From IMG/VR virus record IMGVR_UViG_3300005611_000068, positions 1-41,271 of that record: DNA of 41,271 bases, one strand, 5' to 3'. This document shows positions 1-41,271 of the stretch, one piece after another. This stretch comes from a virus. Its lineage: Duplodnaviria > Caudoviricetes. The notes under the pieces were generated by a model. It was not told where the DNA came from. It saw nothing but the letters and a program-made list of their open reading frames with translations, and made no database searches. Position 1 is the stretch's first letter, and each line of letters opens with the position of its first letter. The position numbers and the translations under genes were made by a program.

Positions 1-951
1 TTTTTCTTCAACGGCAGACTTCCAGCGGAACTTACGCATTAAAGACTTCGCCGCTACTGCAACACGCTGTTCAGCTTCAGTCAGTTCTTCAATGTCTTGT
101 TTTTCGTTGCGGTCAGATGTCTGAATTGTGCCGTTGGTGGCGTAGATGTCGTCGAAGCGATCGCCTGAATCCCCAAGATCAATAGTGTTGTCTAAATCTG
201 CACCAGTGCTATTTGCCGCTTTTATACTAGAACCAACAATCTTAAAACCATAACTTGAAGTGCTTCCAACAAAATAAACATGACCACCAGTGCGACTACC
301 AATCGACCCGACTGTTGAGCCGTCTTTGCGGAATTCAACAATATTCCCATCTGTTGTTCTGCGATGGAAATACGCCGCTGCATCACTGGATTTTGTGACA
401 AAAAGGTATCCAGCTTGTCTTAGTTCAAGCCCATCTACGGTGCTTTGCGTCCCTGATGCAGTCTTCCCCACCAGCAAGTTACCGCTGGAGTCGATGCGCA
501 TGCGTTCTGTGCCATTAGTTTGTAGTGCTAAGACATCGCTACCATCTGAACCTTCAACATTAATAACACCAAGACCTGCTGTTCCATCAGGAATAAGTTT
601 TATTTTAGCATTGGAGCCTAACCCTGCTGTTGTTCCACCTGTTACAGTTAAAGTTGTATCTGAGTTGTCAGCACCTTTTACCTCAAGTGTTGAACTAGGC
701 GAACTCGTCCCAATACCAACATTACCGCTGGAGCCTTCCACAAACAACGCATTGGCATCGGTATCTGATTCAACACGGAAATCTACATCAGCTCCGGCTT
801 CGTTGAATACTGCACCACCATCTACAGTTAAGTTACCACTGGTGTCCCAGCTCGGAGCACCCGTAGACAAATCAACAGGAGCTACCGCACCATCAGTAAT
901 ATCGCCTGAAGTTAGTGGAGCAGCCGAAGGTGCTCTGCCTGTATATGCCAT
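1..951 (-). CDS. Tail fibre/spike with start of C-terminal intramolecular chaperone (peptidase S74-like); truncated by window edge
   Basis: Hand-translated from ATG at 951 (overlaps upstream TAA): MAYTGRAPSAAPLT...GNVGIGTSSP...ERMRIDSSGNLLVG...TIQTSDRNEKQDIEEL; open to base 1; absent from ORF track because no stop. Confidence 0.8.
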   Translation of the reverse strand, partial: MAYTGRAPSAAPLTSGDITDGAVAPVDLSTGAPSWDTSGNLTVDGGAVFNEAGADVDFRVESDTDANALFVEGSSGNVGIGTSSPSSTLEVKGADNSDTTLTVTGGTTAGLGSNAKIKLIPDGTAGLGVINVEGSDGSDVLALQTNGTERMRIDSSGNLLVGKTASGTQSTVDGLELRQAGYLFVTKSSDAAAYFHRRTTDGNIVEFRKDGSTVGSIGSRTGGHVYFVGSTSSYGFKIVGSSIKAANSTGADLDNTIDLGDSGDRFDDIYATNGTIQTSDRNEKQDIEELTEAEQRVAVAAKSLMRKFRWKSAVEEK

Positions 952-1256
952 TAGGTAATCTCCAGAGTGCTAGTGCAGACATCAACGGTGACATCGGAAG
1001 TAACTTTAATGGTGTCAGTGGCCTCAACGACAACCTTCTGCTCCCCGCCGATAGCTACCAGAGAGCCACCAACCGGAATCGGTGCAGCCTTCACAATATA
1101 AGCGGTGTTGAGTTTTACATCTACGGTAGCCAGACCCGCACCGGTATTAGCAATTGAAAGCCCAATCACGGTAGTCTGCGTAGAAGAAGGTCCAGTCAGC
1201 ACAGTAGTTTCCGTTGTAATGCCAGTGGACTGGTACGATTTGAAAGTGTTAGCCAT
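951..1256 (-). CDS. Small virion structural protein
   Basis: 101 aa beta-rich MANTFK... type common in tail modules; abuts neighbours. Confidence 0.65.
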   Translation of the reverse strand: MANTFKSYQSTGITTETTVLTGPSSTQTTVIGLSIANTGAGLATVDVKLNTAYIVKAAPIPVGGSLVAIGGEQKVVVEATDTIKVTSDVTVDVCTSTLEIT

Positions 1257-1259
1257 GAT

Positions 1260-1892
1260 TTACCCCAATGCGATAGCGAAAGCGAGTGAGTTAGCGTTGG
1301 CAGCGTCGATCTGCGTTTGGATGTTGCTGGTCACGCCATCCGTGTAGTTTAGTTCAGCTGCGGTTGCAGTCACGCCGTCGAGGATGTTCAATTCAGCGGT
1401 CGTGGCGGTAACGCCGTCCATGATATTCAGCTCAGCAGCCGAAGCAGTGACGCCAAGTTCAGCCAGCGTCGTGGAGTCAAACCCACCGGAAATATCGACG
1501 ACCGCAGCACCCGCTCCAGCGCCGTCGCAGTACACAACCTTGGTCTTGCTGGCAGATACGCTGACGTTTGCACCAGAACCTTGAGATAGAGTCACCGTCT
1601 CGTCTGAATTGTTGACGACGAAGTACACCTTCTGCATGTCGTTCGGGCTTACGGTCACAGTACAGGTGCCCCCCGGAGAGCCGGTGAACACAATTACCGA
1701 ATGACGTCCGTTCGAGGTCACGCCGTCGGTCGTGGTCAAGGTGTAGGTCGTGGAGGACAAAGAGATCGAAACGACCCCGGCTACCATTTCCTCGATCAGT
1801 TCCAAGTTTTCGTTGGTCGTAGTCCCCCAAGTACCTGACTGTTCGCCTGTGGCGATCAACTCAAGACCGGTGTTTGAAAATGTACTTGCCAT
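1260..1892 (-). CDS. Tail fibre-associated structural protein
   Basis: GEQSGTWGTTTN N-terminal motif; C-terminal 11-aa repeats TAxxAELNxxDGV; GGAG RBS. Confidence 0.7.
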   Translation of the reverse strand: MASTFSNTGLELIATGEQSGTWGTTTNENLELIEEMVAGVVSISLSSTTYTLTTTDGVTSNGRHSVIVFTGSPGGTCTVTVSPNDMQKVYFVVNNSDETVTLSQGSGANVSVSASKTKVVYCDGAGAGAAVVDISGGFDSTTLAELGVTASAAELNIMDGVTATTAELNILDGVTATAAELNYTDGVTSNIQTQIDAANANSLAFAIALG

Positions 1893-1904
1893 TCTGTAGC
1901 TCCA

Positions 1905-2768
1905 TTAAGCCGCTAAACTTGTCCAAATATCCGAGGTAGCCGGAGAAACTTGAGTCCAAGTTGTCGCTGGCGAATCTGTGCCAAGTTTACCCCAAACGAT
2001 GACGTTTGCTAGGGAAGTTGTGATAGTAAATCCAGAAACCGGCACATCCGCATTTGCCTTAACCGTCTCGTTTCCGAGCGAAATATTCGCAAGGAATCCG
2101 GTAACAGAAACATTGGCATCAGCAGTAACAGTTTCAGCACCGAGAGCAGAAGTTCCAACAACACCCGTTACAGGTATAACCGCCTTAGCGACAACCGTCT
2201 CATTTCCAAGCGCCGTAGTAGCCTCCGAACCAGTAACAGCGACAACCGCCTTAGCGATGACTGTTTCAGAACCAACGGCACTGGTTGCTTCAACCCCAGT
2301 GACCGGTACGACCGCTTTTGCAACAACCGTTTCAGAACCGAGGACAGAAGTTGCGGAGACCCCGGTAGCAACCACGACCGCTTTTGCAACAACCGTTTCG
2401 TCTCCGAGTGCGGAAGTGGCTTCCAGCCCCGTAACAGGGAGGACATTCGTCGTTTTAAGAGTTTGCGTACCGAGTGCAGAGGTTGCTTCTAATCCGGTTT
2501 CTGCAACAATCGCATCGGCGGTTACTACCTCATCACCAATGGCAGAAGTGCCAACAACTCCCGTAACAGTGACATTTGCATCCGCTGTTACTATTTCCGC
2601 TCCGAGTGCAGAAGTACCGACAACCCCCGTGAGTACGACAACGGCTTTTGCAACAACCGTTTCGTCTCCAAGCGCAGAGGTTAATTCAAGACCAGTCTGA
2701 CTAATCGTGACGGAAGTACCGCCCCAAATGTCACTGCTCCATGCACCTCTGCCCCAGCCGGTGGCCAT
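1905..2768 (-). CDS. Repeat-rich virion protein (~21-aa repeats)
   Basis: About 11 repeats like TGxEATSALGxETVVAKAVVxV; Trp-rich termini. Confidence 0.7.
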   Translation of the reverse strand: MATGWGRGAWSSDIWGGTSVTISQTGLELTSALGDETVVAKAVVVLTGVVGTSALGAEIVTADANVTVTGVVGTSAIGDEVVTADAIVAETGLEATSALGTQTLKTTNVLPVTGLEATSALGDETVVAKAVVVATGVSATSVLGSETVVAKAVVPVTGVEATSAVGSETVIAKAVVAVTGSEATTALGNETVVAKAVIPVTGVVGTSALGAETVTADANVSVTGFLANISLGNETVKANADVPVSGFTITTSLANVIVWGKLGTDSPATTWTQVSPATSDIWTSLAA

Positions 2769-2792
2769 GTCTGCTCTCCGTTACCTCATCAA

Positions 2793-3212
2793 TTAAGCAA
2801 TACGGATGATCGCGTTAGAGGCATCTGCAGTCGGGAACTGGATCGTAAAATCACCGTTAGTGGAAGTCTTATCCCCACCAAAAGCAAGGACCGCAATGGC
2901 TTTATTGCTCTTAGAGAAGTTATAAATCAACGCGCCATTTGCGGTAATCGTTGCAGAAGACCAAGTGGTGTCTGCAAAATCAATAAACGCCGTAGTACCG
3001 GAAGTAGAAATCGTCGCACTACCGAGCGTGTTCCCACCAGCAGTGTACCCAGTACCTGAGACTTCATTGGTAGTGCTATACGCAGTGGTAGTCGCATCCA
3101 ACGTAGCGGAGCTGGTAAACAATGCAATTTTAATTGTATCCGTATCCAAATCATGAGTGCCACCAAGCAGCTCGGATTTGAAGCTGGTGCAAAGTGCCTG
3201 AGAAATAGCCAT
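2793..3212 (-). CDS. Virion structural protein (tail-associated)
   Basis: MAISQALCTSFKxELLxGxH...GYTAGG...FTIQFPTADASNAIIRIA conserved phage family; AGGAG RBS. Confidence 0.7.
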   Translation of the reverse strand: MAISQALCTSFKSELLGGTHDLDTDTIKIALFTSSATLDATTTAYSTTNEVSGTGYTAGGNTLGSATISTSGTTAFIDFADTTWSSATITANGALIYNFSKSNKAIAVLAFGGDKTSTNGDFTIQFPTADASNAIIRIA

Positions 3213-3230
3213 CTTTTACTCCTGTAAAAA

Positions 3231-3860
3231 TTATGCTACAGAGGTTCTGTATGTATCAAGCCCTTCGGCCTGAACCGCAAACATGCTCAACCTTTCGGCC
3301 GATTGCATGAATTTTTGTTCGTAAACCTGAATCATATCTGGCTCACCTTTTATAAAGCTGTACGCTTCTACGAGACAAGCATACAACAACGCTGGCCCTG
3401 CATTCTCACTCAACCAACTTGGGCTGGTCGTAACCACAGAATCAGGACGATAAAAATAATGCAGCTCCATCGTATAGCCCGAAGCTGGAGTTGGGGCAAT
3501 GATAAAATTATCAATATCAAAATCAGCGTAGTACTTCGGCTCTCCGGTTACAGAACCATCAGGCCAATATTCCTGAATGAAATTTACATCTTTGTTAAGA
3601 AGAAATTTCTTCTCTCCAGAAACTTCGATAGAGAGCGTATAGCTTGATAACCAATCCGAAGGTTTCGGAAGATACTTATTGCTCGCTGTAGCGGTAGCGG
3701 TAGCATTCTTGCGAAATACCTGCAGCGGAGCGATCATCTTCAAAAGACGCTCTTCCGCGTTTCTGATGAAGTTATCGATCTGGCTCACAAAGACTGTTTC
3801 GGTATTATCCGTGTAGTCTTTAATCGCCTGAACTAGCGTTGCATAGGTGTACCCAGCCAT
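3231..3860 (-). CDS. Head-tail connector/adaptor-like protein
   Basis: TYxxLxxAIxDY start, GxPKYYA and APTPxxxYxxELHY motifs typical of phage adaptors. Confidence 0.6.
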   Translation of the reverse strand: MAGYTYATLVQAIKDYTDNTETVFVSQIDNFIRNAEERLLKMIAPLQVFRKNATATATASNKYLPKPSDWLSSYTLSIEVSGEKKFLLNKDVNFIQEYWPDGSVTGEPKYYADFDIDNFIIAPTPASGYTMELHYFYRPDSVVTTSPSWLSENAGPALLYACLVEAYSFIKGEPDMIQVYEQKFMQSAERLSMFAVQAEGLDTYRTSVA

Positions 3861-4180
3861 CAGCTAATACTCACTGTAACGGTGCCAACAGACCCTTCTG
3901 CTTTAAATCCCGTAAAAGTCGATCCAACTGGTGTCGCATCGTTTGCGGCATAGACATAGATCGTCCCATTTCTGGCCTCTAAATCATTATCAGGTCTTGG
4001 ATTACGCAATGCTTCGGCATCCGTAATAACAATTTTCGGAAAATCTTGTGGGTGACGTGGGGTCCAACATTCAGGGCATGCACGAAAACCGTCCCATTGA
4101 GGCTGGAGATCAGAATACTTGACCTCGAAGCCACAGATGTCACACATCGCTTTTGCGTATTTACCTGACGCATAGGCCAC
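3860..4180 (-). CDS. Conserved phage protein with CxxC...CxxC
   Basis: CDICG and CPECW motifs, HPQ and PRPD; translationally coupled to neighbours. Confidence 0.65.
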   Translation of the reverse strand: MAYASGKYAKAMCDICGFEVKYSDLQPQWDGFRACPECWTPRHPQDFPKIVITDAEALRNPRPDNDLEARNGTIYVYAANDATPVGSTFTGFKAEGSVGTVTVSIS

Positions 4181-4839
4181 TATCGCAACCCTCTACTCGG
4201 TACAAGACGCAAACTTACCCGCTCACGGTCTTCCATTTCAGCACGAGCCATCTCTTCTTCGTAGATCATTTTTAAGGCTTCCGCACGATCTGGCGCTTTC
4301 TTAATCGCAATTTGATACGAAAGACCAGAAACTAGCGGGGCAATAAAACGAGAAGGGATGTCCGTATCGTTGGTTAAGGCCGTAACATCTTCAACACGTT
4401 CAGTACGATAAAACCGCAACTGATCCGTAGAATTTTCTGGAGTCGGATACAGATAGATGACTGGAGTAGACTGGCGATCCACCCAATATTGGGTCGGACG
4501 CCCTGTCGTTGTTTTCTTCGGAAGATTCTGATACTCAGAGCGACCAATACGCTCCATGTTGTAATCAACACCGTTCCTACGAATCACCGCATCCAGTACA
4601 TCTACCGTATATGCATCCAAGGAATAATTCGCAGTCCCTGCGGTAAGAGACTGCGTTGCTTCCTTAACCGTCCAAAGGTTGATACCACGGTTAGACCAGT
4701 CGGCCATCAGGATATTTAAACTACGACGAGCGGTTTTGGCGTCATAACCCGTGCGCAATTCGAGTCCGCACCGTTCGTATGCTTCTTCAATTAAATCGGA
4801 AGCATCGAGCTTAAATGTCTGAGTGCCGGAAGTAGCCAT
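4180..4839 (-). CDS. Head-tail adaptor-like protein
   Basis: IEEAYERCG...ARRSLN...WSNRGINLW...GRPTQY...YPTP motifs. Confidence 0.65.
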   Translation of the reverse strand: MATSGTQTFKLDASDLIEEAYERCGLELRTGYDAKTARRSLNILMADWSNRGINLWTVKEATQSLTAGTANYSLDAYTVDVLDAVIRRNGVDYNMERIGRSEYQNLPKKTTTGRPTQYWVDRQSTPVIYLYPTPENSTDQLRFYRTERVEDVTALTNDTDIPSRFIAPLVSGLSYQIAIKKAPDRAEALKMIYEEEMARAEMEDRERVSLRLVPSRGLR

Positions 4840-5418
4840 TTACGCACACATCAATGTAACAGAGGTAACGTTCGTTACAGCAACCGTTGAATAATCAGAC
4901 GGACTATCCGCAGTGCGAAGCCCATTCGCCGGAATCATGATGTCCTGCGTAACCGTTGCTGACGCTGGAGTAGCAAGATTCAGAATCGTCTGAGAACTAC
5001 CCGCCTTCGTAACTACAATAGAACCGGCAGAGCCGGAAGCCACATAGTAAACACCTTTGATACGAGTCAATGGCAAATAAACGCCTGCACTAAGAGCATA
5101 ACCAATAGTTACGGCCCCAGCCGTGTTAGCATCAGGGGTGATTGAAGTTACAGATACGAAGTAATTTGTAGAAGTGAACGCAACAGCAGCACCTGCAAGA
5201 GTTTCAGTCAACGTATTACCATCAACCCCTACGCCCACGATTACAAAGTTCTTACCTGTCTCGTCCGCAGCCGGAGTCACGGTGACTTTATACGCAACCC
5301 CATGATATTCAGGCTGCGTATTAGCCAACGTAAACGGCGTACTTGCGGTTCCGCTTGCAGAAGTGACGTAGAAATCTGCGTCACTACCAAACGTTACAGC
5401 CCAAATATCGGAGCTCAT
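4840..5418 (-). CDS. Virion structural protein
   Basis: 192 aa, Thr/Ala/Val-rich, within structural operon, AGGAG RBS. Confidence 0.6.
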   Translation of the reverse strand: MSSDIWAVTFGSDADFYVTSASGTASTPFTLANTQPEYHGVAYKVTVTPAADETGKNFVIVGVGVDGNTLTETLAGAAVAFTSTNYFVSVTSITPDANTAGAVTIGYALSAGVYLPLTRIKGVYYVASGSAGSIVVTKAGSSQTILNLATPASATVTQDIMIPANGLRTADSPSDYSTVAVTNVTSVTLMCA

Positions 5419-5430
5419 ACTGATCTCCTA

Positions 5431-5985
5431 TTAAGCCTGACCAACAATAGTGATCAATAGCTTTCCAGCGGTGTAAGTGGCGTCATCGGTATCCTGAGCG
5501 ACCAGATACAGGTACTGATCCGCCGCGATAGTATCACCATAAACAGCAGTACCCGCTGAAAGGTCGCCCGAATCAAGAATCTGAGTTTCGGTCAAACCAG
5601 TAATCGCACCATCGAATGCACCAGTTGCTTCATCAGCAGAATACAAATCGATATTTGGCTCACCAGTGCCCGGAGCTTCCAGACATTCCATCTTCACCGA
5701 CAAAACAGTACCGTTTACAGCCGCTGTTACCTGACCAATATAAGAAGGGTTAGCGGAGGCTGCTTCACCGATGATATCACCAGCCGTGCCGCTTGAATCC
5801 AAGCCGGTCAGGTCGATAAAAATTTGGGTGGTAATGATTCCACCAGCTTGGACCACTGAAGTTTCGTACACAGCGTTAGCTGCATCAGTAATACCGGCGC
5901 CAGAAGCCATAGATTCGGTAGGGTTGATGCTACCTACAAAACCAGCCGTAGAAGTGACTGGACCAGAAAAAGTTGTGCTCGACAT
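5431..5985 (-). CDS. Virion structural (decoration-like) protein
   Basis: MxxTTFSGPVxS N-terminus typical of gene following MCP; GGAG RBS. Confidence 0.6.
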   Translation of the reverse strand: MSSTTFSGPVTSTAGFVGSINPTESMASGAGITDAANAVYETSVVQAGGIITTQIFIDLTGLDSSGTAGDIIGEAASANPSYIGQVTAAVNGTVLSVKMECLEAPGTGEPNIDLYSADEATGAFDGAITGLTETQILDSGDLSAGTAVYGDTIAADQYLYLVAQDTDDATYTAGKLLITIVGQA

Positions 5986-6000
5986 GAGAATATCTCCGTG

Positions 6001-6070
6001 TTTGCAGCACTAACCACGTCATCTCTGCAAAAGTCCGCTGGGTCGGTTGACGTGGCTGGATGTCCCAGAA
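6001..6070 (-). ncRNA. Structured RNA downstream of Mu-gpT-like capsid gene (candidate Mu-gpT-DE-like motif)
   Basis: Three interleaved complementary pairs: 6038-6042/6064-6068, 6014-6021/6048-6055, 6001-6007/6025-6031; lies between a promoter and an RBS. Confidence 0.5.
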
Positions 6071-6079
6071 CCTGTAGGG

Positions 6080-6108
6080 AGTATAGACCGACAAAATCAG
6101 TTTGTCAA
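6080..6108 (-). promoter_or_regulatory. Sigma70-type promoter TTGACA-17-TATACT
   Basis: Near-consensus hexamers with 17-bp spacer immediately after MCP terminator. Confidence 0.75.
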
Positions 6109-6114
6109 GCCCAT

Positions 6115-6142
6115 AAAAAAGCCCCTCCGGAGAGGGGCTTTT
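6115..6142 (-). terminator. Intrinsic terminator after major capsid gene
   Basis: GCCCCTC-TCCG-GAGGGGC stem flanked by A6 and T4. Confidence 0.85.
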
Positions 6143-6154
6143 CTGGGTGCGCTC

Positions 6155-7063
6155 TTAGGCTCCTTCAGAACCGTAGATTGCACGCCAATCGGACCATCCG
6201 AAGCTGTAACGTTCGCGCGCTTTATAACGGACGTTACCAGTTTCGAAATCGCCTTCCATCCCAGTCTTCATAGCTGCACGCTGGAAGTGCTTCAGACCAT
6301 TCGGTGCATCGGTCTTGATGAACCATGCATCGACATCGGTCAGGTAGTTATTAACTACATAACCTTCCGGCAGCATACCACGTGAACGAATCGCATTGAT
6401 GTCGTTGTCTGCGGTAGCAGTACGGAGGTTTGAAGCCATCAGACGTTCAGCAACAAAGCCGAGGTTTGACGGGATGATCAGCTTACGACCCTGAACGTTT
6501 ACCTTCAGACCACGCTCATCTACGAAGTTGCCGATTGCAATCAGCGCAGCTTCGAGAGAAGTTTCATTGAGGTCTGCGGCAACAGCCGGAGTGTTCGCTA
6601 CGTTACCACCAGAGGTAGTCGGGTGAGCAGTGCTGAGCAGAGCAACGCCGTCACCACCAGTGTAGCTAGCGGAGAAGCCATTGTTCAGAACGTTTGCACC
6701 CTTAACCTGCTTGGTGTAGTTCATGGAACGAGCCAAAGCCTTGGTGTAACGTGAAGACAGCTTGTCGTAGAGGTTATCTTCGATTGCTTCTTCAGTCAGT
6801 GAGAAGGCCAGAGCTACAGTTTCATGGCTGTAGCGAGCAGTCCAGACTTCAGCGGCGGAATCATAAGTGACGCCAGCGCCTTCGCCCTTGGTCGGAGCCT
6901 GACCGAAGCCAGAGAGCATTACCTCTTCTTCGAATGCGCGATCAGAAGATTCGCTATCGAAAATGTCAGTATGCTGCTGCTCATAACGGGAGTACTCAAG
7001 ACCGAACAAGGCATTCAGTCCCGGCTCCAGCTCTTTAACGAGTTGTGCACGATTAATAGCCAT
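6155..7063 (-). CDS. Major capsid protein (Mu-like gpT family)
   Basis: MAINRAQLVKELEPGLNALFGLEY...KARERYSFGWSDWR family signature; AGGAG RBS; strong terminator. Confidence 0.88.
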   Translation of the reverse strand: MAINRAQLVKELEPGLNALFGLEYSRYEQQHTDIFDSESSDRAFEEEVMLSGFGQAPTKGEGAGVTYDSAAEVWTARYSHETVALAFSLTEEAIEDNLYDKLSSRYTKALARSMNYTKQVKGANVLNNGFSASYTGGDGVALLSTAHPTTSGGNVANTPAVAADLNETSLEAALIAIGNFVDERGLKVNVQGRKLIIPSNLGFVAERLMASNLRTATADNDINAIRSRGMLPEGYVVNNYLTDVDAWFIKTDAPNGLKHFQRAAMKTGMEGDFETGNVRYKARERYSFGWSDWRAIYGSEGA

Positions 7064-7074
7064 TGTTCAGCTCC

Positions 7075-7644
7075 TTAAATACCAGTGCCTGCCGGAGACT
7101 CAGCGTATTCATGTTCTACGATCTGCACGTAAACGCGAGCGTAGTCAGAAGCCGGGTCGTTATCCGGGGTATCAACGAAATCCAGAATACGCAGTTGCGC
7201 AGTGCTGGTGCCAGTGGTGCTGCTAACCTTCTGACCAGAACGACCAGTGGTCGAATTACCAGAAGTTGCATCATCCATGTCAGCGAGCTGACCGATATCA
7301 GCGATGCCAGAAGCGCCTTCCATCTGTGCAGCATAAACGATGCTAGGATCGTCATATACATACGCAGTTGCATAAGAGCCTTTGACAGACTGACCTGCAG
7401 GCCAAGTCTTGCTGAAAGTAATTTCACCATTATCTTTGGTGAAAGAACAACCTGCAAATACACCGATGACGGAGTCTCCTTCGCCAGAAACTTCGATCGT
7501 ACCTGCAGCAACCAACTTAACGAGATCGCCGTTGAAGATTGCGGTAGCGTAATCATCAGCAATGCGATACTCCTTGGAACGAATAGTACCGCCGGTCAAG
7601 TGATATGCCGGGGTAAATCCGTTAGGGGCATTTACATTAGCCAT
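7075..7644 (-). CDS. Capsid-associated (cement/decoration) protein
   Basis: MANxNAPxGFxP...IFNGDLV family found immediately upstream of this MCP type. Confidence 0.65.
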   Translation of the reverse strand: MANVNAPNGFTPAYHLTGGTIRSKEYRIADDYATAIFNGDLVKLVAAGTIEVSGEGDSVIGVFAGCSFTKDNGEITFSKTWPAGQSVKGSYATAYVYDDPSIVYAAQMEGASGIADIGQLADMDDATSGNSTTGRSGQKVSSTTGTSTAQLRILDFVDTPDNDPASDYARVYVQIVEHEYAESPAGTGI

Positions 7645-7673
7645 AGCTAGTGTCTCCTAATGAAGATTCACAA

Positions 7674-8150
7674 TTAAGAATCGTCTGCGCCTTTACGGTT
7701 CAGAGGATTCCCGAACGTCGTCTGCGACTGGCGATTCGGTTTAGAAATCGGCATCGCAGAATTGCTTTCCCGCATGAGATCGTTATCAACCGAAGCCATC
7801 ATATTTTCCGCTTGTTCACGGTAATACTGGTTACGTTCTTCAGCAATCTCTTCGGGAATTTTAGCGAGGATTAACCCACCTACGCCAATGGTTCCTGCGT
7901 GTTTGCCTTCTTCAATAGTTGGGGCCATAAAGTCAGGATGGTCTTCAGCGCGTACAGGCTCATAACCTTCACGCATACGCTTCGACATATTGACCTTATC
8001 GTCCACACCACCGGTTGCTTCACGCAACCAACGATACTTGTATCCCGGAGGTGCCTCCGGAGCATCTAGCATTGAAGGGGGTGTCCACGACTTCTTGCGC
8101 GTTGTCTTTTCGCGAGTTTCTGCGGCTCTACTTGTCCGATCGATTGGCAT
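7674..8150 (-). CDS. Conserved head-morphogenesis protein
   Basis: WTPPSMLDAPEAPPGYKYRW...IGVGGLILAKIP motif; between scaffold and capsid genes. Confidence 0.65.
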   Translation of the reverse strand: MPIDRTSRAAETREKTTRKKSWTPPSMLDAPEAPPGYKYRWLREATGGVDDKVNMSKRMREGYEPVRAEDHPDFMAPTIEEGKHAGTIGVGGLILAKIPEEIAEERNQYYREQAENMMASVDNDLMRESNSAMPISKPNRQSQTTFGNPLNRKGADDS

Positions 8151-8163
8151 TTGGAATTACTCC

Positions 8164-9069
8164 TTACTGCTTGACGTACTTGGCGTACTCTTCAAGAGGC
8201 ACCCCTAACCGATTTGCAATAGCAATTTGGCTGGGTGAAAGTTTTACTTTGCGTGCGCTTTGTTTCGCACCACCACGAGTGGCAGATGCAACCGCCTGCA
8301 CGGGGCGGGTTGATTTAAACTTATGCGGAAAGGCTTCCCGCATACGCTTGTCTAGCTCAGCATAATACGAATCGCTTGCCGGGTCAACCCCTTCGCGCTC
8401 AACGAGGTTACGATGAATACCAAAAGCGGCGTAGGTCATCGCTTCATCTGAACCGAACCAACTATTCTTTTCAGCCCACTCCTCTGCCCTTGGGTCTGGA
8501 CGAGGGGGTTGCTGCGGAGCGCGAGGCTGTTCATAAGCAGGTTGCTGCTGCGGCATCTGTGCCGCCTGTTCACGACGAGTGCGAACACGGCGCAGATTTT
8601 CTTGCTCTACTGCAAGACGTGCCAGAACCTGATTAGCTTCAGCAATCGCTTCCGGATCACCTGAATCAAAAGCAGCTTTGTAGCTCGCTTTCGCTTGCTC
8701 TAGCTGCGTATCAATACGAGTTACATATTCGTTAAAGAGCGTTGCGTCTTGATTTTGGCTCAAACGCTTCGATTCTTCTAGCTGCGCTTGAACCGCTTTA
8801 GCGTATTCAATAGCGGCTTGTTCGCGACGTTCCGCTTCACGGTACTTATACGTCAGCTTATCAATACGTTTCTTAACGCCATCTCCGTATTCACGGAGCT
8901 CATCATCCCCTTCCATCAACTGCTGAAGACGTTCTTCAGCTGTAGGGCGATGTTCCTCTTCTAAGACGTCGTTAGACGCATCTTCAACGTCAGTGGAAAC
9001 ATCCGCTGCGCTGTTTTCTACTTCCTCTTCAGGAAGCTCTAGTTCAATCTTTTCTGCTGCATTAGGCAT
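8164..9069 (-). CDS. Capsid scaffolding protein (putative)
   Basis: Acidic coiled coil; C-terminal LSPSQIAIANRLGVPLEEYAK; start set at MPNAAE (GGAG RBS). Confidence 0.7.
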   Translation of the reverse strand: MPNAAEKIELELPEEEVENSAADVSTDVEDASNDVLEEEHRPTAEERLQQLMEGDDELREYGDGVKKRIDKLTYKYREAERREQAAIEYAKAVQAQLEESKRLSQNQDATLFNEYVTRIDTQLEQAKASYKAAFDSGDPEAIAEANQVLARLAVEQENLRRVRTRREQAAQMPQQQPAYEQPRAPQQPPRPDPRAEEWAEKNSWFGSDEAMTYAAFGIHRNLVEREGVDPASDSYYAELDKRMREAFPHKFKSTRPVQAVASATRGGAKQSARKVKLSPSQIAIANRLGVPLEEYAKYVKQ

Positions 9070-9091
9070 GGCTTTCTCCATGTATGCTTGA

Positions 9092-9121
9092 ATAGTAATT
9101 CAAGGGAAAATCAAAAGTAAA
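9092..9121 (-). promoter_or_regulatory. Putative promoter TTTACT-18-TACTAT for scaffold/capsid operon
   Basis: Same hexamers as the promoter upstream of terS. Confidence 0.45.
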
Positions 9122-9128
9122 GCGAAAC

Positions 9129-9578
9129 TTAGTACTTGGTCAAAATTGCTTCCGGGTCGTCTACAACAGCCAATACCTCATCGTCATTTAGAAGACGAAT
9201 TTCGCCCCCGTCAATCGGAATACGCGCACCGGCATAACGACCAAAAACAACCCAATCACCATCCTTGCACCAAGGACCATTCGGATACTTATCCGGATCC
9301 TTATAGGCGTCAGGACCTGACTTCAAAACCAGACCAACTACCGTGGCTACCTGTTCACGCTCACGAGTTTGATCCGCAAGATAAATACCGCCTTTCGTGC
9401 GGTCAGAAACCTTGTACGGCAAAATCAACAAGCGATAACCGGTAGGGTTAGGAAGCTGTTCTAGATTCTTAGGTGCTTCTTGCTTACTTTCTTCTTTGCG
9501 AGCTTTCGACTCGGACTTATCACTATCGAAATTCAGAACAATGTCCGGAACCTCTTTCTTCTCAGCTACTGCTGTCAT
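9129..9578 (-). CDS. groES: Co-chaperonin GroES-like protein
   Basis: PTGYRLLI...TKGGIYL...GPDAY...GDWVVFGRYAG...RLLNDDEVLA. Confidence 0.85.
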   Translation of the reverse strand: MTAVAEKKEVPDIVLNFDSDKSESKARKEESKQEAPKNLEQLPNPTGYRLLILPYKVSDRTKGGIYLADQTREREQVATVVGLVLKSGPDAYKDPDKYPNGPWCKDGDWVVFGRYAGARIPIDGGEIRLLNDDEVLAVVDDPEAILTKY

Positions 9579-9769
9579 TGCGCTTTCTCCCAGCGTTTAA
9601 GCAGGTCTAAAATTTCGTTTTCAGCAAAGGTCAGACCCGAAACCTCGCCAACGAGCTGCTTATATTGGTCCCAATCACTGACACCACCATAAGACAGTTT
9701 TTCTGTAATCTGGGATCTACGACCCCGGATTTGCTTTAACAAGTACTCCGATATATCGAGAGTATCCAT
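9575..9769 (-). CDS. Hypothetical protein
   Basis: 64 aa, DWDQYKQLVGEVSGL helix typical of gene upstream of phage groES; ATGA overlap. Confidence 0.65.
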   Translation of the reverse strand: MDTLDISEYLLKQIRGRRSQITEKLSYGGVSDWDQYKQLVGEVSGLTFAENEILDLLKRWEKAQ

Positions 9770-9772
9770 AAA

Positions 9773-9997
9773 TTATTTCTTGTACTTTCCGCCTCTAGAG
9801 GCTTTACCCATACCCCGGCATTTACCAACCATGCCGCCGTCCTTGTAACCTTTCTTCTTTACCATGCCACCGCACTTATAGCCTTTCTTTTTCATCGTGG
9901 TCTCCTTTTTAGGAACACAGTTTGGAACTTTACGCCCGTCTTTTTCTTTCATGCCAATGGCTTCGTAACCTTCCCAGCATGGAGTTTTCTTAGCCAT
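9773..9997 (-). CDS. Small basic protein with CWxGY...VPNCVP and KKKGYKxGGMV repeats
   Basis: 74 aa, Lys-rich, start MAKKTPCW. Confidence 0.6.
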   Translation of the reverse strand: MAKKTPCWEGYEAIGMKEKDGRKVPNCVPKKETTMKKKGYKCGGMVKKKGYKDGGMVGKCRGMGKASRGGKYKK

Positions 9998-9999
9998 GA

Positions 10000-10629
10000 T
10001 TAGAACCAATAATCGTTAGGGTTGGTTGCGGCCAGCGGAGCATAGCCTGCATTGATCGGTGGAGTGTACTGCTGCTTAACCAACGGATTGGTTGAATACT
10101 GTCCCTGCAGATTCTGATAGGCCAACTCTTGCTGAGTCTGTGCACGTGGATCCGTTGTAACCTGTGCGTTAGGTGCTTGTCTAACGATCCCAAACAATGC
10201 ACCAAACGGTCCCGGTAAACTACCGATCCCTTGTTGGGCTTTCAATGAATTCATGCGGCTCATTAAGTCCGCACGTTGACCCGACCAACCAGAAGCCAGT
10301 CGTGCGCTTTCCAACGCTTGATTACGATCAAACTGCGACTTATCATAGTTGTACTGGTTCAGATTATTCATGTAATCCGTATACGCCGGATTATAAACAT
10401 CCATCATCGGGGTCTCTTTAAATTTAACCCCCGGAATGCTGGCTACACCCTGCTCTTTACGAATCGTTTTTGCAACCTCTTGCGGAGCCTGACGATTCCA
10501 TGTCATTTGAGCGGTCGGAGTTTCTGTACCTAGCGCGTCATACTGACGCTGAAGGTCCGCAATCTGCTGCTGGTTTGCAGCCTGATCGAAAGTATTTTGA
10601 ACTTCTGCACTTCCGAAGAACTTACCCAT
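10000..10629 (-). CDS. Hypothetical Gln/Asn-rich protein (possible internal virion protein)
   Basis: 209 aa ORF overlapping portal stop. Confidence 0.55.
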   Translation of the reverse strand: MGKFFGSAEVQNTFDQAANQQQIADLQRQYDALGTETPTAQMTWNRQAPQEVAKTIRKEQGVASIPGVKFKETPMMDVYNPAYTDYMNNLNQYNYDKSQFDRNQALESARLASGWSGQRADLMSRMNSLKAQQGIGSLPGPFGALFGIVRQAPNAQVTTDPRAQTQQELAYQNLQGQYSTNPLVKQQYTPPINAGYAPLAATNPNDYWF

Positions 10630-13135
10630 TGTTCATGCCCCTTGAGCGTGCAACTTCCTTCTGCAAGTCTGCATAGGTCTTCTGACGAGCAGTCTCTGCA
10701 TTCAGGAAGGCAGCTTCACGATTCTGCGCGATGCGCTGTTCATTCATTACAACATCGAGATCCATCTCACGCTGCTTTTGCATTGTTTGCATGCGAGCCT
10801 TCTCGAGATCCACCATAACACGAGCGTTGTTATCCTGAGACTTCTGCGCTTCGGTCTGCATCTTAATCTGCATTTCCTTATCGTGCATTTGCATCATCGG
10901 ATCGGGCTGCGGCGGCGGAGTAATCTGCTGAACCACCTGCGCAAGCATTTGTGACTCAACCTGTGCCATACGCACTTGCATTTGTTGCATCAGTTGCTGC
11001 TGCGCTTGCGGTGGAACCTGACCACCCATTTGCTGCATCATTTGCTGCATTTCCATCTCAACCTGCTCTTGCGCCATAAGATTGAGATGGCTCATCACAC
11101 CGTTGATACCGTTCATATAAAACTCTGGCATCCCCTGAATCATCGGATGCATAATGAAACCGATGAGCGCAGCGATGTGCGCCATGTGGTCTTGACCAGG
11201 GAACGCTTCAACTTTACTGTTTTGCAGTATGTCCTGAATCTGCTGCGCAGGTGTACGCGGCTCCGGAGTTTTCTTAGGTTTAAGTAGCCCTTCGATATTC
11301 TTAACTTCAAGCGCTTCGTACATACGACGATACGCTTCACGGAGATCATGAATTTCCGGTGCGGCTTGTGCCATCTGCAACTGCTGCTGAGCCATCATCA
11401 CACGCTGACTCATGCTAAAGATATTCGGATCACTAACCGGAAGAATATCCACCCGATCATCAAAGTCTGCACGAATGACTCTTACATCACCGCCACCAAC
11501 TTCATAAGGATATTCCGGTACGGTATCACCGAAGACTCGCGCAAGTAATTGGAACTCTTTTTTCTGGGCGTAATGCAACCGCTTATGAATCGCGGACATT
11601 ACCTTTGTACCACGTTCAAGCAATGCAAGTGTAGTACCTACAGGATTCTGCTGTGAACCGGTTTCGGATACAGCCATGTCTGCAATCGCAGCAAACCGAC
11701 GACCAGATTCAACAAGCATACCCAAAAGCTGAAAGAGTACGCCACTCGGTTCTTTATATGGAAGAGGCATGAGCGAATCACGAAGCGAACCACCCGGTGC
11801 ATCAACATCACGCCACTCGCCCGGAGCGATCGGCTCTTCTTCATTCGACACACGCAAACCACGTGCCTTGAAACCTGCAGGAAGATTACTCAACGTGCCC
11901 GCATCTACAAGCTGACGAAGAATCGAAGTAGCAGACTTCGAAAGACCACCGATCATATGGATTAAGCCGAAGCCGTAGAATCCAAGACCCGGTAAGAATT
12001 TATACTGTACGAAATAATCCTTCTTGAGCTTACGCGGATCGTTTTCATTCCAGTTACGACGGATCGCAAGAATCTGCTGCGTATCCTCAACAATCGTTAC
12101 GATATACGGAAGCGCAATACCGGTCGGCTCCCCCGTTTCCTGATGCAAATCTTCAAAGCCAGGAATATCAAGGTCCACGTGCATTTCAAGCAACGTGTAC
12201 ATCTCATTACCCACGCGTGATGGCGTTGTACCCTGAAGCTCGTTAATCTTTTCATCTAACGCGGACTCTGATTTTTCAGACGCTGGACCCTTGAGATCCA
12301 TGTCTTTATAAAAACCATAAACCTGCTGGCGACGAAGATCGTTTTCCGAAACGTTTACAACATGCGTAATACGCGCCGCAGTGCGTAAATCGGTTGCTGC
12401 ATAATTTACAACCAAGTCTTCTGCAGTAATAAACTTCGATACTGCCCGCTCATAGGTCTCGTCGTAATAAACTTTCTTAAACGCTGAACCACTCAGCGGT
12501 AGATAAAAGAGCATTTGATCCAACTCCGGATCGTACTCTTCCATTACATGCATGATCTGGTAGTTCATAAACTCCTTCACACGCGCTGCTTGATCCGATA
12601 ACCGTTGACCTAACGGCTGTTCAGCTGCTTTCGGATCTGAAGGAATCGCCACATCCTGACCAACGACCTTTACATTAACTGGACCGTTAGCGGGAAGGAG
12701 TTCTTTATACGCTTGCGCTTGAAACTGCGTTGCAGCTTCCGCGAGCAACGGATGGTGGACCCCGGTCGCTCCTTCAAACGGCTCGGTGCGCTCTTCGTTT
12801 TCCGTACCCAACAACGACAAGCCTTCTGCAAAAGATTGCAGCCAATCGGCCCGTGACTCCTTGTCTTCCTCAAAAAGATCGATCAGCTCCGCCGCTAACG
12901 GTTCGAGCAAGTCATCATCAAGGTATTCCGCAAGGTTATCGTTGTGTGGAACTTCTTCTGGCATCATGCCGGTTGCAGGATCGAAATCTACGATCATTCC
13001 ACCATCCATGTCCTCTAGAAACTCAACACCTTCCGGAGGGAGTGGACCATCGCCCATGGCCAACTCAATTTCAGCGGCCTGCATTAGTTCTTCCTCAGTA
13101 GGAGGAACGATTTCAATCGCGGAATCTACAGCCAT
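10622..13135 (-). CDS. Portal protein
   Basis: 837 aa; PFEGAxGVxHPLLAEAATQFQA, LPLSGSAFKKVY, FLPGLGFYGFGL; Q/M-rich helical tail; next to terL. Confidence 0.85.
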   Translation of the reverse strand: MAVDSAIEIVPPTEEELMQAAEIELAMGDGPLPPEGVEFLEDMDGGMIVDFDPATGMMPEEVPHNDNLAEYLDDDLLEPLAAELIDLFEEDKESRADWLQSFAEGLSLLGTENEERTEPFEGATGVHHPLLAEAATQFQAQAYKELLPANGPVNVKVVGQDVAIPSDPKAAEQPLGQRLSDQAARVKEFMNYQIMHVMEEYDPELDQMLFYLPLSGSAFKKVYYDETYERAVSKFITAEDLVVNYAATDLRTAARITHVVNVSENDLRRQQVYGFYKDMDLKGPASEKSESALDEKINELQGTTPSRVGNEMYTLLEMHVDLDIPGFEDLHQETGEPTGIALPYIVTIVEDTQQILAIRRNWNENDPRKLKKDYFVQYKFLPGLGFYGFGLIHMIGGLSKSATSILRQLVDAGTLSNLPAGFKARGLRVSNEEEPIAPGEWRDVDAPGGSLRDSLMPLPYKEPSGVLFQLLGMLVESGRRFAAIADMAVSETGSQQNPVGTTLALLERGTKVMSAIHKRLHYAQKKEFQLLARVFGDTVPEYPYEVGGGDVRVIRADFDDRVDILPVSDPNIFSMSQRVMMAQQQLQMAQAAPEIHDLREAYRRMYEALEVKNIEGLLKPKKTPEPRTPAQQIQDILQNSKVEAFPGQDHMAHIAALIGFIMHPMIQGMPEFYMNGINGVMSHLNLMAQEQVEMEMQQMMQQMGGQVPPQAQQQLMQQMQVRMAQVESQMLAQVVQQITPPPQPDPMMQMHDKEMQIKMQTEAQKSQDNNARVMVDLEKARMQTMQKQREMDLDVVMNEQRIAQNREAAFLNAETARQKTYADLQKEVARSRGMNNG

Positions 13136-13180
13136 CGGCTTGCCCTCATAAAAACTGGCCTAACTCTAAACGCAAGCGGC

Positions 13181-14770
13181 TCAATAGTAAACTCTGCGAC
13201 GATAACGGCGGCCTACCACCTCTTCTTCGTAATCGTCCTTAAGTTTCAAGAACCCCCCTTGACGGAAGCGAATAAGGGCTTGCGTCATGGAGTCCACCAA
13301 ATCGTCATGCTCACCGTTTGGAAACGCAGCACATTCATCCCGCATCTCATGTGCCCACGGTTCGTCGGGCATCCACACAAAACCCGATTCAAACATACTC
13401 GTGACCGCATTGACACGGGCATGCTTATCTTGACCCTTGGAAGGACTGTAATTTTGGACCGGAATACCGGTTGCACGAAGCTCTTGTGTCAACGGTAAAC
13501 CTGATGCTTTCCCTTCGATTATCACGGTATCCGGTTGCCAGTAATCATACAGCCTAAACGCCTCACGTTTCAAATCTGGAAACTCAAAACGCCCTTTTAC
13601 CGAATCCAACAAGATAATGTGCGCTGCATGGCCGTCAAACAGCTCGTCACCAATGCGCCCCTCCGGATAGAACACACCCCACGTCGTTATCGCCGAATAG
13701 TCCGCCGTTTCCTTCTTCAAAAACGCCGTATCGTAACTTTGAATAATATAATCACAACTCGGTATTGTGTCCTTGGTCCAAAGTTTCCACCAACCGGGCT
13801 TGATTAACGCCGCTTCTTCCGAAACCGGCTGCTGCATATACTGCGCATGCCATTTCGGGCCGGTATGCAACGAAGCCTTTACCGCCTCAAGCTCCTCCAG
13901 CTTCCAAAACTCTGGCCAAAGGGGTTTACCTGACGGTAAAATAGCCGGAAACTCAATCACCTCCCACTGATCCGCTTTTGGATTCTTCGCAGCCTCTTTC
14001 AGCAGTCTGCCCGTTAGATCATTCAATCCCCACCGCGTCATTACAATGACAATCGCACCCCCCGGCTGCAAACGCTGTCGAGGCCCCGATTCATACCAGT
14101 CATAGGCCTCATCCATCGCCGTTCGGCTTTTGTAATCCTGCTCCGAATGCGGATCGTCAATAATGAACAAATCAGCACCACGGCCCGCGACCGCACCACC
14201 AATACCCACCGCAAAATACTCCCCTCGCAATCCACCCTTAGACGGCAACGTCTCCCACTTACCCGCCGCCTGACTGTCCGGGTTCAATCGCGTATCCGGA
14301 AATAACTCCGTATACTCCTCCGAGGCCACCAAATCACGGACCTTACGACCAAAACGGACCGCAAGCTCGCCCGTATGCGTCGCCTGAATAATCTTCAAAT
14401 CCGGCTTATGCCCGATCAAATATCCGGGTAACAAGAACGACGCAAACTCTGACTTGGTATGTCGCGGCGGCATATTGATAATCAACCGCTTTAACTCGCC
14501 ACGTCTAACCCGCTCAAATGCATCCGCCATAATCTTGTGATGCCGTCCCGCAATAAACTGCGGCCACATCGCACGCACAAAACTCAAAAAATCTCCTCGC
14601 CGCTGCTCCGTTTGCTCAAGGTTCAAAAGCCTCTCTTGCAACAACAAATACTCACGCGCCTCTTCCTCCGTCATCCCCGCCAATACACGTGGATCCAGAT
14701 TGATCTTCGAAGAAACGCTCAACGTATCACTGAGCCGTGGGTCTTGGTCCGTCTTTCGCTTTCTGGCCAT
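13181..14770 (-). CDS. terL: Terminase large subunit
   Basis: Walker A variant NMPPRHTKS, IIDDP, VMTRW, nuclease SYDTA...IEGKASG...HDDLVDS; start uncertain (track start 14887). Confidence 0.92.
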   Translation of the reverse strand: MARKRKTDQDPRLSDTLSVSSKINLDPRVLAGMTEEEAREYLLLQERLLNLEQTEQRRGDFLSFVRAMWPQFIAGRHHKIMADAFERVRRGELKRLIINMPPRHTKSEFASFLLPGYLIGHKPDLKIIQATHTGELAVRFGRKVRDLVASEEYTELFPDTRLNPDSQAAGKWETLPSKGGLRGEYFAVGIGGAVAGRGADLFIIDDPHSEQDYKSRTAMDEAYDWYESGPRQRLQPGGAIVIVMTRWGLNDLTGRLLKEAAKNPKADQWEVIEFPAILPSGKPLWPEFWKLEELEAVKASLHTGPKWHAQYMQQPVSEEAALIKPGWWKLWTKDTIPSCDYIIQSYDTAFLKKETADYSAITTWGVFYPEGRIGDELFDGHAAHIILLDSVKGRFEFPDLKREAFRLYDYWQPDTVIIEGKASGLPLTQELRATGIPVQNYSPSKGQDKHARVNAVTSMFESGFVWMPDEPWAHEMRDECAAFPNGEHDDLVDSMTQALIRFRQGGFLKLKDDYEEEVVGRRYRRRVYY

Positions 14771-15037
14771 AAAGGTGCAAGGTCCGTGATGTAAGTTCCT
14801 TGTACCACGAATCTTGGGGCCAAAAAGAAATCCTGTAAAGGGTCTGCGCAACGCGCTTTGTGCACGGCACATGGTGACGCCACCCAAGACGACGAGAGAT
14901 ATTCAAGAAACAGGGTCCAAGGAAGGTGGAGAGGGGTCCGTGGACCGTGGGTCAAAAGGGGAGTCGAGTGGTTCGGGGAAAGTGGTTTAGAGGGAAAAAT
15001 TTTGCAAAAAATTTCGGGGGACGTGGATCGTGATTAA

Positions 15038-15087
15038 GGGGTGGGTGGGCGGGGCGGGACCCGCGCCCATTAAGGGGGGTAGGGGGG
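15038..15087 (+). repeat. G-tract cluster (G-quadruplex-capable)
   Basis: GGGGTGGGTGGGCGGGGCGGG and GGGGGGTAGGGGGG. Confidence 0.7.
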
Positions 15088-15154
15088 CTGTTTGTCAAGC
15101 TAGTATTATTTATGGCTTATAAAAACATTAAGGGTAACTAACCTACTAGCCTAC

Positions 15155-15182
15155 TTGCCTACTAGCCTAGTTAGTGTATAGT
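15155..15182 (+). promoter_or_regulatory. Putative promoter TTGCCT-16-TATAGT
   Basis: Followed by hairpin (GTTAGGC/GCCTAAC) and TAAGGAG RBS. Confidence 0.5.
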
Positions 15183-15238
15183 TACAGGTGTTAGGCAATG
15201 GCCTAACTTGTTCTCTAACTTAATAAGGAGCTAATATT

Positions 15239-15565
15239 ATGGCAACTACTAAACTAGCCATGCCGCAAGGTGGCCGTAACTCAGCCGCTAAAACTTGGCA
15301 GCTAACGGAAGCAGGGCTAAACGCCTATAAAGCGGGTAACATTAAGGGCCAGCAAGCTGTTATCGTTTACGCGCTAGCCGAGTTAGGCAATAAAGCTACC
15401 ACTACTGATATAGTGGCTAAGGTAGATGAATTGCGCGCTGCCGATAAAGGCATAGATGCTATCATGGCGGGTCGCGAGGACCAAGGCACTACTACCGTAG
15501 TTTCACACTACGCTGGTAAATCAACTACCATACGCCGTAAGGGTTATGTTACGGATGTAGCATAA
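15239..15565 (+). CDS. Small basic wHTH-like protein, paralog A
   Basis: TAAGGAG RBS; clear similarity to 15956-16279 (NSAAKxW, GQQxVIxxALAxLG, TDIV, IMAG, DQGTT). Confidence 0.8.
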   Translation: MATTKLAMPQGGRNSAAKTWQLTEAGLNAYKAGNIKGQQAVIVYALAELGNKATTTDIVAKVDELRAADKGIDAIMAGREDQGTTTVVSHYAGKSTTIRRKGYVTDVA

Positions 15566-15654
15566 TGGTAGCACTAGCAGGGCTAACTACCCTGCTAGTG
15601 TTAAGGCGTTTCGGTTACGCCGCACTAGCAGTAATACTACTACTTTTCCTCTAA
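15565..15654 (+). CDS. Possible 29-aa hydrophobic peptide
   Basis: TAATG coupling; MVALAGLTTLLVLRRFGYAALAVILLLFL; ends just before terminator. Confidence 0.4.
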   Translation: MVALAGLTTLLVLRRFGYAALAVILLLFL

Positions 15655-15661
15655 CCTATCG

Positions 15662-15687
15662 CCCCGCCTCGTGCGGGGTTTCTTTTT
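15662..15687 (+). terminator. Intrinsic terminator
   Basis: CCCCGC-CTCGT-GCGGGG followed by T-rich tail. Confidence 0.8.
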
Positions 15688-15744
15688 GTCCTGTGCTATC
15701 CCTCCGTCCGCGTTGTATCGCTAATCCCTCCGTCCGTGTATGTT

Positions 15745-15788
15745 GGGTGGGTGGGTGGGCGGGGCCGCAGGGCGGGAGGGAGGGAGGG
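15745..15788 (+). repeat. G-tract cluster (G-quadruplex-capable)
   Basis: (GGGT)3GGGCGGGG...GGGCGGGAGGGAGGGAGGG; shares 17 bp with 15039-15055. Confidence 0.7.
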
Positions 15789-15870
15789 CCGACCGACCGA
15801 GGCTCGACCTTCGACCGACCGCGTCCCTCCGTCCGTCGCGACCGATCGAAAAAATCTTTTGCCTTTGGGG

Positions 15871-15938
15871 TTTACTTCGGGCAAAGTGTGCGCTATAGTT
15901 TACTTGTTCGGGGGGTTCCCGAACCTAGAAAGTAATAG
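15871..15938 (+). promoter_or_regulatory. Promoter TTTACT-17-TATAGT with hairpin and TAGAAAG box
   Basis: GTTCGGG/CCCGAAC hairpin then TAGAAAGTAATAG. Confidence 0.7.
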
Positions 15939-15955
15939 CAAACATGGAGTTCACT

Positions 15956-16279
15956 ATGAACGCAAAACTGAAAGCTCTGGCCTCCGCGCCTGTGTCCCGT
16001 GCCTCTAACTCTGCCGCTAAAGTGTGGAAGATCACGGATCTTGGTATCGAAACTGGCGCATCCGTCGGTGGTCAACAAGGTGTGATCCTTCGTGCGCTGG
16101 CCGCGCTTGGGGGTGAAGCTTCCAGTACGGATATCGTCTCAAAGATTGACGAAATGCGTGCGGAAGACGCCACGGTGGATAGCATCATGGCTGGAAAAGC
16201 GGATCAAGGGACCACAAGCATCGTGGCCCACTATTCAAGTCCCAAAGCTGGACTTCGCAAAAAAGGTCTAGTGGAATAA
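15956..16279 (+). CDS. Small basic wHTH-like protein, paralog B
   Basis: GGAG RBS before MNAKL; paralog of 15239-15565. Confidence 0.8.
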   Translation: MNAKLKALASAPVSRASNSAAKVWKITDLGIETGASVGGQQGVILRALAALGGEASSTDIVSKIDEMRAEDATVDSIMAGKADQGTTSIVAHYSSPKAGLRKKGLVE

Positions 16280-16288
16280 GGACCTTGG

Positions 16289-16315
16289 ATCCCCGCCACT
16301 CGGCGGGGATTTTTT
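16289..16315 (+). terminator. Intrinsic terminator
   Basis: ATCCCCGCC/GGCGGGGAT + T run, between convergent genes. Confidence 0.8.
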
Positions 16316-16322
16316 GGACCTA

Positions 16323-17072
16323 TTACGGGGAAAGAGGGAGGGACTTACGAGTCTCGCGCTCCGCGCTCTCCGGTGTTATGTCAATGATCCGTTTCTCTTG
16401 CATTTCGACCAGGCGTGCAACGATCTCTTCCTTGGACATCGAGTCAACTCGATTGAGCGTGATCTCTCGCTTGTCGACATAGAGTCCAGCCGCCTTACCC
16501 CTCGCGACCTCCGCCGTAATCGCTGCTGAGAACTGTCCGTTGTCGACTGCCTTCTCGCGTAGTCGAGCCAGCTCGATCAAGTGTCCTTCAAGAGTGGTGT
16601 TCGCGCGATGGATCTCCTCGTCACGAAGATCGACCAGTCGATTATGCATCACAGGGTTCGTGAGAATCTTCTCTCGGACCTTGATGTAAATGGCCCCTCG
16701 ACTCGGTCCCTCTATCCCTGCTTGAATGGCTGCTTGGATGATGGTCATTCGTTCCGTGATATAGAAATCACAAAACGCTTCCTCTCGGTCCGTGAGCAGT
16801 GGCCAATATTTACCCTGCGCATCGTGGTAGCCCGTGAGCTCTCGCTCGCCGACCTCGTTCATGCGACCAAAAGAGGGTTCGAGTGGTATGCGCTGCAACT
16901 GGTGTCGAATGTCCTCTTCACGATCTCCGTACTCCTTGGTTAAGGACGAGAGGTCCTTTTCTAGAGTCTTCAACTCCTTCCTTCGCTCCTTCTGGTCCTC
17001 GGAGGATCGAGCGGGGATGTCCATCGGGTCACGTTTGACGAATTCAAAATGTGTGGGGTGCTTAGGTGCCAT
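16323..17072 (-). CDS. terS: Terminase small subunit (putative)
   Basis: LTDREEAFCxxY...AAIQAG HTH and FSAAITAEVARGKAAGLYVDK motif; near terL. Confidence 0.7.
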   Translation of the reverse strand: MAPKHPTHFEFVKRDPMDIPARSSEDQKERRKELKTLEKDLSSLTKEYGDREEDIRHQLQRIPLEPSFGRMNEVGERELTGYHDAQGKYWPLLTDREEAFCDFYITERMTIIQAAIQAGIEGPSRGAIYIKVREKILTNPVMHNRLVDLRDEEIHRANTTLEGHLIELARLREKAVDNGQFSAAITAEVARGKAAGLYVDKREITLNRVDSMSKEEIVARLVEMQEKRIIDITPESAERETRKSLPLSP

Positions 17073-17168
17073 GAGCGTCCTCCTGCGGTGCGTGGGTCTA
17101 GCCCTACGGTGGGGGATCGGTGGACCGAGGATCGCTTACCAGCGACCTCGACACGCGATTCAGGACGC

Positions 17169-17197
17169 ATAGTAATTTTAGAACAGGATTTAGTAAA
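17169..17197 (-). promoter_or_regulatory. Putative promoter TTTACT-17-TACTAT for terS
   Basis: Same hexamers as at 9092-9121. Confidence 0.45.
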
Positions 17198-17279
17198 GAA
17201 ATACTAAAAACGAGATTCCTTAGGGTCTAGGGGATCATTAGTTCCACTTATGTTTCAACACTCTTTTGCTCCAAGGTCC

Positions 17280-17630
17280 AAGTTCCACGTACCTATTAAA
17301 ACTCTAATAGATCTATTGTTTCCAAAACCCGTTTCAATAGACCGAAAACCCTCTATCCCATTGGATTCTCCTCTACTTCTATTACTCTATTACTTTTCCT
17401 AGCCACTTTACGAAAAAACTTTTTTCGGATCCCCAGATTTTTTAATAAAGTAATAGACTCAACCAACCACTTCTATGCGCCGTGGTCCAAGTCCCTCTAT
17501 CCCACCCCAATACTTTCGAGGACTTACGCTAAAATCCCTCCTTCTAAAGGCAAGGCAAACGCCCTTTTTTGCACTATTACTTTCCTATTACTTATTGTTT
17601 CCGACACCCCTGTTTCAATAGCATTCCCGT
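17280..17630. repeat. AT-rich non-coding region with CTATTA/TAATAG repeats (origin-like, copy L)
   Basis: No ORF; multiple CTATT/AATAG boxes; inverted homology to 36880-37030. Confidence 0.65.
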
Positions 17631-17744
17631 ACTTCCGCTAGGGTTATCCACCCGCGCAATCAACCCTTCTGATCATGCCTCCTCATAAGTAATTACAATC
17701 ACTGAAAATTCTAATCTTCGTCCCTCCTTGCCTTAACCGGACAC

Positions 17745-17766
17745 AAAAAAGCCCGCCGAAGCGGGC
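17745..17766 (-). terminator. Intrinsic terminator ending early gene cluster
   Basis: GCCCGC-TTCG-GCGGGC-T6 on - strand. Confidence 0.85.
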
Positions 17767-17803
17767 AATGTTTCCCTTTGCGGGAAGGGTAGGAGCTAAC
17801 TAC

Positions 17804-18175
17804 TCAATCCATTCTTGTGACGAAATGCCCATCGCTGGTGGGAATGGCTACGATCCCATAGTCATACTGAAAGTATTTTCCAGCGGGTGTTTGTATAAGA
17901 GCGATCGGGGGCATCGGTGAGTCGTCCTCGTACTTACTTTGGTAAACCCCATCCTCGGCTACCGTGCCACCGTCGATTTCGATCAGGGGGTCTCCGTAGG
18001 CTTGTTCCATGAACGCTTTAAGGTCTTGGTCCATGCCGTCTTCAGACGCCGAGATCCAATCGTTGACCCAGTAGGGTAGTACGCCGAGTGCTTCGCAAAG
18101 GTGCCGTGGTTCAGCGGCCTTGAAGCTCTTGGTTGGGTCGAGTATCACTTCTTGAAAACAGTTTGAAGGTGTCAT
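17804..18175 (-). CDS. Hypothetical early protein
   Basis: 123 aa acidic, C-terminal YDYGIVAI...VTRMD; GGAG RBS. Confidence 0.7.
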   Translation of the reverse strand: MTPSNCFQEVILDPTKSFKAAEPRHLCEALGVLPYWVNDWISASEDGMDQDLKAFMEQAYGDPLIEIDGGTVAEDGVYQSKYEDDSPMPPIALIQTPAGKYFQYDYGIVAIPTSDGHFVTRMD

Positions 18176-18399
18176 TCTGCATCTCCATAGTTGTCCACAA
18201 ATTCGTGGAGGTCTTCGATGTCGGTCTCAGGGTCTTTACCCCATTCCATGTAATGCTCAAACAGCTCGTTTGCCATCATGCTGCTACTAAGATCGTTGAC
18301 ATAGTTCTCTGCAGCGTTTTCGAGTCGTTCGAGTAGTAGGTTTCTGCGCCACTCGGTGAGTGACGATAACACTTTTGAAGTTTGTAATTCGATATCCAT
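18172..18399 (-). CDS. Hypothetical acidic early protein
   Basis: 75 aa, coupled to both neighbours. Confidence 0.65.
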   Translation of the reverse strand: MDIELQTSKVLSSLTEWRRNLLLERLENAAENYVNDLSSSMMANELFEHYMEWGKDPETDIEDLHEFVDNYGDAE

Positions 18400-18578
18400 T
18401 ACAGTACTCCCGCGTGGGCAAACAAGTCGAATACGAAGTCTGGCTCTAGGCCGTTTTCGTAGAGGATCTCTTCGGGATCCATCCCATTCTTGAAGTCTTC
18501 CACCATGTATTCGATGGTGCTTTTGATTTCCTCGGCGTCAAAACCTTGGGCCTTGAGTGACGTTGCAATTTTGTACAT
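18399..18578 (-). CDS. Hypothetical acidic protein (59 aa, not in ORF track)
   Basis: AGGAGCTAGAT-ATG; MYKIATSLKAQGFDAEEIKS...GLEPDFVFDLFAHAGVL. Confidence 0.7.
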   Translation of the reverse strand: MYKIATSLKAQGFDAEEIKSTIEYMVEDFKNGMDPEEILYENGLEPDFVFDLFAHAGVL

Positions 18579-18592
18579 ATCTAGCTCCTCAA

Positions 18593-18808
18593 TTACCAGC
18601 TGGCAGCAGCGTCAATCTCGCTTTCGCATTCGCAAATGAGAAAGACATATGCTTGGAGTTCTGCAACCGCTTCGTTGGTGGTTTTGCAGTTGCGTTCGGC
18701 GACGTAATCAAAGATCTCTTCGTCGCTCCACGCTTCCACGATCAAGTCCCAGCCGGCGTTGTAGTGCTTGTTAGCGTGTGCTCTAATTGCTTGAATATCA
18801 ACAGTCAT
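18593..18808 (-). CDS. Hypothetical early protein
   Basis: 71 aa, HYNAGWDLIVEAWSDEEI; GGGGCTAGAT-ATG. Confidence 0.7.
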   Translation of the reverse strand: MTVDIQAIRAHANKHYNAGWDLIVEAWSDEEIFDYVAERNCKTTNEAVAELQAYVFLICECESEIDAAASW

Positions 18809-18818
18809 ATCTAGCCCC

Positions 18819-19205
18819 TTAGTGGTTGTTGTCGTACCAAATCAGGTAGTCGAAAAATACGGGTAGTTCGTCAAAACTGTTTTCCGACCGCTCGAAAATA
18901 TTCTTAGCGGAGAGGATCAATGGTGTTTTACCCTCGTTCTGTTCGACAAACGCTTGGATGTCTTCCGGACTTGGGGTGTATCGAAAAGCGTCGTCCCCAA
19001 ACGGTGCACTCATGTGTACGACGAATGTATCGTCGAGGTATCCGAATGGAAAAATCTCCAAGTACAACTTTTCTAGCTCATCTTTCTCGGGATCTCCAAG
19101 ATACACGGTCAAGTGGTATTGTTGCGGTCTGTTGTAGCCAAGTTCCGGGAACTTTGTGTCGATCAGTTCCTGAATATTGTCTAGCTGCTCTGTGTAGTCG
19201 TTCAT
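18819..19205 (-). CDS. Hypothetical early protein
   Basis: 128 aa acidic; own promoter and AGGAG RBS. Confidence 0.7.
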   Translation of the reverse strand: MNDYTEQLDNIQELIDTKFPELGYNRPQQYHLTVYLGDPEKDELEKLYLEIFPFGYLDDTFVVHMSAPFGDDAFRYTPSPEDIQAFVEQNEGKTPLILSAKNIFERSENSFDELPVFFDYLIWYDNNH

Positions 19206-19218
19206 ATCTAGCTCCTAT

Positions 19219-19296
19219 CTATACTTTCTAAGGGTCGTAGGGCTTTCGCGCCCTACCCTTTTATAATAAGGCCCAAAATAAAGGACTGTAAAGGCA
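19219..19296 (-). promoter_or_regulatory. Repeated promoter GCCTTTACA-18-TATTAT + hairpin + TAGAAAGTATAG
   Basis: Member of repeated motif family. Confidence 0.75.
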
Positions 19297-19310
19297 GCGG
19301 CGGCGGAACA

Positions 19311-19574
19311 TTATTCTTCATCCAACGACCAGCCAGGACACAATTCCGTACCAATCGGGTCCATTTCAAAATGACGTTCTGAGATCAGTTCATCGTTGAC
19401 GAAATCAAAAACTGCAAGGGTTGCGCCATCCGCAACATAGATCACTCCGTGTTGGTCATCTTCGCAAATCATTGCGGTTTCGGACTCTACTCCCGCAAAC
19501 GCTTCCATCTCTGAAGAATTTATCACTCGCCATTCGAGGCCGAGGGTGTATCGAATCAGTTGTTCGAAGTTCAC
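19311..19574 (-). CDS. Hypothetical protein
   Basis: GTG start with GGAGG RBS, overlapping upstream TGA. Confidence 0.6.
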   Translation of the reverse strand: MNFEQLIRYTLGLEWRVINSSEMEAFAGVESETAMICEDDQHGVIYVADGATLAVFDFVNDELISERHFEMDPIGTELCPGWSLDEE

Positions 19575-19918
19575 TGTATCCCTCCTTCTGAAATAAAGAC
19601 CATCACTGCGATAGCTGCAGCAATCAGGGTCAGTGCATAGACAACCCACGCGCTATCTTCTTTCGGAGCTTCCAGCTTTTCGATTTCGACGATCTTTCTG
19701 GACTTGGTTACTTTGGGTAGTTCGCCATTCTTTTGCCCGACAACGATGCCAAAGAAATCGTAGAGCTTGGTTTGTAGTTCTGGGTTAGGGTTTGATCGGC
19801 CACATTCCCAGTGCGATACTGCGGAGCTGCTTATTCCAAGCAAGCTGGCCAGTTGTGTTTGACTCAACCCTTTTGCGAGGCGTAGTTTCTTAACATCGGA
19901 TCCTTTAAGGAATTTCAT
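19571..19918 (-). CDS. XRE-family HTH protein with C-terminal hydrophobic helix
   Basis: LRLAKGLSQTQLASLLGISSSAVSHWECGRSNP; tail WVVYALTLIAAAIAVMVFI. Confidence 0.8.
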   Translation of the reverse strand: MKFLKGSDVKKLRLAKGLSQTQLASLLGISSSAVSHWECGRSNPNPELQTKLYDFFGIVVGQKNGELPKVTKSRKIVEIEKLEAPKEDSAWVVYALTLIAAAIAVMVFISEGGIQ

Positions 19919-20117
19919 TGAACGGTACTCCACTTTGGTATAGAAGGGCGGCTAGATTGGTCTTATCGGCTGGATCAAAACCATACTTTGCAGCTTGTTT
20001 AGTTCTCCAAAAGCTCACGCCTTCGGCGGTTGATACTCGCTTCCACTTGTTTGGGGAAAGCTTTTCAATGATGACTGTCTCCCCTTCAGGATTCAAGTCA
20101 AGGAATCTAAATGGCAT
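19905..20117 (-). CDS. Hypothetical protein
   Basis: 70 aa with GGAG RBS, overlapping neighbours. Confidence 0.55.
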   Translation of the reverse strand: MPFRFLDLNPEGETVIIEKLSPNKWKRVSTAEGVSFWRTKQAAKYGFDPADKTNLAALLYQSGVPFNEIP

Positions 20118-20325
20118 GTTGTTGCTCCATGTAGTCGTTTAATGCGTATAGCAGCCGATCATAAGTGCTACTCCAGTCTATATTTTCTAAGTACTCAACG
20201 GCATCTACCCATTGTTCGGGGGTCATATCCGCCGTGTCGAAAAGGTCGCGCTCCCACCACGCCACCACGAGGGCATCGTCGGGGTCATACTCTTTCAGCT
20301 CGTTCATCAGTTCGCGTACTTTCAT
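20107..20325 (-). CDS. Hypothetical acidic protein
   Basis: MKVRELxxELxxYDPD start; GGAGG RBS; ATGA overlap. Confidence 0.65.
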   Translation of the reverse strand: MKVRELMNELKEYDPDDALVVAWWERDLFDTADMTPEQWVDAVEYLENIDWSSTYDRLLYALNDYMEQQHAI

Positions 20326-20813
20326 GCTGCCTCCATAGGCTGTTGCCACCAGTGCGGTGTAATTGTGTATTCCCATCGTGCGAATCGGGCTTTCTCATGT
20401 CTGTAGTACGCACGGTACGCTTCGACGGTATCGGGGCGTTTGTACGCATCTGGCATGCACTGAGGTGGATCGGTAAATTTACCGTCAGCGATATTCGTAG
20501 GTGGCTTGATCAAATGGTCGGCTAACTTGAGATAGCTGAGATGATTCTTACCGTATCGCCAGTGGTACTCGGTCGATAGTGCGTGGAAAAGGTTAAAGGT
20601 CCATTGGTACTGCGCCGAGTTCGATCGTACCCAGACTGCGGATGGGTGGTAGGTGTGCGTTGCTTTGTAGAACACGTCCGGCACATCGGTGTCGAGGATG
20701 CGGTGTGCACTACACAGTAGCTGCGCGGTTTCAAGCACCATTTTGACAACATGCTTGTCGCAGTGGTCTTTAGCCGCGAGTACTGGGTCGTGGTTGAGGT
20801 AGAAAATATTCAC
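20322..20813 (-). CDS. Pyrimidine-dimer DNA glycosylase/endonuclease V-like protein
   Basis: MNIFYLxxDP...HCDKHVVKMxLExAQLL...HPSAVW...PQCMPD...AYRAYY. Confidence 0.75.
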   Translation of the reverse strand: MNIFYLNHDPVLAAKDHCDKHVVKMVLETAQLLCSAHRILDTDVPDVFYKATHTYHPSAVWVRSNSAQYQWTFNLFHALSTEYHWRYGKNHLSYLKLADHLIKPPTNIADGKFTDPPQCMPDAYKRPDTVEAYRAYYRHEKARFARWEYTITPHWWQQPMEAA

Positions 20814-21043
20814 CGGCTGAATCTCAGCGGTACATCGTTGTAGTCGCGCAGATCTTGGTCAAGCGCGTCGTACCACTCAGCTTCGCGAGTACGGCGGTCG
20901 AGCATATCGTTGACCTGAGCAAGCCAGTCACGCTCAAGTTGTGCGTACTGTTCGTCGAGTTCGGAATACTCGGTGTAGCCAGCGTAGGCTGAAACAAGTT
21001 CGTCAAGCTCATAACGGGTCATTGTTTGTAGTTTTGCGTTCAT
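20810..21043 (-). CDS. Hypothetical acidic protein
   Basis: Start MNAKLQ after AAGGAG; track's upstream extension is promoter DNA. Confidence 0.65.
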   Translation of the reverse strand: MNAKLQTMTRYELDELVSAYAGYTEYSELDEQYAQLERDWLAQVNDMLDRRTREAEWYDALDQDLRDYNDVPLRFSR

Positions 21044-21057
21044 ATCAAACTCCTTTG

Positions 21058-21135
21058 CTATACTTTCTAGGTTCGGCAGGTTATCTAACCTACCAGCTTT
21101 TACTATAGCCCCCAAAAGGGGGCAATGTAAAGGCA
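21058..21135 (-). promoter_or_regulatory. Repeated promoter GCCTTTACA-18-TATAGT + hairpin + TAGAAAGTATAG
   Basis: Member of repeated motif family. Confidence 0.75.
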
Positions 21136-21142
21136 AAACGGC

Positions 21143-21538
21143 TTAACTTACAGAAATGTCGAAGGTGTTGTGGTTAAAGAATTCCGCAATCGAATCTTCA
21201 ACAAAGCGTTCGAGTCCACCGATGTCTTCTGCGGAGATATCGTTAAGTGCATCGTGGACACCATCACGAACAATCTGTTCGAAGTCGAAGTCTTCGATGG
21301 CAGCGTGTACCATCGAGATAACTTTATCTTCGATAAGTGTGTCGATGCTGTTCTTTTGAATAACACGCATCTGTTCCAACTTACCTTCGAGTCGTTTGTT
21401 GGATACTTCGTGGTTCATGATGATTTCGTCGCGGTTATTAATCGCTCTGTCACGAATCACTATAGTGTCCTGTGCATGCGCAAGGTCGATTTCGAGTTTG
21501 TTAATGCGATCTTGCAAACGGATAATTTCTTCGTTCAT
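21143..21538 (-). CDS. Hypothetical coiled-coil protein
   Basis: 131 aa; AGGAGCTAGAT-ATG. Confidence 0.7.
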   Translation of the reverse strand: MNEEIIRLQDRINKLEIDLAHAQDTIVIRDRAINNRDEIIMNHEVSNKRLEGKLEQMRVIQKNSIDTLIEDKVISMVHAAIEDFDFEQIVRDGVHDALNDISAEDIGGLERFVEDSIAEFFNHNTFDISVS

Positions 21539-21552
21539 ATCTAGCTCCTTTG

Positions 21553-21633
21553 CTATAACTTTCTAAAAGGTTCGTTACGGTTTCCCCCGCAACAATTTAA
21601 CTATACGCCCCAAAGTTTGGGAGTGTAAAGGCA
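21553..21633 (-). promoter_or_regulatory. Repeated promoter GCCTTTACA-18-TATAGT + hairpin + TAGAAAGTTATAG
   Basis: Member of family; overlaps 3' end of upstream ORF. Confidence 0.75.
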
Positions 21634-21888
21634 TAGGGTCTCAAAGTACGTCACAGCAGGAAAGTAGGCGTCTACCTCTCCGCCGTAGTCTTTGTAGTTG
21701 AACGTTCGTACCGTGTTACCATCACCATTTTGGATAAAGTAGCAAGGTCCGTGGTCCTGTGTCAGTTGACCTTCGTACAATCGGTACTCAGGTTTACCGT
21801 CCGGGTCTCGTGATTCACCGAGGATCTTACTCGGCCAGATCTTCTGTTGTTCTTTATCGTGGTACAACTCAGCGTAGCCGAGAGTCAT
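21601..21888 (-). CDS. Hypothetical protein
   Basis: 95 aa, ATGA overlap, GGAG RBS. Confidence 0.55.
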   Translation of the reverse strand: MTLGYAELYHDKEQQKIWPSKILGESRDPDGKPEYRLYEGQLTQDHGPCYFIQNGDGNTVRTFNYKDYGGEVDAYFPAVTYFETLCLYTPKLWGV

Positions 21889-22085
21889 TTCTTTTTCTCC
21901 ACCGCCAGTGCACAGAAATCATTAAAGCGAACACGAGGGCGTGCAACGTCCGCAAAAATCGATCCTTCTGGTCCCGGAATAACAGCCGGTGGGTGGAACA
22001 TACATAGACCATCTTCTGAGGTCATCTCACGAATGTACTGGCTTTCACGGTAGTACAGACATTCCTCACAATAAATCGTACTCAT
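21885..22085 (-). CDS. Small Cys-rich protein
   Basis: CEEC...GLCMFHPP...RPRVxxNDFC pattern. Confidence 0.6.
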   Translation of the reverse strand: MSTIYCEECLYYRESQYIREMTSEDGLCMFHPPAVIPGPEGSIFADVARPRVRFNDFCALAVEKKK

Positions 22086-22086
22086 C

Positions 22087-22278
22087 TCATTTCCTTTTGA
22101 TTACAGCTGCACCGAAGCTGTTGCCGTCTTCATTCCAAAACGTCCAGCCCAGTTCTTCAGCTCGTTGTTGTAAGTAATCTCGTTGCTCGAACGAGTAGTA
22201 CGCCACGACATGATTCTTCTCGGTCTTCGTTAGAAGTCGATCGATCGTAGCTTTGTAACTATCATTCAGCGTCGTCAT
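22087..22278 (-). CDS. Hypothetical protein
   Basis: Likely start MTTLNDSY; fills gap between neighbours. Confidence 0.5.
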   Translation of the reverse strand: MTTLNDSYKATIDRLLTKTEKNHVVAYYSFEQRDYLQQRAEELGWTFWNEDGNSFGAAVIKRK

Positions 22279-22486
22279 AATCGTCCGCAGCATGCTTAGA
22301 AATGTAGTCCTGAACAACGGGACAGTCTTCAGGGGACGATACCGTACAGTCGTAGGCTCCGGGTGAGTCGCCTGTGCCTGAGAAATCAGAATAGTACTTT
22401 CCGAACTCACATTCAGCGCAGTCTTCTGCAGTTACTACATTGGTAAAAACATGGTCGATCATTAAATCCCAATCACGGTTGCTCAT
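22262..22486 (-). CDS. Small acidic Cys-containing protein
   Basis: CAEC...DC...DCP; AGGAG RBS. Confidence 0.6.
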   Translation of the reverse strand: MSNRDWDLMIDHVFTNVVTAEDCAECEFGKYYSDFSGTGDSPGAYDCTVSSPEDCPVVQDYISKHAADDYDDAE

Positions 22487-22496
22487 CTATCTCTCC

Positions 22497-22745
22497 TTAT
22501 TCGCAACGCCACACACGGATGCCGTTCGCATCGGGTTTTGTTACTGTTCTGATTCCATACTTCTTATGTGCGTTTGTACGGGATTGGTTTAGTCGGTTAC
22601 GCAGACGGCTCAACGTATCGCTACCGTCAGTACGAACTGGAACATAAAAGCTATCGCCGACGTTCATCTTTTCCCATGGGTACACTGAAGCAGCATGCTC
22701 AAATACTTCTGGCATTGGGACGTTGTTTTCGATTTCAAAAGACAT
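22497..22745 (-). CDS. Small phage protein (possible DNA-binding)
   Basis: IENNVPMP...YPWxxMxVGDSFxVP...GIRVWR family motif. Confidence 0.7.
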   Translation of the reverse strand: MSFEIENNVPMPEVFEHAASVYPWEKMNVGDSFYVPVRTDGSDTLSRLRNRLNQSRTNAHKKYGIRTVTKPDANGIRVWRCE

Positions 22746-22753
22746 AAAGGCTC

Positions 22754-22846
22754 CTATGGGATAAGTTGAATAATTATCAAGATGTCTGCAATCAGCACCA
22801 GTAAAGCGGCTGCGATAATGATGTCAAGCAAGAAGTATCTACGCAC
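22754..22846 (-). CDS. 30-aa single-helix membrane peptide
   Basis: TAAGGA RBS, GTG start, MRRYFLLDIIIAAALLVLIADILIIIQLIP. Confidence 0.5.
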   Translation of the reverse strand: MRRYFLLDIIIAAALLVLIADILIIIQLIP

Positions 22847-22850
22847 GTGA

Positions 22851-23243
22851 TTAATCCTTAAGTCTACGGTCAATATAGTCACACACAGCGTTGTAAACAG
22901 TCGCGGTTTGTGCACCGATATGCCACATCGCAATCTCTTCTGGACGCGCACCGAGTTCAGGTTTATCGTCGAAGTATCCCGGTCCGTTCTTCCAATTATA
23001 AATTGTGAACGGTTGGTCATCGATCGTACCCACCCACTCGTAATCAACTTTGTAGCGATCACCACGCGAGTTGTAATCACCAAACATCTGCTTAAGCTGG
23101 TCGTATCGCAAATGGATATAGCCGCGTAATCCGCAGCCATCGGTGTTGGTTTCAGGACTCATAAACACGATCGGCTGATCGTTCTCAACATACATATAGG
23201 GGTTGTGATAGTCAGCCGGTTCTATAGGTCTAGCAATGTTCAT
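22851..23243 (-). CDS. Hypothetical protein
   Basis: Start MNIARP (GGAG RBS); KVDYEW...FTIYNWK...WHIG motif. Confidence 0.7.
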   Translation of the reverse strand: MNIARPIEPADYHNPYMYVENDQPIVFMSPETNTDGCGLRGYIHLRYDQLKQMFGDYNSRGDRYKVDYEWVGTIDDQPFTIYNWKNGPGYFDDKPELGARPEEIAMWHIGAQTATVYNAVCDYIDRRLKD

Positions 23244-23262
23244 ATCAATCTCCAAGGGCCAC

Positions 23263-23280
23263 GGTCCCCCGAAGGGGACC
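23263..23280 (-). other. C(UUCG)G hairpin without U-tract
   Basis: GGTCCCC-TTCG-GGGGACC directly after wHTH paralog C. Confidence 0.55.
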
Positions 23281-23289
23281 TGTGGGTCA

Positions 23290-23625
23290 TTAGCCAAGTT
23301 GAATATATCCGCCATCGATCAATGCTTGACGATAGAAGGTATAGATACGCTTCGGCTCTTGCTTGGTCTTGAGACCGTTCTTGATCAGGTTGTCGATCAC
23401 TTCCTGCTGCGTGGACTTACCGCCCAACGCATCTAAGGTTGCGAGGACTACACGGGCTTGTGCGGCCATCTTAACGCCGTCTTTCGGCTTGGATACCAAC
23501 TTAACCGGACGGGTATCGAACGCTCCGCCACGGGTTCCTGCGGTCTTAGGAGCCGGAACAGCGGCGGTCTTTTTAGCACGGGGTGCTGGGGTCTTCTTCA
23601 CAGAAGTTACGGTTGCAGTCTGCAT
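23290..23625 (-). CDS. wHTH-like protein with Lys/Ala/Pro-rich N-terminus, paralog C
   Basis: QARVVLATLDALGG...TKQEPKRIYTFYRQALIDGGYI; AAGGAG RBS. Confidence 0.75.
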   Translation of the reverse strand: MQTATVTSVKKTPAPRAKKTAAVPAPKTAGTRGGAFDTRPVKLVSKPKDGVKMAAQARVVLATLDALGGKSTQQEVIDNLIKNGLKTKQEPKRIYTFYRQALIDGGYIQLG

Positions 23626-23641
23626 AACATTCTCCTTTCTA

Positions 23642-23977
23642 TCAGACTAAGGTTTTCGCCAGATCACGCATCTGACGTAGGGTACGAAGCTCAATCTCAA
23701 TCTCCGCTACGGCTTGTAGCAAACGATCAAGTGAATCTTCGGAACACTTGGTTACAGCTTTCTTGAAGTAAGCGCGCTTCACACGCATTCCTCCTTCTGG
23801 GCTGAGTTCAATAGCATCAATCGAACCGCGCTTGTGCAGGTATCGAAAGCTGCTACTGATATCAGCCGCTTTACATCCTTTCGGAAGAAGCTGCTTATGG
23901 TTGTTGATGAACTCGGATGGAGTCATCGGTTGCGAGGTGAGGTTCCTCATAATAATCGAACTATATTCAGTGTACAT
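23642..23977 (-). CDS. Hypothetical (HTH-like plus coiled coil) protein
   Basis: Start MYTEYS downstream of family promoter. Confidence 0.6.
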   Translation of the reverse strand: MYTEYSSIIMRNLTSQPMTPSEFINNHKQLLPKGCKAADISSSFRYLHKRGSIDAIELSPEGGMRVKRAYFKKAVTKCSEDSLDRLLQAVAEIEIELRTLRQMRDLAKTLV

Positions 23978-23981
23978 ATCT

Positions 23982-24059
23982 CTATACTCTCTAAGTTGCA
24001 AGCTGCTTTACTACAGCTTATTTTTAACTATAGCCCCCACTTTAAGGAATGTAAAGGCA
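23982..24059 (-). promoter_or_regulatory. Repeated promoter GCCTTTACA-17-TATAGT + hairpin + TAGAGAGTATAG
   Basis: Member of repeated motif family. Confidence 0.72.
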
Positions 24060-24160
24060 GAGCTAAGACGCGGCTAGAGCAAGCCAAACAAATGCGAACG
24101 CTACGATAAGAAGCGGGCGTAGCACCCGTCCAAGTAAACAAAATATCTCGATCATACATA

Positions 24161-24445
24161 TTAGTGGTGATTGTTAGACACAAGGTGTAAGAAAGGCTTT
24201 GCAGCTTCAGTGTTATCGTTATCTTCGATGAACCCTTTAGCAATAAGCCACGGCATGTAATACTCAACCAACATATCTTCGTTGTAGCTCGGTAACTCGA
24301 TACCGGCTTCGATCATCGCAAAGGACATCTCCTTGGTAAGGGACTCGTCTTGTAAGAACCTAGCGGCTAACCACAATCCGAGTGCGGTTTCCATACGCAG
24401 GTCAAGCTGGACGACTTTATCTTTCTCATAGTTACTATCTGACAT
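24161..24445 (-). CDS. Hypothetical protein
   Basis: 94 aa, AAGGA RBS. Confidence 0.6.
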   Translation of the reverse strand: MSDSNYEKDKVVQLDLRMETALGLWLAARFLQDESLTKEMSFAMIEAGIELPSYNEDMLVEYYMPWLIAKGFIEDNDNTEAAKPFLHLVSNNHH

Positions 24446-24460
24446 GAATATCCTTGGAAT

Positions 24461-24486
24461 AAAAAAGACCCCTCCGAAGAGGGGTC
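24461..24486 (-). terminator. Intrinsic terminator
   Basis: GACCCCTC-TTCG-GAGGGGTC-T6. Confidence 0.85.
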
Positions 24487-24496
24487 AAACTGGAGG

Positions 24497-25504
24497 CTAC
24501 GCTGCTTTTGCGTAATCGAGGGCTAGGTCAAGTGCGCGAGCCTTGAGATTGGCTCCCTGACCAAACCACGCACGGTGCAGCGCATTACCGGATTCGGTCT
24601 CATTGCGCATGTGGTCTTCAACATAGGTTACAGCATTCAGTGCCCCCCACCAAGTACCCTTGCTGGACTTGAGGTCTGCACCCGGCTGACGCTCTACGGC
24701 TTCGAATACAAGCTCAGAGGTCTTGTTCATCTGGTCACGCATAGGCGTTTCTTTATCGATCGGCGTACCGTCAGCACCAAGCAACGCTGGCTGGTAGAGT
24801 CGAGAAATAAAGTTGATGACATTGCTGGTCTCAGCCTTGCTCTCGCACAAGAACTCAGCAGCTTCCTTAAACTTGGTCATGCTCGCAGCACTCAAGCCTA
24901 ACGCTTCTTCTGCTCGTGCAACGACATCACCCTCGAACGCTTGTATGTGTGGCATACGGAAGCTACCGAAGCCTGATTCGCTCAACGCAAGCTGTAGGGT
25001 ATTGTTACATACCACACGAATCGGTGTGAGCTTGATGATCATGCTCTTACCAACGATATGCGGCTGGTTGATGAGCAGGTATCCCTTAATCTCATCGCCA
25101 CCGGGAAGAACAAAGTCGTCTGCGATCTTAGCAAGGCCCCATATTTCGCTACCACCTTTCAAGCTACCGGCGGTTTCCATCGTCATGTGACCCGCTTCAG
25201 TAAAACGCTTAAAGAAGTCGAAGATCTGATCGTTCTGAATTGGTACATAGTTCGTACCGGCTGGAGACAGAACACGGTTGTCGCTATCGCGCACAATAAA
25301 GTACGAATTAACCGCTTGAATAAGACCTACGTCTTCGCTCCACTCTGGGCTATCCAGTGTGTACGCTGGACGCTTAGAAACGGTCCAAGTAAGACCGGCA
25401 GCTTCCATCATTTCTTCCGGTGTCATGTCCGGACCAACTTCTACGCCAAGGCCATGCCACGGGCGATCACCCGTCCAAGCCATAGTTTCTATTTCATGAG
25501 CCAT
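24497..25504 (-). CDS. DUF932-family phage/plasmid protein
   Basis: MAHEIE...PWHGLG...ETAGSLKGG...TPIRVVCNNTL...GTWWGALNAVT. Confidence 0.85.
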   Translation of the reverse strand: MAHEIETMAWTGDRPWHGLGVEVGPDMTPEEMMEAAGLTWTVSKRPAYTLDSPEWSEDVGLIQAVNSYFIVRDSDNRVLSPAGTNYVPIQNDQIFDFFKRFTEAGHMTMETAGSLKGGSEIWGLAKIADDFVLPGGDEIKGYLLINQPHIVGKSMIIKLTPIRVVCNNTLQLALSESGFGSFRMPHIQAFEGDVVARAEEALGLSAASMTKFKEAAEFLCESKAETSNVINFISRLYQPALLGADGTPIDKETPMRDQMNKTSELVFEAVERQPGADLKSSKGTWWGALNAVTYVEDHMRNETESGNALHRAWFGQGANLKARALDLALDYAKAA

Positions 25505-25513
25505 ATTACTCTC

Positions 25514-25596
25514 CTTTCTAAAGTCAACGGTTTGCGCTAACGCTCATCGCTAGCTACCCCTAACTTTAAGCCCCAAAGTTACGGACTGTAAAGGCA
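25514..25596 (-). promoter_or_regulatory. Repeated promoter GCCTTTACA-18-TAAAGT + TAGAAAG
   Basis: Member of repeated motif family. Confidence 0.7.
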
Positions 25597-25601
25597 GCGT
25601 T

Positions 25602-25754
25602 TTAGACTTCGCATTTACCGCCGGGACAGCTCTGATGTTTAACAGCATCTTCGATAGCTGCTCTACGCTCTTCAAAGGGACCGAAGATAACATCCTCTTC
25701 ATTATTGAAGTACCAGTACCAGCCATCTGATTTTTGTATAAGAACGATTTCCAT
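25602..25754 (-). CDS. Hypothetical protein
   Basis: Start MEIVLI after GGAGG; GWYW...GPFE motif. Confidence 0.55.
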   Translation of the reverse strand: MEIVLIQKSDGWYWYFNNEEDVIFGPFEERRAAIEDAVKHQSCPGGKCEV

Positions 25755-26131
25755 TACCCCTCCAGTGTTTTGAGCAGTTGATTCCAGTCCACTGCTTTGA
25801 TATCCCATACATGATACGGAGCCACATTCAAGCCCTCGTCAGCGAGTTCTCGTGCCAAGGACCCCGGATACAGGTACAACTCTTTTGGCGTCTTCACAAG
25901 TACGAAGGTTCGACCTCCGACTTTGCTGCGCCGTAATAGCCACGCAACCTGTTCTGGCCTCAGTGCTACTTTCTTGGTCGTTGTATATTTTAACTCGACC
26001 CAAAACTCTGTACCATCTTTACAGCCGTTTATGTCCGGTATCCCTCGACTGGTCATACCGCTTTCGAGACGCTGTAGATCAGCATCTTTAATGTTTGCTC
26101 GAACGAGCTTCCAAAGTCCTGCTTCTGACAT
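25754..26131 (-). CDS. VRR-NUC/Holliday-junction-resolvase-like nuclease
   Basis: RLES...GIPDING...FWVELK...LRPEQVAW PD-(D/E)xK motif. Confidence 0.8.
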   Translation of the reverse strand: MSEAGLWKLVRANIKDADLQRLESGMTSRGIPDINGCKDGTEFWVELKYTTTKKVALRPEQVAWLLRRSKVGGRTFVLVKTPKELYLYPGSLARELADEGLNVAPYHVWDIKAVDWNQLLKTLEG

Positions 26132-26316
26132 TAGTCTAGGTATGTGTTTGCTTCGATGTACTCCTTCATAAACTGAAGGTTCGCGGTGCGTATCACCCAA
26201 TAACTAACTGAGCGTTGCGCGAGGCTGCGATCTTTTGCAGTGTTCAGGATCGTGTGTGCTTTAAGTAGTTCTGCTGTAACACCTTTATGAAGCTCTCTAA
26301 TAGTCTTCGACTTCAT
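26131..26316 (-). CDS. Hypothetical protein
   Basis: Coupled to polA stop (ATGA) and nuclease start (TAATG). Confidence 0.55.
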   Translation of the reverse strand: MKSKTIRELHKGVTAELLKAHTILNTAKDRSLAQRSVSYWVIRTANLQFMKEYIEANTYLD

Positions 26317-28187
26317 TTTGCTTCTCCCCAACTTGGACCTGTTTCAACATCCACAACGAGGGGTACAGACATCTCGACGCAGTGTTCCATGATGTGTTGT
26401 ATTTGCAACTCATCCTGTTTATTTGCTACCGAGAAGTCCAACTCATCATGCACCTGTAGGTGTGGAAGGAACCCTTCTTTCCAAAGAAGCTGCATCGCTT
26501 TCTTAGTCATGTCCGCTGCGGATCCTTGAATAAGTCGATTCATCGCTTTATAAGTGAACGCTCTGCGAATGGCTCCGACACACTCTAGCTTCGCTTCCTC
26601 TGCTGAGTTGTAAAACTTCCGACTGCCAAACTGTGAAGGTTCCCATTTATCGAAGCGACACTTGCGACCGAGTAGAGTACGAATCGCTCCAGCCTGTGCC
26701 GCCTTCCGACTACAGAAGGTACTTAGTCCGCGCATGAACGGGACCTTTGCGTGATACTCAGCAAAGAGTTGTCCTGCTTCCTCGACCGTTAGCTCAAGTT
26801 CATTCGCTAACTTCTTCTGGCCCATACCGTATGCAAGTCCGAGGTTGATGTTCTTTGCTTGCTTACGAGTAATCCCCGCCATATCTGCAACCATCTGATG
26901 GAAGTCAGTATTGGGATCTTTGTTATACGCCTCAACAACATCTGCTGCGCCTTGTAGATTCAAGCGATGAGCATAATGGGCCGTGATTCGTGGTTCCTGT
27001 GCGGAATAGTCGAACGCCCCCCAATAGCACCCTTCTTCTGGAATGAATAGGCTGCGGATCATCTTACCGATCTCAGGGTCACGAGCAGGCACTTGTTGTA
27101 GGTTAGGGTTGGAGTAACTAAACCGACCGCTCACCGTACCACCATCGTCCGAGCGTAGCGGATGAAGTTCCGCGTGTATTCGACCTTCGGTGTGATGCTC
27201 TAGGATCATCTTCTCGATGAACGTAGTGCGTGCTTTGTTTAACTTACGCGCCTCGACAATAAGTTGAGGTAACTCATGTTTGTGAGACTCTAACCATGAT
27301 GCTTGAAAGCTAGGTGCGCCAGTCTTTTCAGTGCGAGGGTACGGTAGCCCTGCATTATCAAAGATCTCAGCCAGTGATGCGTTCGCCCATATCTGAGGCT
27401 CGACACCGTAGTCCCGCTTAATCTTCATAAAGATTTCAAGTTCACGGGCTTTCAGTTTTTTGGAGTACTCTTCTGCTCGATCCAAATCGACACGCACCCC
27501 TCTGGCTCGCATTTCAACCAGCATCGGAGTCAGTGAAGACTCTAGCTCAAAGATCTGCCACAGGTCTTGTTTTTCTAAATGGATCTTCAGCGTATTCCAT
27601 AGCTTCAAGGTCAACGCTGCATCTTGCTCGGCGTATGTGCCTACGAAGTTTGCAGGTAGTCGCCACATCTCAGACTTCGGATTAAAGCCGAGTGCTTCAG
27701 CTGCTTGAATCAGTAGCTTCTCGTCCTTCTTCTCGCCGAGGTAATCTTTACCGAGCGCATTAAGTGCATACGACCAGCGGTCTTCGTTAATCAACGGAGC
27801 TGCAACCATCGTATCAATAATGTTGTCGGTAATATGAACATCGACTGTCCGTAGCCAGCCGACGTCATACATGGCGTTATGAAACAGCTTCTGTGCTCCG
27901 GGGTTTCCATCCATCTGGTTCTTAAACCACCGCAGGACTTGCTTGCGATCAAGATTACCACCGCCTTCGTGAGCGATCGGAAAGTAACCCGACCATCCCT
28001 CGACTGCGACTGCAATACCGACCACCTCGCCTTCTTTCCGCGCCCAGCCCGGTCCACGGACCGTGAGGCTTGGGTCACGAGTTTCTAAGTCGATGGCAAT
28101 AAGTTTTTCTTTAGATAGGTCTGGAAACGAGTCCGGTGCTATCCAATCGCTTTCTGGTAGTTCCACGTTCTTCTTAGCCTTTGGCAC
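26313..28187 (-). CDS. polA: Family A DNA polymerase with 3'-5' exonuclease, no 5'-3' exonuclease
   Basis: DLET, HNAMYD, YAEQDA exo motifs; SGRFS..PNLQQ, DYSAQEPR, KNINLGLAYG, IQGSAAD, VHDEL. Confidence 0.95.
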   Translation of the reverse strand: MPKAKKNVELPESDWIAPDSFPDLSKEKLIAIDLETRDPSLTVRGPGWARKEGEVVGIAVAVEGWSGYFPIAHEGGGNLDRKQVLRWFKNQMDGNPGAQKLFHNAMYDVGWLRTVDVHITDNIIDTMVAAPLINEDRWSYALNALGKDYLGEKKDEKLLIQAAEALGFNPKSEMWRLPANFVGTYAEQDAALTLKLWNTLKIHLEKQDLWQIFELESSLTPMLVEMRARGVRVDLDRAEEYSKKLKARELEIFMKIKRDYGVEPQIWANASLAEIFDNAGLPYPRTEKTGAPSFQASWLESHKHELPQLIVEARKLNKARTTFIEKMILEHHTEGRIHAELHPLRSDDGGTVSGRFSYSNPNLQQVPARDPEIGKMIRSLFIPEEGCYWGAFDYSAQEPRITAHYAHRLNLQGAADVVEAYNKDPNTDFHQMVADMAGITRKQAKNINLGLAYGMGQKKLANELELTVEEAGQLFAEYHAKVPFMRGLSTFCSRKAAQAGAIRTLLGRKCRFDKWEPSQFGSRKFYNSAEEAKLECVGAIRRAFTYKAMNRLIQGSAADMTKKAMQLLWKEGFLPHLQVHDELDFSVANKQDELQIQHIMEHCVEMSVPLVVDVETGPSWGEAK

Positions 28188-28467
28188 GAGTAATCTCTTC
28201 TTCGACTAGCAACAGATAACGACGTAGATCTTGAATGTCATCGAGGATGCCTTCAGCGCGTGTATCTTTCTTATAGGTCTCAAAGATGTCCCAGCCGTTT
28301 GGTTTAACTTGGTTTTCGATACGGTCCCACTTACGAGCCAGCATCATGAATGCGCCTACACCACCACGCTGCTTCCAGCTATCGCCATAGGATTGACCAG
28401 CCTTAACCAAGGCTTCTTGATCTTTCAGAGCGATCTGCTTTACCCGCTCATAGTTTGTTGTTGACAT
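28174..28467 (-). CDS. Nucleotide-modification-associated domain 1 (Nmad1/DUF1599-like) protein
   Basis: YGDSW..RG..G....LARKWDRI...DxxxDLxxY motif; GGAGG RBS. Confidence 0.65.
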   Translation of the reverse strand: MSTTNYERVKQIALKDQEALVKAGQSYGDSWKQRGGVGAFMMLARKWDRIENQVKPNGWDIFETYKKDTRAEGILDDIQDLRRYLLLVEEEITRAKG

Positions 28468-28624
28468 ACTTGTCCTCCAGTTCATATGTAATTTGTTTAG
28501 CGTGTTCCGCTATATCATCTAGCTCATAGCACTTCTTGCTTGGATCTTGTTGTAAAACTAGAACCTTCTTAGCCATGCAAAGTGCTACATCTAGGATCTC
28601 CTCAATGCTGTGATTTCTCGTCAT
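28448..28624 (-). CDS. Hypothetical protein (58 aa, not in ORF track)
   Basis: MTRNHSIEEILDVALCMAKK...YVNNKL; fills the gap between TS-like and Nmad1 genes. Confidence 0.45.
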   Translation of the reverse strand: MTRNHSIEEILDVALCMAKKVLVLQQDPSKKCYELDDIAEHAKQITYELEDKYVNNKL

Positions 28625-29588
28625 AGTTCTTCCTTCTTCTTTCTAACCACTGTACGCAAGCGATACGCCAATCCGGTGCTTTACAAAGTGCCATCGTTTC
28701 TAGCGCACCGTCGTAATCTCTAGCTTGGTGTAAACGATAAGATAATGCCATCGGAATCGCTACATCTGAGAAGAAGGTGTTCTCGAAGTTGAAGGCCCAG
28801 TTTTCATCCATGAACATGCTTAGTTCATAGAGCCATGTATCGGTGTCCTTTACCAATGGATAAGGAACGATGCTCTCATACTCGTAGGGGTTATGTAGAT
28901 CCTTCTGAATATGCATAACACGCTTGTATAGATCGTTGTCGTAGACGTGCAGGCTATCGCTAATCTGATTGTAGACACCAACGTCCACACCGATCATTGC
29001 AGCCATATATTCTTGTAGTACTGAGAAGTGAACTGCATTAGCACCATACGCACCCCAGATCATATCGTTGGAGCGATTACATACGGTCATGTTTAACTTA
29101 CCACGACGCACCTTGAAAAAGATGTGAGTATTACAAGGCTGATCTTTTGTATCGAGGTCTAGATCGTGACGCACGTCCCACATGCCGACCACACATCGGC
29201 GATCGTTCGGATCGTTACGCAACCGCTTTATGACAATAGCAAGCTGATTACGATCAAAGTGATGGATCCACCGATAACCATAAGCACCATTAAAAGTCTG
29301 TCCATCATCGGAAAACTGCTCCATGGTTTTGACGTAGTCCGTTAGATACTTAACATCGTTGCGGCCTGCAAGCATCCAAAGGCTTTCCATCAGATGAAAG
29401 AATGGGTTAGCGTCACGCTCTGGGTAGAATAAAACTCGCTCTGTTGGCTTGAAGTATGTTGTAGTAACTGGCTCTATGAATTCTATGGTATTACCGTTGC
29501 GGCTACGCTGGTAATCTCCTCTTCCTTTAATTGCATCTAGTCCGAGGAATAGTGCCTCTTGCACATTTCGTGCACGTATCGTGATCAT
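28602..29588 (-). CDS. Thymidylate synthase homolog, probable dUMP hydroxymethylase
   Basis: SRNG, RDANPFFH, GAYGYRW, DRR, PCN catalytic Cys, RSND..WG...N (Asn = dUMP-type), SLHVY. Confidence 0.85.
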   Translation of the reverse strand: MITIRARNVQEALFLGLDAIKGRGDYQRSRNGNTIEFIEPVTTTYFKPTERVLFYPERDANPFFHLMESLWMLAGRNDVKYLTDYVKTMEQFSDDGQTFNGAYGYRWIHHFDRNQLAIVIKRLRNDPNDRRCVVGMWDVRHDLDLDTKDQPCNTHIFFKVRRGKLNMTVCNRSNDMIWGAYGANAVHFSVLQEYMAAMIGVDVGVYNQISDSLHVYDNDLYKRVMHIQKDLHNPYEYESIVPYPLVKDTDTWLYELSMFMDENWAFNFENTFFSDVAIPMALSYRLHQARDYDGALETMALCKAPDWRIACVQWLERRRKNYDEKSQH

Positions 29589-29609
29589 AATTACTCCTTT
29601 GATTAAAGC

Positions 29610-29775
29610 GCCCCGTATCGTGGGGCTTACGGTCGGTTCCCAGTTACATGCTGTTTCGGAGGACTAGCCACCAAGGAGAACTGTGCCGACGGTGTGGGTT
29701 TTCAGGGATATGAAACCTACGGCACTCCACACCCACCGCCGCTACTGGTCAAAACGTACTAAAAACCCCAGTAGC
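29610..29775 (-). ncRNA. Candidate structured intergenic/leader RNA
   Basis: Complementary pairs 29741-48/29768-75, 29683-88/29720-25, 29691-97/29727-33, 29610-14/29622-26. Confidence 0.35.
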
Positions 29776-30617
29776 TATTGACAGCCATCATATTTACAAC
29801 GAGTACTGCCTTCACCATTTTCTATTCGCAGATATTTATCGAACTCACAACAGAGTCCTTCTGCGTCTCGCATTTCAAAAGGTCGTACATAGTCTGCACT
29901 GTGATCGTTGATAAACTTCATCAACTCTTGTAGCTCAGACTGCCAGTCATGTTTCTTACTGGTGTATTTCAAGTCTCTACCGTGAAGTCTATTTAGTCCA
30001 CGCATACATCCGGGTCCGGGATTCGCCCACGTCAGAATATCGTCTGCGTCTTCTAGCACATGGGTATGTCGTAGATCGGTAATTACTTCATACGCCATGA
30101 ACGGTCCCATGTATGGAAACTCTTTCAATATGTCCCAAGACTTTTGCAGATTTTTAATAGAAAGTATCGTCTTATACAGGTCTTTCCGCGCTGGCCACAT
30201 CTGATCAATCGCCCATCGGATACCGGTTAGCTTGTCGTAACCGTTCGGCGACTTGATTACATAGGCTGAAGTAATCCACTTTGGTTGTGGTCGGATCATA
30301 CGATCCGCTAACTCTGAATCCCAAAGGGTGTACAGCTTATGTCTCAATAGCGTTTCGCCTGTCTCGATAAGATTAAACCAGCGGAAGATCACAATAGCCA
30401 TTAGCACATCAGGATTGTTGCGCAAAGGTTCACGCACATTCTCTCGAAGCCAACGGGTATTGCGATCATCCTCACGGAAGACATTGCAAAACTTATGTGT
30501 CTGCAATATACGATCCGTGGTCCACGGTTTAGGACTCTGGTTTACCTCTTTCTCGATACGAATACGCTCTCGCTCATTAACCCAATACAGAGCCTTTTCA
30601 AGCTTATCTGAAAGCAT
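29775..30617 (-). CDS. aGPT-Pplase1 family / 5-hmdU DNA kinase (helical domain)
   Basis: ERERIR...PWTxDxIL..KFCNVFREDDR...FRWFN...GPFMAYEVITDL...GPGxxRGL...EGLCCEFDKY. Confidence 0.8.
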   Translation of the reverse strand: MLSDKLEKALYWVNERERIRIEKEVNQSPKPWTTDRILQTHKFCNVFREDDRNTRWLRENVREPLRNNPDVLMAIVIFRWFNLIETGETLLRHKLYTLWDSELADRMIRPQPKWITSAYVIKSPNGYDKLTGIRWAIDQMWPARKDLYKTILSIKNLQKSWDILKEFPYMGPFMAYEVITDLRHTHVLEDADDILTWANPGPGCMRGLNRLHGRDLKYTSKKHDWQSELQELMKFINDHSADYVRPFEMRDAEGLCCEFDKYLRIENGEGSTRCKYDGCQ

Positions 30618-31453
30618 TACTTCTTCCTAAGTACCCAGCCTGCGTTGTTCGAAACTTCTGGGTAAGGCATCGCAAGAATCATTCGCTGCCATTGCTTACC
30701 GAAGCGTTCCATGATCATGTCTACTTGGTCAGGGGACCATCGTCCATGCAGCTTTTGAGCCTTTTTGAAATTGGGCAGCTGTATAAAGTTTCCAACGACG
30801 GATTTGATCTCAAAGTACTTATCAAGCAAGTCTCGCAGCTCTTGGAATCCCCACTCGTAGACGTGGTCTTCTGGCAGTTTTTCATTACTACCGTCGTGGT
30901 TCGGTGTGGAGACGTAGGCAAGTCCACCGGGGCGAAGTACTCTGGCGGCTTCTGCGATCCATGGTTCGATGAACTCTCGACCCATGTGTTCGATAACTTC
31001 TGTCGTGTAGAAGAAATCAATATATTCGTCTTCGAGAGCCAGCTTTGGATTCGTCGTGAGGTCTTGAATGCGAACCTCGCCATTAATCGTCTTAAACCAT
31101 GCGCTGTCATGGATGTCTTCTCCACCGTTAGGCCAATACGGATGTTCCTGCTGGCAGGCTGGATCGATGTCATACCCAACATAATGTTGGACCACGTCCG
31201 CCTTCTTTACGGTGTAGGCTTTGTATAGCACACGCATCGGCCATACCTCGCCGCAACCGATCTCTAGGATACGGATCGGGCGACCAAGTGCCTTAGACTC
31301 TTCGATAGCCATTGTTACCATCTTGTCATAGCGACTCATGTGAGTCAGCTCATCTGGACGCCAGTTGCCAAGGACTCCGGCAGAGGCCAGATCCATGCGA
31401 GTATTTTTGGAATCGTTGATGTTTTCTTTCAGCTTTCTGCGAATAGATGCCAT
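30617..31453 (-). CDS. Class I SAM-dependent methyltransferase
   Basis: ILEIGCG, GYDID, TEVIEHM, LRPGG..STPN, HVYEW; TAATG-coupled to kinase gene. Confidence 0.85.
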   Translation of the reverse strand: MASIRRKLKENINDSKNTRMDLASAGVLGNWRPDELTHMSRYDKMVTMAIEESKALGRPIRILEIGCGEVWPMRVLYKAYTVKKADVVQHYVGYDIDPACQQEHPYWPNGGEDIHDSAWFKTINGEVRIQDLTTNPKLALEDEYIDFFYTTEVIEHMGREFIEPWIAEAARVLRPGGLAYVSTPNHDGSNEKLPEDHVYEWGFQELRDLLDKYFEIKSVVGNFIQLPNFKKAQKLHGRWSPDQVDMIMERFGKQWQRMILAMPYPEVSNNAGWVLRKK

Positions 31454-31472
31454 GCATCCTCCTGTTAAAGTG

Positions 31473-31492
31473 CGTGGGGCCGAAGCCCCACG
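31473..31492 (-). other. C(UUCG)G hairpin without long U-tract
   Basis: CGTGGGGC-TTCG-GCCCCACG directly after wHTH paralog D. Confidence 0.55.
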
Positions 31493-31502
31493 AGGGTTTC
31501 GA

Positions 31503-31769
31503 TTATTCCACTACGATCCAGCCCTTCTGGAGCAATTGACGGCGGTAAAATTTCCATACCTTGCGGGGGTGCTGCTTAGTTGACAGAACGCTTTGCAGCT
31601 TCTGAAACAGCTCACCAAGCGGCATCTTTCCACCGTTGTCGTCCAGAGTGAACAAAATGTCACGCATTTGCGGCGACACCTTATCACTTTGTTCTGGGAC
31701 CAGTTTGAGAACAATCATTGCATCATCCTTCAGACGCTTACCGTGAAGGGGGTGATGTTCTTTAGACAT
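31503..31769 (-). CDS. wHTH-like protein, paralog D
   Basis: PQMRDILFTLDDNGG...TKQHPRKVWKFYRRQLLQKGWI aligns with 23290-23625. Confidence 0.75.
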   Translation of the reverse strand: MSKEHHPLHGKRLKDDAMIVLKLVPEQSDKVSPQMRDILFTLDDNGGKMPLGELFQKLQSVLSTKQHPRKVWKFYRRQLLQKGWIVVE

Positions 31770-31799
31770 AAGAGTCTCCTTATCGAATTGTCAAGTAGG

Positions 31800-31858
31800 C
31801 TCTACTTTCTCTTACCTACCGCCCTATTATAGCCCCCAAGGGCAAGAACGTAAAGGCA
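31800..31858 (-). promoter_or_regulatory. Repeated promoter GCCTTTACG-17-TATAAT
   Basis: Heads the paralog D-MTase-kinase-TS operon; GAGAAAGTAGAG inside GTAGG/CCTAC hairpin. Confidence 0.75.
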
Positions 31859-31864
31859 AAAACT

Positions 31865-33373
31865 TTATAGCGGAAAGTATTTTTCCGTGGTTGGTTCGAT
31901 GAGATGCAGACTTTTCTTAGCCCGCGTCAATGCAACATACATAACTCTGGTCTCATCGTCCGGATTACGCTCAAAACTTTTGAAAGTCTTGCCGGAAAGA
32001 TCGGTCAGCACCATCACATGGTCTGCCTCCCCACCTTTTGCACCGTGAATGGTCGACAGTTTGATACGGGGCTTCTTGGTAATTTCCTCGCCTCTTCTAA
32101 GCATTGCGGCTAGATAGCTGCGCTCGGCTACGGTAAGCCCGTTGAGGCTGTCTTCCCAACTCCCCTCTACCTTTACGTCATAGTGCTGCTTAAGCTGGCG
32201 TAACGAGAGCCGTGTTTCAGGGTCCGCGTTCTCCAGATCTTTGACCTTGGTCCCCCGGATATAGGTTAAGCAATTCTTAACCTCTCCAACGCTTAGGGAC
32301 TCACCAGAGATTAACCGCTGCCACTCTTTGATCGCAAGAATCTTTTTCTCAGCGATACTGTTTCGACCCCGACGTTCAAAGAAGTAGCCCTCCTCACGAC
32401 AGAACGTATCCAGCTTATCCAAGTGGTAGTTCGATCTTGCAAGAAGCAGCCACGACCCATCGTGAAGGTCTACGTTTTCGTAATACGGATCGTGAATAAT
32501 CGCCCCTTCCTCCCGTTTCGCTTTCCACTCTTTAGGGACGCGATTGCTCACTCTTTTGATAACAGAGTCCGAAAGGTCGTGAATAGTCTTTGGAATACGG
32601 TAGGACTGGTCGAGGACAGTGGCTCGTCCACGTGAGAGATTAACAAAGTAGTCCACGTCTGCACCAGCCCAGCGAAAGATGGCCTGATCATCGTCCCCCG
32701 CGATATAAACCCGGTCAGAGTTTTGTGCAATCTTGTGTACCACCTGCCATTGCAGCGGACTTAGGTCCTGCGCCTCATCAATAAAAACCACATCAAATTT
32801 TGGGCACACCCCTTGTGCAACAAAGTCTACGAGCATGTCCGTAAAGTCACGAACCAACATACGATCTTTATAGTTGCGTAACGCCCGTGAGATGCGCTCA
32901 AGCTGAAACCAATCTACATTCCACTCGTTATTGTGGTCATGTTCATCGTAGATCTGACGTAAAGGAATCATTCGCATTCTTGCGAGGTTATCCATAACAA
33001 GTAACTGTTCGTCACGGCTCATGTTCCATGAACCTGCTTCCTCGGATGCAAGTGATCCTGTTAGACGAAGCCCAAGATCCTCACCAAATTCTTTGAAGTT
33101 TGCTGCGGACATAACCACTTCACGAGTTAGCCCCAACTCTTGAAAGCAAAACGAATGCAGTGTTCTAAAGTATGGAAGCTGTTTTGGAGCCAGCTCAAAC
33201 TTTTCCATCGCACGATCACGGCCTTCCGTCGCAGCTTTCTTAGTAAACGCGAAGTAACCAATACGTTCAGGATAAGTACCTGAGTCTAACTCCTTCTCGA
33301 TTAGGTGCATCAGAGTCGTCGTCTTTCCTGTACCCGGAGGTCCAAGGATGATGGACCATTTATCTGGTGTCAT
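31865..33373 (-). CDS. SF1 UvrD/Rep-like helicase
   Basis: GPPGTGKT, AFTKKAA, TLHS, IDEAQD, GDDDQAIF, SYR, STIHGAKGGEAD, YVALTRA. Confidence 0.92.
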   Translation of the reverse strand: MTPDKWSIILGPPGTGKTTTLMHLIEKELDSGTYPERIGYFAFTKKAATEGRDRAMEKFELAPKQLPYFRTLHSFCFQELGLTREVVMSAANFKEFGEDLGLRLTGSLASEEAGSWNMSRDEQLLVMDNLARMRMIPLRQIYDEHDHNNEWNVDWFQLERISRALRNYKDRMLVRDFTDMLVDFVAQGVCPKFDVVFIDEAQDLSPLQWQVVHKIAQNSDRVYIAGDDDQAIFRWAGADVDYFVNLSRGRATVLDQSYRIPKTIHDLSDSVIKRVSNRVPKEWKAKREEGAIIHDPYYENVDLHDGSWLLLARSNYHLDKLDTFCREEGYFFERRGRNSIAEKKILAIKEWQRLISGESLSVGEVKNCLTYIRGTKVKDLENADPETRLSLRQLKQHYDVKVEGSWEDSLNGLTVAERSYLAAMLRRGEEITKKPRIKLSTIHGAKGGEADHVMVLTDLSGKTFKSFERNPDDETRVMYVALTRAKKSLHLIEPTTEKYFPL

Positions 33374-34911
33374 ATTGGACTTTCCTCCATCGTTTCAGGA
33401 AGCGTGTATGGACCATCAATCAAAGCGTACTCAGGTACTCGCCAAAGATTCACACCCTTACCTTTGATATTAAAGAACCCTTTCGCAGCCTTCGCATCGT
33501 TATTGTTCATCGCAATAATTCGAGCAGTAATCTGTGTTCGAGTGTAGTCCTTAAAGTTGTTTCGTGTTAGAAACGCCTGTAGATCTTTAAGTCGGAAGTA
33601 TGTATAACCGTCCTCGGACCATGGTTTACCGAGCATGATCTCATCCTTGTTCTTCGCTTGTGAGCGATCAGTACAGAAGGATTCAAGCAACTCGTGAAAC
33701 TGACCTTCAGTCGATACTTCGTTAGACACTTCGATCAGCTCAACGTTATCTAATAGTTGCTGCACAACCTGCTGCCATGTTGGTGGCTTAAGCACCGGAG
33801 GCATACGGTTCAGAGCATTCATACACTTGCGCTGAAAGCGTTGCTGATTTTGAAGATCTTCGGTCTCAAGTTCTAAACGACCATCCTCAACATCCAAGAA
33901 CCAGATTGGTGGATCCGACTCAAACTTGGATAGCGTACCGAACATCGGCATGCCACCAGTAGATCCGATGCCATACTTTCGAGTACGACATAAGGCTGAG
34001 TTGCAATGATTTACAAGAGGCTGTTCATTACAACGATAACCATACTCTTTATTCTTTAACGTCTTTTGCAGCGTTAGTATTTCCGTCGCCGCCAGTGGTG
34101 GCTGCATGTGGTCTCGGTTGATCTCTTCGATCTTAGTGTGCCAGTCATCCGGGAACCTACGCTTGAGATAAACCCCGATGTTAAAGAGGCCATTGTTCCG
34201 AGTGCCTTGAGGAAACCCTTGCTGTGCGAGGTGGACCAAGCATGGAGGTCCTTCTTCCAACCATTCGACTTCATCGACCTGTACCTTTATCTTGAGCTTC
34301 TTAAACTGTTCGTGTGTTACCTTGTGGCTTTCAGCTCGTTCAAGGAACTCGTCTACGGATAATGCATCACCGTTATCGTCAAGTGCATATCTTGTAGTGC
34401 TATCACCTGCGAAGTATGGCATGTTCAAACAGTTGCCACGATCCCCGCGCTCAAGAAGGAGTTTAGTCTGTTTTGGAAAAATCTCTGCTTGACCCTGACC
34501 AATACCTGCTGCGATCTCTCGCAACTTATTCTGCATCTTTCGTGCAGCGATCGGTGAAGTCATGAACAGATAGATGTGCGCTCCGCCGCTCTTACTACGG
34601 CAGATCGTCATCGGTAGTTCTAAATCGTTCAGTTGTTTAGCCAGACTCTTGAGGTCTAGCTGGTAATCATCGATATCTATTGCACCCCAAAAACATGAGT
34701 TGTCCTCACGGATTGGTACGATGCCTATTGACTGCTCTCCAGATAAGTGTTTTTCCCATAATTCTAGTACTCGCTCCTCGGATAAATCTTCCGAGACCAT
34801 CACCATGCGCCCTTGCCGCTTCCCGTCTGCTCTTTCTTCTCCGGCAGTAAATTTACCGTAGGCTTTCGTTAGACCGGCAAGGAGAGATGCGAATCGCTCC
34901 GCATACGTCAT
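33370..34911 (-). CDS. Primase-like protein (AEP-type with PriCT-like domain)
   Basis: GAIDID, RSKSGGAH, EIFPKQ, GN.LNMPY, PPC...GTRNNGLF. Confidence 0.7.
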   Translation of the reverse strand: MTYAERFASLLAGLTKAYGKFTAGEERADGKRQGRMVMVSEDLSEERVLELWEKHLSGEQSIGIVPIREDNSCFWGAIDIDDYQLDLKSLAKQLNDLELPMTICRSKSGGAHIYLFMTSPIAARKMQNKLREIAAGIGQGQAEIFPKQTKLLLERGDRGNCLNMPYFAGDSTTRYALDDNGDALSVDEFLERAESHKVTHEQFKKLKIKVQVDEVEWLEEGPPCLVHLAQQGFPQGTRNNGLFNIGVYLKRRFPDDWHTKIEEINRDHMQPPLAATEILTLQKTLKNKEYGYRCNEQPLVNHCNSALCRTRKYGIGSTGGMPMFGTLSKFESDPPIWFLDVEDGRLELETEDLQNQQRFQRKCMNALNRMPPVLKPPTWQQVVQQLLDNVELIEVSNEVSTEGQFHELLESFCTDRSQAKNKDEIMLGKPWSEDGYTYFRLKDLQAFLTRNNFKDYTRTQITARIIAMNNNDAKAAKGFFNIKGKGVNLWRVPEYALIDGPYTLPETMEESPI

Positions 34912-34925
34912 AAACTCTCCTTTGG

Positions 34926-34952
34926 AAAAAGGGCGACTCCGAAGAGCCGCCC
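34926..34952 (-). terminator. Intrinsic terminator
   Basis: GGGCGGCTC-TTCG-GAGTCGCCC-T5. Confidence 0.8.
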
Positions 34953-34958
34953 CGCCGA

Positions 34959-35771
34959 TTACATGATGTCTTCAGCGTCGAAGGTATCACCGGAAGTAGA
35001 GCCACCAGCTTGTTCTTCCTGCTGGACCTTAACTTCGTTAGACTTAACAGCCTTGCTGAAAGTCATTGCAGTACCGACTAGATCCTGATCTTCAGGAGAC
35101 AAAGGTCCTTGAAGCCCGATGCCCCAGCCATACCAGTTACCCATGTCGTTCTGCTGATGAATCGTAGTCAGACGATAACGGTTCAAGAACATTGGAGCGG
35201 GTACACGCTGGCCCTTAGAGTTTAGACGAGTCTGCATCTTCATGGTAGTCACCCACTTACGCGCTTTGGTGAGCTGAGAGGACTTCATGGGAATAACGGC
35301 CTGAGAGATATTACCGTTGTCATCTTCGAGCAACACATAGAAGTATGCGGTCTCTTCGACATAGTTACCGTTGTCAAGAACATACTTACCTTTATCATCT
35401 TTGGTAGCCATATCAAGAATGGAACGTGATTCGTGTTCCTTGATAAGACCAAGACCGCTCTCGCGTGGAGCCCATTCAACATACGCCTTACGATATGCGC
35501 ATGGGATCACATTAACGCCTTCCTCACCGTCGTACACGGTTGCGGTAACGCTGTTATAGATGTAACCTGCTTCTGCACCTTCTACATATGCGCCATCACG
35601 CTTATTTACTTGTGGGCTTAACGCTTGAAGTATCTGTAGTAAAGGGATCGCCATGTCATCTTTAGAGACATCTTCAAGCCCAGTTTCCAAATCATCAAAC
35701 GACTCGTCCAGTACAAGTAGTGCTTTTGGTTCATTATCCACCACCGCTAGGTCTGCTTTCTTAGTTGGCAT
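34959..35771 (-). CDS. Putative ssDNA-binding protein
   Basis: IPxLxILQxLSPQ, YVEW, MKSSQLxxARKW, aromatic GNWYGW, acidic C-terminus. Confidence 0.6.
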   Translation of the reverse strand: MPTKKADLAVVDNEPKALLVLDESFDDLETGLEDVSKDDMAIPLLQILQALSPQVNKRDGAYVEGAEAGYIYNSVTATVYDGEEGVNVIPCAYRKAYVEWAPRESGLGLIKEHESRSILDMATKDDKGKYVLDNGNYVEETAYFYVLLEDDNGNISQAVIPMKSSQLTKARKWVTTMKMQTRLNSKGQRVPAPMFLNRYRLTTIHQQNDMGNWYGWGIGLQGPLSPEDQDLVGTAMTFSKAVKSNEVKVQQEEQAGGSTSGDTFDAEDIM

Positions 35772-35782
35772 AACAATCTCCT

Positions 35783-36352
35783 TTAGGATTTAACGATCTT
35801 AGTTTTAGAGCCGATAAAGATACCGAACAGTTGTTCAGGAATATCGACACCTTTCTGGGTCTGCTCTTTAGCCCAAGCCTTGAGCGTAGAAGCATGAACA
35901 GACTTCTTGTCGGTGGGGATTAGACCACGCGCACGAAGTGCATCTACGGTTTCATGTGCCTTGGTGTCTTCATCTTTATTGAAGCGCACCGTAACTTCAT
36001 GCTTGATGATGTCCGCATAGCCGTGGTCCTCCAACCAACCGAACGCTTCTATTTCACGCTCTTTGGAGATATACGCACTAACGAAATCAGTAACCGTAAT
36101 CTTGGTTCCATCTTGCAGCTTAATCTCGGATAAGCCGGACTCGTTTAACGCTTCCGGTAAGTCTTGTTCAGACACCTTACGAAGATCTTCTTTTGCAATC
36201 TTCAGGTCCTGTTCAAGTTCTTCGACACGCTGCTGCAGCATAATCTGCTGGTTTGCTAACTCTGACACGCGTGATAACGAGGCGTCGTCTGGGGCATCCC
36301 CAAACTCTACATCGTCTGCGCCGAGTAGATCATCTAGATCAAAAGTCGACAT
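35783..36352 (-). CDS. Conserved replication-module protein
   Basis: Coiled coil + LPExxxExG...AFxWL.xxG...IIK...VHxSTLKAW family. Confidence 0.7.
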   Translation of the reverse strand: MSTFDLDDLLGADDVEFGDAPDDASLSRVSELANQQIMLQQRVEELEQDLKIAKEDLRKVSEQDLPEALNESGLSEIKLQDGTKITVTDFVSAYISKEREIEAFGWLEDHGYADIIKHEVTVRFNKDEDTKAHETVDALRARGLIPTDKKSVHASTLKAWAKEQTQKGVDIPEQLFGIFIGSKTKIVKS

Positions 36353-36749
36353 TATCTATCTCTCCTTTCTTACGCTTTACACGAACAGGAATACTCGGTT
36401 GAGTTGCTCTTGGAGCATCACTCAGTTCGTACTCTTCTCGTGAATTATTCAGATCAACACTGATTGGAAAATACTGGCTTGTGAACTTATCCCACTTCAG
36501 CAAATTAAAAACCCCGTTGTTAGCCTTTGCTGCAACCGCACACGCTATGCCAATAGCTGCGGGGTCGCCCATCAAAAGTAGATAGTCCTCCTTCGAGAAT
36601 TTACCAAGAGCTTTGTTTAACCTGCGAACGGTAGGACCGGGACTCAAGACAATATTTGCATTGGAAGGTAGAAGCACTTCTAGTTCGCCAAACTCGCGAG
36701 CCGGAAGGACATTCCTACCATTAGCTTCTTGAATTACATAAACGGTCAT
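36339..36749 (-). CDS. Hypothetical conserved protein
   Basis: VYVIQE...PAxxFG...DYLLLMGDP...LLKWD; first gene after promoter. Confidence 0.7.
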   Translation of the reverse strand: MTVYVIQEANGRNVLPAREFGELEVLLPSNANIVLSPGPTVRRLNKALGKFSKEDYLLLMGDPAAIGIACAVAAKANNGVFNLLKWDKFTSQYFPISVDLNNSREEYELSDAPRATQPSIPVRVKRKKGEIDNVDF

Positions 36750-36796
36750 TACTATCCTCTCTGTTTGCGGTAGGGTCTTGCCCTAACCGTAGCCCT

Positions 36797-36827
36797 ATTA
36801 TAACGACCAAAAGGGCGGAAGTAAAGC
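36797..36827 (-). promoter_or_regulatory. Promoter GCTTTACT-17-TATAAT
   Basis: Followed by hairpin CGGTTAGGG/CCCTACCG. Confidence 0.7.
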
Positions 36828-36879
36828 GGCCCGCTAGGGTACGCCAGAGCCTATCGGAACGTATAGTGTTTTTAGATCT

Positions 36880-37085
36880 CGTTTTATAAAAAATTTTTAA
36901 AAAATCGTTCGAAAAAAGTAATAAAGTAATAGAAGTCTTCGATTCCCGTTTAAAATCGAGGAGTTAGAGTCTATTAGTAAGCTATTGTTTAAGTTTAAAT
37001 CTATTAGAGTTTTAATAGATTGTATCAAAGGGTTAAGAACATCTTAAGTCAACCTATCCCCTCGGCAAAAATCCTATTACTTGTT
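36880..37085. repeat. AT-rich non-coding region with CTATTA/TAATAG repeats (origin-like, copy R)
   Basis: Inverted homolog of 17281-17430; between divergent promoters. Confidence 0.65.
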
Positions 37086-37124
37086 TTAATAATTTTATCT
37101 CTGTTAAAAATACTCTATGCGTCG

Positions 37125-37166
37125 TTTACTTTCTGCCCGTTCTACGTTATACTTGCCCGTAGAAAG
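37125..37166 (+). promoter_or_regulatory. Promoter TTTACT-17-TATACT + TAGAAAG
   Basis: Upstream of SNF2 helicase gene. Confidence 0.6.
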
Positions 37167-37184
37167 AAGAACTAGGAACCTCCT

Positions 37185-38642
37185 ATGGAACAAAAATACC
37201 GGTTTAAGCACCAGCCCTACGCACATCAGTTAAAAGCGTTAAAGGATTCTTGGAACAAGAACGAATGGGCTTGGCTAATGGACATGGGCACAGGTAAGAC
37301 TAAAGTCGCCATTGATAATATGGCTGTGCTGTACGACAAGGGAGCAATTACAGGCGCACTGATTATTGCACCAAAAGGTGTTTACCGTAACTGGACGGAT
37401 AAAGAAATTCCGCAACACCTTCCTGAACACGTGGAGTATCGCGTAGGTACATGGTCCTCGGCTCTTAGTAAGCAGGAAGAGCGTAAGATCATCGATCTCT
37501 TTGATCCAGATATCCATGACCTAAAGATTCTGGTTATGAACGTAGAGGCATTCTCTTCGGGTAAGGGTACGAAACTCGCTGAGAAGTTTCTGTTAGCACA
37601 CTCGACCTACATGGCGATTGATGAAAGCACTACGATCAAGAATCCGAAAGCTAAACGCACCAAGACTATGGTGAAATTAGGAAAATTTGCGAAGTTCCGT
37701 AGGATCATGACCGGTAGTCCGGTAACGAAATCCCCTTTGGATCTCTACTCGCAGTGCGAATTCTTGAATCCTCAGCTTCTAGGGTTTCCTAGCTACTACT
37801 CGTTCTGCGTTCGCTATGCAAATATGATCAAGCGCAGCAGCGGTAGTCACACCTACCATCAGATTCTTGGCTTCCAAAACCTTGATGAGCTTTCTGAAAT
37901 CTTAAAGAGCTTCTCCACCCGTGTTCTGAAAGAGGAATGCTTAGATCTCCCAGAGAAAGTATTTACGACTCGTCGGATCGAAATGACTCCTGACCAGAAG
38001 CGTATGTACAAAGAGATGAAGAAGTACGCAATGGCCGTAATCAACGAGGAAGGAGCAGCTGTATCCGCCACCGTTGTAATCACTCAGCTACTCCGGCTGC
38101 ATCAGATAAGCTGTGGCTTTGCTACCTCGGACGATGGTACTGTAACCAAGATTCCGAACAACCGCCTTAGTGAGCTGATGTCGATTTTGGAAGAGACAGA
38201 CGGGAGGGTAATTCTTTGGGCTACCTATCGCCACGATATTCAGCTGTTGGAAGAAGAAATATCCAAGGCCCATGGTCCAGAGTCCGTGGTTACTTATTAC
38301 GGAGACACCACCGTAGAAGAACGCCGAGAAGCGGTGAAATCGTTTCAGGATCCGAATAGTCCGGTACGGTTCTTTATCGGAAATCCGTCTACGGGCGGGT
38401 ATGGCTTGACTTTGACAGAGGCGAACACGGTAATTTACTATTCAAACAGCTACGATCTAGAAAAGCGGCTACAATCTGAGGACCGTGCACACCGTATTGG
38501 GCAGACCAAGAGTGTGACGTATATTGACTTAATCGCCGAAGGAACCGTTGATGAGAAGATCGTGAAGGCTTTGCTAAATAAGCAAAATATCGCGAATCAG
38601 ATCATGGATGAAGAATGGAAAGAATGGCTAAAACAGGAGTAA
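37185..38642 (+). CDS. SNF2-family (SF2) helicase
   Basis: MDMGTGKT, IDEST.IKN, TGSP, QLLRLHQI, GGYGLTLT, QSEDRAHRIGQ. Confidence 0.92.
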   Translation: MEQKYRFKHQPYAHQLKALKDSWNKNEWAWLMDMGTGKTKVAIDNMAVLYDKGAITGALIIAPKGVYRNWTDKEIPQHLPEHVEYRVGTWSSALSKQEERKIIDLFDPDIHDLKILVMNVEAFSSGKGTKLAEKFLLAHSTYMAIDESTTIKNPKAKRTKTMVKLGKFAKFRRIMTGSPVTKSPLDLYSQCEFLNPQLLGFPSYYSFCVRYANMIKRSSGSHTYHQILGFQNLDELSEILKSFSTRVLKEECLDLPEKVFTTRRIEMTPDQKRMYKEMKKYAMAVINEEGAAVSATVVITQLLRLHQISCGFATSDDGTVTKIPNNRLSELMSILEETDGRVILWATYRHDIQLLEEEISKAHGPESVVTYYGDTTVEERREAVKSFQDPNSPVRFFIGNPSTGGYGLTLTEANTVIYYSNSYDLEKRLQSEDRAHRIGQTKSVTYIDLIAEGTVDEKIVKALLNKQNIANQIMDEEWKEWLKQE

Positions 38643-38645
38643 CCC

Positions 38646-38888
38646 ATGCCAAAGATTGAACAACAAGCCACTGTTGGTGGTACTCGTGAAGATGGCTCTA
38701 CCATCCTCCTACCGGAAGTCGAGGTCAAAATTGAAAACGCTGCTACTGGCGAAGAATACGATGACGATAATGCGGCTGCGGCAGATGTAGCAAATCCGGC
38801 TACTGCTACCACTGATGCAGATATCAAGCGCAGTGTAGCGATTCGTGTATTGAAAGGTGTTGGAGCAACAGGCGACGCAGGTATTTAG
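38646..38888 (+). CDS. Hypothetical acidic protein
   Basis: 80 aa, AGGAG RBS. Confidence 0.65.
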   Translation: MPKIEQQATVGGTREDGSTILLPEVEVKIENAATGEEYDDDNAAAADVANPATATTDADIKRSVAIRVLKGVGATGDAGI

Positions 38889-38993
38889 ATTTTTCACCTG
38901 TCAGCGGTTGACAGGCTGTGCTATTTGACATGAGAACTCCGGTAGCACAGGGTTGATGGACGGCACACCGGCTGTCGAAATCGCAAGCCGGTA

Positions 38994-39173
38994 TTATTCT
39001 CCTCGGTCGATCTCTACGACTGTTTCTTGATCAAGGTTCAAGGTCCCTGCTCGCTGCAACTCTTTGCATAAGACATAGCGAGTGTACCGATTCTCGACTA
39101 CTTCGTAATGTGTACCGCCGAGCCAAAACTTCTCGCCATCGAGTACGCTACCGAGATCTGTCTCAATTTTCAT
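38994..39173 (-). CDS. Hypothetical protein
   Basis: Start MKIETD with ATGA overlap. Confidence 0.5.
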   Translation of the reverse strand: MKIETDLGSVLDGEKFWLGGTHYEVVENRYTRYVLCKELQRAGTLNLDQETVVEIDRGE

Positions 39174-39325
39174 GGATGTATACAAACTACGGTTGGATCC
39201 AGACATGGAGTAACCTCCAAATTTCCGTACAGCCGAAGCTCATCTTTAGTCATTGTTAGGTGACGCAGCTCAGCGCATCCGGAAAGAAAACTGGCTACAA
39301 CCACCCCGGCCAGCACGAGACGCAA
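39170..39325 (-). CDS. Putative small lipoprotein
   Basis: TTG start: MRLVLAGVVVASFLSGC lipobox; track start at 39406 also possible. Confidence 0.5.
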   Translation of the reverse strand: MRLVLAGVVVASFLSGCAELRHLTMTKDELRLYGNLEVTPCLDPTVVCIHP

Positions 39326-39409
39326 GTTTCGGGTTGCTCGAAACTGGTGGCCTACTCCCCCCTGTGCCTGAGAACGCATCGGGTATGTGTTTAAGGTTTC
39401 GGCCATAGA

Positions 39410-39514
39410 TCATTTTTTCATCAAGCACTTGCCCGCCGCCTTACATTTTGCAGGAGACTTGCAATGTGCACAAGGTTTAAACGCAGCTTTTTTCTTAGTG
39501 GTCGGTTTACGCAT
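39410..39514 (-). CDS. 34-aa basic Cys-rich peptide
   Basis: TAAGGAG RBS; FKPCAHCKSPAKCKAAGKC. Confidence 0.6.
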   Translation of the reverse strand: MRKPTTKKKAAFKPCAHCKSPAKCKAAGKCLMKK

Positions 39515-39524
39515 GGGGATCTCC

Positions 39525-39983
39525 TTATGACTTACCGAGGTAGAAAGAACCAGCAGCCAAGATAGAAATCTTGAGCCACTCAAATGCAACAATCGCATTT
39601 TCTAAACGCACAAATTCAGTCTGGGTCTTCGTTGTGTCGATCAGGCCCATAAAATTGAACCCAGTCGTGCGCTCAACTGGAACCAAAATATCAAGCCCCG
39701 TTAGACCACCCATCATGGCCCATGCTCCTAGACCAATCATGGACAGCACGAAAATGCGACGGGTCATCTTAGCAAAGGGATCATTACCTACTCGTGCGGC
39801 TGCGGCATCGGCAGCCTTAGTTGCACGTTCAGATGCGGCATCGGCCTCTTCGGTCTTAGCCTTCATCATGTTCATCATCATCTCATTCTGCGCTTTCTTC
39901 GCTTCCTGAGCTTTATCAATCATTTTGAAGATTCCGCCGAGGGTTGCGCCCCCAGCCATCGTCATTAACTCAATAGGAATCAT
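39525..39983 (-). CDS. Membrane protein (holin-like)
   Basis: Start MIPIEL after GGAGG; hydrophobic segments; TRR...FYLG ending. Confidence 0.6.
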   Translation of the reverse strand: MIPIELMTMAGGATLGGIFKMIDKAQEAKKAQNEMMMNMMKAKTEEADAASERATKAADAAAARVGNDPFAKMTRRIFVLSMIGLGAWAMMGGLTGLDILVPVERTTGFNFMGLIDTTKTQTEFVRLENAIVAFEWLKISILAAGSFYLGKS

Positions 39984-39984
39984 G

Positions 39985-40152
39985 TCAGCGTCCTCCCCTG
40001 AATTCGGTTTCAAAGAAATAATAGATAAGTCGAATAGCTGAAGCAGCATCCCGACGTCTATCATGGGTTAGCTCTCCCGGTTCCGTGAGAATTTCTAACG
40101 TAATCGCAAGCGCATCCATAATCTCGCGCTTTTGGTCATCACTCATCTGCAT
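39985..40152 (-). CDS. Hypothetical protein
   Basis: About 55 aa filling the gap between membrane genes. Confidence 0.45.
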   Translation of the reverse strand: MQMSDDQKREIMDALAITLEILTEPGELTHDRRRDAASAIRLIYYFFETEFRGGR

Positions 40153-40477
40153 CTTTCTTACCTTTCTTTTCCTTTCCTTTGACATAAGCATCGGCACCAA
40201 AAAATGCAGATACAACTAGACCGACGCTCATGAAATAAACGCCAGACATATCGCCGATGATCTTGGATTCATTGTCGAATCCGAGTGCGCCACTGGCGAA
40301 CACGAACAGCGGGTATCCAAGCATGCCGAACAACGCAAACCAGACCATCTTACGCTGTTGGTCCCGCTTTGCGTCCTCGTCCTCCATCTCTCTGCGCTTG
40401 GCTTCGAGGTAGATTTCCATTTCCTGCTTGCTGATGCTTCCATCACCATTGAGGTCAGCCTTTTCAAAATCAGTCAT
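40139..40477 (-). CDS. EF-hand-loop membrane protein with two TM helices (holin-like)
   Basis: DLNGDGSISKQE loop; two hydrophobic segments; basic C-terminus. Confidence 0.65.
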   Translation of the reverse strand: MTDFEKADLNGDGSISKQEMEIYLEAKRREMEDEDAKRDQQRKMVWFALFGMLGYPLFVFASGALGFDNESKIIGDMSGVYFMSVGLVVSAFFGADAYVKGKEKKGKKDADE

Positions 40478-40478
40478 G

Positions 40479-40916
40479 TCAATTTCCTGACAGTGGATTG
40501 TCCAACGCCTTCTGAAGTTTGTCTTCAAGTTCGGCTTTGGTGTCTTCAACCTTAGCCTCGAACTTGTCCATTTTATCCTCGAATCTAACGATCTTGTCGT
40601 TGACGCGCTTCTCAATATCGTAGGTTAGCTGCTTGGCATCCCTGAGATTCTGCTCGATGGACTCCAACAGGCGTTCCTGTGTTTCGATCTTGCTACTGGT
40701 CTGCTCCATCTGTGCGGCATAGGCTCCTAGATCAAGACTGGCGATCTCCTCAACCTTTTGGTACATGGTAAAGCCACCGTACAGCGCACCCAGCACAGAG
40801 CCAATCCCGGCAATCGCCATGCCGATGGTAGTCGGAGTCATGCGTAGACCAAAGACTGTGAACGCCTTGTCCTTCAGCCCTTCGATCTCGTCTAGCTTGT
40901 CGCCTAAGTCAGCCAT
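40479..40916 (-). CDS. Membrane-anchored coiled-coil protein
   Basis: TM IGMAIAGIGSVLGALYGGF then heptads, ending ALDNPL. Confidence 0.65.
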   Translation of the reverse strand: MADLGDKLDEIEGLKDKAFTVFGLRMTPTTIGMAIAGIGSVLGALYGGFTMYQKVEEIASLDLGAYAAQMEQTSSKIETQERLLESIEQNLRDAKQLTYDIEKRVNDKIVRFEDKMDKFEAKVEDTKAELEDKLQKALDNPLSGN

Positions 40917-41271
40917 CAAACCCACCTAACTTCCGCAGATTCTCAAGTTCCTGTTGCAGCTTCATCACCTCTAGTCGTCTGGCTTGGAGTTCCAGTTGGT
41001 AAAGCGTATTGCAGTTGATTCGTTCTCTTGGGGCATCCAGCGGTATTACGATTCTTGCATATAGGCCGATGTCCTTGGTCTGCGGATTGTTCGGATCTTC
41101 ACTGCCAAATGGGGTGACGGCATTGTTTACAATTCCTGTTGCACCAATCTCAAAGTTGCTGGCTCCGCCAATGGCGTTCTTGCAGTCCAAATCTCCTGCC
41201 CTGAATGAGTCCGTACCGTAGCTGCTACCAGCATTGGGCAGTTGCAGGTTGAGCGAGGAGGAATCTGCCAT
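40909..41271 (-). CDS. Hypothetical protein, probably 5'-truncated by window edge
   Basis: DSFRAGDLDC...YARIVIPL...RINCNxLYxLEL. Confidence 0.6.
   Translation of the reverse strand: MADSSSLNLQLPNAGSSYGTDSFRAGDLDCKNAIGGASNFEIGATGIVNNAVTPFGSEDPNNPQTKDIGLYARIVIPLDAPRERINCNTLYQLELQARRLEVMKLQQELENLRKLGGFDG

What the first reader, a model, noticed from the sequence alone, without database searches (positions are those of the whole stretch)
28174..31858. Thymine-hypermodification cluster with a SAM methyltransferase where an amino-acid:DNA transferase is expected
Seen: one promoter (31826-31854) heads wHTH paralog D, a class I MTase, an aGPT-Pplase1 gene (TAATG-coupled to the MTase), a TS homolog with dUMP-type Asn, a 58-aa ORF, an Nmad1-like gene and then polA. 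Established: in M6/YuA, ViI and phiW-14, dUMP hydroxymethylase makes 5hmdU, an aGPT-Pplase1-family kinase phosphorylates it in DNA, and an aGPT-Pplase2 transferase displaces the phosphate with an amine or amino acid. I see no aGPT-Pplase2, radical SAM or PLP enzyme in this window. Inference: the coupled MTase may act on 5hmdU or its phosphate, giving an undescribed methylated base through a minimal pathway.
Basis: partly seen in the sequence, partly recalled or inferred. Interest (0 to 1): 0.82.

Follow-up and report, generated by a model that had tools for sequence, protein, structure and literature searches.

The report
Hen1-like methyltransferase in phage hydroxymethyluracil module
An uncultured aquatic phage group carries a three-enzyme module that likely puts hydroxymethyl-uracil into its DNA and, lacking the kinase and amino-acid transferase of studied pathways, likely caps it with a methyl group through a Hen1-like enzyme, which would give a DNA base (5-methoxymethyl-uracil) that my paper searches did not find described.

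Summary
The genes are as described, but the 'kinase' is misread. The aGPT-Pplase1 gene is the ortholog of M6 gp55/PaMx11 gp50, which is not needed for modification in vitro; the real kinase is a separate P-loop protein. Neither kinase nor amino-acid:DNA transferase occurs in the window (a 41-kb fragment) or in 17 near-complete relatives, so the 'methylated phosphate' branch fails.

The TS homolog has the dUMP-hydroxymethylase signature. T-free restriction palindromes are depleted (O/E 0.15), as in PaMx11 and unlike module-less relatives.

The methyltransferase belongs to a phage family whose best solved sequence matches are Hen1 O-methyltransferases, with Hen1's active-site residues. Across 32 sequence clusters it shares a genome with a TS homolog in 30; these are nearly all hydroxymethylase-type, mostly dCMP-specific, and usually lack Pplase1. 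Its sister clade sits beside kinase plus transferase, so it is no stand-in for the transferase.

Best reading (about 0.45): it O-methylates the 5-hydroxymethyl group. Pplase1 keeps the transferase's catalytic cysteine and is a candidate for the unexplained hmU-to-T conversion. No chemistry is shown. The scan reported this cassette before on other genomes (8 notes seen).

The parts
31826..31854 (-). sigma70-like promoter (TTTACG-17-TATAAT); similar motif repeated at 36797-36825
   Evidence: consensus match only
31503..31769 (-). 88-aa paralog of window 23290-23625; not a conserved part of the module
   Evidence: no Pfam or PHROG hit (5, 6, 20)
30617..31453 (-). Hen1-like class I SAM methyltransferase (R41, GCG 66-68, D95, E152-x-x-E155-H156, STPN 182-185, H197-x-x-E200-W); predicted O-methyltransferase of the 5-hydroxymethyl group
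29775..30617 (-). aGPT-Pplase1 (PF18723), ortholog of M6 gp55/PaMx11 gp50; not a kinase; HhH-type fold like AADT gp46, with the Cys (C257) that aligns to the catalytic Cys of gp46
28602..29588 (-). thymidylate-synthase homolog with dUMP hydroxymethylase signature (KDQPCN: Asp at ThyA 143; RSNDMIWGAYGAN: Asp169 and Asn177 kept); 46% identical to M6 gp58
28448..28624 (-). 58-aa ORF, not conserved
   Evidence: 0 of 80 loci
28174..28467 (-). Nmad1/DUF1599-like small helical protein (YGDSW), conserved in the module; possibly a nucleotide-pool enzyme (untested)
   Evidence: 76 of 80 loci (21); 49% to Pam3 gp54 (95); DUF1599 lead (138); start from RBS (139)
26313..28187 (-). family A DNA polymerase, downstream border; Leu at the 762-equivalent position (numbering recalled)
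31865..33373 (-). UvrD-like helicase, upstream border; lies directly next to polA in module-less relative DSL-LC04

Best explanation
The TS homolog likely makes 5-hydroxymethyl-dUMP, which host kinases and the phage polymerase would put into DNA in place of part of the thymine, and the Hen1-like methyltransferase likely moves a methyl group from SAM onto the hydroxymethyl oxygen to give 5-methoxymethyl-uracil, with no kinase and no amino-acid transferase in the module. Shown: gene set, absence of kinase and ADDT, active-site motifs, co-occurrence with hydroxymethylases, depletion of T-free restriction sites. Inferred: the hmdUMP product (strong), O-methylation (moderate), action on DNA rather than on the free nucleotide (weak), and Pplase1 working separately through its cysteine on left-over hmU, perhaps turning it into thymine (weak). 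The purpose would be to hide hmU from restriction and from hmU-reading nucleases or glycosylases.
For: (1) TS: Asp143 and Asn177 equivalents, the published signature of water addition to dUMP (PMC13326640 passages); Asp at 143 in 77 of 77 clade proteins; 46% identical to M6 gp58. (2) T-free 6-bp palindromes: O/E 0.15 (8/53) in the window, 0.10-0.46 in 5 whole relatives and 0.02 in T-modified PaMx11, against 0.92 and 2.05 in module-less DSL-LC04 and 023Pt and 0.99 in C-type AXL3; non-palindromic GC words are not depleted. (3) No ADDT in 0 of 26 relatives; no kinase by protein query (0 of 26), by PF18748 (0 of 17, with 4 of 4 controls positive) or by own profiles. (4) The family profile's top 4 of 98 PDB hits are Hen1 enzymes. 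E155, H156 and H197 are invariant in 53 of 53, E152 in 51 and R41 in 42, matching HEN1 E796/E799/H800/H860/R701 and TPN (PMC1397878 passages). (5) Of 96 divergent loci, 75 hold a TS homolog; 70 of 75 have Asp143 and none Leu, 72 of 75 have Asp177 and 2 have Asn177. At 55% identity, 26 of 32 clusters have TS in the locus and 4 more elsewhere in the genome. The shared feature of C-type and U-type partners is the 5-hydroxymethyl group. (6) Cultured AXL3 has the MTase beside a dCMP-type hydroxymethylase, and its DNA resists 35 of 37 restriction enzymes, all with G/C sites (PMC7504290 passages). (7) The MTase is fused to a C5 DNA methyltransferase domain in L147 and L167, and the clade has no dNMP kinase; both hint at action on DNA.
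Against: No biochemical or base-composition data. Structure alone does not single out Hen1: HEN1 ranks 32 (Z 14.5) against a top Z of 17.5. UbiG scores nearly as well by profile (E 1.3e-12 vs 1.8e-13) and hits more members in NCBIfam (50 vs 33 of 53). In most distant loci the MTase sits among nucleotide-pool genes (dNMP kinase, MazG, dCMP deaminase), which fits action on free nucleotides equally well. T-containing palindromes are also depleted (0.36-0.66), and GATC is absent from 2 of 5 relatives, so protection is partial at best; avoidance also depends on the unknown hosts. The clade lacks dCMP deaminase (0 of 10), so substitution may be low. The divergent loci came from patterns built on TS-linked members and are related, so the counts are not independent; no background rate was computed. 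Two clusters (fragments of 13% and 38% completeness) show no TS, and one large cluster has the MTase beside terminase rather than TS.
Confidence: 0.45

Rival explanations
1. The MTase and Pplase1 act in series: methylation makes the hydroxymethyl oxygen a leaving group in place of the phosphate (or the MTase methylates a Pplase1 adduct), and Pplase1 displaces it through its cysteine, giving thymine or a new adduct.
For: Adjacent in 79 of 81 loci and translationally coupled in the window. Pplase1 has the AADT fold (8z2m, Z 10.1, rmsd 4.0, 212 aligned) and keeps the Cys in 7 of 7 divergent proteins. All Asn177-linked MTases form one clade (99/97) whose loci carry Pplase1.
Against: Most family members have no Pplase1 within 8 kb (3 of 96 divergent loci do), and most Pplase1 phages have no such MTase (407 records vs 4-5). 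Methoxy is a poor leaving group (general chemistry). The metal-binding Thr of gp46 is Gly in this clade.
Confidence: 0.17
2. The enzyme keeps a Hen1-type job on RNA ends, or methylates a protein or another metabolite to support infection, and the DNA holds only hmU and T.
For: Hen1 enzymes are the best sequence matches. A 10-member cluster lies beside terminase, away from TS. T-containing restriction sites are still partly avoided.
Against: 278 aa, with no room for the N-terminal part of the longer bacterial Hen1. No P-loop kinase of a Pnkp partner in 5 whole genomes. The R858 equivalent is absent. The link to hydroxymethylases in 30 of 32 clusters is left unexplained.
Confidence: 0.18
3. The enzyme acts on the hydroxymethyl pyrimidine but transfers something other than methyl from SAM or a SAM derivative (carboxymethyl or aminocarboxypropyl), or methylates another atom of the base.
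For: Class I folds do such transfers (recalled). A phage carboxymethyltransferase of cytosine is known (PMC12783734, search listing only). CmoA appears among the fold matches (rank 37, Z 14.3).
Against: The motifs are those of Hen1/UbiG-type O-methyltransferases. No carboxy-SAM synthase was annotated among the 53 window ORFs.
Confidence: 0.14
4. One reading: Pplase1 phosphorylates hmU and the MTase methylates the phosphate.
For: Only the Pfam name of PF18723.
Against: The protein is the ortholog of non-kinase gp55/gp50, has no Walker A motif and an all-helical glycosylase-like fold. The published kinase activity lies in the P-loop proteins, including the kinase domain of SP10 gp186 alone.
Confidence: 0.03

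Closest known systems
Thymidine hypermodification clusters of Pseudomonas phages M6 and PaMx11 (Lee et al. 2018 PMC5889632; 2021 PMC8989533)
   Same: Orthologous dUMP hydroxymethylase (46%) and Pplase1 (33-42%), upstream of polA; depletion of T-free palindromes.
   Different: No P-loop 5-HMUDK, ADDT, radical SAM, PLP or HD-nucleotidase match and no dCMP deaminase; a Hen1-like MTase is present instead.
Hen1 small-RNA 2'-O-methyltransferases (HENMT1 4xcx, CtHen1 3jwg, AtHEN1 3htx)
   Same: Class I fold; R of motif X, EhhEH, TPN and the downstream His with ExW/Y conserved.
   Different: Stand-alone catalytic domain; the R858 equivalent is missing; no Pnkp-type partner seen; context is pyrimidine hydroxymethylases. 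Substrate untested.
Stenotrophomonas phage AXL3 and Pseudoxanthomonas phage PW916 nucleotide clusters
   Same: Same MTase family (28-30% identity) beside a TS homolog with Asp143; AXL3 DNA is restriction-resistant.
   Different: Their TS is dCMP-type (Asp177); they have a dNMP kinase, MazG and dCMP deaminase and no Pplase1 in the stretch seen. The base is not identified in the passages read.
Alphaproteobacterial phage phiJL001
   Same: Pplase1 (47.5%) plus dUMP hydroxymethylase without kinase or ADDT.
   Different: Carries a TAGT glycosyltransferase in the cluster and no MTase of this family.
One-step capping of 5hmC by a phage carbamoyltransferase or T4 glucosyltransferases (PMC8670742, passages)
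   Same: Same logic: a TS-family hydroxymethylase plus one transferase acting on the hydroxyl, with no kinase.
   Different: Different enzyme and group; cytosine rather than uracil.

Membership tests
[quoted passage not shown] | P-loop kinase domain homologous to M6 gp54/PaMx11 gp49 (PF18748) | tested here: not met
   No hit in the window or relatives; controls positive
Kinase/AADT thymidine hypermodification pathway | dUMP hydroxymethylase | tested here: met
   Sequence signature and 46% identity to M6 gp58; activity not assayed
Kinase/AADT thymidine hypermodification pathway | clade 2 aGPT-Pplase (PF18724) | tested here: not met
   0 of 26 relatives, 0 of 17 at >=90% completeness; PaMx11 control hit. 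The window itself lacks about a third of the genome.
Kinase/AADT thymidine hypermodification pathway | hypermodified T in virion DNA | not testable with these tools
   Only indirect palindrome depletion
aGPT-Pplase1 (PF18723) | Pfam match above cut-off, full length | tested here: met
   159 bits vs cut-off 25
aGPT-Pplase1 (PF18723) | HhH-glycosylase-like fold with E-x-x-x-C motif shared with AADT | tested here: met
   8z2m Z 10.1, rmsd 4.0, 212 aligned, tied within 1 Z with 7ugk, 3n0u and 7u07; motif alignment at low identity
Hen1 family | Active-site residues E796/E799/H800/H860, R701, TPN | tested here: met
   E152/E155/H156/H197, R41, STPN; their metal-binding role is recalled, not read
Hen1 family | Match to TIGR04074 at family level and full bacterial Hen1 length | tested here: not met
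   Window protein has no TIGR04074 hit at E<=0.01; best member E 8.5e-8, 33 of 53 weak hits; 278 aa
Hen1 family | 2'-O-methylation of RNA 3' ends | not testable with these tools
   needs an assay
dUMP hydroxymethylase (TS superfamily) | Cys146, Asp169 and Asn177 kept; acidic residue at 143 | tested here: met
   KDQPCN, RSNDMIWGAYGAN
Nmad1 (DUF1599, PF07659) | Pfam match | tested here: inconclusive
   No hit at E<=1; look-alike clusters carry it on 11-25% of members

The most novel reading that the evidence does not exclude
A phage-wide Hen1 offshoot methylates the 5-hydroxymethyl oxygen of both uracil and cytosine in DNA, making 5-methoxymethyl-dU and -dC natural DNA letters, while Pplase1 is the long-sought enzyme that turns left-over hmU in DNA into thymine without a kinase.
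Probability: 0.2. Interest if true: 0.88.

Novelty: new variant of a known kind. Interest (0 to 1): 0.66.

Why it matters
It predicts a new DNA base made in one step by an enzyme family known for RNA ends, in a widespread group of aquatic phages. The prediction can be tested now with cultured phages AXL3 or PW916. The module also separates Pplase1 from kinase and transferase. Lee et al. state that how hmU becomes T in phage DNA is unknown (PMC5889632 passage) and that Pplase genes were restricted to hypermodifying phages in their set (absent from SPO1), so this minimal cassette is a clean system for that open question. An enzyme that O-alkylates 5hmC/5hmU from SAM analogues could be useful for labelling in epigenetic sequencing.

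Tried and rejected
Pplase1 as kinase: rejected. Kinase or ADDT elsewhere in the genome: not found in relatives; the window's own record is only the 41-kb fragment. TET/JBP as a source of hm-pyrimidine in TS-less loci: 0 of 21, but no positive control rang, so uninformative. A structured RNA in the 186-nt gap between Pplase1 and TS: z = -0.06, no Rfam match at E<=1. Sequence search of Pplase1 against the PDB: nothing. Nmad compared with a DUF1599 hit in L201: no alignment. Scans with P0309 (viral, 84), P0242 (viral, 91) and P0247 (metagenome, 101) gave no loci; the genome scan gave one weak bacterial hit that I did not use. L109 was dropped before counting as a sugar-cluster MTase (E 1e-7). The one RNA run covers 9 of 30 bins and shows no transcription. 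No MTase-Pplase1 complex model was obtained, so binding is untested. Iyer et al. 2013, which defined these families, is not held and was not seen.
Full report
Setting. The window is a 41,271-base fragment of a tailed phage. Its closest relatives in IMG/VR are about 58-65 kb when complete. Cultured phages with a similar helicase are 023Pt_psg01 (40%), DSL-LC04 (39%, gammaproteobacterial host) and pelagiphages HTVC027P and HTVC023P (31%, 28%); the host of this clade is unknown. Contigs 90-99% alike cover 26-30 of 30 bins of the region in a freshwater, a marine-sediment and a marine-plankton run. In DSL-LC04 the helicase abuts polA, in 023Pt two small ORFs lie between them, and neither has a TS gene. 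The module is therefore a cassette in that slot.

Observation. All ORFs, the TAATG junction and the promoter-like site are present. Of 98 viral stretches encoding a relative of the MTase, 80 were kept. Pplase1 matched in 80, TS in 78, the Nmad-like gene in 76 and the 58-aa ORF in 0. The conserved order is helicase, (denV-like gene), MTase, Pplase1, (73-aa ORF), TS, Nmad-like, polA. These loci are one clade (57-66% MTase identity), so conservation shows selection, not independent origin.

The kinase is a misreading. PF18723 is now named '5-hmdU DNA kinase, helical domain'. In Lee et al. 2021 (PMC8989533; sections 15, 16, 21, 23 and passages read) the kinases are P-loop proteins (M6 gp54, PaMx11 gp49), the kinase domain of SP10 gp186 works alone, and reactions without M6 gp55 still give the glycine adduct. 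The window gene matches M6 gp55 (33%, E 3e-44) and PaMx11 gp50 (42%); gp54, gp51, gp52, gp53, gp56 and gp59 match neither the window nor 5 whole relatives. ADDT was found in 0 of 26 relatives (17 at >=90% completeness), the gp49 query in 0 of 26 and PF18748 in 0 of 17, with positive controls ringing. A Walker A scan of 5 whole genomes and the window gave only the helicase as a convincing P-loop; I judged the other pattern matches spurious by context. Both enzymes of the known route are missing.

The TS homolog. It keeps Cys146, Asp169 and Asn177 and has Asp at position 143; PMC13326640 (section 28 and passages) links an acidic 143 to hydroxymethylation and Asn177 to dUMP. The genome bears a matching mark. 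T-free 6-bp palindromes are at O/E 0.15 (8 of 53 expected) in the window and 0.10, 0.13, 0.10, 0.46 and 0.10 in five relatives, against 0.02 in PaMx11, 0.56 in phiJL001, 0.92 and 2.05 in the module-less relatives and 0.99 in AXL3. Against this, palindromes with one or two T are also depleted (0.36-0.66), GATC is missing in 2 of 5 relatives and CCWGG in the window. The clade also has no dCMP deaminase (0 of 10) and no dNMP kinase. Partial substitution or partial protection is likely, and host restriction systems confound the comparison.

The methyltransferase. The model (pLDDT 82.9) is a class I Rossmann fold; fold searches rank small-molecule MTases first and HEN1 at 32. A 53-sequence family alignment from the representative search leaves E155, H156, H197 and G221 invariant. 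Its profile ranks four Hen1 chains first among 98 PDB sequences, with UbiG close behind. The alignments pair RY, EVIEH, STPN and HxxEW with the same words in HENMT1 and CtHen1. PMC1397878 (passages) names R701, E796, E799, H800, R858/H860 and TPN as the HEN1 active site and says the first Glu is rare in small-molecule MTases. That these residues hold a metal that activates a hydroxyl is recalled. The protein fails Hen1 family membership but likely works like Hen1 on a hydroxyl.

What it travels with. Only 4-5 of 50,697 cultured or deposited phage records encode it. AXL3, PW916 and two Manatee Spring genomes have it beside MazG, a dNMP kinase, a TS homolog and a dCMP deaminase. I examined 97 divergent loci and dropped L109. 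Of the 96 left (some from the same contig), 75 have a TS homolog within about 8 kb. Position 143 is Asp in 70, unparsed or other in 5 and Leu in none; position 177 is Asp in 72, Asn in 2 and unparsed in 1. After clustering at 55% identity with the window clade, 26 of 32 clusters have TS in the locus. Four more have it elsewhere in the genome (7 of 18 records searched; 6 of 7 motifs parsed, all Asp143/Asp177), and the remaining two are 13% and 38% fragments. The family thus follows hydroxymethylases of either base. In the tree (39 rows) the window clade is sister to L106 and L107 (99/97), which carry Pplase1, an Asn177 TS, ADDT and kinase. The MTase therefore coexists with the full route and survives without it. 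Two loci fuse it to a C5 DNA methyltransferase domain. Sampling was biased towards TS-linked members and no background rate was computed.

Pplase1. The model (pLDDT 91.2) is closest to AADT gp46 (Foldseek E 0.0098; Z 10.1, rmsd 4.0, 212 aligned, tied with three glycosylase-like folds). E253 and C257 align with gp46 E243 and C247; the Cys is kept in 79 of 79 clade proteins and 7 of 7 divergent ones. PMC11472151 and PMC13458397 (passages) describe a catalytic Cys and a Glu-Thr metal site in Pplase2; the Thr is Gly here. Pplase1 occurs without kinase or ADDT here, in phiJL001 and within locus L118. M6, ViI, phiW-14 and SP10 virions contain no hmU and turn it into T or the hypermodified base, by a route stated as unknown in 2018. 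I therefore infer, weakly, that Pplase1 handles left-over hmU.

Mechanism. Step 1, dUMP to hmdUMP: inferred, strong. Step 2, host phosphorylation and incorporation by polA: inferred; host kinases are proposed for phage 15599. Step 3, O-methylation to 5-methoxymethyl-uracil: inferred, about 0.45. Step 4, Pplase1 clean-up: speculative.

Novelty. Searches listed no paper on this MTase family, on a methoxymethyl base in phage DNA (0 occurrences in the 20 of 47 and 20 of 40 papers listed) or on a function of Pplase1. PMC13229309 (passages) mentions O-methyltransferases near T-dioxygenases without testing them. Iyer et al. 2013 and all supplements were not seen and may mention this neighbourhood. 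Other papers seen: PMC7504290, PMC8670742, PMC7824862, PMC9071492 and bioRxiv 2024.12.05.627091 as passages; PMC12783734 as a listing. Eight earlier scan notes describe the same cassette on other genomes. My kinase correction and Hen1 reading came before I saw them, and they are not independent evidence. Verdict: a real cassette, a new variant of phage pyrimidine hypermodification, with its chemistry unproven.

Noticed in passing
L121:6480-10154 (G047, complete, terminal repeats): ADDT, 5-HMUDK and the MTase sit beside a dCMP-type (Asp177, Asp143) hydroxymethylase: possibly a cytosine version of kinase/amino-acid hypermodification.
   Followed up: partly
L106:4654-9882 and L107:1715-8735: Full kinase/ADDT clusters with the MTase and a dual-specificity phosphatase; L107 adds a GFO oxidoreductase and a DegT aminotransferase, hinting at an amino-sugar donor.
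   Followed up: partly
L147:6804-8723, L167:6165-8696; adjacent gene L148:9286-10635: C5 DNA methyltransferase-like domain fused to or near the Hen1-like MTase; in L147 and L167 a dCMP-type hydroxymethylase is nearby.
   Followed up: partly
L111:4222-5130; L178:8711-9346: dNMP kinase with a weak uracil-DNA glycosylase domain, and a free UDG next to the MTase.
   Followed up: no
L084:6821-7411 and L084:8985-9467: Relatives carry an AlkB-like 2OG-Fe(II) oxygenase before the helicase (cluster in 54 loci) and a denV-like glycosylase (47 loci), often between helicase and MTase; the window has its denV-like gene at 20322-20813 and no AlkB-like ORF.
   Followed up: no
window 36797-36825 and 31826-31854: Two similar promoter-like motifs (TTTAC..GCCCTT..TATAAT) head the replication operon and the module.
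   Followed up: partly
whole window; G009, G013: CCWGG is nearly absent from the window (O/E 0.08); CCGG, GGCC, GCGC and GATC are absent or nearly so from two relatives, a possible clue to host restriction systems.
   Followed up: no
L149, L157, L162, L172: A subgroup has the MTase one or two genes upstream of a gene of the terminase large-subunit type (Pfam-checked in L149), far from any TS gene.
   Followed up: partly
L086:13202-14938 (G009): A relative encodes a CHASE2-adenylate/guanylate cyclase protein.
   Followed up: no
window 9129-9578: GroES-like co-chaperonin gene in the head module.
   Followed up: no
L083:12846-14167 (phiJL001): Pplase1 followed by a weak SAM-lyase-like ORF and a TAGT glycosyltransferase, without kinase or ADDT: likely a glycosylated hmU.
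   Followed up: partly
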